Shown here: piece by piece, positions 1 through 64,000 of the stretch
Position numbering within the stretch: the first letter of the stretch is position 1
Layout: every line of letters starts with the position of its first letter
Notes under the pieces: model-generated
Database searches by the model: none
The model's input: the letters and a program-made list of their open reading frames with translations, nothing else
Told to the model about the DNA's origin: nothing
Position numbers and translations under genes: made by a program
Assembly (NCBI RefSeq): GCF_000143415.4
Contig: NW_003314344.1
Coordinates: 504,336 to 568,335 of the forward strand
Origin: Selaginella moellendorffii
Taxonomy: Eukaryota; Plantae; Lycopodiophyta
Reading direction: 5' to 3'
DNA: 64,000 nt

Positions 1-1385
1 TTTCCAGGGCTCTTCACTGCTGTAAAGAGAGACGTCTTACGGGTGATGGACTATCAGGAGCTGCAGTTTCACGATTGCGGTGACCGTGTTGCCCAGTTTC
101 TACGCCTCCAATCAAACATTCCAATGTACAGAGACTGTTTGCACGTAGCTGGACAACAAGAAGTTCTTCTTGTCAATACTCATCTCATATTCCCGCACAA
201 CTCCAACTTTTGTCTGGTGCGGCTGCGTCAGGTATGAGTTTGGTGTGCTTTGTGACTAGCTAGCTGACCAATTCGTGGCGAGCAGGTTTACAAGATCCTC
301 AAGTATTTGGAGCAGTACAAAGATGACCACAATCTATCGCATGCGCCAGTTTTACTCTGCGGGTTAGTCAAGATATCTTCCAGCACGTTACATATGATTT
401 TTTTCAGGGATTGGAACGGGAGCAAAAGGGGCCAGGTGTACAAGTTCCTGCGGTTGCAAGGGTTTGTGTCATCGTACGATGTTGCTCACCAATACTCGGA
501 TTGTGAAGCTGATGCGCATCGGGTAAGGAGTCCACACCACTAGCCGTTTTTGACATATTTTTTTCTCAGTGGGTGAGTCATCGTAATCACCGGGGCAATA
601 TTTGTGGAGTCGATTTTATATGGTTGCTCAATCCCAGCAAAAGTACAAGGTCGCTGAGAGAAAACTGGAAAAGCGCTGTATTCGGCATCATTAAAGTATG
701 TCCATACGAAAGTGCTTTTCATTTTCACTTGTTTTTTTCTTTTCCTGTGACAGTCAAAACTTCTCCGTGAACACGGCAAACAAGGAAGAGACGCGTTTTG
801 TTTTTTCCAGCAGAACGAATGCGATGAATGCTTGACTTATGAAGATTTCCATGCGACTCTAAGACGGGTAGGTCTGCATGCAGTTCTAACTTGCCTATCT
901 AACAAAGAGATCGCAGCTTGAGCTGACGAAGGAGGACTTGGAAGGGCTCTCAAGAGATGAGATTGAGGAACTGATAAAATCTGCAGACTTTGATGGCAAC
1001 GGCGTCATTGACTACGACGAATTTCAAGTATGTATGTCACTCAACTTAGAAAAGTCTTATGAAGTCTATATTTCAGGAGAGTCTCGCGTTTGACAATGCT
1101 TTCGACTGCAACAACGGAAGCAGCCTTGGCAGCTGGTCGAAGAGAATCTTCCAAACGGAAATAAGAAAAAGCTCCTGGGAGTTTGCTCAGCCTGAAGAGC
1201 CGGATCATCATCCTTGCCTGGTGGAGTCGAGTCCTGAGCTTGACGTGAGACACGCATCGTTTCATCCCCCGGAAGTGGAGCAGGGGACATGGCCCGACAA
1301 CTACTCTTTGTCCGACCATGCACCTCTGACTGCCATGTTTGCTCCGGTGTACGCGCAAAGCAGGCAAGCTTGCTCAAATTTCTGA
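1..1385 (+). CDS. EF-hand-containing endonuclease/exonuclease/phosphatase (EEP) family protein, 5' end outside window, multi-exon
   Basis: Spliced exons give VNTHLIFPH, CG/DWNGSKRGQVYKFL, SHRNHRGNICGVDFIWL, an EF-hand loop DFDGNGVIDYDEF (~985-1025) and the terminal SLSDHAPL motif of EEP enzymes. Stop at 1383-1385. GT-AG introns of ~50 nt. Confidence 0.88.
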
Positions 1386-1753
1386 CGCTAACGAGCCTGC
1401 ATGGATGCATGCAGGTTGTTGCAACAATTGCCGGCAAATTTCGGCTTTTACGATTGATTAAAGGAAGAGCTATATTGCCTTATAACGTAAGATTGACGAG
1501 GGACCCAAACTTTTAATACCTTCTCATCTGGTCCAGACACGAGAAGAGACCGCCAACGGGGATACTCAGGTGCGTTGCATTCGTGAGTTAATATGTTACT
1601 AACCAATCTCACAGGTTTCGTAGAAATATATATTATAATGTTCGTGAATGAAACTGAGAATTTCAAGTAAGTTTACAATCACAAAAATACTTTATGACCT
1701 CTTTTTTTCTGTTGTAGCAAATTATTTCTTGTTATACATTCCACAATTTTGAG

Positions 1754-3832
1754 TTACAAGCTTTGGATGAGAAGCTGGCTCTCTTGTCCAAGCTCAACTC
1801 CTTTGGCCAACTTCTTCATTTCTACAAGATCATCTTGAGCCTCACTCTCGTCCTGATTTGAAGCTACCACTTGCAAAGCAGGACCATTATCAACGAGCGT
1901 GTCGGGGCCACCGTCCGGGACAAGAGCCGTGAGGAAGATCAATGGCAACAATCTCATGATGCTTCTCACCACCACGGCCAGCCACAGATTGGTGTAGTCG
2001 TCCTTCTTGACGTGGAAGAGCCTGAGGAGCCAAGCGCCAAGCCAGGAAGCAGTGGTACCCCCGAGATTGGACACGGACATAAGAAAGGCAAACACTGTTC
2101 CCTCCACTCCCGGCGGGCAAAGTTTGGCCGAGAGCACCAGCATTGGCATCAGCTGCAGCTTGAAGATGACGCTCGACAGCGCCTTGTCACCGAGCACGAA
2201 AAAATGGTCTGGAACTCCGAGCTTCAAGTTGTATCTCGTGACGAGAGCAATGTCTGGGAGACTGACGAGGCAGACAGCAACCTGGGAAGCAAACGTTCAA
2301 GGTGGCGAGAGAAGCTCGCTCGCGATCGAGTTACCTGAGTCCACTTGAACATCGTCCGGAACGAGTAGAATCGAAAGCAGGTGTTGTAGAGCAGGATCCC
2401 ACAGACCATGGCGACGTAGCCGATTGCACTGACGAGGCCGAGGAAGTTCTCGCTGAAGCCGGGCCCGTGTTTGGAGTCCGTCATCCAGAAGAACATTGCC
2501 TCCGAGATGTCAGGACACACAGCTCCCTGCAGCGATGAGAATTCTACGTGAGAAACCAACGGAGGAGCAGCAGCATTGCGAGATCGAAACAAAGAAAAGG
2601 AGGTGGAAAGGCTGGAAGAGAGAGTTCACGCTGAAGAGGTATATGTACAGCGCTGGCTTCCAGATGCTCGGGCTGCGGACCGTGGCGGTGAAGAGGTGTA
2701 CCGTGCGGAGCAGTGCCGCGAAGTTGGCCCCCGCGAGCTGCTTGGGGAGCTTGTCCTCGGGAAGAGCCCACGCTGCAACGATGAGCATGAGAGGCGCCGT
2801 GGAGATCAAGAGGAAAGCTCCCTTTGGACCCAAGGAGTGGACGGCTGGCCCGGCAATCCCACACCCGGAGAGGCCACCGATCGCCATGCTCCCCCACGAC
2901 AAGCTCTGTGCAAAACAACAGCATGAGATCATCTCAGGGTGGCAGTAGCGGAGCTCTCTTCCTATCAAGATCAAGAAATGGTGGTAAACTCTCTCTCCCT
3001 ATTTCGCTCGATCAATCCACTCAAGTTCTCTTCCAGGATATTTTTGCGAGAACTCAAGACGATCAAGCGAGCTCCTTAAAGTTCTTCGATCTAGCCGTGA
3101 CGGTGGCGAAGTTCTCGACTCGCAATCACTGAGAGAAGAATGGTTACCTGCAAATCACTGGCGAGGTGTGGTACGTTTCGGCTGTGCTGTGCCACTGCGG
3201 CGTCGGTGACGACGTCCGGGAAGGCGGTACACAGCGCGGCACCGGCGAGCAGCAGCGTCGCGAGCAGCGGCGATGGAGTGGGAAGAAGCGCCAGCATCCA
3301 CAAGCACAAGCTGCCGGCCATGCCGCACGTCGCCAAGTAAGGCCATCGCCGGTAGCTGCCAAGAACAAATTTTTAAGAAGAGATCTTTGGCAGGCCCGAG
3401 AACTCTACAAAAGTTACGCTGTACCCGCCAATGGGAAACGTGTCCGTTATAAGGCCGTAGATTGGCTTGATGTCCCATGGCAAGCTCGACAGTGCCTGGA
3501 AGAAAGAAAGAAGAAAAGAAGAAAAAGGTATGGAAAAAGAGAGAATTTGCGCCGCTTGCCTGGAATGCCTGGGTTGACGATGGCTGCAGCTTTTGGACGT
3601 CTTTCCAGTAGTAATTGATGGCCATGTTCTTGACGCTCTCGCCATATCCCTGGTTGACGCCATACACGATCATCACCACTGCCAGGAATGGGGCTCCAAA
3701 TGCCGCGCGCAGCTGCCCAATCCAATCCACCAGGCCCATCGCCCTCTTCGCCTTTGCAGCGCCCAGATCTTCCTCCTCCACTGGCGATGCTAGCTCAACT
3801 CCCAAGGATCTCTCCTCGTCTGCTGGATCCAT
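1754..3832 (-). CDS. Folate/biopterin transporter (BT1 family, MFS), multi-exon
   Basis: ATG at 3832 (MDPADEE). BT1 motifs [34 protein letters not shown] and AKLCPPGVEGTVFAFLMSVSNLG. Many TM segments. Stop at 1754. Confidence 0.9.
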
Positions 3833-4689
3833 TGGAGAGAAATCACAGAGAGAGAGAGAGAGAGAATTGGAGAGGGTTCCTGCGCTAATCCATCGAGAAT
3901 CGAGGAGGAGGAATTCGTCCGGCCTTGGTCTCTGGGTGACAAGCTCGAGCAAACCTCGGATCTCGCGGGCGTGGCATCCCAGCGACAGAGAAGAAGCACA
4001 AGATCAGAACTGGAAACCCCTATCTCGCGTCTCTCCCGCCGATCGCGAGTAGAATCCACAGCAATTCCACGCCCGGACCGCGGGCGAGATCGCCCACGAC
4101 GCTCCTTTGTCCTAGATCGGCGAGCCCACTGCACAAAGTCGAGAGAACCGACAAAAACAAAGACCCTCTTTCCCTCGATCTTCTCGATCTTCTCCTCCTC
4201 TCTGCTCGATACTGGCGAGCGATTCCTCTGGCACTGATCTCTCGCCCAAAACAAGAGGGATTTTCTTCCTCTTTGCTGTGAGGATGTTTACACCTAGAAT
4301 GAGACAGCCGCAACGAAGAAAGCGTGACCATTGACTGTAGACCCGGCGCCGCATTAGATTAGCGTGATGTTAATTAAGCGCGGTTAGCTCACTCCCATGA
4401 GAGAATAATGATGGGCGCGTACAAGCCAAGATCCTGTCGCTGGAAATCCATACCATAAGCAAGAAGCCAAGTAGTAGGCCTTGTTCTTGTTGTCCGGGGC
4501 ATATTCGCCGCGATGGATGGAAAGAGCATCTTTCCCACGTGAACGCTGCATGTATTATTATCCACTCGCGGCGAGCATATTCACCCCAAAGATCCTTTTA
4601 TACCTTTACCTGGAGCTAGTTAATTTCCATGGTTAAAGGTAAACTTACCCATAGTTATGTTTGAACTTAATCTTCTAAAACCCCCCAGG

Positions 4690-4701
4690 TAGGGTTTAGG
4701 G
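4690..4701. promoter_or_regulatory. Telo-box-like motif (TAGGGTTTAGGG) just upstream of the NOV-like ATG
   Basis: Reverse complement contains AAACCCTA. Lies 14 nt before the ATG at 4715. The same motif occurs at 25606-25613 (before ZIP) and 47350-47357 (between the proteasome and UGT genes). Confidence 0.4.
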
Positions 4702-4714
4702 CATTTCTCTCTCC

Positions 4715-7700
4715 ATGGCGGAGAGAAGGATTCCTTCCGGCAGCGGTAGTGGAGGTCAGGTATTTCCAGATTATCGTCCTGCTCTTCCTCCTCCTCGGCC
4801 TTGGATTGCGCCCGGGATGTGGCAGCCGCAGCCTCATCGGGCAATGTACGAGGAGACGATCAAGCGCTTGGATAATGCGGCCGTCACAGCTTACCAGCAG
4901 GCTCTTGGCGATGGCAACGGTGTCACAGTCGCGGCGGTTCTCGGCAGAATGCTGTGTCAGCTGGGGATTTACTCGCTGGAGTCGATTGGTGTGCAAATGC
5001 ACCAAGTCCCTTGCTTGAGAACGCTATCGGCAATCGAAGGAAAGGTGGGAATCGAGTATTTTTTCTCTTTCTGTTCTTTCTTCTCAAATTGTTGCGCGAG
5101 TTCTGTTCTAAAGCCTTTCTACCTTTCTATGGGTGTAGGTGAACGCCTATATAGTGGCTTATGTTGCAGGGAACCGGATCACGACGCTCCACGACCTGGT
5201 TCTCGGGCTGTGCGAGGAGGAACGAGTTGATACGTTTGATGATCTTGGCCTTGGACCTGTCGTAAAACACGCCCTCGTCCAGCAAATTTTTTCTGCCGGA
5301 TTGATGCAAGTTTACAAGATTACTGCGTTGGAGGTTTTAGAGGACTTGAACAGGGTGATGGAGAAAAAACAGCACGTTGATCCGGCTGCTCTACTCTCCT
5401 TCATTGCCGAAGAGAGAAGTGTGGACGTCAAAAGACTCTGCGTTCGCATTCAAAGCCTCGGGTTAGTTTTTCTCCCTTCATCGTTTTTAATCTCCTGACT
5501 GACTGTGGCCGTAGGATGTACATTGGTATCACTCGGGAAGTGAAACGGAAAGAAAAAGAAGCTCTACAAAAGTGGGAGGCAAACATGAAGAAAGCCCGCG
5601 AACAGAGGGAAGCTATACAGAGAGCCCTGAGAGGAACGCAAACCAACACTAACGTCGAATCCTCTGCGTCCCAGAAACCTTCACACATACGGTTCTGCTA
5701 CTCCGATTCTGATTCTGACGACAACAAGGCAGTACCTCCGAGGCATAGCACATGTCCATTTCCATCCTCACGAGAAGAACAGAGAAAACCTTGTGGAGAA
5801 ATGGTGGACAACGAATTTTCTCTCAAAAAATCTGCTGTCTCTGATTTTGTTCGTACTTGGAAGCGCTGTTGCCACGATTCTCCAGTGACCGAGGTAACAT
5901 CTGTCTCTTCCATTTCTCTACGAGTTTTTTTCATGTATCTTTGAAGCAGGTACTTAAGCGAATGCTTGCTCAAGTAACCAGTGAAAAGAATTTGAGGAGG
6001 CTTTTCAAACTCTTTAAAACTCGTCCAGCACTTGCATTGCTGAACATCGCTGTAAGGAGACTTTCTAGTCTTTGCGTGCTTCGTGTTTTAATATCTGGTT
6101 CTCGTAGGTAGCCTCCATGAAAGGCTGCTTTCATTCGTCAGATGAAGACATGGATGCAACAGTGCAATGCTCCACTGCAGAAGTGGAAAAAGCTTTTGAG
6201 TCGCTATCGGGATTCGACTACGAAATCAGCAGAGCATCGATTGTTGAGTTTGTAGCAACGTGGAGAGATACTTGCCGCGACTGTTCTGTGGCTCAGGTGG
6301 GCAGATGTCTTTATTTTTGTTTACTGAACTGTTTGTTAGGCACTGAATCACATTCTAGCGGATACCAAGGGAAGTCGTAAAGTTCGCTACTTCAAATTCT
6401 ATCCGGTGGCTCAAATACTTCATGTTGCTGTAAGAATCATGGCTTCGTTGGATTTACCGTGAATGCTTTCCTTTTAGTTAGTCTCTATCAATTCTGGAGA
6501 ATGGGACGTCATAGCTCCAGAAGCGATCTCTGATGACGACGACGTAGTAGCTCTTGTGGAAGCTCCTCCCGCGTGCACTGGTATATTCTTTTATTTTATT
6601 TTATTTTAATTTTTTGGAGACTTCACTTGCTACGGCTCTCCTTGCAGGTACCAATGACGAGGTTTTCTCAGTGATCAAGGAACATTTTGAACGATACGTT
6701 CCAACAACGCACGGGAATGGCAGGTGGTGGTGCAATGTTCTGAATTGGGCCATTGGCTGTGAGAAGCTGCTTTACAGTTCATTCACAGATAAGGTGTTTT
6801 CCAGTCTAGGATGCAAAAGTCTTCTGAACTATCTGGAAGTGCATCTCGACAGGGTGATGGTGATGGAAAACAGAAGCTTAATCGATACCACTACAGTTCC
6901 ACGGAATCGCATGCAAGCGTTTGGTCGGCAAGCGTCGAATGCAGATGCCACTTTGTCAGAGAAGGATATATCAGTCCGGTGCTGCAAGCAGTTCAATCTA
7001 GCAACGACAAGCTTTGAGGATCTTACCCCAGATGATATCAGGAGACCAAGCACAGTTTACTTCTCGGTAGCGTTACTTGGGGAATATTTGCCAAATTTCA
7101 GTGCCAAGGTTGGCAAGCTTGGAAGTAAGACAGACGCAGATGCCGAAGCATGTCTCGTAAAGGCACCAATGCTAGCTGACTTGACACTTTGGTCGCAATG
7201 GACGGACATCTATGAGCCTCAACTTGGTCCTCTTCTAGAGTGGCTCGAGCATGGAAGATGCAACCGGCAGGTTCTAGCTGTTGCGACCAGGGATGGCAAG
7301 CTCTTGCGAGTAGATGGAGATGCAAGCGTAGATAGCTTTCTCGATGCAGTTATAAACGGGCGGTCTTTGGATGTTGCGGCGCAGCTGGTATCTCTAGTAG
7401 TGTTGTACGGAGGAGCAGCAAGAACTCCAAAAGCGCTACTCCAGACACATGCGCTTAAAGGGCTACAAATATACTTCGATCGAGCAAGGGTAAACAATGG
7501 CCGGAAAAGGAAGCAGGAAAACCGTCACGAAGCAGCCTGCTTTATACTTGACTGCCTTGCAAGCGCGCCTCACGATTTTATTGAGTTCTCGGCGGAGGTT
7601 CTTTACGCTGGACTTTCCAGAGTGTTCCCGGATGCTGGCTCCCTACTTCTACAAAACTGTAGCAGCGTCCTTCATCACTTGATGCTTCACAGGGTGGGAT

Positions 7701-10700
7701 TGGCGTTGGGCGTTCCGCAGTGGATTAACGACTACTCCACTTTTGAAGCTGCAAGTCATGCAGATGAGAGCTATCGGGATAGCTCTTCCGCCTGTGAGAA
7801 CCACTTCAAGAAACCGAGGCGTGACGAGACCGTTTTGTCTGAGCGACAACCGGGTAGTCAAGCCCGTTCTGTGAAGAAGGAGGTGGCTGATATGTCGGAA
7901 GAAAGCCTCGATAGTGATGCGAGAGAAGTGGTACGAATGATACGTAAGGACGAGTTTGGTTTCGAGGAACAAGACGAAGTAACTCAGTCTGGACTACTTG
8001 CGAAGCAGCATGCTCGAATGGGCCGTGCCTTGGAGTGCCTTTCTCAGAATTTGTATTCGGAAGATTGTCACTTCATCCTTGAGCTGGTACGCATTTTCAA
8101 AGGCTTTTCTTTTCTTTTCATGGTCTTCTGTTTTTTGGTTGTTTGTTACCCAGGTGCAAAATGCCGATGACAATAGCTATCCTCTGAACGCCCATCCCAC
8201 ACTCGCTTTTATCATTCAAAAAGACCGGATCGTCGTTTTAAACAATGAGAAGGGCTTTACAGCGAAGAACATCCGTGCTCTTTGTGATGTCGGGAAGTCC
8301 ACAAAGAAAGGGGTACCTGCAGGCTACATTGGACACAAAGGAATAGGATTCAAATCAGTCTTCAGAGTAAGTCAGTTTTAGGTGCTTTGCTGTTGATTGA
8401 CGATTATCTTTTCAGGTCACAGAGTCTCCACAAATACATTCAAACGGCTTTCACGTCAAGTTCGACATATCAGAGAGCTCTATCGGCTTTATCTTACCGA
8501 CGTGGGTGCAGTCTCCTCTTGATAACGCTTACCTTGAGAACGTCCTTTCACAAGCAACTGGAGAAGATACCTGGTGCATCAACACTCGTATCGATCTTCC
8601 TCTTCGGGCGTCCGTAGTCGAGGCCAACTCTATGTCACGCATGTTCCAAGACGTACAACCCAAACTACTACTCTTCCTTCACAAGCTGCGAACGGTTGTC
8701 GTCAAGAACGAAGCATCGGATTCGTGCTTGACCATGCGTCGTCAAGATATTGGAAACAACATCATCAAGCTGACAGATGGAAGGAGCACAGGTACTTTTC
8801 TCGTCGTGAGGCAGCTTCTTGACGCGCCTATGGATCGGGCTGGGGTTCCGGACACTGAGCTTGCTCTTGCTTTCGAGCTGAAGGAGAGCCGTGATGGACA
8901 CTACGCGGCACTTGCCGTTCAGCAACAGGTGTTCGCCTTTCTACCAGTACGCTCTTACGGGCTGAAGTTCGTCGTACAGGGCGACTTCATTCTTCCATCT
9001 TCACGGGAAGACTTGGACCGGGACAGTGCATGGAACCAGTGGTTACGTGCTGAGGTTCCAAAGCTCTTCCTACAATCACTCCACTGCTTTCAATCATCTG
9101 CAGTCTTTGGAAGCCGCATTGAAGCTATATCAAGCTACTTGAGCTACGTTCCCGTTGAAGGCGAGGTGCTTGGTTTTTTCTCTTCGGTCCCGAGGATTAT
9201 TCTATCCTTGCTACGAGCTGCTCCTTGCCTGCCTGTTGAAGGTTCAGAGCTCTGGTCGCTGCCATGCACAACCTTGAGAGGATGGGGCGACGCATTTCGA
9301 CTGCTGGTACCCGATGACATGCTGAAAAAGTATTTGGGACTGCTCTACCTTGACAGAGAGGTGATCATCAGCGATATTCTTGCATCGGCCTTGGGAGTTC
9401 CGGAGTATGGAGTGGAGACGCTGGTTGGCTTGCTGAAAGCTGCTGCTAAATCGCTGGACGACCTGGGAATAGAATGGCTGCGAAGGTGTCTTGTGGAAAT
9501 CCACAAGTGCTTTGCCTACGAGAAACAGAACTTTGTACATCAGGAGCAGAAGGTGGCGGGAACTCTGCGAGGTGTTCCTTTCATTCCTCTATCTTCTGGC
9601 GGATTCACATCACTAGAGGACGGACTAGTTTGGTTCCTTGATGGCGAAGGTTTACAGGGACACTCTAAAGATTTCCTGGACCTCTATTCGGACATTAGAA
9701 CCGTGAGTCCGTTCCTTATCGACGAGGAAAGCACCGCTGGTACTATAAAGGAGATGCTTGTGAAGCTGGGGGTTAAGGTGGTGACTGCGCATGAAGTTAT
9801 CAAGAGCCACGTTTTACCAGCAATGGCAAGCGTGGATTGTCTCGAGAAAGATCCATCACTTCTCCTGCAGTACCTGGCTTACTGCGCCTTACACTTTGAC
9901 AAGCTCGACAATTGCCGAAGCTGTCAAGCAGAGAAGGACGGACTTTTATCTCAGCTCAGGAATACAGCGATTGTTCTCACTAAGGACGGCCTGCGCAGCG
10001 TCGCTGAACACAGCATACACTTCGGCAAGGAACTGGGCAACATTGTCGACGTCGAAAAATTGCTCGAGGATGCTCCAGTGCCATGGTGTGAGGTTGATAG
10101 CAAGTACCTCCAGTTCAATCCATCACCGGCGTTTTGGCGGAAGTTCTTCATGTCGCTGGGAGTCAGCGACTTTATCAACGTGCTGCCGTCGAAGGTGAGG
10201 GTCGGGGATAAATCATCTACCGTCTGGAAGAACGAGAGTTGGAAGCACGCGGATGGGAACACTGCCTGGATTATACAAGACTGGGGATGCGCCGACTCGT
10301 TCCGCATATGCAACGCTCTTGCACGGAGTGGAAGGCCTGAAAATTGCAGGCTTTTCCTGACGGTGTTGGACAGTATGTGGGATGAGCACTACGATCGGTT
10401 CTCGAAAGGCAGCTACAGTGTGGAAGGTGCTCCCAGCATTGGTGACGACTGTGAGTCGTCTTTTGTTTTGCAACTCCGAGGGTACACTTGGATCGGTTCC
10501 AGCTTGGACCATCAACTTCATAAGCCAACGGAGCTGTTTCACAAAAGCGTGGAATCGATGCTAGGAAGCTATGTTTCCTATGCCCGGCCTCAGGTGCGTA
10601 GCATTCGTAAATTTATCTCGTGTCGTACTAGTTCATGTGCAGGTTGGTAGTAGCAAACTGGCAAAAGCTTTGGGTCTACATACAGAGGTGCGACTGGAGG

Positions 10701-12744
10701 ATATAATAAATTTAATGAAGCTGCTCAATGAAAGAGAAAAAGAAGGAAGCTGTTCAATCAGGTACAACTTTGTTTTACTCCATGACGTTTCCTAACAGTA
10801 TGTTGTATTTACAGCATTGGCCAGATGGAAAGAGTATACACGTTTTTGTGCGAGAAAATGGACAAGCAGGAGTTGCAGAGGCAGTTTGAATCTTCTACTT
10901 ACATATTTTTACCTTCCGTTCGAGTGACGAGAACCAACGAAAATGTCACTGGAAATCTTTATTCAGCTGCACAGGTTACTTGGGAAGATCCGTTTGGTTT
11001 TGACGATTCGACGGATGGGAAAGTTCCTGTCAGAACACTTTGCCACGTTTACTCAGCGGAAATGCGAGATTTCTTCGTCGAAGGATGCTGCGTGCCTGAC
11101 GTACCTGACTTCGATGCTTATATCAGCATACTCCAGCACATTGCTGGAACCGTGCCACCTTCTAAGATCCTTGACAAGGCACGTAAAGAGCCCGTTTCTT
11201 TTTACTTGTTATTAAGTGTGTTTTCCGTGTTTCTCCAGGTTCTGGAGCTTTTTGCTCATTGGTCGCGAGAACTTGACAATGGCAAAATGAAACCGGAAGA
11301 GCTGGATCGTCGAACGAATGCGTTGCGAGCGAGCGGTGCTCCCATTTTACCGACAACGCAGAACACTTGGACGGGTTTGACAGATGCGGACCGCATATTG
11401 TGCTGGTGTGACGATGCCAAGCTTGTTGATGCGTTCGACTACTTAGACAGTGCAGTCAAGTTCGTGGATGTCGGGAGATCTTCAGCTCCGATCATGTCCT
11501 TCTTGACGGGAATCGGAGTATCTCGCTTTTCGGAGGTAATGTTGTGGATTATGAATTGCTGTGTTGGCTAATGCTTCAATGTCGCAGGTAGTTGAAAAGG
11601 AAGCCATTATTTATGGCCCAAATAGCTCGCCAGAGCTTGAAAACATCATTTCGCTGGTTCTTCCATATGGTCAGAGGTATTTGATACAGTTTCATCCGGA
11701 GAATTACAGACGCTGCAAGGAAGATGGGTGTCTTCGTGAATTTCAGTGCTTCATTGTGGACAGGCTGTTTTCGCGGTACAAGCTTAAGTCGACAGGATTT
11801 TTTTCGCGTCACAGGATTCCCTGCAATTGCTTACTAGAGGTAAGAATGATTTTTCTTTTGGTACTTACATACTATGGTTTGTGCAGGACAATAAACTCTA
11901 TGTTTCTTCCACGCATATCCAAGAGTATGCTTCCATTTTTCTAGAGCTCTCGCGTCTTTTCTTCAGTGGCACGCAACACACGCCTCTAGCCAACTTCTTG
12001 CACTTGGTAGCACTTCAAGCCAAGGGTCTGGCGGACGATGATGATTTGGAGTCTCTGGTTTCAAGCTCGCAGAACCTGATGCCTCTCCCTACGGAAGAGG
12101 CGCCCTGGAAGCTGGGAGGGAGCCAGAGGCACAACCCGAGCACGTCAACCATGGCAGCCCGGGCCGACGAGTTTCTCGAGCGGCAGAGAACAAAATCGAA
12201 GACCGCCAGGCACTCCATCGAAGCTCCCGGCGATAGTGCAGTGCTCCAGAAGCAGAATGTAATCGATCTGGACGACTACAACTTCACTGAGCAGCAGGCA
12301 GACGACGCTCAAGAGCTCAGCGTGGTCGACCGCGACAAGCTCGTATCATCACGTCCGGCAAACCGGGAGCAGCAGGAAGTTACTGGAAGAAACGGCGAGA
12401 AGATGGTATACGAGCACCTGTGTAGGAAGCACGGCCAGGACGCCATGGTCTCGTGGGTGAACGAGGAGGTGGAAACGGGCTGTGCTTACGACATTGTGGT
12501 GGAGTGGTCGGACGGGCGGAAGAAGTTTGTGGAGGTGAAGTCGACAAGATCGAGCAGCAAGGATTGGTTCGAGTTATCTCCCTGGGAGTGGGAGTTTGCG
12601 AGCAAGATGGGCGATGGATACAGCATCATCCGGATCCAGATGCTCCAGAACAAGCAGCAGGCTCGGCTTATGACGTTTGACAATCCAGTGCAGCTGTGCC
12701 GAGACAAAGTCTTGCAGTTGGCCGTGCTGGTTCCACATTCATAG
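4715..12744 (+). CDS. NOV: NO VEIN-like protein: N-terminal plant region, sacsin-like GHKL ATPase, C-terminal DUF3883/NOV_C PD-(D/E)xK-like domain; multi-exon
   Basis: GHKL motifs LYSEDCHFILEL/VQNADDN, NNEKGF, CDVGKSTKK and IGHKGIGFKSVF. Sacsin-like FLPVRSYGLKFVVQGDFILPSSRE. C-terminus GRNGEKMVY..AYDI..FVEVKST..FELSPWEWEFA. Stop at 12742-12744. Confidence 0.9.
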
Positions 12745-13199
12745 GAAGATATTCTTTTAAACCCTTCCACTCCATATATTAACTTATTTGCTTCAAGGTT
12801 GATTCGAAGATGAGAAGATCAGGATGCTTTCTTGCACCTTTGTGAGTTACGTATGATTTATAAAATACCATGCAAATTGACACTTGAAGTTTATAGTACT
12901 GGCTATCACCCATGGGCGCTGGCTGATGCATAGCTGTTTGTGCCGCTCTTGCTTTTGTGCCACCGCGCTTGCCGTCGGTTACCAGCTGGGCTTTAAAAGG
13001 TTTTAGCGCTTTTCGTAGAGGCAACTCATTAACTCACCAAGCGCCACTTCCAGATGCGAGTGCCCTTTCTCGGCATAATCAAAGCCAAGTTTTCAAAAAT
13101 GTGATTGCCAGAGGGAGATGACAAGCTGACCCTGGAATGGATGACAGGCGGTTTACCGTTAGTCTTCAGCTGAAAGTCATCTGAAAGCGGCATTCCAGC

Positions 13200-14290
13200 G
13201 GCGCGCCAGTCTTCCTAGCTGCGTCGTCGGTAGCCGCTATCGATCATGCACTTCGTGCTTTGGCTCCGGCACCACGTCATACGTTGAAGCCCAGCACTCC
13301 CACGCAAGCTAAACACTTTCTCGCAAGCTCCCTGGCTCCCAGCAGCTCCAATGAAACGTGAGCATGGACCAGCCTTCCCGTCTCCAAGGCTGCCATTGCT
13401 GCACTGGGTGTCAGCTTCTGGAGTGCTCTCGTTCTGCTACCGCAAGCTTGGGTTCCCCCCATCCATCAGGCTACCGCAATTGGAGTAAAGTCGAAGCTGC
13501 GGCAGCGAGAGTGCAAGCTCATTAAGCCCATCGCCAGCGTATGATGTGGTGTGGCTGGTACTCGGCTACGCGGAGAGCGACGAGGCCGAGCTAGTAGCTT
13601 TGGAGCTCATCTGGTGCACGCCACGAGAGCTAGGCCGTCTTCCGAGCTCTCGGACGTAACGGGACTGGCAACGCAGTGAAAGCTGGTGAAAGCCTATTCG
13701 ATTGCACGGAGACTTGGCTCTTGTCGAAGATTTTGACCACACTTGGCATACATCACCACTATGGGCATGAAGAAGTCCGAAGAGTAGCCGAACTTTACTG
13801 CCATCTTCGCAGCCTCGTTGTTTGTGCATCCCTGGATCATGCACATCGTCTCAAACAGGCTGAAGCTCGGCTTCCAATGTAGACATACAATCCGACACAA
13901 GGCCCAGCTGCACGCCTAGAGCTCTCGAGAGTCTGGGCGTTGACATGACCTGGTGCGAGCTCTTATCAGAGAGTTCCAAGACACCATGCACCTCGAGAAA
14001 ACAGCGTAAGCCTCTTGGCCACAGCCACCTTTTGCATACATACCCCACAAAGAGGTAGGAGTCCCAGCTACTAAAGTGTGAAGAGCTCTCTGCTTCTCAG
14101 AGCCAAGTCAGGCCACCGCCACAAAACTCCTGAACGAGCACCAGCTTCGTTGGGGAGGCTTGCTATTCCTGCGAGTTGCAGTGGAGCCTAGGAGCCCCAG
14201 CAATCCCACCAGCACTGCTACATTGTGATCATTGGGTCCACAAGGCAAGAGCATTAAATTTCTATATCCCCTGTGTGGGCAAATGCTGTT
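13200..14290 (-). pseudogene. Decayed PLS-class PPR gene fragment
   Basis: Frameshifted remnants GMYAKGGCGQEAYAVFSRCMVSWNSLIRA, MYAKCG and ALETGRLVHAH. No continuous ORF. Boundaries approximate. Confidence 0.7.
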
Positions 14291-14895
14291 AAGTTGCTAT
14301 TTCTTGGGATATGATGATGTTGTTTAGTGCTTCTTCACCCCATTAATGCAAAAGTAACACTATTGTTAAGACTCTTGTTTGTAGGCATCAATAATTTTTT
14401 GCCCAGTGGAATGTTCACTATGGTCTTGTTGATGAATCCATCTACAAGCCAAAAGGTCTTCTAGTTAACTGCAAAATCACTTAACACCAGTAGAACTTCT
14501 TTGGTGCTCTTGTACAAGGCTAGGAACTCTGCCTTGCTCTGGCATTCTTGCATCTGCCCAGCAAAAATTTCCACCTTTTTAGCTTCAAAGCTTTTGATAC
14601 CATCAATCGGAACACCTCCTTTGATTGTAGCTTTCTCGCAGGTAGCAGCGTCAGATGTTCCCGAAAAATTAGCCAAAAAGTCTGGAGAGCCATAGATGGA
14701 CAACCACGTTTGATCGTTGGTGGCTTTAAACCACCTATATTCAGGAGGGACAAACATGTTATCAGGGGACGTACGTACGCCTTGGACGAACCAAATGGAA
14801 AGCTCAATCGATTCCAGGGAGAGCTGGATCGCCTCCAAACGCGTGGCCAAATCGTCCCTCGTCTTCTTGGGCGTTTTTATAGCCAATCGCTAATC

Positions 14896-17412
14896 ATGGC
14901 GGTGCTTTTGACTAGTGCCGGTGGATACATGTGGAAGTGGTGGTTTAGCGGCGGTGCGGCAGCCCAATGGGAAGCTGTTAGCGCGGCTCACCCACAAGCT
15001 CGATCTCTAGTAAGTTCTAGCAAGATCCGGCCCTAACTTTGCGTCTTCTTGCAGCACGGTGCAGTCGTGCTCAACGAAAAGCTTTATGTTGTTGGGGGAC
15101 GCTGTGAGGACAAATACCTGAGCGATGCGCTGGTAAACTTCTTCTGGCTTGGTGTTTCGCTATGATGTCGTGAATTTTTCCGCAAGGTTTTCGATTTGAG
15201 AAACTCGACTTGGACTCCACTTCCATCCTGTCCTGTGTCTTGTGCCGGGCATCGCTTGGTGAGTTACTGCTCAAGAGCTTGGTGAGTTTTCTTCACGGTG
15301 GCTAACACTATCTATCAGGTTGCAAGAGGAACAACGCTGTTTGCTTTCATTGGGATTCCATCAGACGAAAGATTGCGAGGTATACACAAGGTTTGAGGCC
15401 TTTCTGGCTGAGTCTGACTCTACTTGTGTAGTGTACGAGTTTGATGCGATAGAATGCGTGTGGTCACTTTTACCAGTGAGTGGAGAAGCTCCGGTAAGGG
15501 GTCTTGTTGTTCCTTACCACTTGAGAAATGTGCTTTTTCCCTATGATGCTATAGCCTGGAACGCGCGGTCACTCAGCTACCTTGGTTGGGAGCAAAGTAT
15601 GGGTGTATGGTGGCGAGGATTTTCACGGTCGAATGCTTCACGACGTCCACGTCTTTGATCTGGATACGAAGGAGTGGGAACGTGTGGTTACAAGGTCCGA
15701 GTTGTTTGTTCATGTAACCTCACCTCGTGATCTTCTTTCGCTGTTCATAGTGCCATGCTTCCACCGGGGCTTTGTTTTCATGGCGATGCTTCCTTCAACA
15801 GCAATTATCTCTACCTTTTCTCTGGCTGCGACCATAAGCTGTACACGTTGGATCTTAAAACTGTGAGCAAGCCACGGTTTTTGCCGAGAACTCACTGGTG
15901 AGTCGCTGTTGCGCAGAAACAATGGTCGTCCGCGCCCCTGGAGTTTCCTGCTGCGCCAACGTCCATCGCTGCGGCTACTGGATCTGGAGACGAATGCTAC
16001 ATCGTTGGTGGTAGGCGATTCTAATTTCTATATCATTTTCACCAATGTGCTTGCATACAGGCCTGGTTCCTCAAACGATGCTGTTGAACATGAAGGCGAT
16101 GAAGTGGACTCCCGTGTGCGTGGAGCCTCGGCTGCCTCGCGAGGTATCATTCAGACTTCGTGTGCGTGAGACGCTTTTGAACGGCAACTCACATCACTTG
16201 CAGGGCCTGAGCCTAGTGTACGCGAAGATCAAAGACCAAGCTTGTCTCATTGCGTCGGGAGGTGATCACGGTGAGGTATGTGATGACCAGCTCTTGCCAG
16301 CACGATTTGAGGCATTTTCCCTGCAGCTGAACGTGTTGAAGCTCGATACCATGAAGTCCTACCCGGGTACGCCACCCAAAGCAGATTTGCCAAGCTACTG
16401 CCGCGTCAGGGACAGGGATGGCTCAGTTCTAGGGACTGTCTCCGTTCCGGAAGGAGGAAAACCGGTAGCGGACGTTGTAGGAGCCATTGAACATCTGACG
16501 GGTCAGGCAGGTCTGCTGCAAAGGAATGGAGTGGCTCTGACTCGGGGCGATCTGGTCTATCCCGGAGAGGAGCTAGACTTTTACGGCGTGCTCAAGCCTG
16601 GCAACTTGGAACTGGAATCCATGGATCTATGCGCCTGCAAGCGTTTCTTGTCCCGGATGAGCGTCACGGTTATGAGGGGAGAAGGATGGCTAGTGCCTCT
16701 GATGGAATTTGACGCAGAGCCCTTTGTGTGGACGTGGGGTGTCACACGAGACGCCACGATGAGCTATCTGTGGCAGCACGGTGTGCCGAGGCACAGCATG
16801 CTGAGAGTCCAGTACCTAGTGAACCTTGACAGGGAAAGGGAGCACGTATCGTGCATCTCCAACGCAAACTTTCCATTCAAGCTCGAGTTCGAGCTCCAGA
16901 CAGTCCTGGGGAACGTCCTTGGTGAGGGCACCGCGATCGGTTTCTGGATGGAGGAAACGATGAGTGACGAGCTGCTCTACAAGGCTATGGTGGCTTGCCT
17001 GGGCTTGAACATCAGGAACCCAACGCTCAAGCCGTGGATGGTGGTGTCGGACCTCAAGGACGAGTGGCATTTTGCGTGGATGAACGGGAAGAACATGTTC
17101 GTGTGCAAGGCGTCCAGCCGGAGCCAAGGAATTGGTATCATTCGCGACCTCGGCCACGATTACAACCGGGTCACCAACAACGAGGTTCCTGGTCTGTTTT
17201 CCAACTTGCCGGCGGTGACCAGTCGGGATCCAGTGCGCGTGGTGTGCGAGAACCCCGTGCGCTCGCGGCCGTTCCTCTACGGGAGGGGCGTGAATGAAGC
17301 TGGTGAGGTCGAAGTGTGGAAGCTGGATGGTAGCCTGCGCTGGACGATCACCCAGGAAGAGGCTGACGAGTACAACATGCTTTGCGCAAAGGCGGGTGAC
17401 ACGGGACTGTGA
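14896..17412 (+). CDS. Kelch-repeat protein (ACBP4/5-type kelch) with a large single-exon C-terminal Ubl-like plus degenerate REase-like module; 11 exons
   Basis: Exons starting at 14896, 15055, 15187, 15319, 15432, 15555, 15751, 15917, 16061, 16204 and 16327 splice in frame through GT-AG introns. Kelch motifs HGAVVLNEKLYVVGG and GHSATLVGSKVWVYGGED..LHDVHVFDLDTKEW. Last exon 16327-17412 is uninterrupted. Confidence 0.85.
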
Positions 17413-17919
17413 TCAGGCATCAGTATTTAATTAGAGAGTGTAATTATTAGAAATTTCTCGCTTCCCTCCAACACAGACGAGATCCAATGCTGCCTAGCAT
17501 TTATCACAGCCTTTATTCTAAAAGCATTTTGATGCATTCTCTTTTATTTTAAATTAAAAGTGTGAGGTTTGGCTATAATGCATATTAGTGTGGTTTTAAT
17601 TCAATAAATACATTGGTTTTAATATAACAATCTATTAAAGAACCACATGAACATTCCGTTCCTATGGAAAATAGCGAATAACATTATGAAATGTGTTGTT
17701 ATAACAAATTTCTATTGTGTTCAAATGCTCAACCCAATTATATTAATTTGCCATGACATAGAGCCATAAATAATCTTCAACTTGAGCATTCACATGTTTG
17801 ATCTGCCCATAGATTTGAGGATGATAAATTGTACTAAACTTCAACTTAATACTGAATAATTGAAATAATGTGCCCTAAAAATTTCACAAAAATCTTGATC
17901 TAAGATCATCTTTTTGGAA

Positions 17920-18830
17920 CTACAAGCTCACGATGGAGCTCTTCAATCAAATGCATGACAAGAAGAAATGAAAGCCAAACAGGATCACTTTCACATCGGT
18001 TCTCTCTCAGCTTGCAACCATGCGGAGCTGGTCAAGATGGCAATCTTCTTGTCCACTACGTTCTCAACATACCCGAGTATCAGCGTGTTCCAGAGTGCCA
18101 GATTATGGACTGGCAAGTGGTTGAAGAGCCCCTGAGCGTCCAATAAACTTCCACAATCTGTGTAACCAAGCTCTGGCTGGCCGTTTTCCAAGTACCCCCC
18201 AGCATCAACGAAACCAGCAAAACCAGGTCATCCTGCAAAAACTCACCCACACCCAACTATAGCGTACATGTCGATCAGTGAGCTGACCACGAATATATCT
18301 AGCTTGAAGCTTGAGATCCATGGCGTCGCTGTTTTCACGAACCATCTTCCAACTCTTTGCTGCCTTTCCCTTGAGAGCAGCAACAAAGGTCCTGTCATTT
18401 GGAGCCACACTTCTCTGCTCTTATCCATGACAGTGGTGCCTGTAAAGCCAGTGCCTCTTCCCCGTTTTCCAGCATCAGTGCCGTCCAAGAGACCACACTC
18501 TGATAGCCATCCATACAAGCTCACCAGCGTGTTTGCAACGTAGAGATCGTGCCCGCTCTCCGCTGCATCGCCATGGATTTTCTTCGTGAAATCCACATCG
18601 CCGGAGCTGCCACACGCCTTCAACGCCGCAACAAGGACGGGAATCGCCACAATCTTCGCCTCTTGCTCCCGTCCCAGGCCTTAGATCACAACCAAGTCGA
18701 AATCGCGAGAAATCTGCAAGAACAAGACGCACTGAGCGGAACTCTCCAGAAAGAACGCACCGATAGCCTACATTTTCCGCCAGAGGGAAGGGAATTTCTG
18801 GCACATCCTCCAATCGAGCGGCATCTTAGA
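17920..18830 (-). pseudogene. Chimeric PPR pseudogene, copy 1 (inverted relative to 27870-28830)
   Basis: Fragments LVAALKACGSSGDVDFTKKIHGDA..DLYVANTLVSLYG and YTDCGSLLDAQGLF..NLALWNTLILGYVEN with frameshifts. The reverse complement aligns with 27870-28830. Confidence 0.85.
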
Positions 18831-19030
18831 GAAACCCTCCCTTTTTTAATTTAAGTGGATCGGATATGTTTCTTGACAATATATGGGCAACTCTTATGTT
18901 GCCAATTTTAACAAATATTAGTTAGCTAAAAAATCTTAACTAAAAGCATTTTAGGTAGCTTTTAAGTTTTACACGTGGCACTTTTTGTGGCGCGTCAAAT
19001 GGCTATGGATGACGATGAGTGTATGAATCA

Positions 19031-21442
19031 ATGGCTGCCAGTGTGGCGGGACTCGCTTCCGGCCGCCAGGAACTCGCATTTGGCTTCACTCGCGTCCACA
19101 GGAGCAGCGCCAGCCGCCTGGTGAGCTTCAAACCGGCGCGTTTGATCACAGCTTGCGCGGATGATCCCTCCAATTCTTCCACAGGTTCGCCCAAGCGGCA
19201 GCCGGAGCAGCCGCCACTGTCGCTCAGCCTGGAGAATGTGAACCCGGTGGATCTGGGTCGAAAGTCGAGGAAGGCTTTCGACGATGTGTGGCAGCGGATC
19301 AAGGATCTGGGTCAGTTCACGGGCTCGTCCAGGCCCCGGGATGGGGATGACAATGTGCTCGTTGGCGGCCCAATGTGCGAATTCACCATCCCAAACGCCG
19401 AGTTTACGACGCTGCTGGTCGTGGGAGCTACCAGTCGCGTTGGCCGGGTTCTCATCCGGAAGCTCCAGCTGCGAGGATACAAAGTTAAGGTAGAGTCTCT
19501 TCTCCTCTCGGCATTTGCCTTTAATGGGCAAATGTTTGAGGCATTTTGGTTTCTCTAAAATTCATTCTTTTGTGAAGGCTTTGGTACGAAATGCCGATCC
19601 CGAGACTTTGGAGATGCTGCCTCGCTCGGTACAAATCGTTGTGGGCGATCTGGGAGAGCCGGAGACGCTGAAAGCAGCGGTCGAAGGTTGCAACAAGATC
19701 ATCTGCTGTGCCGCTGCGCGATCATATATTACTGCGGACCTCTACAGAGTTGACAACAAGGGGGTCCAAAATCTATCAACAGCATTCCAGGTTTGCGTAA
19801 GCTTGCTTTGCCAGAAGTTCTCATGTGTTTTTGTTTGTGTGCGTAGGATTACAATCACAGGTTAGCACAAACTCGTGCTGGGCGGAGTAGCAAGAGCAAA
19901 CTTGTTGTGGCGAAATTCAGCAAGGCAAAGGAGGTGGATTCCTGGGAGATGAGGAGAGGTGAAGCTTTTGGTGGCTACGATCCCTCCTCAAAGTATCAGG
20001 TGAATTTTGGTGGAACTTTGGACGTGGATGAAAACAACAATGCCGACTTCTCAGGTACGTGTTTTGTTACCAGTGAGTAGCAAAGAGTTATGGTTTCTCG
20101 TTGTCTCAGGGTTTGTACCCAGCAGAGGTGGCTACGTAGAAATGGTGAAAAGCTTATCGTTTCCTTCGGGTTTTACTCTTGACAGGTGGGAAAGTTTTGC
20201 GAAGTTCTCTCTTTTCTCATCTTCATTGTGTGGCTGGTTCCATTTCGTGCTTACAGATACGAAGGTCTAGTTTTATGTGTTTGTGGCGACGGTAAGATTT
20301 ACAGCCTCATTCTCGAGACCAGTGGTGGAGAATACGACGCTCCTAGAAGACGTTACTATGCAAGATTCTTGACACGGCTTGGCTATAGCAGGGTATGGGT
20401 CATGGTTTACTTTCTCATTCACTACTCTCGTTTTGCAGATTAGAATACCCTTCACAAAGTTCAGGCCTATGAACGAAGAAGATCCACCACTTGATTTGTT
20501 CTTGGTGGATAAGCTGGCCATAAGATTTGAGCCGAGAAAACAAGTAAGCTCTAGAATGGTACATTAGTCGCTATAAAAGAAGTTTCTTTACTTTGTTAGA
20601 GATCTTCGTTTTTAGCAACAGGAGAAACTAGCAGTTTTAAGCTGCTAGTGGACTACATCAAAGCTCTCCCTGTAAGTGCATTTTGCATTCTACCTTTCGG
20701 TCCTTTTGATTCACACTGGTTCTTGTATTTCAGACGGGAGAAGAGACTGATTTCATTCTAGTCTCTTGCTCTGCAGCTGGGGTTGAGGGTCAAAGCAGAG
20801 AGAAACTTCTTAGAGCGAAACAGGTATTGCATGCTTCACAGTGCCTTTAACTTTCGGTTTTCTTCTTTCCAAATTAGGCTGGAGAAGCAGCACTGAGAAA
20901 CTCTGGACTTGGATACACAATTATACGTCCTGGTCCACTCATGGTATTGGTACCATTTGTCTTGAAAACCTTTTTTACTAGATCATGGTTCAGGAGGAAC
21001 CTGGGGGACAACGAGCACTAGTTTTTGATCAAGGGAATCGAATTACACAGGTAGGCTCTTCGTTCTTCTGTCTCTGTTTTCCAGGCAAAGCATCTCAAAC
21101 TTTGCAAACGCAGGGAATCAGCTGCGCAGACGTTGCAGATGTTTGTGTCAAAGCTTTGCACGATCCAACAGCCAGGAACAAGAGCTTTGACGTGAGCTTC
21201 GATTTAAATGATCTTCTTTCCAGAGCTCTAAGAATTTATTTTTACAAGCAGGTCTGTTACGAGTACACTCCTGAGGCTGGACAAGGCTTGTATGAACTGG
21301 TAAAAAAGATTTGTTTACATTTGGCGAGTCCTTGTTCCTTTTGCCGATTTAACTTGGAGATTCATTCCAGGTTGCTCATGTTCCTGACAAATCAAACAAC
21401 TATTTGACGCCAGCACTATCTGTTTTGGAGAAGAACACTTGA
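19031..21442 (+). CDS. HCF173: HIGH CHLOROPHYLL FLUORESCENCE 173 homolog (atypical SDR Rossmann fold interrupted by a CIA30-like domain), multi-exon
   Basis: Transit-peptide-like N-terminus from ATG 19031. NVNPVDLGRKSRKAFDDVW, GPMCEFTIP, LVVGATSRVGRVL, SGLGYTIIRPGPL, EEPGGQRALVFDQGNRITQ, GISCADVADVCVKALHD and the terminal VAHVPDKSNNYLTPALSVLEKNT* (TGA ends 21442). Confidence 0.93.
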
Positions 21443-22453
21443 AAGATTTATGTAATAAATTGTTGAAAAATAAAAAGAAAAAGAAAAAAAAAAAACCATG
21501 TTTGTATACACATTTGTGTTTTGGTTGACTTCGCTTGTGTTTTGGGCGAGAACTCTCATCCAAGGTTCCAAGATGTTGCAGCGATTTCTTGGCCAGGTAT
21601 CACTAGCAAATCCACACACTGCATGGATCTTTGCGGTGACACTCTACATTTCCATGGTCTTCGTCTTGCTGGCTTTTGGGATTCACCACTTGAAGAAGAA
21701 CTTCTCTCTCGTGGCTGGACTTATTCTCACTGTTGTTAGCTTGGTTATGCTGGAACTCAACTCCCCTCCTTCCTGATTTCATGATCTTGATCTTAAATTC
21801 TCCCCAAAATCAATCAAACAATCCAGTTTTTCTTGCTTCAATGTCAAAGGTATTGTTCGTACTCCTGGCACTTCGTGATTTTAAATATTTATTTATTTTT
21901 ATAAAGATTTTTGGTATGTACAGCGACGGTGCCACTGAGATATTGTTTGAAAATATCAAATCAGCTTCGTGACTTGTATAGTACCTTGGCAAGGAATTTC
22001 AAAAAAAAGAATAAATTCTAAAGCTTTTGAGCAAAGATTAAAAGTCTTGATCTTGCCTCCTGGCAGCATTGATATTATTTCTTTCCTTTTCATTTCTTTC
22101 TTGCTGTGTCGATGTTCATCTCCATTTTTTCTCGCTGATAGATATCCAACCCATCTCTCATTCGCCACAGTGCTAGTTTTGTCCATGTTTGTTAGGATCG
22201 CTCTCCAGGATGTCAGCAGATCCACTGTAGATCGCTGGAGTTGTTTTTGGAGTGGAGGAATATAGGATTTGCGTGATTGGAACTTTGGAGCTTGGCCATG
22301 GGTTCCTGTAGAATCTGAGCTTTTGGGTCTTTGGCTTCACAAGAATCCATATCACCATTTCATTTCAAATCTTTGCAGTTCTCTCTTTATTTTTTTTCTT
22401 TATTTTTTTTTTTTGCTTGCTTGCCTGCTTGCTTCCTTTTTGGATTCTCGAGA

Positions 22454-22876
22454 ATGGGAAGAACGAAGGCCAGGTCCAAGAAATCCATTGAGGACGATGC
22501 CACCAACAATTTGGGGATGGATAACAGGGCAGCAGAAGCTCCAAGGAAGAGGGGCAGGCCAAAGAAAGTGATTCAACACGAAAGCGAAGAAGATCAACAA
22601 GAGAAAGAAGAGAAGCATGAAGAACAGGAGGGAGTTCTAGATGATCACTTTGATCCAAAGCCATTCTTTGAAGACAGTGGCAGCAGCAAAGATGTGGTTA
22701 ATGCCCACAAGCAAGAACAAAACGAAGAAGCTCCAGCTCGCTTTCTTCCAAGAAAAAGGGGGAGGCCTCCCAAAGCCAAAGCAATAGCAGTAGCTCCAGA
22801 GCAGCAAGCCAAGAAGAAAGGATACAGTCGACGCAAGAGTGAGCCACACAGAGCCGCTGGCTTCGCTGCCAAATGA
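22454..22876 (+). CDS. Small nuclear protein with two AT-hooks and an acidic spacer (140 aa, single exon)
   Basis: ATG 22454 (MGRTKARSKK). Two PRKRGRP(K/P)K AT-hooks flank an E-rich stretch. The C-terminal SRRKSEPHRAA resembles the RRKxxPxRA motif of small plant basic proteins. Confidence 0.72.
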   Translation: MGRTKARSKKSIEDDATNNLGMDNRAAEAPRKRGRPKKVIQHESEEDQQEKEEKHEEQEGVLDDHFDPKPFFEDSGSSKDVVNAHKQEQNEEAPARFLPRKRGRPPKAKAIAVAPEQQAKKKGYSRRKSEPHRAAGFAAK

Positions 22877-23181
22877 ATCGACGATCGATCGATGCGATCG
22901 ACAAATCAATGGAAAAATCCCGTTTTTGGATCCAAAATCCCAAAATCTTGCTTATTGTTTCAAACATACTTGTCGTATCGTGAGCTGCTTCCAATCCATC
23001 CAACCGAAAGTTTTCGATCAATCACTGTTACCTTTCGTTCAAACTAAGAAGCAAACAAAATAATTTTGATAAAAAAAAATTCGTGGCCGATTCCTCCATT
23101 TTAAAGCCGTGCAAGAAAAGGACTTCCTTTCGCAGTTAAAATATTGGTCTTGTCTTGACTTCCAGACGATGCCAATGATAA

Positions 23182-24975
23182 ATGAGCTCCTCGCCATTCC
23201 AATCTCCAAAGCTTTCGATCACCAGCGATGCCGATCTTCACAGTGCCCTCGATCAGCTCCAACTCTCGAGCGACTGCTGCAACCTCTACGAGGGGATCGT
23301 CAAGTACTGCGGCAAAAGCAAGAATCTCTCGGCTGGAAGACGCGCGCACTCTCTTCTCCAACAAAGCTCGCTTCGATCGGACAGATACCTCGCTAATCTC
23401 CTCGTGGAAATGTATGGGAAGTGTGGGAATCTGGACGAGGCTCGGCGGGTTTTTGACACCGTCGCGGTGCCGAATGTTTTCTCCTGGACTCTCCTGTTCG
23501 TTGTATATGCCCAGAACGGGCATTTGCGTAAAGCTCGACAGATTTTTGAAGCGATGCCGGAGAAGGATGTTGCTGCCTGGAACGCGATGATGAACCTCTA
23601 TGTTGAGAATCAGGACTTTGATTCTGCTAAAGAAATCTTTGATAGAATGAAAGCCAGAGATGTGTTCTCGTGGACTGCGATGATCACTGCATACTCGCAC
23701 AGTGGGGATTTGGAGAGCGCAAAAGCTTGTTTCGATCGAATGAAGCGTCGTAACTCCGTTACATGGAATGCTATGTTAGCTGCCTACATACGAAATGGCC
23801 ATACGGTAGAAGCCGAGTCTTTTTTCCGAAAGATTCCGCGGCCTGATGCTGTTTCGTGGAACTCAATCATATCCGCAGTTGCCAAATGCGGGGATTTGCG
23901 GCGAGCAAGACAACTTTTCGATCAGTCACCGGAGAAAAACGTCGTAACTTACAACACGATGATCACCAGCTTTGTTCAGACCAATCGTGTCGATCTCGCA
24001 AAGAATTTCTTCGATCGGATGGAAGAGAAAGACTCGGTTTCGTGGAACGCGATGATAACCGGGTATGCCCAAAGCGGCCATCTCGACAAAGCCCGAGAGA
24101 TGTTTGATCGAATGCCCGACAGAGATAGAGATCCGGCGTCCTGGAACTCGATGATAAGCGGATACGCTCTTGAAGGACGCCTCGAGGATGCGAAGTTCCT
24201 GTTTGATTCCATGGCCGGGAAGAGAAACTTGGTGTCCTGGAACGCTCTCATCGCTGGCTACGGGCAGAATGGCTATGGAAAAGAAGCCATCAATCTCTTC
24301 AAGAAAATGGTGCTGGAGTTTCGATCGGAGCTTCCAAACAAGGTGACTTGCATCAGTGTTTTGGATGCCTGCGCGAGCAGCCTCTCGCTGAGCGATGGCC
24401 GAGCTATGCACGCCAGGATCTTCCTCTACGGCGTCCAGTCCGAGACAGTGGTGGGAAACTCGCTCATCAACATGTATGGGAAGTGTGGCTTGCTGGATCA
24501 AGCCGCGAGAATTCTCATCACGATGCCTCACGCCAATTCGATCTCCTGGAACACCTTGATCGGATCGTATGCTCAGCTCGGCCGCGCGGCGATCGCAATC
24601 CAGCTCCTTCCGCTCATGATCTGCGAGGGATTCCAGCCCTGCCAGGTGACTTTCTCGGGGGTTCTCTCGGCTTGCGGCCATGGAGGGCTGTGGAGCAGAG
24701 CGCGCGAGTTCTTCGTGTCGATGGTGGGCGATTTTGGGGTAGCACCCATCGCCGGGCACTACGCGTGCGTGATCGATCTTCTGGGCCGCTCCGGGCTGCT
24801 GATCGAGGCTCAGGATTTGCTCCAATCCACGCCGCAGGACGAGATCTCGTGCATGTCGATCGTGGGCGCATCGAGGCTGCACGGCGATTGCGGGATTGGA
24901 TCCCGGGCGGCGCTGCGCGCGTCGCAAATCGATCCACAGAGCTCCGCGCCCTACGTGTTCTTAAGCTCTTTTTAA
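23182..24975 (+). CDS. PLS-class PPR protein (tandem 31-aa SS motifs, ends in E region), intronless
   Basis: 597-aa ORF. MYGKCG, repeated (D/N)VVSWNAMI..Y..NG....A...FD.M, TFSGVLSACGHGGL, HYACVIDLLGRSG. Ends at PYVFLSS*. Confidence 0.93.
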   Translation: MSSSPFQSPKLSITSDADLHSALDQLQLSSDCCNLYEGIVKYCGKSKNLSAGRRAHSLLQQSSLRSDRYLANLLVEMYGKCGNLDEARRVFDTVAVPNVFSWTLLFVVYAQNGHLRKARQIFEAMPEKDVAAWNAMMNLYVENQDFDSAKEIFDRMKARDVFSWTAMITAYSHSGDLESAKACFDRMKRRNSVTWNAMLAAYIRNGHTVEAESFFRKIPRPDAVSWNSIISAVAKCGDLRRARQLFDQSPEKNVVTYNTMITSFVQTNRVDLAKNFFDRMEEKDSVSWNAMITGYAQSGHLDKAREMFDRMPDRDRDPASWNSMISGYALEGRLEDAKFLFDSMAGKRNLVSWNALIAGYGQNGYGKEAINLFKKMVLEFRSELPNKVTCISVLDACASSLSLSDGRAMHARIFLYGVQSETVVGNSLINMYGKCGLLDQAARILITMPHANSISWNTLIGSYAQLGRAAIAIQLLPLMICEGFQPCQVTFSGVLSACGHGGLWSRAREFFVSMVGDFGVAPIAGHYACVIDLLGRSGLLIEAQDLLQSTPQDEISCMSIVGASRLHGDCGIGSRAALRASQIDPQSSAPYVFLSSF

Positions 24976-25138
24976 ACTGGGTGGAATATGCTCCATCGAC
25001 GGAGGGCGCCATGTTAGGGCACGCCCGTTCGCGACTCGAGCGATCGGAGCTGCTGATGGGCGATCGCAATTCTAGCTGGGATTAGCTTGCTGTGACGATC
25101 GATCGGTAGAACACACTGAGAAACTTGGATTTGGCGCA

Positions 25139-25516
25139 ATGGGGCGCCGGAAATCAAATGTGATCCTGCGAGCTCTGTCGTGCTTGAAGCACCAGGCTGG
25201 GAGCAGCGTTCGCTCGCTATCCAAATTGCTAGGATGTCGGGCGCCGCGGGGCAGCATCAAGAAGCTCGCCAGGAAGAAGAGGATTTCTAGGGGCAATTCG
25301 GTGGGATTCAAGCTCGCATCCAGATCGATAAGCAGTAGCAAGCACTTGGAATCGAAGAGGAAGAAGAAGAAGAAGAACGATCACCACCGCAGAAGAAAGC
25401 GATCGAGGAAGAGCGAGCAGCATGATCACAAGCTCAAGCGGCGAAGGAGGCGACGACGAAGAAGACGAAGAAAACAAAAGGGAAGAGGCTCGCGCGGGAA
25501 ATGGGGATTGCTGTGA
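25139..25516 (+). CDS. Putative linker-histone H1-derived protamine-like basic protein (125 aa)
   Basis: N-terminal ILRALSCLKHQAGSSVRSLSKLL...IKKLARKKRI...GFKL matches the H1 globular pattern I..AI..LKE..GSS..AI.K.I...LK.LV..G.L....SFKL. The tail has KRKKKKK, HHRRRKRSRK and 11 consecutive Arg in mixed codons. Confidence 0.68.
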   Translation: MGRRKSNVILRALSCLKHQAGSSVRSLSKLLGCRAPRGSIKKLARKKRISRGNSVGFKLASRSISSSKHLESKRKKKKKNDHHRRRKRSRKSEQHDHKLKRRRRRRRRRRRKQKGRGSRGKWGLL

Positions 25517-25715
25517 CATAGATTTTCCCTTCTATAAGTTCTCTCCTTTTGTCCCCTTTGGTGCCCAGCTATGGCGGCCATTTTGACCAAACAATGGCGT
25601 TTATTTAGGGTTTATCGCGTCATCACGTGGAGGAGAGAAGACGCGTTCCCGCCGCGCTGCCATGATGCTCGTTCCAGAGTGATGCGATCGCGGCAATCTC
25701 CAAGAGGCCGGCGCC

Positions 25716-27700
25716 ATGAATCGAGGCGCGATTGGCAGCGTCGTCCTCGCCATCGCCTTGCTCGCCCTCGTCGCGAATGTATCGCACGCCGTGGAGGAGG
25801 ATCGGTCGTCGGTGAGTGTCAGGGCTAGGGTAGCGCCGGATGAGAAGGATCAGGGATGGAGCGGCTCGAGAACAGCGGCATCGAGGGTTTCTGTGGCGAC
25901 TGTGGCGATTCTCACGCTTGGAATGGCTGCCGCTACTGGTCTCGGTGCCGTGCCGTTCTTCTTCGTGGAGTTGCAAGCAAAATGGGCCGGACTGTGCAAC
26001 GGGATCGCGTCTGGAGTGATGCTTGCCGCGAGCTTCGATTTAATCCAGGAAGGCCAGAGGTTTGGAGGAGGAAATTGGGTGGTGGCGGGCATTCTTTCGG
26101 GTGGACTCTTCATTCTCTACAGCCAAAAGGTTCGTTCTCCTCTAGAACACTGGATTTATTTTTCTAGAACACTGTCATCCTATTCTTTGCTTTCTTTCTC
26201 GCAGGTTTTGGAGAGGTTTGGGGACGTGAAGCTCATGGATGTCAAGGGTGCTGATGCAAGGAAAATGCTCCTTGTGATTGGTATCATGACGCTTCACTCG
26301 TTTGGAGAAGGATCTGGAGTGGGAGTTTCCTTTGCCGGACCCAAGGGACTCTCGCAAGGAATCACTGTGACGCTGGCGATTGCTGTGCACAACATTCCCG
26401 AGGGATTGGCAGTGAGTATGGTCCTTGCGTCGCGAGGGGTCTCGGCTCGCAATGCGATGCTTTGGAGTACCTTTACTTCTTTGCCACAGGTAATGCTTGA
26501 TCTTTTGGTTGGTTTGCCAAACCTTTGACACGTTATCTTCTCTCTGGATACAGCCATTGGTAGCAGTACCAGCTTTTATCTGTGCGGAGGCGTTCCAAAA
26601 ATTTCTACCTCTCTGCATGGGCTTCGCTGCGGGATGCATGATCTGGATGGTCCTGGCCGAAGTTCTTCCCGACAGTTTTAAGGTGACAGAGCAAACTCTA
26701 GAGACTCTTAGGCACGTCTAACGTTGGCTGCTATCCAGGATGCCGATGCTTCCGAAGTTGCCTCCGCGGCAACCGTCTCGATAGCTTTCATGGAGATTCT
26801 AAGCACAGTCATGGAAAGCGGAGCCAGGTATAACTACATCGTTTTTCACCAAAACCAGGGCGGCTTGACAGCTCTAATGTTTCCAGATGGAACAACACTG
26901 GCTCTGCTCTTCTCTGGTCACTGCTCTTCGGACTGGGGCCTTTCATCGGCGGCCTCGCTCTAGTTTCGCTCGTCGGCTCGATCAGATTACCTTACTCATT
27001 CTTTGGCTCAGTGGGATCCGGGATAGCACTCGTCCTGGCTCTCTGGAGGCCGTCACAGCTCTGGCTCTCGGGAAAGATGGACAGACTAGTTCTCTCGGGG
27101 CTCTTCTTCCTGGGAACTTGTCTATGGAGGCTGGCTCACCTGTGGGAAAGCAGAAGACCCCGGAAGGCCGAAGTGGAAGTTTTCATCACCAAGCCAAAGC
27201 AAGCCAGCAGCCTGGCTTCCGGGGCGATTCTAGCAGCAGGGACAATGGGCTTCCACGCTTTTGCGGAAGGCTTAGCTCTGGGTGTGGCGGCCAACAAAGC
27301 TTACGGCCTTGGAACTCATATGCTCTTGCCGGTTTGTCTCCACGGACTGCCGCGAGGGGCCGCTGTAGCGAGCACCATCTATGGAGCTACTGGAAGCTGG
27401 CAGCAGGCATTGGTTCTAGCAACAGTGACGGGATTTGCGAGTCCGGTGGGTGCGATTGTGGCGATTCTGGGAGGATTGAGCTACAGCGGACTAGATTTTT
27501 GGATGGTGGTGGCGTGTGGAAGCTTGGTTCCAGCGTTTGGTCGCCAGATTTTGGTGAGAGCTGCTGGAAGGAGGGGCGCGAGCAGCGTGGTGATGGGACT
27601 GGTGACTGGCTTTGGATTTGCGAGCGCGCTTCTTACCAGCACTCGAATGGTTTGTTTGTATACGCCTTACTGTAGCTCCGCTCCAGAAGCTGTGACTTAA
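25716..27700 (+). CDS. ZIP-family metal (zinc) transporter with duplicated ZIP domain, 5 exons
   Basis: Signal peptide, then ATGLGAVPFF, TLHSFGEGSGVGVSF, IAVHNIPEGLAVS and a second-half FHAFAEGLALGV and LHGLPRGAAVAS. Exons ~25716-26129, 26205-26489, 26553-26682, 26740-26827, 26887-27700. Confidence 0.92.
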
Positions 27701-27869
27701 CAGCAATTTAAAGGAGCCTTTAAAACTTACCTAGGGTTCTTGGGTCTTAGGAAGAAGTGTGAGATGCCGCGGGCGAGGCGATCGGAGGCGCTCGTCCTTG
27801 CGCTGCTTCTGTCTTGCATTCCATTATGTAGCTCAAGTCGATCCGGCAGGAGCTGGAGGACGTGCTTGG

Positions 27870-29010
27870 ATTCTGCGAGAGATTTCCTTCCCTTTCGGGG
27901 AAAATGTAAGCGATCGGTTCGTTCTTTCTTGGAGAATGCCGCTCAGTGCGTCTTGCTCTTGCAGATTTCTCGCGAAATGGCGAGGATTTCGGCGTTTCTT
28001 AGGATCCAGCAGGAGGAAGAGGCGAAGATTGTGGCGATTCCCGTCCTTGTTGCGGCGTTGAAGGCGTGTGGCAGCTCCGGCGACGTGGATTTCGCGAAGA
28101 AAATCCATGGCGATGCAGAGGAGAGCGGGCACGATTTCTACGTTGCAAACACGCTGGTGAGCTTGTATGGATAGTGTGTGGCAACTTGGTGGAAGCTGAG
28201 AGAGTTTTTTGCGGGGATGGTGGTTTCTTGGGCGGCACTGATGCTGGAAAACGGGGAAGAGGCACTGGCTTTACAGGCACCACTGTCATGGATGAGAGCA
28301 GAGAAGTGTGGCTCCAAATGACAGGACCTTTGTTGCTGCTCTCAAGGCATAGCAGGCAAGGAAGAAGGCAGCAAAGAGTTGGAAGATGGTTCGTGAAAAC
28401 ACGGACGCTGGAGAAAGGCATGGATCTCCATTCTCAAGCTTCAAGCTAGATATATTCGTGGCCAGCTCGGTGATCGACATGTACGCTATCGTTCGGTATG
28501 GGTGCCCGGACAAGTTTAAGCAGCATGACCTGGTTTCGTTGGTGCTGGGGTACTTGGAAAACGGCCAGCCAGAGCTTGGTTACACAGATTGTGGAAGTTT
28601 ATTGGACGCTCAGGGGCTCTTCAACCACTTGCCAGTCCATAATCTGGCACTCTGGAACACGCTGATACTCGGGTATGCTGAGAACGTAGTGGACGAGAAG
28701 ATCGCCATCCCTCTCTCGACCAGCTCAGCATGGCTGCAAGCCGAGAGAGAACCGACGCGAAAGTGATCCCGTCGTCACGCATTTGATCGAAGAGCTCCAT
28801 CGCGAGCTTGTAGTTCCCCTGGCAGCTGTATCCCCCAATCAAAGCATTCGAGACTTCCAGCCGGAGTCGAAAGCATGCCGAGCTTCCACCATGCCTCCAC
28901 ACTTCCCATACGTGTCCACCAGCGCGGTTCGTAAAACGCAACCGTGGATCCATCTCACGGCCTCCAAAGCCAACAGATTCCCACAAGCCTCGAGTGCGGC
29001 CTTGAAGCTC
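27870..29010 (+). pseudogene. Chimeric PPR pseudogene, copy 2: + strand fragment fused tail-to-tail to a - strand PPR fragment (~28710-29010)
   Basis: + strand: VAALKACGSSGDVDFAKKIHG, DIFVASSVIDMYA, LWNTLILGYAEN. - strand: NALIGGYSCQGNYKLAMELFDQMRDDGITFASVLS. Multiple frameshifts. Confidence 0.85.
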
Positions 29011-29089
29011 TAGGAATCCAGCGAGAGATCTTCTTCACGTTGTTGTATCCTCGAGAAGAGCTCCAAGGCCACAGATGGTTCCCACTTGT

Positions 29090-29590
29090 GCGTGAGTGAT
29101 ATGCTCGGCCGACTTTCTTGGAGTAGAGGTTCTTCACGTACTCTCCAAACACGCACGGGACCACGGGTTGTAGGCTGCCGGATGCTCCGGGTCTAAAAGT
29201 TTGGGAATCGGAGAAACTCTAACGTCGGAAGATGGATCATAGAAGAGCCCGACCGACGCCCGAGATTTACCCGCGTTCAAGATGGTTCTCTTCAGCTTTG
29301 CATTGCGGAGTCTCAAAACTGTTGTTAAACTTGCCTGAAGCTGGTCGATAACAAGAGCACCGGGAATCGACCCGTGTCTTGGAACTTAACTTGGAGCCCC
29401 ACGACATCATTTTCCTGCAAGAGAATGGGGAGACTGACTGCTCAGTCCGATTGCGAGCTCGGGGCTCGGGCAAGGAGGATAATAGTTGAGTTCCAGCGCT
29501 GCTTGGTGCTTACCAAATTCCCTCTCGAGATAGTCGGAGTCTAAGCCCAGACCCTCAGACAATGCTCGCAGGAGATGCCATGGCTTGATT
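29090..29590 (-). pseudogene. 2-oxoglutarate/Fe(II) dioxygenase (DOXC) pseudogene fragment
   Basis: LLRALSEGLGLDSDYLE..LELNYYPPCPSPELAIGLSSQS (HxD iron ligand lost, then frameshift) and RASVGLFYDPSSDVRVSPIPKLLDPEHPAAY..FGEYVKNLYSK. Confidence 0.85.
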
Positions 29591-29954
29591 CACAGCAACC
29601 AACCTGGATGATCCATAGAAAAAACTCTTTAGAGGAAGAAAATAATGCTGCACTTCGCGAGGACAAGAGCTTTGCCAAGCGCTTGGAGGACAATGGAGGA
29701 TAAAATAAAAGGCTGGGGAACTAACTGTCTAGTGTGACCCCAAAGCTGTGAATTACATTCATAACTGTTCCTGTTAATTCCTTGATACCGGTTTGGGGTA
29801 GGATGTGAGAACATCACAGTGACTTTAGTCCACATAGAACACCAACAAGCAAGATTGATTTTTGATGCTTATCGAGCTCCTTTTGTTTAGCTTTACATGT
29901 AGTGGCAGCAATGACATATCAAATATCTTTCTCAGACACTTTCTAGCTGAGTAT

Positions 29955-31119
29955 TTTAAATATTTTTATAAAGTATAGTTTAACTTCGAGATTCCATAAG
30001 ATTAAACATCGAAATTCATATAAATAGGACGCTTTTGTATGATAGGACGCTTTTGTATGATAGACTTTGCTGACTGCAAATAGTCTTTGCTGTAAACTCC
30101 GGAATGCAAACACTCCTCAACGCCTATGAGTGCCTTCAGACTTTCCTCAGCCTTTGCCTCGAGCTAAAAAACAGCATATTACGAGCTTTGTAAAAAGTTA
30201 AAATTCTTACCACTTCCTTCTTGCCTTTGTTCTCCTTGTATTCCATTTCCAACCTGATCTGTTGACACTCTGCCTTTATCACCCCCTTGAGTGCCTCCCA
30301 ACTTGCTTCGCTTATCACACATTTACCCTCGCTTTCTGACTCTAAACCACCGTTGTGTTTCACTCCCATCACTTGCTTCTTAAATTCAGGGTCTTCCAAT
30401 TTCTTTATGTTATATACCCTCTGCCTGGGCATGGCGTTTATGAACCATTCCCTCACCTGTGCGTATACCAAAGTGAGAACAAAAACAAGACAATAATCAC
30501 GCAATACACTTACGTAAAATCTACGCAGCCCTTCCAAAACAATCTCCCCATCAATCTCTCCAAACTTGAGCTCCCCGTCAACCAGCTTACACTCGCCAGT
30601 CCTGAGCCCCTCAATCGCCGGAGCGAAGTCATCCAGTTTGGCCAGAGCAGTGAGAAGCGGCACAAACCCTTCCAGCACTCGATCCTCCTCGTCCTCCCCA
30701 TCGTACCGAGGAACCACAAAGCCATTGTTTGGCTGGAACAGCCAGTAATACTCATCATCATCAAGCCACACCGTTCGCTTGCAATCCCCGTCAACCATTG
30801 GCACGGAACGAATGTCTTTCAGAGACACGACTTTATCGATGCTTGGATCTCTATAAGACTTGCAATTGTCCCGGCAACAATAGTATAGAATCCGTCCCGA
30901 GGATAGCCTCTTATTTATATTGTCGACGATGCCACTACAATAGAACTCTGCAGAGCAGCTGAATACATAGAGATCATAGATGGCAGCCATGCTCTCCAGG
31001 AAAGGGATCAACCCAGGCCTCATGCCGATGTCATAGCCACCAGCCACGAAATCCGTGACTTTCGCGTTCTTGGAGATGAGGCAGTCGTCCAAGTCCAAAA
31101 CCAGCGCTGGGCGTGCCAT
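29955..31119 (-). CDS. FCP1/SCP (NIF-domain) HAD-type phosphatase-like protein with uncharacterised C-terminal extension
   Basis: LVLDLDDCL (DxDx[T] variant), RPGLIPFLE, FSCSAEFY, KDI, VWLDD..QPNNG..VPRYDG...DRVL. Probable introns at 30457-30513 and 30164-30210. The 3' end is uncertain. Confidence 0.78.
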
Positions 31120-31234
31120 TGAACTTTTCAGACCCTAAGAGTGCCCATATATTTATGACTTTCTTCTGCCACGTGGCGTGCATCCAACGGCGGAGTAAGT
31201 TGGTATTGATATCCCATCCCTACCTAAAATAAAA

Positions 31235-32134
31235 AAGGGAAGGTTTCTCTTGTAGGCTATCGGTGAGAGTTCCACTCAGTGCGTCTGGTTCTTGTAGATT
31301 TCGGGATCTAAGGCCTGTGAAGGCGTGTGGCAGCTCCGGCGACGTGCATTTCGCGAAGAAATGCCATGGCGATGCATCGGAGCGGGCATGACCACGATCT
31401 CTACGTTGTAAACGCATATGGAACTTTGGTGGAAGCTGAGAGAGTTTTTACAGGGATGGGGTATTGCAGTGTGGTCTCTTGGATACTGATGCTGGGCTAC
31501 GTGGGCTACGTGGAAAACGGGGAAGAGGCACTGGTTTTACAGGCACTGTCATGGATGAGAGCAGAGAAGTGTGGCTCCAAATGACAGGACCTTTGTTGCT
31601 GCTCTCAAGGCATGCTCCGGTCTAGCGGCCAAAGAAGAAGGCAGCAAAGTTGGAAGGTGGTTCGTGAAAACAAGCGCTGGAGAAAGGCACGGATATTCAG
31701 TCTCAAGTTTCAGACGAGCTAGATATATTCGTGGCCAGCTCGCTGGGTGCCCGGACAAGTCTCGAGCGGTTTTCGAGAGAATGCCGCAGCATGACCTGGT
31801 TTCTGGGATACGTGGAAAACGGCCAGCCAGAGATAGCTTTGGTGCTGTTTTTTTCTTCGAGCTGCGCTGAGAATGAGCCGTGCTACGTTGCTGCTCTCAA
31901 GGGTTGTAAGAGTTGGCATCGAAGGAGCAAGGGACGAAGCCTGTGGAAGTCCTGGAGATGGGGATGGAAATTTACTCCAGAGCTAGAAGCAGTGGGTTTG
32001 ACTCCGTCGTGTCAGCAACACTCATCGGTTTATATGCTGCGTGTGAGACCATGATCGACGCTCGGAAGGTCTTTGACAGGATGGAGCAAGTCTCCTGGAA
32101 TGCTCTAATACTTGGTCAGATGACCAAACTCTAG
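31235..32134 (+). pseudogene. PPR pseudogene, copy 3
   Basis: Homologous to 27870-28600 (KACGSSGD, PNDRTFVAALKACSGL, GYVENGQPE) with different deletions, plus LIGLYAAC..DARKVFDRM..VSWNALI. Confidence 0.82.
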
Positions 32135-32404
32135 ATCCTTGGAAGAGAACCTGTGGTCGGGGGTCTTGGCATAGAAATCGCTGTGCTTGTGCCATAAAAT
32201 TAAAGAGAATCCATCAATATGCTTTTAGAATAAAGACGGCTTTAAAATCTATGTTCGCGCCCAAATGGCACGAATCACTGCTGGGCGGCATTTAGCTCCT
32301 CTTGATCTCGTCCGTGTTGGAGGGAACTGCATTTGTCTGGATTGATCGTCTCAAACTACAGGATGCTGTCGAACTTTACACCAGCAGACTTCCTTTCTGG
32401 ATAT

Positions 32405-33845
32405 GTGTGAGAACATCACAGTCCACACGGAACACCAACAAGAAAGTAAGCTTCTGCTTATCGCGCTCCTTTTGTTTAGCTTTAGCTTTACAGGTAGTGG
32501 CAGCAATGACGTATCAAATATCTTTCTCAGACACTTTCTAGCTGCAGATAGGAGTATTTTAAGAATATTTGTGTAAAGTATTAACAGCTATGGGGCACGA
32601 AAACAAAGTTTAACTTCAAATTGTCGGGACATCATCAGGTTTGTCTCCATGGACTCCCGCGAGGAGCTGCTGTAGCGAGCACAATTAATAAGCGCGAAGA
32701 GCTTATATTATTGGTTCTCAATTAAACCAAGTAGAAAAAATTGAAATAGGACGCTTTTGTATGATAGACTTTGCCAACTGCAAATAGTCTTTGTTGTAAA
32801 CTCTGGAATGCAAACACTCCTCAACGCCTTCGAGTGCCTTCAGACTTTCCTCAGCCTTTGCCTCAAGCTAAAAAAACAGCAAATTATGAGCTTCTCTTTG
32901 AAAAAGGTAAAAATTTCTTACCAGTTCCTTCTTGTCTTTCTTCTTCTTGTATGCCATTTCCAAAGTAATCTGTTGATACTCCGCCTTTATCACCCCCTTG
33001 AGTACCTCCCAGCTTGCTTCGCTTATCACACATTTACCCTCGCTTTCTGACTCTAAACCACCATTGTGTTTCACTCCAATCACTTGCTTCTTAAATTCAG
33101 GGTCTTCCAACAGCTTTCTATCCTTACACCTGAATTTTATCCACAGTGAATTATAATAATCGCTCTGCATGAGCATGGCGTTTATGAACCATTCCCTCAC
33201 CTGTGCGTATAGCAAAGTAAGAACAAAACACAAGACAATATACACTTACGTAAAACCTACGCAGCCCTTCCGAAACAATCTCCCCATCAATCTCGCCAAA
33301 CTTGAGCTCCCCGTCAACCAGCTTACACTCTTCAGTCCTAAGCCCCTCAATCGCCGGAGCGAAGTCACCCAGTTTGGCCAGAGCGGTGAGAAGCGGCACA
33401 AACCCATCCAGCACTCGATCCTCCTCGTCCTCACCGAGGAACCACAAAGCCATTGTTTGGCTGGACCAGCCAGTAATACTCATCATCATCAAGCCACACC
33501 GTTCGCTTGCAATCCAGCCAGCAATCGTAATTGTAAAGATAAATGCGATCCTTGTCAACCGTTGGCACGGAACAAATGTCTTTCAGAGACACGACTTCAT
33601 TGATGCTTGGATCCATATAAGACCTGCAATCGTCCCGGCAACAATATTTTCGAAATCCGTCCACCACTACAATAGAACTCAGCTGAATACATAGAGATCA
33701 TAGATGGCGTCCATGCTCTCCAGGAAAGGTATCAACCCAGGCCTCATGCCGATCTTGACCACGAAATCCGTGATTTTCGCGTCCTTGGAGACGAGGCACT
33801 CGTCCACGTCCAAACGTGCCATTGAACTTTTCAGACCCTAAGAGT
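32405..33845 (-). pseudogene. Tandem-duplicate pseudogene of the NIF phosphatase gene, including flanks
   Basis: Colinear with 29805-31143. ATG 33822 reads MARLDVDECL...DLYVFS* (early stop after a deletion), with further frameshifts downstream. Confidence 0.88.
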
Positions 33846-34113
33846 GTGATTAAGTTATAGTATATTGTCAAGAAACATATCTGATCCTTCTGATTGGAGG
33901 ATGCCATCTGATCCTTCTGATTGGAGGATGCCAGAAATTTCCCTCTCGCGGAAATTGTAAGCTCCAGACACACTAGTAAGATCATGCAACTTTATTCTGT
34001 AATTGTTCTTTTTTTTTTTTTCGTTTGGTCGTCGCAAAATGATCGCATTATTTATCTCGCAAAAATATTACAGTACACACAAAAATGCACAAGATAGAAC
34101 CACTCCTATATAC

Positions 34114-37100
34114 TCACGCAGCAGCAGTAGTAGTGGCAGTGGCAGCGGCTGTAGGAGTAGTGTCACTCGAGGATCCCGTAGCACCAGTGAGAGCATTCCT
34201 GTTATTGTTATTGTTGTACCACGGATTCCAGAAGCTCTTCCATGTCGATGCTGGCGTTGGCGGCTTGGGCCTGTACCTCACCCTCACGTTCTTGAGCGAG
34301 TGCTCCAGCCTCTCGTTGTGCTCCCTCATGCAGCTGAGCGAGAAGCACAGCTGCCGGATCGCCGCTCTCTTCTCCTCGGCCATCTCCGAGCTCTGGAGCT
34401 TGTTCTCTTGCTCGAGAGCCACCACCTTGCTTGACAGCTGCGAGTTTGCGAGGGACATCCGCTGCCTCTCCGCTTGGAGAGCTTTCATCTCGCCCTGAAG
34501 CTTTACCAGTGCGTCGTCCTTGGCCTTGAGCGCCTGCTCGCTCTCGCTCACGTCCCGGCCCAGCGCCTTTGTCCTCTGCGTGATGCTTGAAACCTCGGCT
34601 CGCAGGAACATGAGCACTGTCACCAGCGTCTTGTTCTGCTTGTTCCCTGCCTCCACTTCCTCCACCAAGTTCCTGTTCTCCTGCTCCAGCACCGAGATCT
34701 TCTCTTCCAATCCTTGCACCTTCTCTGCCATGGACTCGAGCTTGCTGCGTAGCCTCTTGTCCTCTTCACGGAGCTCCAGTAACTCGGCATGCATCCGGTT
34801 GAGCTGCTCGGTGGCGGTTTTCAGCTGCTCTGTGACCTCGGCCTTGTCGTCCCGCAGCTTGATAAAGTCTCCTTCCAGCCTCTTGATTAAGATGTCCCGC
34901 TTGGACAGCTCGAACTTGAGCATCCGGTTCTCCTCCTGCACAGAAGCAAGCTCCTGCTGTAAATCACGTACCTTGTTGGATTCCTCCAGCAGGGTCTGGT
35001 TCTCGTTTTCTAGCGCCGCCAGCTTGTCCTGCATTGCGTGAACTCCCTCCACCTCCGCGGCTAGTTTATCTCCCAGGTCCTTGTTCTCCGTGTGAAGTGT
35101 TCGGACGACCTCTTCGAATTCCGTCACCTTCGTGTCCAGCTGATTCTTGACACCCGCCTTTTCATCCTCCAGCTTTTGCACCTCAGTGGACATGTCCTTC
35201 TCCAACACGTCCTTTTCTTTTTGCAAGCAGGCCAGCTCGTCGTTGAGCTTGACGATGCTCGTAGAGACCTGATGGTGCTCCTCCTTTACTCTTTGATACT
35301 CCGCATCCAGCTTTTCGTTCTTGTCTTTAAGCCCGGCAATCTCTAGCTGGAGGCCACCAATTCTCTGCTCGCTCTCGCTCGTCTTTCTGGCGTCCATTGC
35401 AACGAGTTCGTCTTTTTCGGACTTGAGTTTGGCGATCTGTTCCTCAAGCTCTCGAAGCTGAGCATCCTTGTTTGATATCTCGCTTTGCAGTTGTAGCTCC
35501 TGTTCTTTTAGCGCTCTATGGTTTGCTTGCAAGTCCGCCACATGCTTTTCAACAACATCCTGTCCAAGCGGCGCCCGTGTTTCCTGCTGCTCTTCAGGCT
35601 TCTCCATCCCAAAGAACGTAAGCAGCTTCCAGATCTCTTTTGATCTGGTCTCCTTGAATGCTTCGTAATCTCTTGTCATCACGGTCAGGTTCTCCTCCCG
35701 CTCCTTCAAGTGAGAGGCCAGCTCTGCGTGGAGCATGCTTGCCTTCTTTACCTCCTTGTTCAAGGAATCCTTCTCTTGCTTCAGCTTATCAATCTCGTCT
35801 TCGAGTTGCTGGATACGTGCGCCTCGACGCTCTAAGTCACTACTTAAGCAGGCTTCCCGTTCTTTGAGCTCCCCGTACTTCGACTGTAGTTCCATGGCTT
35901 TTTTCTCCACCTCGTCATGAGTCACATCTCGCTCCTCAGGCGGGCTATCATCCGCTCCAAACAAATACTTGAACAGGCTGAAAGACTCGCGCGACTTAGC
36001 TTGTTTGAAGCTCTCAAACTCAAGCTCTCTCGTCTCGTGCACCTCGGCTTTTTCATCCAGTAAAGCCTGTGTCTTCTCCTTCAGCTGCTTCATCTCTTCC
36101 AGATCACAGGCGCTTCGGCTCAACTTTGCTTTAAACTCTTCCTTCTCTTGTTGTGCCCTGAGGCGAGTCTGCTCCAATTCAGACTTGGTATCCACCAAGT
36201 CCGACTCCACGTTTTTCTTCCCGGCTTGAAGCTGTTCGTGTTCCTTTTGCAAGGATGTTAGCTCCGCATTGAGCTTCTCCATGCTTGCAGAGACACTCGC
36301 ATGCTCTTCATTAGCCTTCTGTAAATCTGCGGCTAGTTTCTGGCACCTTTCTTCGAAATCCTTGACCGTGACTTCCAGCTCTTGAATTTTACGGTCGTAA
36401 TCAGCTGTTTTCTTCGCCTCATTCTCAACACTCCTTTGATGCTCTTCATGCAGGTCACATTTTTCCTGTTTGAGCTGCCCGATCTCTCCCATGGCTTCCT
36501 GGAGTCGAGCATTACTAGCAGAAAGGTCGTCCTCCAGCTCCCGCTGTCGTTTCTCCAGCTCCAGTTGACTAGCTTGCAAAGCTACCTTAGTATTCTCCAA
36601 GTCCGACTCTGCCATCTTCTTCTCCGCCTGAAGCTGTTCGTGCTCCTTTTGCAAGCCCGCCAGCTCTGCATCGAGCTTTTGCACGTTTGCAGAGACACTC
36701 GCATGCTCTTCAGTAACCTTCTGAGACTCTGCTGTTAGCTTCTGGCAATTTTCCTCAGACTCCTTGACAGTCGCTTCCAGCTCTTGAAGTTTACGTTCGT
36801 AATCAACGGTTTGCTTCGCCTCCTTCTCAATACTCCTCTGAAGCTCCTCATGCAGATCGCTCTTGTCTTGTTTGAGCTTGCCAATCTCTTCCACAAGTTC
36901 CTGGAGACGAGCATTGCTAGCAGAAAGTTCGTCCTGTAGCTGCCGCTCTCGTCTCTCCAGCTCCAGTTGGCTACTTTGCAAGTCCACCTTAGTTTTTTCC
37001 AAGTCCGAATCTGTTTGCTTCTTCCCCGCCTGAAGCTGTTCGTGCTCCTTTTGCAGGCAGGTCAGCTCCGCAATCACCTTTTTTAGATTTCCAGAGACAT

Positions 37101-40100
37101 CCCCGTGCTCTTCGGTAACCTTCTGGAGCTCTGCAGATAGTTGTCGCTGCTTCTTCTCGGACTCACTGACCAAAACTTCCAGCTCTTGGATTCTGCGTTC
37201 GTACTCTGCTGCTTTCTTCGTCTCATTCTCGACAGTCCTCTGATACTCTTCTTGGAGGCCACTCTTCTCCTGTTTGATTTTGCCAGTCTCTTCGACAAGT
37301 TCTTGGATACGGGCATTGCTCGTAGACATTTCGTCCTGCAGCTGTAGCTCCCGTTTTTTTAGCTCTTGGTGGCTGGTTTGCAGGTCCGTCACATGCCTCT
37401 CGATAACGTCGTGAGTAAGTTCTCGTGACTGATCAGCTGTTTTCTCCTTTTCCAGCCCGAAAAACGCTAGCAGATTGAACATCTCTTTCGATCTGGTCTC
37501 CTTGAGCATATCAAACTCTTTCGTCACCGAGTTCAGATTTTCTGTTTGTCTCTCGAAGTCAGATACCAGGTTTGTGTGCAGTCCGGTACTCTTTTGGTAT
37601 TCTTCATCGAGGGAGCTCTTTTCTTGCTTCAGCTTCTCAATCTCCTCCTCGAGCTGTTGAATGCGAGTCTTTCCATCAAGAATTTCGTTCTGTAAGCATG
37701 TTCCATGCTCCTCGAGCTCCTGAAGACGGGTCGTCTTTGCAGCTAGCTTGCTTTGCAGCTGTAGCTCCCTCTCTTTCAAGTCTGCATGGCTTGTTTGGAA
37801 CGTTGCCAGGTGTTTTTCGACATCGTCGTAGGAGCCTTCCCCGTTTTCCACACCAAGTGACGAAAGCAGCCTGAGAATCTCTCTGGATCGCATCTCTTTG
37901 AATTTCTCCAGCTCTTCGTTCACCGAGTTCAGGCTCTTCGTTTGCTGCTCACAGTCAGAAGTGAGTTTATCCTGCATCGTCGTGCTTTTCTTCAACTCTT
38001 CATCAAGAAGTTCCTTTTCTCCCTTCAGCGTGACGATTTCTTCTTCGAGTTGCTGAATTCGGATGTTTCCTTCTATAATGTCGCTCTTCAAGGACACTTC
38101 TCGTGTCTTCAGCTCCGAGTACTTCGACTGCAGTTCGATCGCTTTCTTCGCCACCTCGTCATGGCTTACATCCCGTTCTTCAGGCTGATCGTCGTCATCT
38201 CCAAAGAGAAACTTATACAAGCTGAAAGTTTCTCGAGACCTGGTGTGCTTTAAACTTTCCATCTCGAGCTCCCTCGTCTTGTGCAGCTGGGAATTCTCAT
38301 CCAGCAACGCCTGGGCTTCATCCTTGAGTCTTTTCACCTCCTCCAGTTCACTGGTAACTTTGCCCATCCTTTCCTGGAGCTCTTCTTTTTCTTGCGACCA
38401 GATCACACGAAGCCTCTCAGACTCGTTTTTGGATGTCACCAATTCGGACTTCGCCTGCTCGTTGTCCGTGTTAAGTTGCCGATGCTGTCCGTTCATTTCT
38501 TCCTTCTCAGACTGAAGCTTCTGCGCATGTGCTTCTAATGCCTCCCTGGCTTTCTCAGAAACGACAAGCTTTTGTTCTAACGTCGAGATTTGTTCCTTGC
38601 ATGCTTCGAGATCCTTAACTATCTTTTCAACCTCACCCTCCTTGTCGGATATTGTGGCTTTCAGGGACGTGATTACTTCTTCCCGTTTTTGAAGCTCCAG
38701 TGAAAGCTCGCGCAGCTTTTCCATGCTACTCTGGAGCTCTGCTGCTACCTTCTCCTTCTCTTCCTTTGTATTTGCAATCTCTGTCTCCAGCTTCCGACAA
38801 AGCTCGGTTGCTGCTGAAACTTCGGCCTGGAGTTTCTCGTGCTTGCCTTGCAAATCCTGATGCTTTTCTGTCAGTGTCTTCATGCTTGCACCGAGAACAA
38901 AAGCTTCATCAATTCCTCTTTGGTGAGTCGAGCTGAGTTCAGCATGCTGCCCTTGTACAGCAGCAAGCTCGGACTTCAAGCGCTGAACCTCGGAATCCAG
39001 TGACATCGATTTCTGTCCTTCCTCCTCAAACTGGCTCACGAGACTTGCTTTCTCTGTTCGCAAAGCCGACAGCTCCACTTCCAAGTTGGTGGAGTAATCT
39101 GTCTTGCTCGACAGCTGTTCCTCTGAACTTCTGTTAAGTTCCCGGAGGTTCTCTATCTCGGTTCCATGGAATGCTACTTTTGCCTCCAGTTCTGATTTCT
39201 CTTGCTCAAGGCGACCGATCTGATCTTCTTTCTCCTGCATCGTGACCTTGAGTCCATCGAGGTTTTCTTGCAGTATCCTGTGCTGTTCAGTAGCCGATGC
39301 AAGGCTTTCTTCCAGCTGCTTGAGTGCTGCCTTCGCTTCGGAATCGCTGGACTCTTTCATGGCTTGGAGATCCAAAATGTTCTTCTCTGCCAGCTTTTTG
39401 GCTTCTGTTACCTCTGAGAGTTCCGTCTGAAGGTTCGAGTGAGTGGCCTGCAGAGTTGCAAGCGTCTCCGTAAGAACCTTGACACGCTCTCCTACAGAGA
39501 GAGCCTCCTCCCCATGTTTCTGGCACTCGGATTTCAGCTCGTTGATTTTCGCTTGCGCTTCGGTCAACTCTTGTTGCTTCTGACTCTGAAGATCGGACAT
39601 CTCGCGCTCCAACGAACTTAAGTGTTCAGCATGAATGGCAAGCTGGCTCTGAGACTCAGTTTTTGCTGCATCGAGGCGGGAAATGCCTTCTTCGAGTTTC
39701 TGAACCCACAGCCAAATATCCGTCTCCGAATCCACTCCATGATCTTCAAGCCTTCGGACGAGGTCGAACACCTTCGAGTGCAGCTTTTTGACAGCTTCTT
39801 CTTGCTCTTTGGCTTGCAACTCGCTAGCTGAAATAATACTTCTGAGGTTCCTGATTTCTTCTTCCAAGGAGATGACTTCTTCTTTCAGGCTGCCAACCTC
39901 AGCTGCATGTGCTTCAACTTTGGCTTGAAGCTCCGACTTATCTTTCTCGAGAGCACCAATCTGTTCTTGAAGTTCTCTGACGCGCTCGGCACCAGAAGTT
40001 ATCTCGCCTTTGAGTGTCTGAATATCGTTCTCTTTTTCAGTGAGCATGTTTTGATGTTCAGCCGACAGACTCACATGCAGCTCCCTGAGTTCCCTGTTTT

Positions 40101-41256
40101 CGTTCGAGTGTGTGTTGAGTTGATCTTCCAGCGTCAAATGCCTGTCGTGAAGTTCCGTCTTTTCCCTCGTAAGCTTGGATACTATCTCTTCGGCAGCTTG
40201 CAGCTCACTCGTCTTCTGAGAAACTTCTGCAGCCAGACTTTCTTGTTCTTGCTCGAGTTTCTGAACTCCCGCCTTAAGAGTCTTTTGTATCTCGCTACTC
40301 CTCTGACTGTCCACCTGCAGTCGTGAGCACTCTTGCTGTAGCTCCTTGATCATCTCATGCAAAGATAAATTCTTTGCTGCTGCACCGTCATCCTTGGCCG
40401 AGTGATCCATCTCCATCTCTCCCAGAAACACGCTGATCTCCTCGTTTGCTTTGCGTAGTTGATCAATCAAGCCTTTGTTCTCGGTCGACAGTTTGGTCAT
40501 CTCGTCTTTTAAAGAGGTCCGCTCCGTTTGCAAAGAGGTGACTTCCTCTTGGAGACCTTTCAGCTCCTCAGGAGGCACAACTTGGCTCAGTAACACACTG
40601 TTCCGGCCTGTCACCTGTTTGAGCTCCTCTTCGAGATCCTCAACCTTTCTCTTCCAATCGGTTGAGCCCAGCTGTTCCTTAAGCTGCTTGTTTTCTTGCT
40701 GCAAGCTGAACAACATCTTGTGCTGCCTTGAATCATCGTCCGAGTTGTCGTCGTCAGAGCTTGAAGAGCTACTAGAGTCAGACTCTGCATCCTTTTTATT
40801 CTTTTCTTTCTTCTTCTCGGACTTCTTCGACTCTTTCGGACTCTCCCCCGGCTTGGACTTCTTCTTGAAGGTGAGTCTCTTTCCAAACGGGGAATTCATC
40901 TCTGGCATACTTTCTCGCAGCTCACCAGTAAGTTGGTCGTACCGCTCAGCGAGAGACCTGTACGATCTGTAAAATGCCTCAACCAACCCGACGAGTTCTG
41001 GCCTCTTTTGATAGTACATCTCGGCCCGCTTGGCAAAAGAATCTGCGTCTTCCTCGATAAGTTTGAGCATTTCTTTCACCTTGGCATCCATATCTGCTCG
41101 AAGGATAAAAGCGCACATCATCATAAAGAAAGAGAAGAATCTCGCTGCTCTACTACTTTACAGACTAAACAAGTTACCTTGGAGATTGTCCTCGAGCCAT
41201 TTGGAATTCTTTGGACTGATATGACTATCCCACCACCAAGTGTGTGACTTCCCCAT
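34114..41256 (-). CDS. NETWORKED (NET/KIP1) actin-binding protein, NET4-like ends, very long coiled coil (~2352 aa, 2 coding exons)
   Basis: Exon 1 (41256-41178) [26 protein letters not shown] joins exon 2 (41093-34114) [34 protein letters not shown], forming the NAB domain. C-terminal [14 protein letters not shown] is the IRQ motif. Confidence 0.92.
36190..37400 (-). repeat. Intragenic 402-bp (134-aa) tandem repeat, ~3 copies
   Basis: The anchor GCATT(G/A)CT of the SNAR(L/I)QE motif occurs at 36509, 36911 and 37313, exactly 402 bp apart. Confidence 0.9.
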
Positions 41257-42247
41257 CAGTCACAAGACGATGCTACTTTAATTCACATTCTGGAATTTTT
41301 AACATAGAGCCAGTAAGATCATAGAAAAGTGAAAAGAACTTCACACTGACCTCCTCGTGAGCTCCCTCTTTTATCTTTCTTACACTAGTATAAGCTCCAC
41401 ACTCCACAGTACAACCTGTTCAGACGAGAAGAGAATCTGTCAGTGATTTCCAAACAAGAGTGTCCCTTCTAGTTGACCTCTCTAGAATTCCACTGCGACA
41501 CACCAGGAAAGAATTCTCGCAAAAATACGCCGTCACAGGGCGAGTTTCTCACAATGCGCCCCAAGAATCACAGAGAAATCACACGACCTAGAAGATTTTC
41601 CAAAGGATCTAAGATATTTCGACCAGATGCCTCACAAACGCAGGCCCGCGCGCATCGCATTGCAAGATCGAAGGCGCAGGGAAGAGAAATCGCCGCAGCT
41701 CACCTCCTGAAGCTCGCCCTTTCCAATCGCGATGGCGCAAGCGCGGCTGCAAGAACGAGGAGGAAGAAAATTCGCAATCCTCCTCTACAAGGACTCCTAG
41801 TAGGAGCGAATGGACGCCGTCGATAATGCCACGCTGGCAAGAGCATACGGATGCCGTCCATCGCGCAGCCGCAAATCGCAGCCGTCAGATACAATTATTT
41901 TTCTTGTCATGGTTGGCAGTCTTTAAAAGCCCTGCCCCACATTACGCCAATTATACCCTCCTCATTTCACAACTACACAAGATCCTTTGGAAAAATCATA
42001 TACCATGTGTGTGTTTTGTGTCCTTATCAATGTTTAGTCGCGATTTCACCGAATAAAAGATGGAACCTCCGTCATCACAGCATTCTATTCTATAAAAAGT
42101 TGGTAGGGCAGTGACATGGCCGCACGTTCATACAATTTCGCCAACATTTGGAGCTCTATGCGATGTCTTCGTGGTCATTCATTTATCATTGTGCTAGTAC
42201 CGGAAAGTACGAACACTTGATTCTAAAGATTCGGATAGAATTGATCT

Positions 42248-44077
42248 TTATGTGGCGATCGTGTTTGACAGTAGAACAAACGATGATACATTCTTTGGAT
42301 CGAGCTCTCTAAGCTGCTGCGATGCCCGAGCTCCTCGCTCTTGATCGCCATTCACTCGACAAGCACTCAGCAAAGTCATCCACGACACAATATCGGCCTC
42401 GAAAGGCATCCCCAAGATCAAGTCCTCGGCATCTCCCGTTTTCCCAGCTCGGGCCAAGAGATCAACCACGCATTTGTAATGATCCATCACGGGATTTACT
42501 TGATAGTCGCAAAGCATGCGAGCGAAGTGTTCTTGCCCAACTTCCAGTGATCCTTTGTGGCTACAAGCCGAGAAAACTCCCACGTAAGTCACAGCATTTG
42601 GACGAACTCCTTCCACGGACATGTAGTGAAGCAGCTCCAAAGCTTGAGATGGAAGCTTTGCCTGGACGTAAGCAGCGATCATGGCCGTCCAGGAGATCTC
42701 GTCCTGGTAAGGCATTCCATAGAAGATCCCCAAAGCAAGCCACACTTTGCCACACTTTCCATACAAATCGAGCAGAGCATTCGCGATTTGAAGATTGAGT
42801 GGAAGCCCCGCCGCCACCACGTCTTCATGGATGAGCCTTCCTTCGAGAAACGCCACCGCGCTAGCACAGGCGTCGAGAACACTGACGAAAGTTACTTCGT
42901 TTGGTTGGATGCCTTCGAGATCCATGGTTTTGAAGAGAGTGATGGCTTGGCGGCTGTGACCATTTTGCGCATACCCCGAAATCAGAGCACTCCACGAGAC
43001 AATGTTGTGTTTGGGCATATCGTCAAAGATCTGCTTTGCTTCTAGCATATGCCCTGCCTGGGCATAAGCTGAGACAATTGCATTCCACGACACCATGTCC
43101 TTATGCGGCATTTGAAGAAAAAGTTTCATCGCTTCTTCTAGTTTCTTAACTTGTGCATATGCCGCCACAATCGCATTCCACGCGATCGAATCGCGCTCGT
43201 TCTCTGGCATCGAGTTAAAGATTGCTCTTGCGGCACGGACGTTTCCCTGCTGCGAATGCCCTGTGATCATGGCCGTGCATGACACTGCGTCGTGAAACTC
43301 CATGCTCTCAAACGTTTCCTCAGCTCCAGGGAGATCGCCGGCCTGGACGTAAGCAGTGATCATAGCGTTCAAGGTGACAATGTTTGGATCAGGAACGGAT
43401 TCAAACAAGCTTCGAGCTTCGCGAAGAAATCCCCCTTGTGAGTATCCGCTCATCAACGCGTTCCAAGACACAACATCTCTTTCCGGCATCTCATTGAAGA
43501 GCCTCCGAGCTTCTAACAAATGCCCGTTTGAGGCATACGCTGTGACCATAGAGTTCCAAGATATGATATCTCTTCTCGGCATAAGATCAAACAGATATCT
43601 TGCCATTCGAATGTTTCCACGCTGTGCGTAGAGTGCTATGATCGAGTTAGACGATACTACATCCTTATCTGGCATAACATCATACAAACACTTCGCCTCG
43701 TACAGATGCCCATTCTTGGCATATGCCGCAATAATGATCGTCCAGGAGAAAACATTGGGCTCATCCAGGCCGTCGAAAACGCCGCGCGCTTCCTCCACGC
43801 TACCGCATCGACCGTACATTTGGATGATGAGATTGGCGAGGTATCGGTTCTTCCTGTGCTGGCCGCCGGCGATCTTTGCGTGGATTTGCCGGGCATGGGA
43901 GAGATCCTTGCAGGATTTGAGCGCGTGGGTGTAGAAATCGGGGAAAGAAGAGGGGCTAGAACGATTCTCGGTGCTCGGCTTCTTGTGATTGACGTCGCGG
44001 AGGAGTTCCCTGGCGATCAAAATGGAATTGGAGGAAGCTCCATCGGCAGCCACTGCTAGAATCACGATCGCCCACAT
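42248..44077 (-). CDS. PLS-class PPR protein (SS motifs, ends in E region), intronless
   Basis: 609-aa ORF. MYGRCG, tandem 31-aa repeats, TYVGVFSACSHKG, HYKCVVDLLARAG, SWMTLLSACR, SFVLLSN. Confidence 0.93.
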   Translation of the reverse strand: MWAIVILAVAADGASSNSILIARELLRDVNHKKPSTENRSSPSSFPDFYTHALKSCKDLSHARQIHAKIAGGQHRKNRYLANLIIQMYGRCGSVEEARGVFDGLDEPNVFSWTIIIAAYAKNGHLYEAKCLYDVMPDKDVVSSNSIIALYAQRGNIRMARYLFDLMPRRDIISWNSMVTAYASNGHLLEARRLFNEMPERDVVSWNALMSGYSQGGFLREARSLFESVPDPNIVTLNAMITAYVQAGDLPGAEETFESMEFHDAVSCTAMITGHSQQGNVRAARAIFNSMPENERDSIAWNAIVAAYAQVKKLEEAMKLFLQMPHKDMVSWNAIVSAYAQAGHMLEAKQIFDDMPKHNIVSWSALISGYAQNGHSRQAITLFKTMDLEGIQPNEVTFVSVLDACASAVAFLEGRLIHEDVVAAGLPLNLQIANALLDLYGKCGKVWLALGIFYGMPYQDEISWTAMIAAYVQAKLPSQALELLHYMSVEGVRPNAVTYVGVFSACSHKGSLEVGQEHFARMLCDYQVNPVMDHYKCVVDLLARAGKTGDAEDLILGMPFEADIVSWMTLLSACRVNGDQERGARASQQLRELDPKNVSSFVLLSNTIAT

Positions 44078-44145
44078 TGGGATCTCATCGCCATCTCATC
44101 TAATCTAGCTTCCGACGCTATGCCCTCGGTCCAATCGCGCCATCT

Positions 44146-46034
44146 ATGCCCGCTATTGCCAATTGCTCTTCAGTGATTCACAACACGAGGGCATTCCCAT
44201 CTTCTTCTTCCTCGCACGATAGCATCGCCAGATTTCTCCAGCAAAATGGGAGTTCTGTGGATTCTCTCGCTCAGCTCATTCGATCGTGCAGGGGAGATCT
44301 CTCACAAACACGGAGAGTACACGGCTACATCCTCGCCAGCGACGCTTACCGGTCCGACCGCCATCTCGCGAATTTGCTGGTGGAAATGTATGGCAAATGC
44401 GGGAGCCTGGACGAAGCCCAGCGAGTTTTCGATCGCCTGGAACGCCCAAACATCGTGTCGTGGACGATTCTCATGGGAATATACACGGAAAACAGGGAGA
44501 TCGCCAAAGCGAGACGGGTCTTTGACCAAATGCCCCACAAGGACGCGGTGGCCTGGAACGCGATGATCAAGGCATATGCCCAACTTGGGCATCTAGACGA
44601 AGCAAAGGTCGTCTTTGATCGAATGCCTGATCACGACGTTTCATCTTGGAACACTTTGATTGCTGCATATGCGCAAAACAGCAGTGTTTACGAAGCCAAG
44701 CAGATCTTCGACACCATGCCCGATCGAAACGTTGTCTCATGGAACGCGATGCTCGCAGCATTTGCCCAGAACGGGCATATCCACGAATCGAGAAAGCTCT
44801 TTAACGCGATGCCGCAGCGCGACGTTGTTTCTTGGACCGCGATGGTCACGGCATACGCTCAGTGCGGAAAACTGCCCGAGGCCACTGCGATCTTTGACAC
44901 CATGCCTGAGAGAACCTTAATCGCTTTCACTGTTCTTATCGCTGTAAATGCCCAGCAAGGGCATCTTTTACAAGCAAAACTTCTCTTTGATCAATTGCCA
45001 CAGCAGGATTCTCACACATTGACGGCTATGATCACCGCGTACGGACAGTCCGGTGATGTCGTACGGGCCCAAAGACTCTTCGACCAGATGCCCAACCCGA
45101 ACGTCGTCTCTTACACCGCTCTCGTGGCGGCATATGCCCAAGCAGGGGATATTCTCTCGGCTCGACGAATTTTCGACCGGATTCCCCGTAGGGACGCGGC
45201 GGCTTGGAATGCAATGGTCTCGGCATATGCCCAAAACGGGCATCTGGAGCAAGCAAAGGATTTCTTTGAGAAGATGCCCAGCCGTACGGTGGTCTCCTGG
45301 AACGCNNNNNNNNNNNNNNNNNNNNNNNNNNNNNNNNNNNNNNNNNNNNNNNNNNNNNNNNNNNNNNNNNNNNNNNNNNNNNNNNNNNNNNNNNNNNNNN
45401 NNNNNNNNNNNNNNNNNNNNNNNNNNNNNNNNNNNNNNNNNNNNNNNNNNNNNAACTCTTGTTTGACAAGATGAGCTTCAAGAATGAAGTTACTTGGAAC
45501 GCGATGATCTCGGCGTACGCACAAGCCGGGCTTGGAAGCCAAGCAATGGAGCTCTTCCACACCATGGGACTGGAAGGGGTCTCTCCAAACGATATAACTT
45601 TCCTGGGAATCCTCTCGGCCTCGGCGTACGGAGGAACCTTGGAGGACGCGTGTTACTACTTCGAAGTGCTGACCCGTGAGTACGGAATAGCCGCGAGCGT
45701 GGATCACTTCACTTGCTTGATCGACTTGCTTGGCAAGGCCGGACAGTTGGACGTTGCCGAGAGGTTGATCCAGTTGATGCCTTGCAAGCCTGACGCTGTC
45801 GCCTGGATCACGCTGCTTGGAGCTTGTAAGATCCATGGCGATGTAGCCAGGGGACTGAGAGTCGCGGCACGGGCTTTCAACTTGGATCCTCAGCAAAAGG
45901 CGTCTTATCTGCTGCTGTCCAACATTTATTTCCAGGCCGCCACTGGAAGAGGCGTCAACAAAGCGTTAGCAAACAGATTGCTCAAAAGAACTGGCCTGGA
46001 GCTCTCAAGTTCAGAGAAGAAGGAAATCGGCTAG
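44146..46034 (+). CDS. PLS-class PPR protein (SS motifs, E region), spans an assembly gap
   Basis: PPR repeats on both sides of the N-gap 45306-45453. C-terminal HFTCLIDLLGKAG, AWITLLGACKIHG, SYLLLSNIY. Frame across the gap cannot be verified. Confidence 0.85.
45306..45453. other. Assembly gap (N run)
   Basis: 148 N bases. Confidence 1.
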
Positions 46035-46163
46035 AAACGCTTTGGAGGCGTGTCCGGGTTTCCTGAGAGAAGCACGCAAGAAGAAAGAAAATGTATGAAA
46101 TATAACCAGAATCAAAAGAAAAAAGTTAAGTCCCTGATCTGAAAGATGCCGTCCGTGTGTGAA

Positions 46164-47208
46164 TCACATATCCATTGGAGTCGCCTCGGCCGGTGGTTCT
46201 TCTGCTGCTCCTGCACTGGGACCGGCTTCACCACCACCGGAAGTAGACGCGGGATCCTCTGGAGCTGCTTCTTTGGCTTCGGCTTTGTTGTCCTCCAAGG
46301 TGTCGATGAAAGATTGGAGAGTCTCGCCGTCGAGGATGTGGAAGTCTTCGTCGGCTCCCACGACGGCAATCCCACAGTTGGTGCTCTTGAGTTCCTCGTC
46401 CTGCAAGGACTCCTTGACGGCCAGGAGTGCGTGGCGGATGAGCTCGTCCCGGGAGCAGTCCTTGAAAGTCTCAAACCTTCTCTCCAAGTATGTCTTGGCG
46501 GCTTGCGAGCGCGACCCGATTGCGAAGGCGTAGTACTCGTAGTAGTTCCCGGACGGGCAATTGTAGTAGAGATGTGGACCAGCTTCGTCGAGTCCCGCTA
46601 CGAGCAGGCCAACGCCGTATGGTCGTTTCCAAGATCTCTGCGTGCAAACCTGGAAAAATGCAATGGAGAGATGAATTAGAAACTCAAACAAGGAAATCAC
46701 CAAGCAGACAAAAAAGAGAAAAGATCAAGGAAGCTGAGAAAAAGCGAGAAAGATCGCTCAAACAAGCTAGAACTAGAAACTGGAGTGACGAGCACGCAAG
46801 AAGATAAGGACCATCAAGAAGGAAATGCAATGAAGAATGGGAGGAAGAAGATCTCACCTGGGCTTTGTCTGCCACTTGAACAACGAGGCGGCTCACGGGG
46901 AGAGGCGCCTCAAACACGAACTGGTGGTAAATACACTCGGATCTCATGAACTTACACAGCACTCGTCCGTCGGCGATAATCCCCGCCATAGCCACGCCGA
47001 TATTCTCATCGATCTTGAACAGCTTCTTCTGGTACGAGGAGAGCTCCGACGACGCCTTGTTCACCGACGCCAGAACAACATGAGTCTTACACTTGAGCCC
47101 CACTGCCGCGCTTCCCTGCTTCACGCCCTCCATAGCATACTCCACCTGATGGAGCCGCCCCGCCGGGCTCCATGTCGTCACATCCGTATCGTACTGATTG
47201 CGGAACAT
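46164..47208 (-). CDS. PAF1: 20S proteasome subunit alpha type-1 (alpha6), 2 exons, 278 aa
   Basis: [27 protein letters not shown]. Exons 47208-46858 and 46649-46164 join as [20 protein letters not shown]. Also [14 protein letters not shown] and an acidic tail ending PMDM. Confidence 0.95.
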
Positions 47209-47378
47209 TCTCGCCGCGGCCGATCGATCGATGGACTGACCCGCTGCCGCGCCCTAGCTAGGAATTTCTCTCTGAGCTGCCAAGAACCCTAATTCCTGTG
47301 ATCCAGAGCTGGGTTTTAATTTCAATCTAAAGTCCGCCAACACATTTTTAAACCCTAGCATTCTTTGTCGTCTCGGCT

Positions 47379-48824
47379 ATGGAGAATGCGGAGAAAATTG
47401 CCACTCGCCATGTCCTTCTCCTCACCTGTAACGGCATAGGCCACATTAATCCAGCCTTGACGCTCGCCACGAAGCTAGCTTCCATGGGATTATCCATCAC
47501 TCTGGTGGTCCCAGACGCGGCCTCTTTCTCGCTGGTGGCTTCCACGGATTTCCAAGGGCTGCCCATCACTCTAACCAAGCTTCCACTCCAAGATCACGGC
47601 CAAGAGGAGCAACATCAACAAGGCTGGACGATGGAGGGCCTTCGTGTTGCGGTTCGAAGCGGCTATGAGTGGCCCAGTGACTACTCGCGGCAGAAGATCG
47701 CTCTCGCGGCCCTGCTCGAGGAACTTAAGGTGAGTTCTTCGTCCCCTTGCTGCGTGATCGTCGACATGATTCTCAACTGGAGCGAGGAGCTGCTAGTGAA
47801 GACTGGTCTCCCCAGATTCATCCTCTACCCGGCCGCGCCCAACTACTTGGCTCTCTCGCTCCACGCGAGATCTCTCTACAGGAAGAAACTTCTTCCAGTC
47901 AAGTTTCCGGGATTCGAGACCATGAAGGTGGAGGGATTGCTTCCCTTGTACCGGAGAGACGTCCCTGACGCCATGACCGACGATGGTCACTGCTTGTATC
48001 CCCTCCATATGGGATTCAACGAGCACATAATCTCCTCAGATGGAATCCTCTTCAACAGCTTCACGGAGCTGGAGCCCGAGCTTTTCAAGGCACTCGCGGA
48101 GAGTTTCGAGGAGATCAAACACCACGAGCTTCTTCCAATCGGCCCGCTCTTCCCATCGAAGTACTTCGCCACCAAGGAATCCGCGGTGTTGAGGAGCTCC
48201 GAGGAAGAAAGGTGCCAGAGCTGGCTCGACGAGCAGCCTGTGGAGTCTGTGCTCTACGTCTCGTTTGGAAGCTTTGCACTCTTGACTCCACGGCAAATTT
48301 CCGAGCTAGCTCTCGGGCTGGAGGCCAGCCAGCAGCGATTCCTCTGGGTGGTGCCCGTGAAGAACAAGTCGATCGAGGAGCTCGAGGTTCTACTTCCAGA
48401 GGGATTTCTAAAACGCACCGAGGAGCGAGGCCTTGTGCTGCCCGGCTGGGCACCGCAGCATCTTATACTCGCCCACTCGTCGCTGGGAGGATTTATCATG
48501 CACTGCGGCTGGAACTCGACGCTGGAAGCTATAACTCTAGCTGGAGTGCCGCTGATCGGCTGGCCTTTCCTTGGAGACCAGGCCCCAAACTGCCGATATC
48601 TGGTCGATGGCCTCCGCATTGGAGTGGAAGTTATTGGTAATGACAATGGATTAGTGGATAGCAACGAGGTGGAACGAGTTGTGAGGGAGATTATGGATAG
48701 TCCAGGTATGAAGAACCGAGTCAAGGAGTTCAAGGCCGCGGCAAGTAGAGCTGTGGCTCAAGGTGGAAGCTCTCAAAAGAACTTTGATGTATTTGTTGCG
48801 AGAATTAAGTCACTAATGGTTTGA
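47379..48824 (+). CDS. UDP-glycosyltransferase (GT1 family), intronless
   Basis: N-terminal GHINP catalytic His, VLYVSFGS, and PSPG box WAPQHLILAHSSLGGFIMHCGWNSTLEA...WPFLGDQ. Confidence 0.95.
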   Translation: MENAEKIATRHVLLLTCNGIGHINPALTLATKLASMGLSITLVVPDAASFSLVASTDFQGLPITLTKLPLQDHGQEEQHQQGWTMEGLRVAVRSGYEWPSDYSRQKIALAALLEELKVSSSSPCCVIVDMILNWSEELLVKTGLPRFILYPAAPNYLALSLHARSLYRKKLLPVKFPGFETMKVEGLLPLYRRDVPDAMTDDGHCLYPLHMGFNEHIISSDGILFNSFTELEPELFKALAESFEEIKHHELLPIGPLFPSKYFATKESAVLRSSEEERCQSWLDEQPVESVLYVSFGSFALLTPRQISELALGLEASQQRFLWVVPVKNKSIEELEVLLPEGFLKRTEERGLVLPGWAPQHLILAHSSLGGFIMHCGWNSTLEAITLAGVPLIGWPFLGDQAPNCRYLVDGLRIGVEVIGNDNGLVDSNEVERVVREIMDSPGMKNRVKEFKAAASRAVAQGGSSQKNFDVFVARIKSLMV

Positions 48825-49429
48825 TAATACTAAGGAAGAGATCAGCTTATTTTGTAACCATTAAACTGTAAACTCGAGTAGCCTGAGTTAAATGACCAGC
48901 TTCAGTGTATGCTCCAAGAAGGGCATTCCATGAAATAAGGATATTATGTTTCTGTGTTCTCTTCCAATATCAATGGATTTTGTGGATAAAGATTGTGTAC
49001 TTCTAGTAGTAGTTGTTGTTTGGTATCTCAAAAGAGATGAAGAGACGTGCTTCAAATGGAACCACAGTGAAAGAAATTGCACTGCAAGATTAAAATCTAG
49101 TTTATAATATGTAGTACATAGTTTAGAAATACAACTATGTGTTTTTTTTTAATTTTAATATTCCATTTAACAAAATGATTATGATTCAGTAATAATTTTA
49201 AGTTTTTGCTTTACATCTAAAAATAACAGTATCCTTTAATAATTATAGTTTCCAAGGAATTATTTAGGTATCATTATATATTTACACATATGCAAATCTA
49301 TTTCTATTTTGAGTTGCATGTAAAAATATTATACACACCATCATGTTAAATATTTCTTGTTTGGTTGTGATTGTGTGTATAATATTTTTGTCATAGGGTA
49401 TGCCATGTATGTATATGGCATGACACTTT

Positions 49430-50450
49430 AGGCTGCCACATAAGCATCATGCCACATCCAACATGATTTGTGATCTGCTAATTTATGATAACACTAAGAC
49501 AGATTTGTGATTTGCTAATTGTGATCATACATCACAAATCAGCACAAATTTGTGATGTGCTTATTGTGATGATGCATCACAAATTAAACAATATGATTGT
49601 GATGTGCATCACAAATCTTATTCTTGTGAACACAAATTTGTGATATGCTAATTGTGATCATTTCTCTCTTTTCATTTTTCACAATTATGGCTCATTCCTC
49701 GTGATTTGGAGGTGTATGTTAGTCACAACACACCCTAATGTAAGCATTTTTCTTTAATCAATTAATCGCACCTCTCATTTCTCATGGCTTATTTATGATC
49801 ATGTGACAACATGATTATGATATATATCACAAATCTTATTCTATATGCTAATTAAAGAAATTTTATTAGCACATCACAAATTAGACAACATAATTGTAAT
49901 GTGTATCATAAATCTTATTCTTGTGAATGCAAATTTATGATATATTGATTATGATCATATCTCTCCTCTTATTTCTCACAGTTGTGGCTCATTTCTTGTG
50001 GTTGTGGCATATCAACATATCACAAATCAGATACCATGATTGTGATGTATATCACAAATTTTATTCTTGTGAGTGTAGATTTGTGATGTGTTGATTATGA
50101 TCATCTCTCTCCTTTCATTTCTCTACCTTTAAATGTAAGCACTGTGCTTTAATCAATTAATCACACCTTTCATTCCTTGTGGCCTATTTGTGATGCATGA
50201 TAACATGATTGTGATGTGTATCACAAATCTTATTTTTATGAGTGTAGATTTTTGATATACTGATTGTGATCATCTCTCTCCTCTCATTTAGTTGTGGTTC
50301 ATTTCTCATGGCATAGAGATGTATATTGATTATAATGCACCCTAATGTAACTATGCTTTAATCAATTGATCACACCTCTCATTTTTTGTGGCCTATTTGT
50401 AGTGTAATACCCTAATCTAGCACAATGCCAAGTGTGATTGATTAGAGTAT
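49430..50450. repeat. Degenerate tandem/inverted repeat array built on ATCACAAAT / ATTTGTGAT motifs
   Basis: Many TCACA/TGTGA cores in both orientations. A longer unit starting AATCAATTAATC(G/A)CACC recurs at ~49756, ~50151 and ~50360. Confidence 0.8.
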
Positions 50451-51645
50451 AGCAGTGAGCACAATTGATTATAGTGTAGAGATAATATTTTTTTTGGGTT
50501 CTTAGGGTATCGATCACAGTGGTTTTGGCATTGCAGTTGTTTGTCACACTACAAATCGATAGCATAATCTTTTTTTTCTTAGGTTTTTGTTTCTTAGCTT
50601 AAGCTTAGTGGTTGTTGCAATGATTATGTTGTGATGCATTGTTGAGAGTTTTGCAATATGAATGATGTGCACTTGGGTACATGGTTACAATATAGCAGTT
50701 TATTAATTTATTAGACCCAAACACTCATATCATCTTGTTGACACAAACACACTTGCAAGTGAGGTTCTTGTTGGTATGTTTTGAATTTTGAAATGCATCA
50801 CTAAACCTTATATATAATTTGAGTTCCTCAATCATAGCCTTGAAGATCCTCTTCCCTTTAAAATGCAAAACTGACAACTTGCTCCTTGAGTTTAGAGGTT
50901 GAGGACCACTACCGTGACATAATGTAGTTTGTACACAAGCTAAGATATATAGTAGAGTAATTGCCTCTCTTTAGTAAGTGGTTTACATAAAGAGCATTGA
51001 AGTAGTTTTGGATAGAATGAATATTTTTCTATAATCTAGATGTGAACATTATTTCAAGTGGTTTCTATAAAAACACTTTATAAGTTTGGAGTTTATATGA
51101 TAACAATTTTGATAAACATAATAACATACATGGCATGTAAGAAGGGTGCAATTGGATGTGCATCCAACCTCTAGCGTGAGTGTGAGGTGTTATATGACTT
51201 TGTGGCTAAACCCAAAGCTTTTTACATTACTTTTTCATTGTGTGGTTGTGAAGGCCTATTAGCTCCTGAAAAAGAAAACCACCAAATATATTGACAATAT
51301 AAAGACTTTGTATATGTACCTCATGAAAAGGGACTAGAGTTGGGTTTTGATACATTTTGTTAATGTTTAGTGTGATAATATCTTTTGAGGTTAGAAGCAT
51401 GATTTATACTATATTAAATGCATGTTAGAAGTCGTAAATTGAAACCTTATCACCACCTTGCACTCCACTCATTTGGTTAAAATAATCTTGTTGGAACATG
51501 TGTAGAGCAATATTTGTGCCTCTTTGTGAAAGTGTGCACTATGTTCATAAAGATAAACATGATTGATTTACATGAGGGATGATTGATATGCTCATAATTT
51601 GCTTGAAGTCTTTTATACTGAATTTATACAATGCCTTCACAAATA

Positions 51646-51721
51646 GTGCAAGGTAGTTTAATATTTCAAAACAAATACATAAACACATGTATTTGTTTTG
51701 AAATATTAAACTACCTTGCAC
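51646..51721. repeat. Perfect 35-bp inverted repeat with 6-nt loop
   Basis: GTGCAAGGTAGTTTAATATTTCAAAACAAATACAT - AAACAC - ATGTATTTGTTTTGAAATATTAAACTACCTTGCAC. Confidence 0.97.
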
Positions 51722-53428
51722 CACACCTCCATTGAAAAAGTGTTTGATCCACTATAAACACATTGTCATTTATATATATAAAAAAGTGCAATTTTCATCT
51801 AGTTATAAACTGAGGAACCACACAAAAGTACTACATTATAATCCTCCCATGCATTCATTATATCCATCTTTATTTCATTGAACTCCCTCACCTAGTCATT
51901 TGGACCAACCTACAATAACATTTGTAAAGAGTTTGTCTTCTTTTATTTGTTGACATAAGTATGTTGGTGATAATAATAACTCCCTATGCATATAAAATAA
52001 CACTACCAAATGTGTAATATTATATAGACACTCTACTAACATTAATGATTCTGTGTAAATAAGTGACTCAAAGCTTTAACTTGCAATATACTATAAAACA
52101 AAAGTTGCATCAATGCATTAATCAAGACTATGATTTTGATGTGGTAAGGGAAACTTAGTGTCAATGCTCTAGGCAAACACGAGTCAGTGTAGCTTTTATC
52201 ATTTATTTGTTCACTCTCTATCTTATATTTCTTAGTTTTCCATTGATATATGTAATCCTTTACATTGTCAATTTTACACATTATGGGAGAAGCTTTTCAA
52301 GAAGCACTTGAACCACAACAACACTCTTAAGAGATAGACCCCTTCCTAGCCTACGATCTTGAGATACTAATGCAATGTACACTAGTTCACTCTAAATGAG
52401 GAAGCAAAATCCCTCATTCTGTAACCTTCCCTTAATTTAACACTTAAATTTAATTTAAAACATTTTTCATTTTTTGCAAAACCACTCACTTTTAAAACAC
52501 TTTTCATTACCTTTACCAAGGAGAGTGCCCCAAGTATGAAGCAATAGCAAGTTTAACCCATACATCCCAAAGACACTTAAAATTTAGCATATATCACACT
52601 CAAAAGCCCTAACCTAAACTCTAAACTTTGCTGATGTGCCAAAAAAACTGGTATAGAGTTAAAATTTATATAGTGCAAAAAATCACACACATGGTACTGA
52701 TCTAAACATATATGGCAAACACCAATACATGCCTATGTATAAGAAAAAAGTTATGCTAAAAATATTATTTAAGTCACACATCTGTTACAACAATTTATGT
52801 GTTTTATATATATATATTTTACAGGTTTGCACACTTTTTTGGTAGGCCACCCACCCTAGGTACACTTTCCAAAACTGTAATTACAAATTACATACTATAG
52901 TTTGTTTAAGTAAACTTATAAAGATATTGAGGTGGTAGTGGATATATTTAAAATATGCTTAAATACTTTAAAACATTTTACCATCTAACAGTTATTATTC
53001 ATTTAGATTAATTTTGTATTTATAGTTTATATTATTTCCTAAACACTTTTTAGTATATTCTTGTTTATTCTACTATCATGATAAATATTGATTTATAAAT
53101 TATAAACATGTCTATAATTATTTATCAATTAATAATACTAAATAGAAATTAAGCAAACCAAGCATTCACAACAAATTATTTAAGTACATCTTTCTACTTT
53201 GTGAAGAGGGACCAAAGTTTAGTTTTGGTACATTTTGTTAATATTTAGTGTGGAAATGTCTTTTAAGGTCAAAGTCAATAACCCAATCACCTCCTATGAG
53301 GTTTAAGACTGTATTTTACTTTTCCCACTTTATCTTTGACAAAAGTTGACTATCTGTGAAGAAATAACTTTTAAAAAATGAAAGCTTTTCGCCCTGTAAT
53401 CCTACCCTCAAACTCACGTCGAAAGCAT

Positions 53429-53778
53429 TCACTCCTCTCCACCAGACATTCGATATATCAACCTGGAAACCACGCTGCTTCTCAGCTCCATGATCTTCTT
53501 GCTGGGAAGAGAGCTCAAGAAGTCTAGCACGTCAACGCCACCACCCGTGATGGATCCATTGAGCACCGAGTAGCTCCCTAGTTGGCCGAGTCGTGGTGGA
53601 TGAACACCCCGAGATGATGGCGTCAAATGCCGCTGTGTGCTGCAAGCAAAACTCTCGAGAAACTTTGCCACGCTTGGCCAGGGGTGATCCTCCGCAGTCG
53701 ACATGCTCCGCCCGTTTCTGGCACTGCCGAGAAGAGTGCTTCTCACGATACTGGAAGTGTACGAGAAAGCCATTGGAG
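53429..53778 (-). pseudogene. Exostosin/GT47 (MUR3/KATAMARI-like) glycosyltransferase 3' remnant
   Basis: Frameshifted pieces VRSTLL/RQC, FLES/FCLQ, AFDAIISGC, SYSV, VLDFLSSLP..IMELRSSV..RLIY. Confidence 0.65.
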
Positions 53779-53949
53779 CAGTGTGTAACAAAGAATTTTT
53801 AGTGTACTGGAAAAAATCCTTGAATACTTAAAATGAATAGGATATATTTTTTTTGTACCGGCATAATCCTTAAAAGAGGAAATCTCATTCGGATAAATTC
53901 CTTAATATATGAAAACTATAAGGAAGTTAAACATCTACAAACCGTCACT

Positions 53950-54946
53950 TTAGCTTGTATAAATATGCCTATAAGCTGCACCTTCCTTCCATGCTTGCAC
54001 CACTGTTTCGAAATCAAACTCAGCTATTGGCGGACCCTCAATGGAGATCCTCACAAGCTCGTCAACCATCTCCGTCCCCATCTGGTTTCGAAACTTATTC
54101 TTCACCAAGTTGATTCTACTAAACCCACGCTCACATGATGCAGTGTTGCAGCATTGAACCATGCCGACCATTGCCAACTTCAGCAAGTTGGGATACTTCT
54201 TCGTCCAGATACTGTGAGCATAAATCATTCCCCAAACATCCATGAAAGTTTTCCCCTTCCACTCCACGGAAGCTATTATCTTCCATAAACTGTACTCTTC
54301 AGCCAGCTCTGCTTCATTGATCATCCCTGTGTAGAACTTTCCAAGTTCCTGAACCTCAAACTTACCAAAAGCTTTCAACTCACGCACTGATGAAGGTAAG
54401 TTGATAGGAGCTAAAAAGTGGAACTTGGAGAGAATACCAGTCGCCTCAGAGTCCTGTAACCTGGTCCTTATACCCTCCAAAAGACTAGTGCCAAAGTTCT
54501 TTTGAAACTCTAGTACCTCCTCCAAATCTTCTCCGTGAATCGACCTGATCATTTCCACGTCTCTGTATTCGTTTCCCTTAACTGATGACCTGAGCTCATC
54601 CAAAGGACCATTGCAGCGTCCATCATCTGGGATTATAGGATATCCTCTACTATCCAACTGAAAACCATTCAAATCCACCTGCTTATCCAAATAGTATACC
54701 TGTATCTTGGCCATAGTTGCCTTGCATAAAGGTGCAACACTAGTCACGTCCATAGTCTGTGCTTGAAACTCCAGGTTCAGCTGATTTACCACTGCCAAGA
54801 TATCTCCTAGAAAGTGGAGTGCATAAAGGAACTTGAAACTCCTGAGATGGTCATATAGCTTCCTTGTTTGAGTTGTTCTCCCATCCTTAAAAAACTTGAA
54901 TAGTGGTTCCAGACACTCACACATCCTGGTAATGGCTCCACCCCTG
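53950..54946 (-). pseudogene. hAT transposase, C-terminal half (hATC dimerisation domain)
   Basis: FLYALHFLGDILAVVNQLNLEFQ, YPNLLKLA, NTASCERGFSRINLVKNKFRNQM. Open frame up to the LTR insertion. Confidence 0.92.
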
Positions 54947-56714
54947 TGTAAGCGACTAAATTTTCCATTCTACTTTAGTCACTTAACCACACCTTCAACC
55001 ACTTGGAGGAGTCTCACTCACAACCTCCATAAGTCCTATTTCAGACTTGGGCTTGCTAGCCCCGAGAATGGCATCCCTGCCACTCAACCTTTGCACTTGA
55101 TCCAAGTGCTCCACGTGTCCGATCCCATGACCGACACCCCAAGGCACCACCGACATATCAGCCCGTTACGCTAAGGCCATGCCCCTTTACCTTGGTCACA
55201 CCGGTGGACTAACACCATCTGCATCACAGTCCCATCTCTCAAGGACTGGGCCATCCATCCGTGAGTGATCATTCCAGATCCACTCCTTAGCATCCTTAGG
55301 ATGCCCACAGACATGGGGAATAGCCTTCCCCAATATCCCTTTTCCGGTCTTCACCAAGTCCCTTTCTGCCCATGGCCGTGTTTGCCAACACTGCCACTGG
55401 ATCAAGGCCCACCGGCCCGACCACTAAGTCCCAGGGTCCTTTGGGACTTCCTCACCACTTGACTGCATCCTTGGTCACTACACCAGAGGACTACTCCTCC
55501 CCCTTTCCATAGTCTAGGCCTTTGGGACAACATTTCGGAACACTGTGGCCCTACGTGGGCCTCATGGGTACTCTCCCTGCCTTTCGCCTTTGGGTGCTCT
55601 AGCCATGGGCTTAGAGCGAGGTTCCGTTGAGCCACGCCTGGTATCCAAGTAGGTAGTGCCACCCACACTTGGACTGGGAGCATCGGCCAGTCGATCTCCC
55701 GGGGGAACTAGAGACGGCTCTTGAACACTTCACCAAGCTACCCTGCTTGTCGGTCCGTGTTCACTCTAGTCTTGGACTTCCCAGTGGTCAGCTCATCACC
55801 CAACACTGGGTCTGGCCTTCCTGGGCCCAACTGGCCTTTCCTGGGCCAAACTGGCTCCACTGGGCTCCAACCCCCACACTCTCCCTACTATACTTTTGGA
55901 ACCCCCCGCAGCCCCCCCCCCTCCCCCCCCCCCCTGGGGGACGATCGCTTTGGGCTTTCACCCAACTGCCTGTATTAGTATTCGGACTCGAACTTGGGCT
56001 CGAACTCGGACTCGGACTCGGTCTCGGTCCCGGTTTCGGACTCGGACTCGGTCTCGGTCTCGGCTTCGGCCTCGGTCTCGGTCTTGGTCTCGGGTCCATC
56101 TCGGACTCCATCTCGGGTCCATCTCGGACTCCATCTCGGGTCCATCTCGGACTCGATCTCGGACTCGATCTCGGACTCCATATCGGACTCCGTCTCGGTC
56201 CATCTCGGACTCCATCTCGGGTCCATCTCGGACTCCATCTCGGACTCCATCTCAGACTCCATTTCGGGTCCATCTCGGACTCCATATCGGACTCCGTCTC
56301 GGTCCATCTCGGACTCCATCTCGGGTCCATCTCAGACTGATCTCGGACTCNNNNNNNNNNNNNNNNNNNNNNNNNNNNNNNNNNNNNNNNNNNNNNNNNN
56401 NNNNNNNNNNNNNNNNNNNNNNNNNNNNNNNNNNNNNNNNNNNNNNNNNNAAAAAGAAAAAAACAAAAAAAAAAAAAAGGCCCCCCTAACAGGAACGCGG
56501 CGAAACGGCCTGCACCTTGGGCTACTTTTGGAGCTGTCTATTGGTTGCTCCTGCTTGCCCTCAAGCACTTGTTAGGAGTCCACTCCCGCTCTCGACCTTC
56601 CAAGTATGAGCTTTTAGTCCAAAAGTGTTATGCTCGTTTGGCTTTCGCTTCGGCCACTACCACGTGGCACCCTTTCCGGCTCCACTTTGGGGCCTAGGGA
56701 TTTTGTGTCTCACA
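54947..56714 (-). repeat. 3' LTR (contains N-gap 56351-56450)
   Basis: Begins TGTAAGCGAC and ends GTCTCACA on +. Near-identical to 60769-62573. Confidence 0.95.
55980..56350. repeat. LTR-internal tandem array of CTCGG(A/T) 6-mers and GGACTCCATCTC/GGGTCCATCTC 11-12-mers
   Basis: Directly visible. Runs into the assembly gap. Confidence 0.95.
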
Positions 56715-56715
56715 A

Positions 56716-56726
56716 CTCCACCACCC
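56716..56726 (-). other. Polypurine tract (PPT)
   Basis: Minus strand GGGTGGTGGAG lies 1 nt before the 3' LTR. Confidence 0.75.
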
Positions 56727-59700
56727 ATAGACGAAGTTCGATGTCCTCATCGAACGGTAAACCCTTTTATAAAGTAACACCCGCCTGTATTACCAGTTCC
56801 ATCCTTGGCACCTAGCCAATATTTATCTATGGTTTAACACCAAAGGCTCACCATGCCTTGTCCATCCTCTAAGGAGGGTAATCTCTCCAACTTAGAAACT
56901 GATTGGACCACATGTAGTGGTTCTCTCCTTTTATTGGTTTAGTTGTCGTTAAACTTCTTAGAGACCCTTCTCTAAGTCAATCCCACTACTCCTTCTCGAG
57001 TAGTCTCAATTTCCATCTATTGAACGTTTGCACCTTGGAACTTTTACTCTTTGACTTCTGGAAGTCAATGTCCTAAGTGTCTCCAACACCTTGCATTGCA
57101 TATATTGTGCAATTCCACTTCCCCATCCTAGGAAGTTCTTTACTTGAGGGCACTATCATCCTCTTCTTCTATTTCGTGCCACTTTAGGCACTAAGTTCCA
57201 TTTATCATACTTTGTGCTAGGGCTGTCCATGGCCCTATCATTTGGCTACCTTACCGCTCCCTCCCTTGGAGCTTCCACTTTCGCCAAATCGAAGCAATTT
57301 GGAATCCATCCTTGGAAACACACTTCCTTTCCCGCAATTTGTTAGCATCCAACACATTAGTGTTCCTCGCCTAACTTTGCCACTTGGGTTCCTTCCAAGG
57401 GATTCCACGGCCCTATCTTGGCCACTCATCTTTTGCTCCTATCCATTGATTGTTGCATCAAGCAACACAGGATCACTACCTCCCTCCTTGAGGTATTCTT
57501 TTGGTTCCATGGCAAAGCTCCACTTTGCCAAGTCCAGAGGGTGCTCACCCCTAGTAGGTCTCTTTAGCATTTTCTGCTATGGGCCCCTTCCACGGCCCAA
57601 CTTTGTGACCCTCCTATGGGTCTCTCCTAGAGACTACTTTCCTTGGACAAACTATGCCATCACAATGACATAGCTCATTCCCCTAAGGTGCTTTTCCCAC
57701 TTGGTCACCTTGACCAAGCCACACCATCATCAATAGTTCAAATCAACACTTTGAACTAGGAACCTTATTCCTTAACCCAAACAAGGACCTTGTCCTTATT
57801 TAGCCACAAGATCACCTAGTGATCTCACCTCGGCACCTTAACAGGTTTGCCAATAGGTACTAAGTCTTCCAGACCTTTAACTTGTTAACTATGACCCCGG
57901 GGGCATCCCCCACACTTGGCGGTGCGCCCAAGCCAGCCCTTCCGGCCAAGGGTCTATAGCAACTGAGACTGGGTGTCCCCATCTCATTCACCACGTCCTT
58001 GGTGCCACTGGCACCAAAGTGTTCAAGTTAGATATGCTGAGCCACACTAAGCAATCTAACCGTGCATCACGACTCCGAGGCATCCCTCGTTTGGCGGTGT
58101 GCCCAAACTAGTCTCCACACTGAGAGTCCATGACCACCGAAAAATGAGTGTCCTCACATTCCAATCCATCACCACGCCCTAGTGATTTGGGACTCGAACC
58201 CAAGCACTAGAGGGTCGGGACTCAAACCCAACCTCCGTATATACGGACGGCATCACCTAGGATGCCTGGCGTGACTCATCACGCCGGTGCACCAACTTAT
58301 ACTTAAAGCGCGCTACAGATCACAGCTTAGGAACCTAGTTCCTCCGCATTGCCAAGTCCTCTCACTTGACATGTCTGTGATCATGCATGGACTCCTCCAT
58401 ACTCGGCCCCATGGCCCACCCTTTTTGAAGTTATCACCTTCAACTAGGGTATTTGTTCCCCCGACGTGCCAATCTCGCTTGGCAAGTCCTCCGACCACTG
58501 TAACATGGTTCCTGCATAAGCGTGAAAGTCCTTGATCCTCGACTTTTGTTCAAAGCCCTCTCTTTGAACACTCGGGAACTACTTCCCTAACCTTGATAGC
58601 CTTGCCTCATGGCAAGCTTCAAGACCACGCTTCTGCTGCGCCACTCTGATTTTGCGCGTTTCTTGAACCATTTACGTTTGGCCTTTCTAGGTACTAAGCT
58701 ACCTAGAATCCTCTTTGGGAACTTGAAGGAACTCTGTCCCTTAGCTTGCTAAGGCCTCCCTTTTTGCAAGCTTTCCAATTGCCACCTAGTCTAACATGGA
58801 CAATTCCATATTTTAGACTCTCCATGGCATCATGGTTGCTAGCGGCAACACCCTCGAGCCCCCACTTGATTCTCCACTCCCAGCTGGCATAACCAACCTT
58901 GGTTATGCCCTTCGATTCCTATGGTTCGGTTCTATCCCCTTACCTCTTGCTTTTGGCTTCACACCTTTCCTTCGGTCATTCTCCTCCAGACCAGGAGGAT
59001 AGCTTTGCACTTTCTATCATGCCTTAGCAAGTATTCTTAGGGATGAACCTACCCGATAACCTAGGGAGTGGTTCCTCAATCCAGGTATGCTCACCCTATA
59101 ATCCCACACACTGGGATTACATTGTTGCTTACGGGCCTTTGCATGCCCATCGCTAGCCTTGCCAAAATTCCATTTTTGGCTTTGTCCAATTCGAGTAGAC
59201 AGTCTTCTCCTGTCTCCACCACCTTGGACATTTGGATAGCACCTACTATCCATCATCCGCTAGAGACTTAGTCCCTTGGGCCTTATCTACTGCCCTCGCG
59301 ACATCAAACACCACCTTCTGGTGTTCTAGAGTGTGCGGGTGTCCCAATGATGGCTTTCTCGACAATGAGTATTTCCTTTTATGACATTGACTTACTATAT
59401 CGCAACATAAACAACTTATCCCCCGTAAGGGTATATCCAACTTCCCTATGCTATTAAGAAGTCTTGGGTAGCTACCTTCTACCCGTTTAGCCCATTATTT
59501 TGCACCTCTTGCTTAGTTGCCTCATAGTTGTCAAGTCTTACAACTCATTGCTTGGTGCTTCCACACCTCCATCATTATCTGGGTCACCACACTCAAACTG
59601 TATGCTCTGCAGCTTAGGCTATGCCATTCCCATTTCCCTTGGGATTCCTTTGGCAAGGGGTTCTCATGAACCCACCAACATAACCTCAAGGTATCACACC

Positions 59701-60753
59701 TTGGCAACATTTGGTGTCTCCACACCATCGGCTCCACGAGCCTACCTCTATGACACTTCTTCTTTGTGTCTAAGTCTTTGCCAAGACCAATATCGCTCTT
59801 TCTCATGCCAACTATCTGTTAGCACTGCACCATAGAGGTCACACACAACTTTGTGTCAAAGTTGTTTTCTTTTTGGGAACACCTTTCCCACGACTTTAGC
59901 ATAGCACATTTTGCCATCGATGAGATACCCTCTGTTCTCATCCTTGGATCCTATGATCCCCCCCATCCTTCGTGGGGTACAACACACCTCGTCCAAATGC
60001 TTCCATCAGTCCTTTTAGGACCATTCCTTGACTCTACTTGAGTCATCCAGCAGGTTTGGACTTGGTTAATCCACAGACCCGTAAGGTCCTACTTGTGAGG
60101 CACTAGCTCACTGGAATACACTTCTTGCATTCCTGTCCTACTCAAAAGGACTATTTTCACAAGTGTTACTCTGACACTTAATTTTGTTCTCTGGGGGCAA
60201 CCTTTGCCCCTTAGGACTACTTGTCCATGTGATGAGAATACCACTCATCTCTAAGTACACCCCCCAACTCCTTGGGTTGTTCAAGCATTTATTAAAGGTA
60301 GCTCCGGCTACCATTTCAAGGACTTGAGTCCTCTTCCGTATTTGACCTCCCACGGTCATTACTTCTGGTCTCACATTCATGAGCACCAACCTCAACTATA
60401 TGAGGATAATCTTGTGACTCCTTTATTGCTTTGGAGTCTTTATCTTTCCCGTGATCCCAACTGTAGTTGTTTACCACAACTACATTAGCCAGTTTGCTAA
60501 GTCAAACACTCATCTGGATCACATCCTCAACTCTCTGAGGAAAACCATATACTATTCCCAAGATCCCAATGTCGTTCCATTATTGGCCCTTTTCTATCCA
60601 CCACTTTGTCTACAAGTTCACACATGAACTATAATGGAGAGCCATGTCTTCCCGACTTGCTGCTCCTCAAGGATAGGCCCACTCCTCGGACCTTCCGATG
60701 CCAACATCAATGGTGATATACCTGGGCACCAATAAAAGTCGGACTAAGGAACA

Positions 60754-60765
60754 GCTCCGATACCA
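60754..60765 (-). other. Primer-binding site for initiator tRNA-Met
   Basis: Minus strand TGGTATCGGAGC, one mismatch to the canonical TGGTATCAGAGC, 3 nt after the 5' LTR end. Confidence 0.9.
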
Positions 60766-60768
60766 AGT

Positions 60769-62573
60769 TGTAAGCGACTAAATTTTCCATTCTACTTTAG
60801 TCACTTAACCACACCTTCAACCACTTGGAGGAGTCTCACTCACAACCTCCATAAGTCCTATTTCAGACTTGGGCTTGCTAGCCCCGAGAATGGCATCCCT
60901 GCCACTCAACCTTTGCACTTGATCCAAGTGCTCCACGTGTCCGATCCTATGACCGACACCCCAAGGCACCACCGACATATCATCCCGTTACGCTAAGGCC
61001 ATGCCCCTTTACCTTGGTCACACCGGTGGACTAACACCATCTGCATCACAGTCCCATCTCTCAAGGACTGGGCCATCCATCCGTGAGTGATCATTCCAGA
61101 TCCACTCCTTAGCATCCTTAGGATGCCCACAGACATGGGGAATAGCCTTCCCCAATATCCCTTTTCCGGTCTTCACCAAGTCCCTTTCTGCCCATGGCCG
61201 TGTTCGCCAACACTGCCACTGGATCAAGGCCCACCGGCCCGACCACTAAGTCCCAGGGTCCTTTGGGACTTCCTCACCACTTGACTGCATCCTTGGTCAC
61301 TACACCAGAGGACTACTCCTCCCCCTTTCCACAGTCTAGGCCTTTGGGACAACATTTCGGAACACCGTGGCCCTACGCGGGCCTCATGGGTACTCTCCCC
61401 GCCTTTCGCCTTTGGGTGCTCTAGCCATGGGCTTAGAGCGAGGTTCCGTTGAGCCACGCCTGGTATCCAAGTAGGTAGTGCCACCCACACTTGGACTGGG
61501 AGCATCGGCCAGTCGATCTCCCGGGGGAACTAGAGACGGCTCTTGAACACTTCACCAAGCTACCCCACTTGTCGGTCCGTGTTCACTCTAGTCTTGGACT
61601 TCCCAGTGGTCAGCTCATCACCCAACACTGGGTCTGGCCTTCCTGGGCCCAACTGGCCTTTCCTGGGCCAAACTGGCCTTTCCTGGCCAAACTGGCTCCA
61701 CTGGGCTCTAACCCCCACACTCTCCCTACTATACTTTTGGAACCCCCCGCAGCCCCCCCCCCCCCCCCCCCCCTGGGGGACGATCGCTTTGGGCTTTCAC
61801 CCAACTGCCTGTATTAGTATTCGGACTCGGACTCGGGCTCGAACTCGGACTCGGACTCGGTCTCGGTCCCGGTTTCGGACTCGGACTCGGTCTCGGTCTC
61901 GGCTTCGGCCTCAGTCTTGGTCTCGGTCTCGGGTCCATCTCGGACTCCATCTCAGACTCCATCTTGGGTCCATCTCGGACTCCATCTCGGGTCCATCTCG
62001 GACTCCATCTCGGGTCCATCTCGGACTCGATCTCGGACTCCATCTCGGACTCCATCTCGGACTCCATATCGGACTCCGTCTCGGTCCATCTCGGACTCCA
62101 TCTCGGGTCCATCTCGGACTTGATCTCGGACTCCATCTCGGACTCCATTTCGGGTCCATCTCAGACTCCATATCGGACTCCGTCTCGGTCCATCTCGGAC
62201 TCCATCTCGGGTCCATCTCGGGTCCACCTCGGACTCCACTTCGGGTCCATCTCGGACTCCATCTCGGACTCCATATCGGACTCCATCTCGGACTCCACTT
62301 CGGACTCCACTTCGGGTCCACCTCAGACCCCATCTCGGACACTTCCACGTGTCATGTGTTGGTCCTTTCTGGGTCTCTTTTTGGAGCCTTGCTTATTGGT
62401 TGCCTCGTGCTTGCTCCTCGAGCACTTTGTTAGGAGTTCCACTCCCGCTCTCGACCTTCCAAGTCTGAGCTTTTAGTCCAAACGTGTTATGCTCGTTTGG
62501 CTTTCGCTTCGGCCACTACCACGTGGCACCCTTTCTGGCTCCACTTTGGGGCCTAGGGATTTTGTGTCTCACA
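60769..62573 (-). repeat. 5' LTR (1805 bp)
   Basis: TG...CA ends, adjacent to the PBS, followed by TSD CCCTG. Confidence 0.95.
61820..62340. repeat. LTR-internal tandem array (complete copy)
   Basis: Same 6-mer then 11/12-mer units as 55980-56350. Preceded on + by a poly-C run at ~61743-61773. Confidence 0.95.
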
Positions 62574-63909
62574 CCCTGCTCAACCAACGTGTCTGCTGGA
62601 TCCGCAACACCTTCAGCACCTTGAAGTCTAGCTCGTCCTGTAGTGCCTGTAGCTGCTGCAACCTGCTAGAACTCCTTGAGAAAAAACTGGCTACCTTGTT
62701 CACCACCTGATCCACTTCATCGCAAAGATTATGAACTGCTGGATTCTTGTAGACGTCCTCCACACATAAGTTAGCTCTGTGTGAAAGACAATGTGTGGAG
62801 GTCATGAATGGATTGACCTCCTTCAACCTTGCTGCAACCCCTATCCTGTTTCCTGTCATAACATTGCAGCCGTCTGAACCAAACCCCACGAACCTACTCA
62901 TATCCAGCCCCCAATCCTGCAATGAAGCTATGGTGGTGTTAAAAATCACCTCTGCAGAACTATTGTTCACCATTGACAAGCCTAAATAGCTTGTCAACAC
63001 CCTTGCGTCGTGGATGTAGGTCACGTAAAAGATGAGGTGTTTACTGATACTGCATTAACAAATTTAGAACCAAGAATATCACTAATCAGCTTTACCTTAT
63101 ATCCGTGCTCTCATCTAGCATTATTCCAAAGAATGGGCTAGCTTTAACTTTCTCCAAAATTTGATCTAAGAGCACCTACACAACAAAATTCAGTCAAGGT
63201 TTATCATCAGACTTTAGCTCACCTTGTTGATGAAAGTGATGAAGCGTGAGCAGGCCATCACGTTCTTGTACATGCTAGGAACATAAACTCCGTTCAACTG
63301 TTGTAGCTCCAGAAGCAATGGGTATTTGCGAAGAGGAACAAAACCTTGTGCAATAGCATAAGCAGTCCTAAACAAGCAAATAACTCCCTTCTCTGCTGCC
63401 TCTTGTTGCTGATCATTTGCAGCTGCCATGGAGGATTGACCGCCAGCTTTCACCTCAGCTATGTAAATGGAATGCTTGTGATCTTTTGTTTGCCCATGAG
63501 CATGGAAACTTGAAGTCTTCATGTTGGTGGAACCTGATGTACCAAATGGATTCTTGCAATTCTTGTTGGCACGGCATATTGAGCAGAAGATCAGTGCTGT
63601 AATGCAAGTAGGATTAGATGAAAAATCAAGAAAATTATTACCATTTTTCTGATCAAAATGCAACCACCACCATTTTATGACCTATGCAAGTTGCCACTTC
63701 CCCCTACGAATTTTCTTCTCCTTCTCCTCTACTGATGCAACATCACCTTCTCCCACTTCACATCCCTCCTCAGGTTCAGTCCCCTCTAGGTTGTCCTCAT
63801 CTACAAAACCTCCTCTCTCCACAATGGGGGCAAAACTTAACAAAGATTGCTTTGATTGAGCAATGGCTTTTGCAGCAGCCTTGCTCCTACCTGCAGGCAC
63901 CCTTCCCAT
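62574..63909 (-). pseudogene. hAT transposase, N-terminal half (Zn-finger-like region and catalytic core), 2 introns, one nonsense codon
   Basis: ATG 63909 (or 63951). WL.FD...IFCSIC..H...H finger. Introns 63176-63222 and 63050-63095 give FFGIMLDESTDIS. Also FGSDG, HCLSH and TRWLS. In-frame TAG at 63682-63684. Confidence 0.9.
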
Positions 63910-64000
63910 TTCCCAGATGATCTCCCCACCAAAATCTATGTTCACGCCCATGCCCACACCCACGTGAACATTGTGAAAGAATATTCTAACCTTAGAGCCC

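Follow-up and report, generated by a model that had tools for sequence, protein, structure and literature searches.

A short basic reading frame between a PPR and a ZIP gene of Selaginella moellendorffii, tentatively an orphan frame rather than a linker-histone-derived protamine

Here we examine a 125-codon reading frame of the lycophyte Selaginella moellendorffii, which an earlier note had proposed to encode the globular domain of linker histone H1 fused to a poly-arginine tail and, by extension, a protamine-like protein of sperm chromatin. We lean, tentatively, towards the view that it is a chance, or an untranslated and lineage-restricted, orphan reading frame and not a linker-histone-derived protamine, and we consider a chance frame and a real gene about as likely as each other. 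The H1 reading is weakly supported by the comparisons reported below: the likeness to H1 is most likely that of a 27-residue helix-GSS-helix motif, of a kind common to several helix-turn-helix folds, and a protamine or sperm role for the product is unsupported. Of the earlier interpretation, the H1 likeness of those 27 N-terminal residues and the Arg-rich tail alone hold up. The frame serves as a worked example of how such a motif, followed by a basic tail derived from repeats, can mimic the layout of H1.

All coordinates are those of the forward strand of the window, that is, the whole 64-kb stretch of DNA that was analysed. The frame occupies positions 25139-25516, opens with an ATG in good context (G at -3, G at +4) and closes with a TGA at 25514-25516. 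As the earlier note had described, and with the motifs quoted there exactly present, it is situated between a PPR gene (23182-24975, 597 aa) and a ZIP gene (PF02535; 25716-27700), within a spacer that measures 740 nt from the PPR stop codon to the ZIP ATG; the frame starts 164 nt past the former and ends 200 nt before the latter, and all three reading frames share the same strand. The ZIP gene consists of five exons (25716-26127, 26203-26485, 26550-26680, 26737-26823 and 26883-27700), whose GT..AG joints are confirmed in RNA contigs of four runs, and its product is a 576-aa Zip protein. In assembly GCA_000143415.2 the frame matches GL377648.1:529474-529851 exactly, a locus that already carries the annotation of a hypothetical predicted protein (P0001; NCBI, UniRef, nr and EukProt), so that the expectation that annotation would miss it proved wrong for the reference haplotype. 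A further copy occurs only as the allele of the second haplotype (hapB), on the allelic scaffold GL377647.1 (locus L002), which was located through the PPR protein. That allele is intact at L002:7976-8356 and encodes 126 aa, with one extra Lys; this product is absent from the protein collection searched, and no gene is called there between PPR and ZIP, though a RefSeq-type model is indexed alongside.

Several properties of the locus support a chance origin. The distances of only 164 nt and 200 nt to the neighbouring genes leave hardly any room for a promoter and a terminator, the other haplotype carries no gene call, the tail is made of simple repeats, and RNA depth over the frame follows that of the PPR gene. 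Under the chance reading, one frame of a stop-poor, period-3, purine-rich tract of GAA/CGA/AGA repeats would read as Lys and Arg; together with some 200 nt of unique sequence that opens with an ATG in favourable context, the tract would yield a frame of 125 codons within the 740-bp spacer. The RNA that covers it would then represent a 3' extension of, or read-through from, the PPR transcript, and/or the leader of the ZIP transcript, rather than an mRNA of its own, and the product, if translated at all, would be a young nucleic-acid-binding protein of very basic character, located probably in the nucleus or nucleolus.

The composition of the predicted protein is extreme, with 51 Lys and Arg among 125 residues against four Asp and Glu, and with 29 Arg, five Ala and one Pro. 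The last 59 residues hold 33 Lys and Arg, and the tail is the most basic among 460 stop-to-stop segments of the window. It sits on imperfect period-3 purine repeats, namely (GAA)8 and two copies of GACGAAGAA. The first of these, a microsatellite at 25354-25377 that reads as a Lys run, is the sole GAA-type trinucleotide run of at least four units, in any phase or on either strand, in the 64-kb window, and its length varies, with one additional GAA on the second haplotype. The second, an imperfect repeat at 25455-25472, overlaps out of phase with a run of 11 Arg codons at 25439-25471 (residues 101-111; CGG CGA AGG AGG CGA CGA CGA AGA AGA CGA AGA), which is identical on both haplotypes and whose DNA reads GGDDEEDEE in the next frame. 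The earlier note had quoted this run and its mixed codons correctly and had taken the mixture to indicate protein-level selection. That argument fails: a decayed GAA/GAC repeat gives the same mix, and the mixed codons do not prove selection on the protein because the second repeat overlaps the run out of phase.

The length of the frame is by itself within chance expectation, with an ATG frame of at least 125 codons arising in the 740-nt spacer in 4.7% of mononucleotide shuffles and in 14% of first-order Markov simulations. In being short, confined to a single exon, without homologs, tailed by trinucleotide repeats and squeezed between genes, and in having an ab initio gene model on one haplotype only, it resembles orphan or de novo frames that have formed on simple-sequence repeats in UTRs and intergenic DNA. 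It is unlike them in two respects: its unique N-terminal half fits a known DNA-binding motif unusually well, and the two haplotypes encode it without any amino-acid substitution.

Some or all of the spacer is present in 20 rows, which come from nine or more studies and of which not one is recorded as RNA. Splicing of the ZIP introns identifies the four runs that we examined (X1, X3, X6 and X12, from four studies) as RNA. Their contigs jointly span the whole interval from PPR through the frame to ZIP, and RNA over the frame occurs in every one. In X3 a single contig (23262-25796) comprises PPR, the frame and the start of ZIP, and in X1 a single contig runs from 25030 through the frame into spliced ZIP. 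Depth in X6 was 9.3 over the frame, 9.9 over PPR and 81.6 over ZIP; the corresponding values in X12 were 9.6, 4-7 and 41.5, and in X3 the contig holding the frame, joined to PPR, had a depth of 53.6 versus 618 for ZIP. Depth over the frame thereby follows PPR in three of the four runs and lies 4- to 12-fold under ZIP, whether the contig that holds the frame is separate or joined to PPR. Transcription of the spacer is evident, probably widespread and similar in level to that of PPR, in runs whose tissues are coded; neither a separate mRNA for the frame, nor its strand, nor specificity to the male gametophyte is apparent in these four. We infer, tentatively, that the frame is untranslated and that the RNA covering it belongs to the neighbouring genes.

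Three contig ends near the frame are unreliable as transcript ends. The start of an X6 contig at 25092 is the base next after haplotype SNPs at 25088 and 25091 and represents an assembly-bubble break; the ends at 25112 and 25579 coincide with no known variant of hapA or hapB and may mark gaps in coverage where contig depth is low. One X1 contig lacks the T at 25302, a 1-nt deletion that would cut the frame to 63 aa. All listed variants of X1 but one (22988 C>T) are of hapA or hapB type, and the 25302 deletion occurs in neither haplotype; we set it aside as evidence against the frame, as a possible assembly error or rare allele. Just past the stop codon, about 180 nt before the ZIP ATG, the motif TATAAG (25533-25538) lies within a T-rich stretch. 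It could be the core promoter of ZIP, which would put the frame outside the main ZIP mRNA.

A different account, possible though we regard it with some doubt, is that the frame is a genuine gene, restricted to this lineage, which encodes a small protein of chromatin or one that binds nucleic acid; it would be expressed weakly in the sporophyte and have no special role in sperm. The N-terminal ~60 residues would then be a shortened and strongly diverged winged helix of the linker-histone globular domain (GH1) type that has kept helix 1, GSS and helix 2, has lost about 7-10 residues before helix 3 and has a shortened wing, and the H1 tail would have been replaced by a repeat-derived tail of Lys, Arg and His. 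What recommends this account is, first, a layout like that of linker histones H1/H5 (PF00538; plant H1, GH1-HMGA and GH1-Myb), with a very short N-terminus, a stretch of ~60 residues, the first 27 of which follow the pattern of helix 1, GSS and helix 2, and a long basic tail.

The motif itself is measurable. Our own GH1 profile was obtained from a search seeded with three short GH1 domains and built only from the 120 PF00538 database proteins that were returned; this domain-only profile was scored against the N-terminal 70 residues with all filters off. It gave 13.4 bits, with residues 6-32 (25154-25234) aligned, in canonical register, to helix 1, GSS and helix 2. Two of 20,000 composition-preserving shuffles of the N-terminal 70 residues reached that score, as did none of 20,000 for residues 1-33 alone, and the frame had the top GH1-profile score among 448 segments of the window. 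An alignment to GH1 by hhalign returned a probability of 32% and a P of 4.8e-4, its global form requiring gaps of four and nine residues, and a Smith-Waterman alignment to a plant GH1 domain (P0232) was colinear over the whole domain (P 0.005).

Against descent from H1 stands the failure of the curated profile and of every search for relatives. The Pfam Linker_histone profile (PF00538) does not match at E ≤ 10, either with the whole protein or with seven sub-ranges of it. No histone was present among phmmer matches to PDB sequences at E ≤ 10, in a set that holds 27 H1/H5 sequences, and BLASTP against a PDB-verified GH5 domain gave no match at E ≤ 100. An exhaustive phmmer search of 1.84 billion representatives with residues 1-70 found no histone, returning only the frame itself and a chance match to a repeat protein, and a word-indexed search of 5.8 billion clustered proteins returned the frame alone. 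The chance match (P0002, E 5e-5), the sole non-self one, is a T9SS repeat protein of Bacteroidota type (2024 aa; CHU_C, SprB) whose 20-residue repeat matches residues 14-33 many times; we dismissed a relationship, the score being chance inflated by repetition. No homolog was found at E ≤ 1e-3 in any organism, S. moellendorffii's own H1 genes included.

Nor does the likeness extend through the domain. Residues 34-66 (25238-25336), proposed as helix 3 and wing (IKKLARKK ... GFKL), carry no independent GH1 signal: compared with the C-terminal half of GH1 and with a plant GH1 profile they gave no signal (shuffle P about 0.15-0.2), and animal-rich and plant profiles failed alike. Of the winged-helix pattern that the earlier note had traced over residues ~8-60, the resemblance of residues 6-32 is therefore measurable and that of residues 34-66 is not. 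When recalculated library-wide, the match to our own GH1 profile has an E that ranges from about 0.1 by theory to 2.5 by empirical estimate, no better than that of the rival family discussed below. The tail, too, differs from that of H1. The earlier note had described a Lys/Ala/Pro-rich tail replaced by basic clusters, and the clusters are there, in a tail rich in Lys, Arg, His and Ser, but a Lys/Ala/Pro-rich tail of H1 type is absent from the protein, as is the Ala/Pro/Thr-rich composition of S/TPKK type. The earlier note had itself let the H1 origin hang on a profile match and on conservation of the frame; with no match of PF00538 at E ≤ 10 and no relative in any other organism in the protein collections searched, the H1 origin nearly fails on that note's own terms.

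Structure prediction divides on this point. Single-sequence AlphaFold2 modelling of the whole protein gave a pLDDT of 54-68 over the N-terminal 60 residues, with three low-confidence helices, and modelling of residues 1-70 alone gave a mean pLDDT of 60.7 and two long helices; neither model contains a winged helix or a wing, and neither has a confident fold. Foldseek found no match to these models in the PDB, and a wide structural search (VIA) with them returned coiled coils only (best Z 3.8). The AlphaFold2 models were set aside as evidence, being too uncertain.

The ESM Atlas, by comparison, places both the whole protein (score 0.89) and residues 1-66 (0.83) with PF00538 clusters, with 176-178 shared features. 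The top family matches are all PF00538, the best cluster (0.89) being named 'protamine-like', and the Atlas ESMFold model of residues 1-66 reaches a TM of 0.79-0.82 to GH1 models, as against 0.73-0.80 to helix-turn-helix domains of IclR type. The score and the coherence of the family mean little here, because a plainly spurious antisense frame used as a control obtained 0.87 with a coherent family; that control had 102 shared features only, and the shared-feature count is informative. By the Atlas's own calibration the count corresponds to about six to one for true kinship. By the Atlas's own rule the matches are leads, which may point to GH1 kinship.

The comparison of the two haplotypes is consistent with constraint on the frame, as a real gene would predict, and we give it little weight. 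Between the haplotypes the frame has one synonymous change (25237 T>C, Cys33), one in-frame GAA and no nonsynonymous change; the flanking spacer, 362 nt in all, has eight substitutions, its non-triplet indels amount to 18 nt (Fisher p 0.018 for the frame against its flanks), and the ZIP introns diverge by 1.7-3.6%. The corresponding pN/pS is 0 for the frame (no nonsynonymous and one synonymous change), 0.16 for PPR and 0.23 for ZIP. The signal is discounted because divergence is patchy along the locus: about 25% of 378-nt windows in the non-genic interval 21443-23181 also show at most one change.

Taken against the chance reading, then, are the succession of a GH1-like part and the window's most basic tail, which is the layout of H1, the rarity in shuffles of a GH1 motif in canonical register, the ESM lead, the intact allele and the good start context; RNA in each of the four runs also fits a real gene. 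Set against a real gene are the silent curated profile, the lack of GH1 signal in residues 34-66, of an AlphaFold2 fold and of homologs, a library-wide E unremarkable for the GH1 match, the patchiness of low divergence in the locus and the scant room for a promoter and terminator.

The N-terminus has a second claimant. Across Pfam, the only family reported for it is HTH_SB (PF25787), the helix-turn-helix of Sleeping Beauty transposase, at 13.3-13.8 bits and a library-wide E of 0.05-0.08, with a cut-off of 43 bits that is far from reached. The alignment places residues 17-46 (25187-25276) on profile positions 18-45 of 53 and is stable across five sub-ranges; it overlaps the GSS segment and the GH1-like stretch, covers helix 2 and the turn, and continues across the proposed helix 3 with no long gap. 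Since GH1 and HTH_SB cannot both reflect descent, one or both of these ~13-bit matches must be due to chance, and chance matches of such size thus do occur for this sequence. One might accordingly read the N-terminus as a relic or domesticated helix-turn-helix of a Tc1/mariner-type transposase (a paired-like PAI subdomain) joined to a basic tail derived from repeats, and residues 17-46 do show the succession helix, GSS, helix, P-R-x-S, helix found in Sleeping Beauty and Tc1-mariner elements. We think this improbable: 5-8% of queries would show a library-wide E of 0.05-0.08 by chance, the score is well below threshold, the exhaustive phmmer search returned no transposase, the ESM Atlas prefers GH1, and the frame, unlike such elements, has no DDE domain or other transposase body, with no terminal inverted repeats, direct repeats or extra copies around it.

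There remains the reading of the earlier note, that the male gametophyte produces from this frame an H1-derived sperm nuclear basic protein of protamine-like type, which would compact sperm chromatin directly or after a cleavage that frees its Arg-rich tail, as in Marchantia. To our knowledge, no gene has been assigned to the condensation of sperm chromatin in lycophytes or ferns. The precursors of the Marchantia protamines have a recognisable H1 domain. The precedent is drawn from passages of PMC10858212, according to which the protamines of Marchantia arise when H1 histones specific to the male germ line are cleaved (D'Ippolito et al. 2019, cited there), and which refer to cited works for their male-germ specificity and their presence in sperm; the same passages mention protamine-type proteins in the sperm of Chara, Marchantia and Marsilea.

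The frame shares with the Marchantia protamines and with animal protamine-like (PL) proteins, in concept, an H1-type globular part followed by an Arg-rich and possibly releasable segment. By composition, the Arg-rich segment of DNA-condensing type that is expected of a protamine-like protein is present (29 Arg among 125 residues, 11 of them consecutive), the best Atlas cluster bears the name 'protamine-like', and the fast evolution of such proteins could explain the absence of homologs. All the points against H1 descent nevertheless apply here too. The Marchantia precursors, moreover, differ from the frame in their recognisable H1 domain, and the RNA over the frame points to low and widespread transcription, its depth following PPR in runs of coded tissues, unlike that of a sperm-restricted gene; no paper in the literature collection searched links Selaginella to protamines. 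This reading is accordingly very unlikely. In its strongest form, it would make the frame a truncated and rapidly evolving derivative of H1 that has a poly-Arg tail and packages lycophyte sperm chromatin, its own promoter masked by PPR read-through in bulk RNA, a version to which we likewise attach slight credence.

Were it true, vascular plants would have in this frame a counterpart to the H1-derived protamines of Marchantia; confirmation would extend the route from H1 to protamine from liverworts to vascular plants and make the question of sperm chromatin condensation in these plants testable. At present so weak a candidate is useful as something that can be checked at little cost against tissue-resolved Selaginella expression data and sperm proteomes.

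The neighbouring genes are of some interest in themselves. The PPR reading frame stops inside an E1 motif (...PYVFLSSF*), and its homologs align in frame past the stop codon to about 25005-25038, over a decayed E1 motif; in full-length homologs 10-20 more codons align in frame, followed by a median of 84 further residues. Since homologs align through the stop, the PPR gene has lost its E/DYW end, on both haplotypes, and yet evolves under constraint, as judged from its pN/pS, and the first 60 nt of the spacer are decayed coding sequence. That the 125-codon frame itself might be decayed E/DYW coding sequence was considered and rejected, the best match among 119 queries having an E of 0.03 and not being colinear. 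Upstream of the PPR gene, at 22454-22876, lies another short annotated orphan of 140 aa, without a Pfam match and annotated on the reference haplotype only, an ab initio model of the sort that the 125-aa frame also represents; an RNA contig ends near it, at 23052.

Divergence between the haplotypes varies considerably along this part of the window. At synonymous sites it amounts to 5.4% in PPR versus 1.4% in the adjacent ZIP gene, a difference of about fourfold, and non-genic stretches of about 500 nt occur without any change between the haplotypes, for example 21677-22155. Downstream of ZIP, positions 27701-28800 diverge sharply from the second haplotype (L002:10541 onward), with about 10% substitutions and 164 gap columns in about 1 kb. 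A PPR-like reading frame lies on the forward strand within this diverged region, at about 27740-28766, and the alignment suggests a structural difference between the haplotypes downstream of ZIP.
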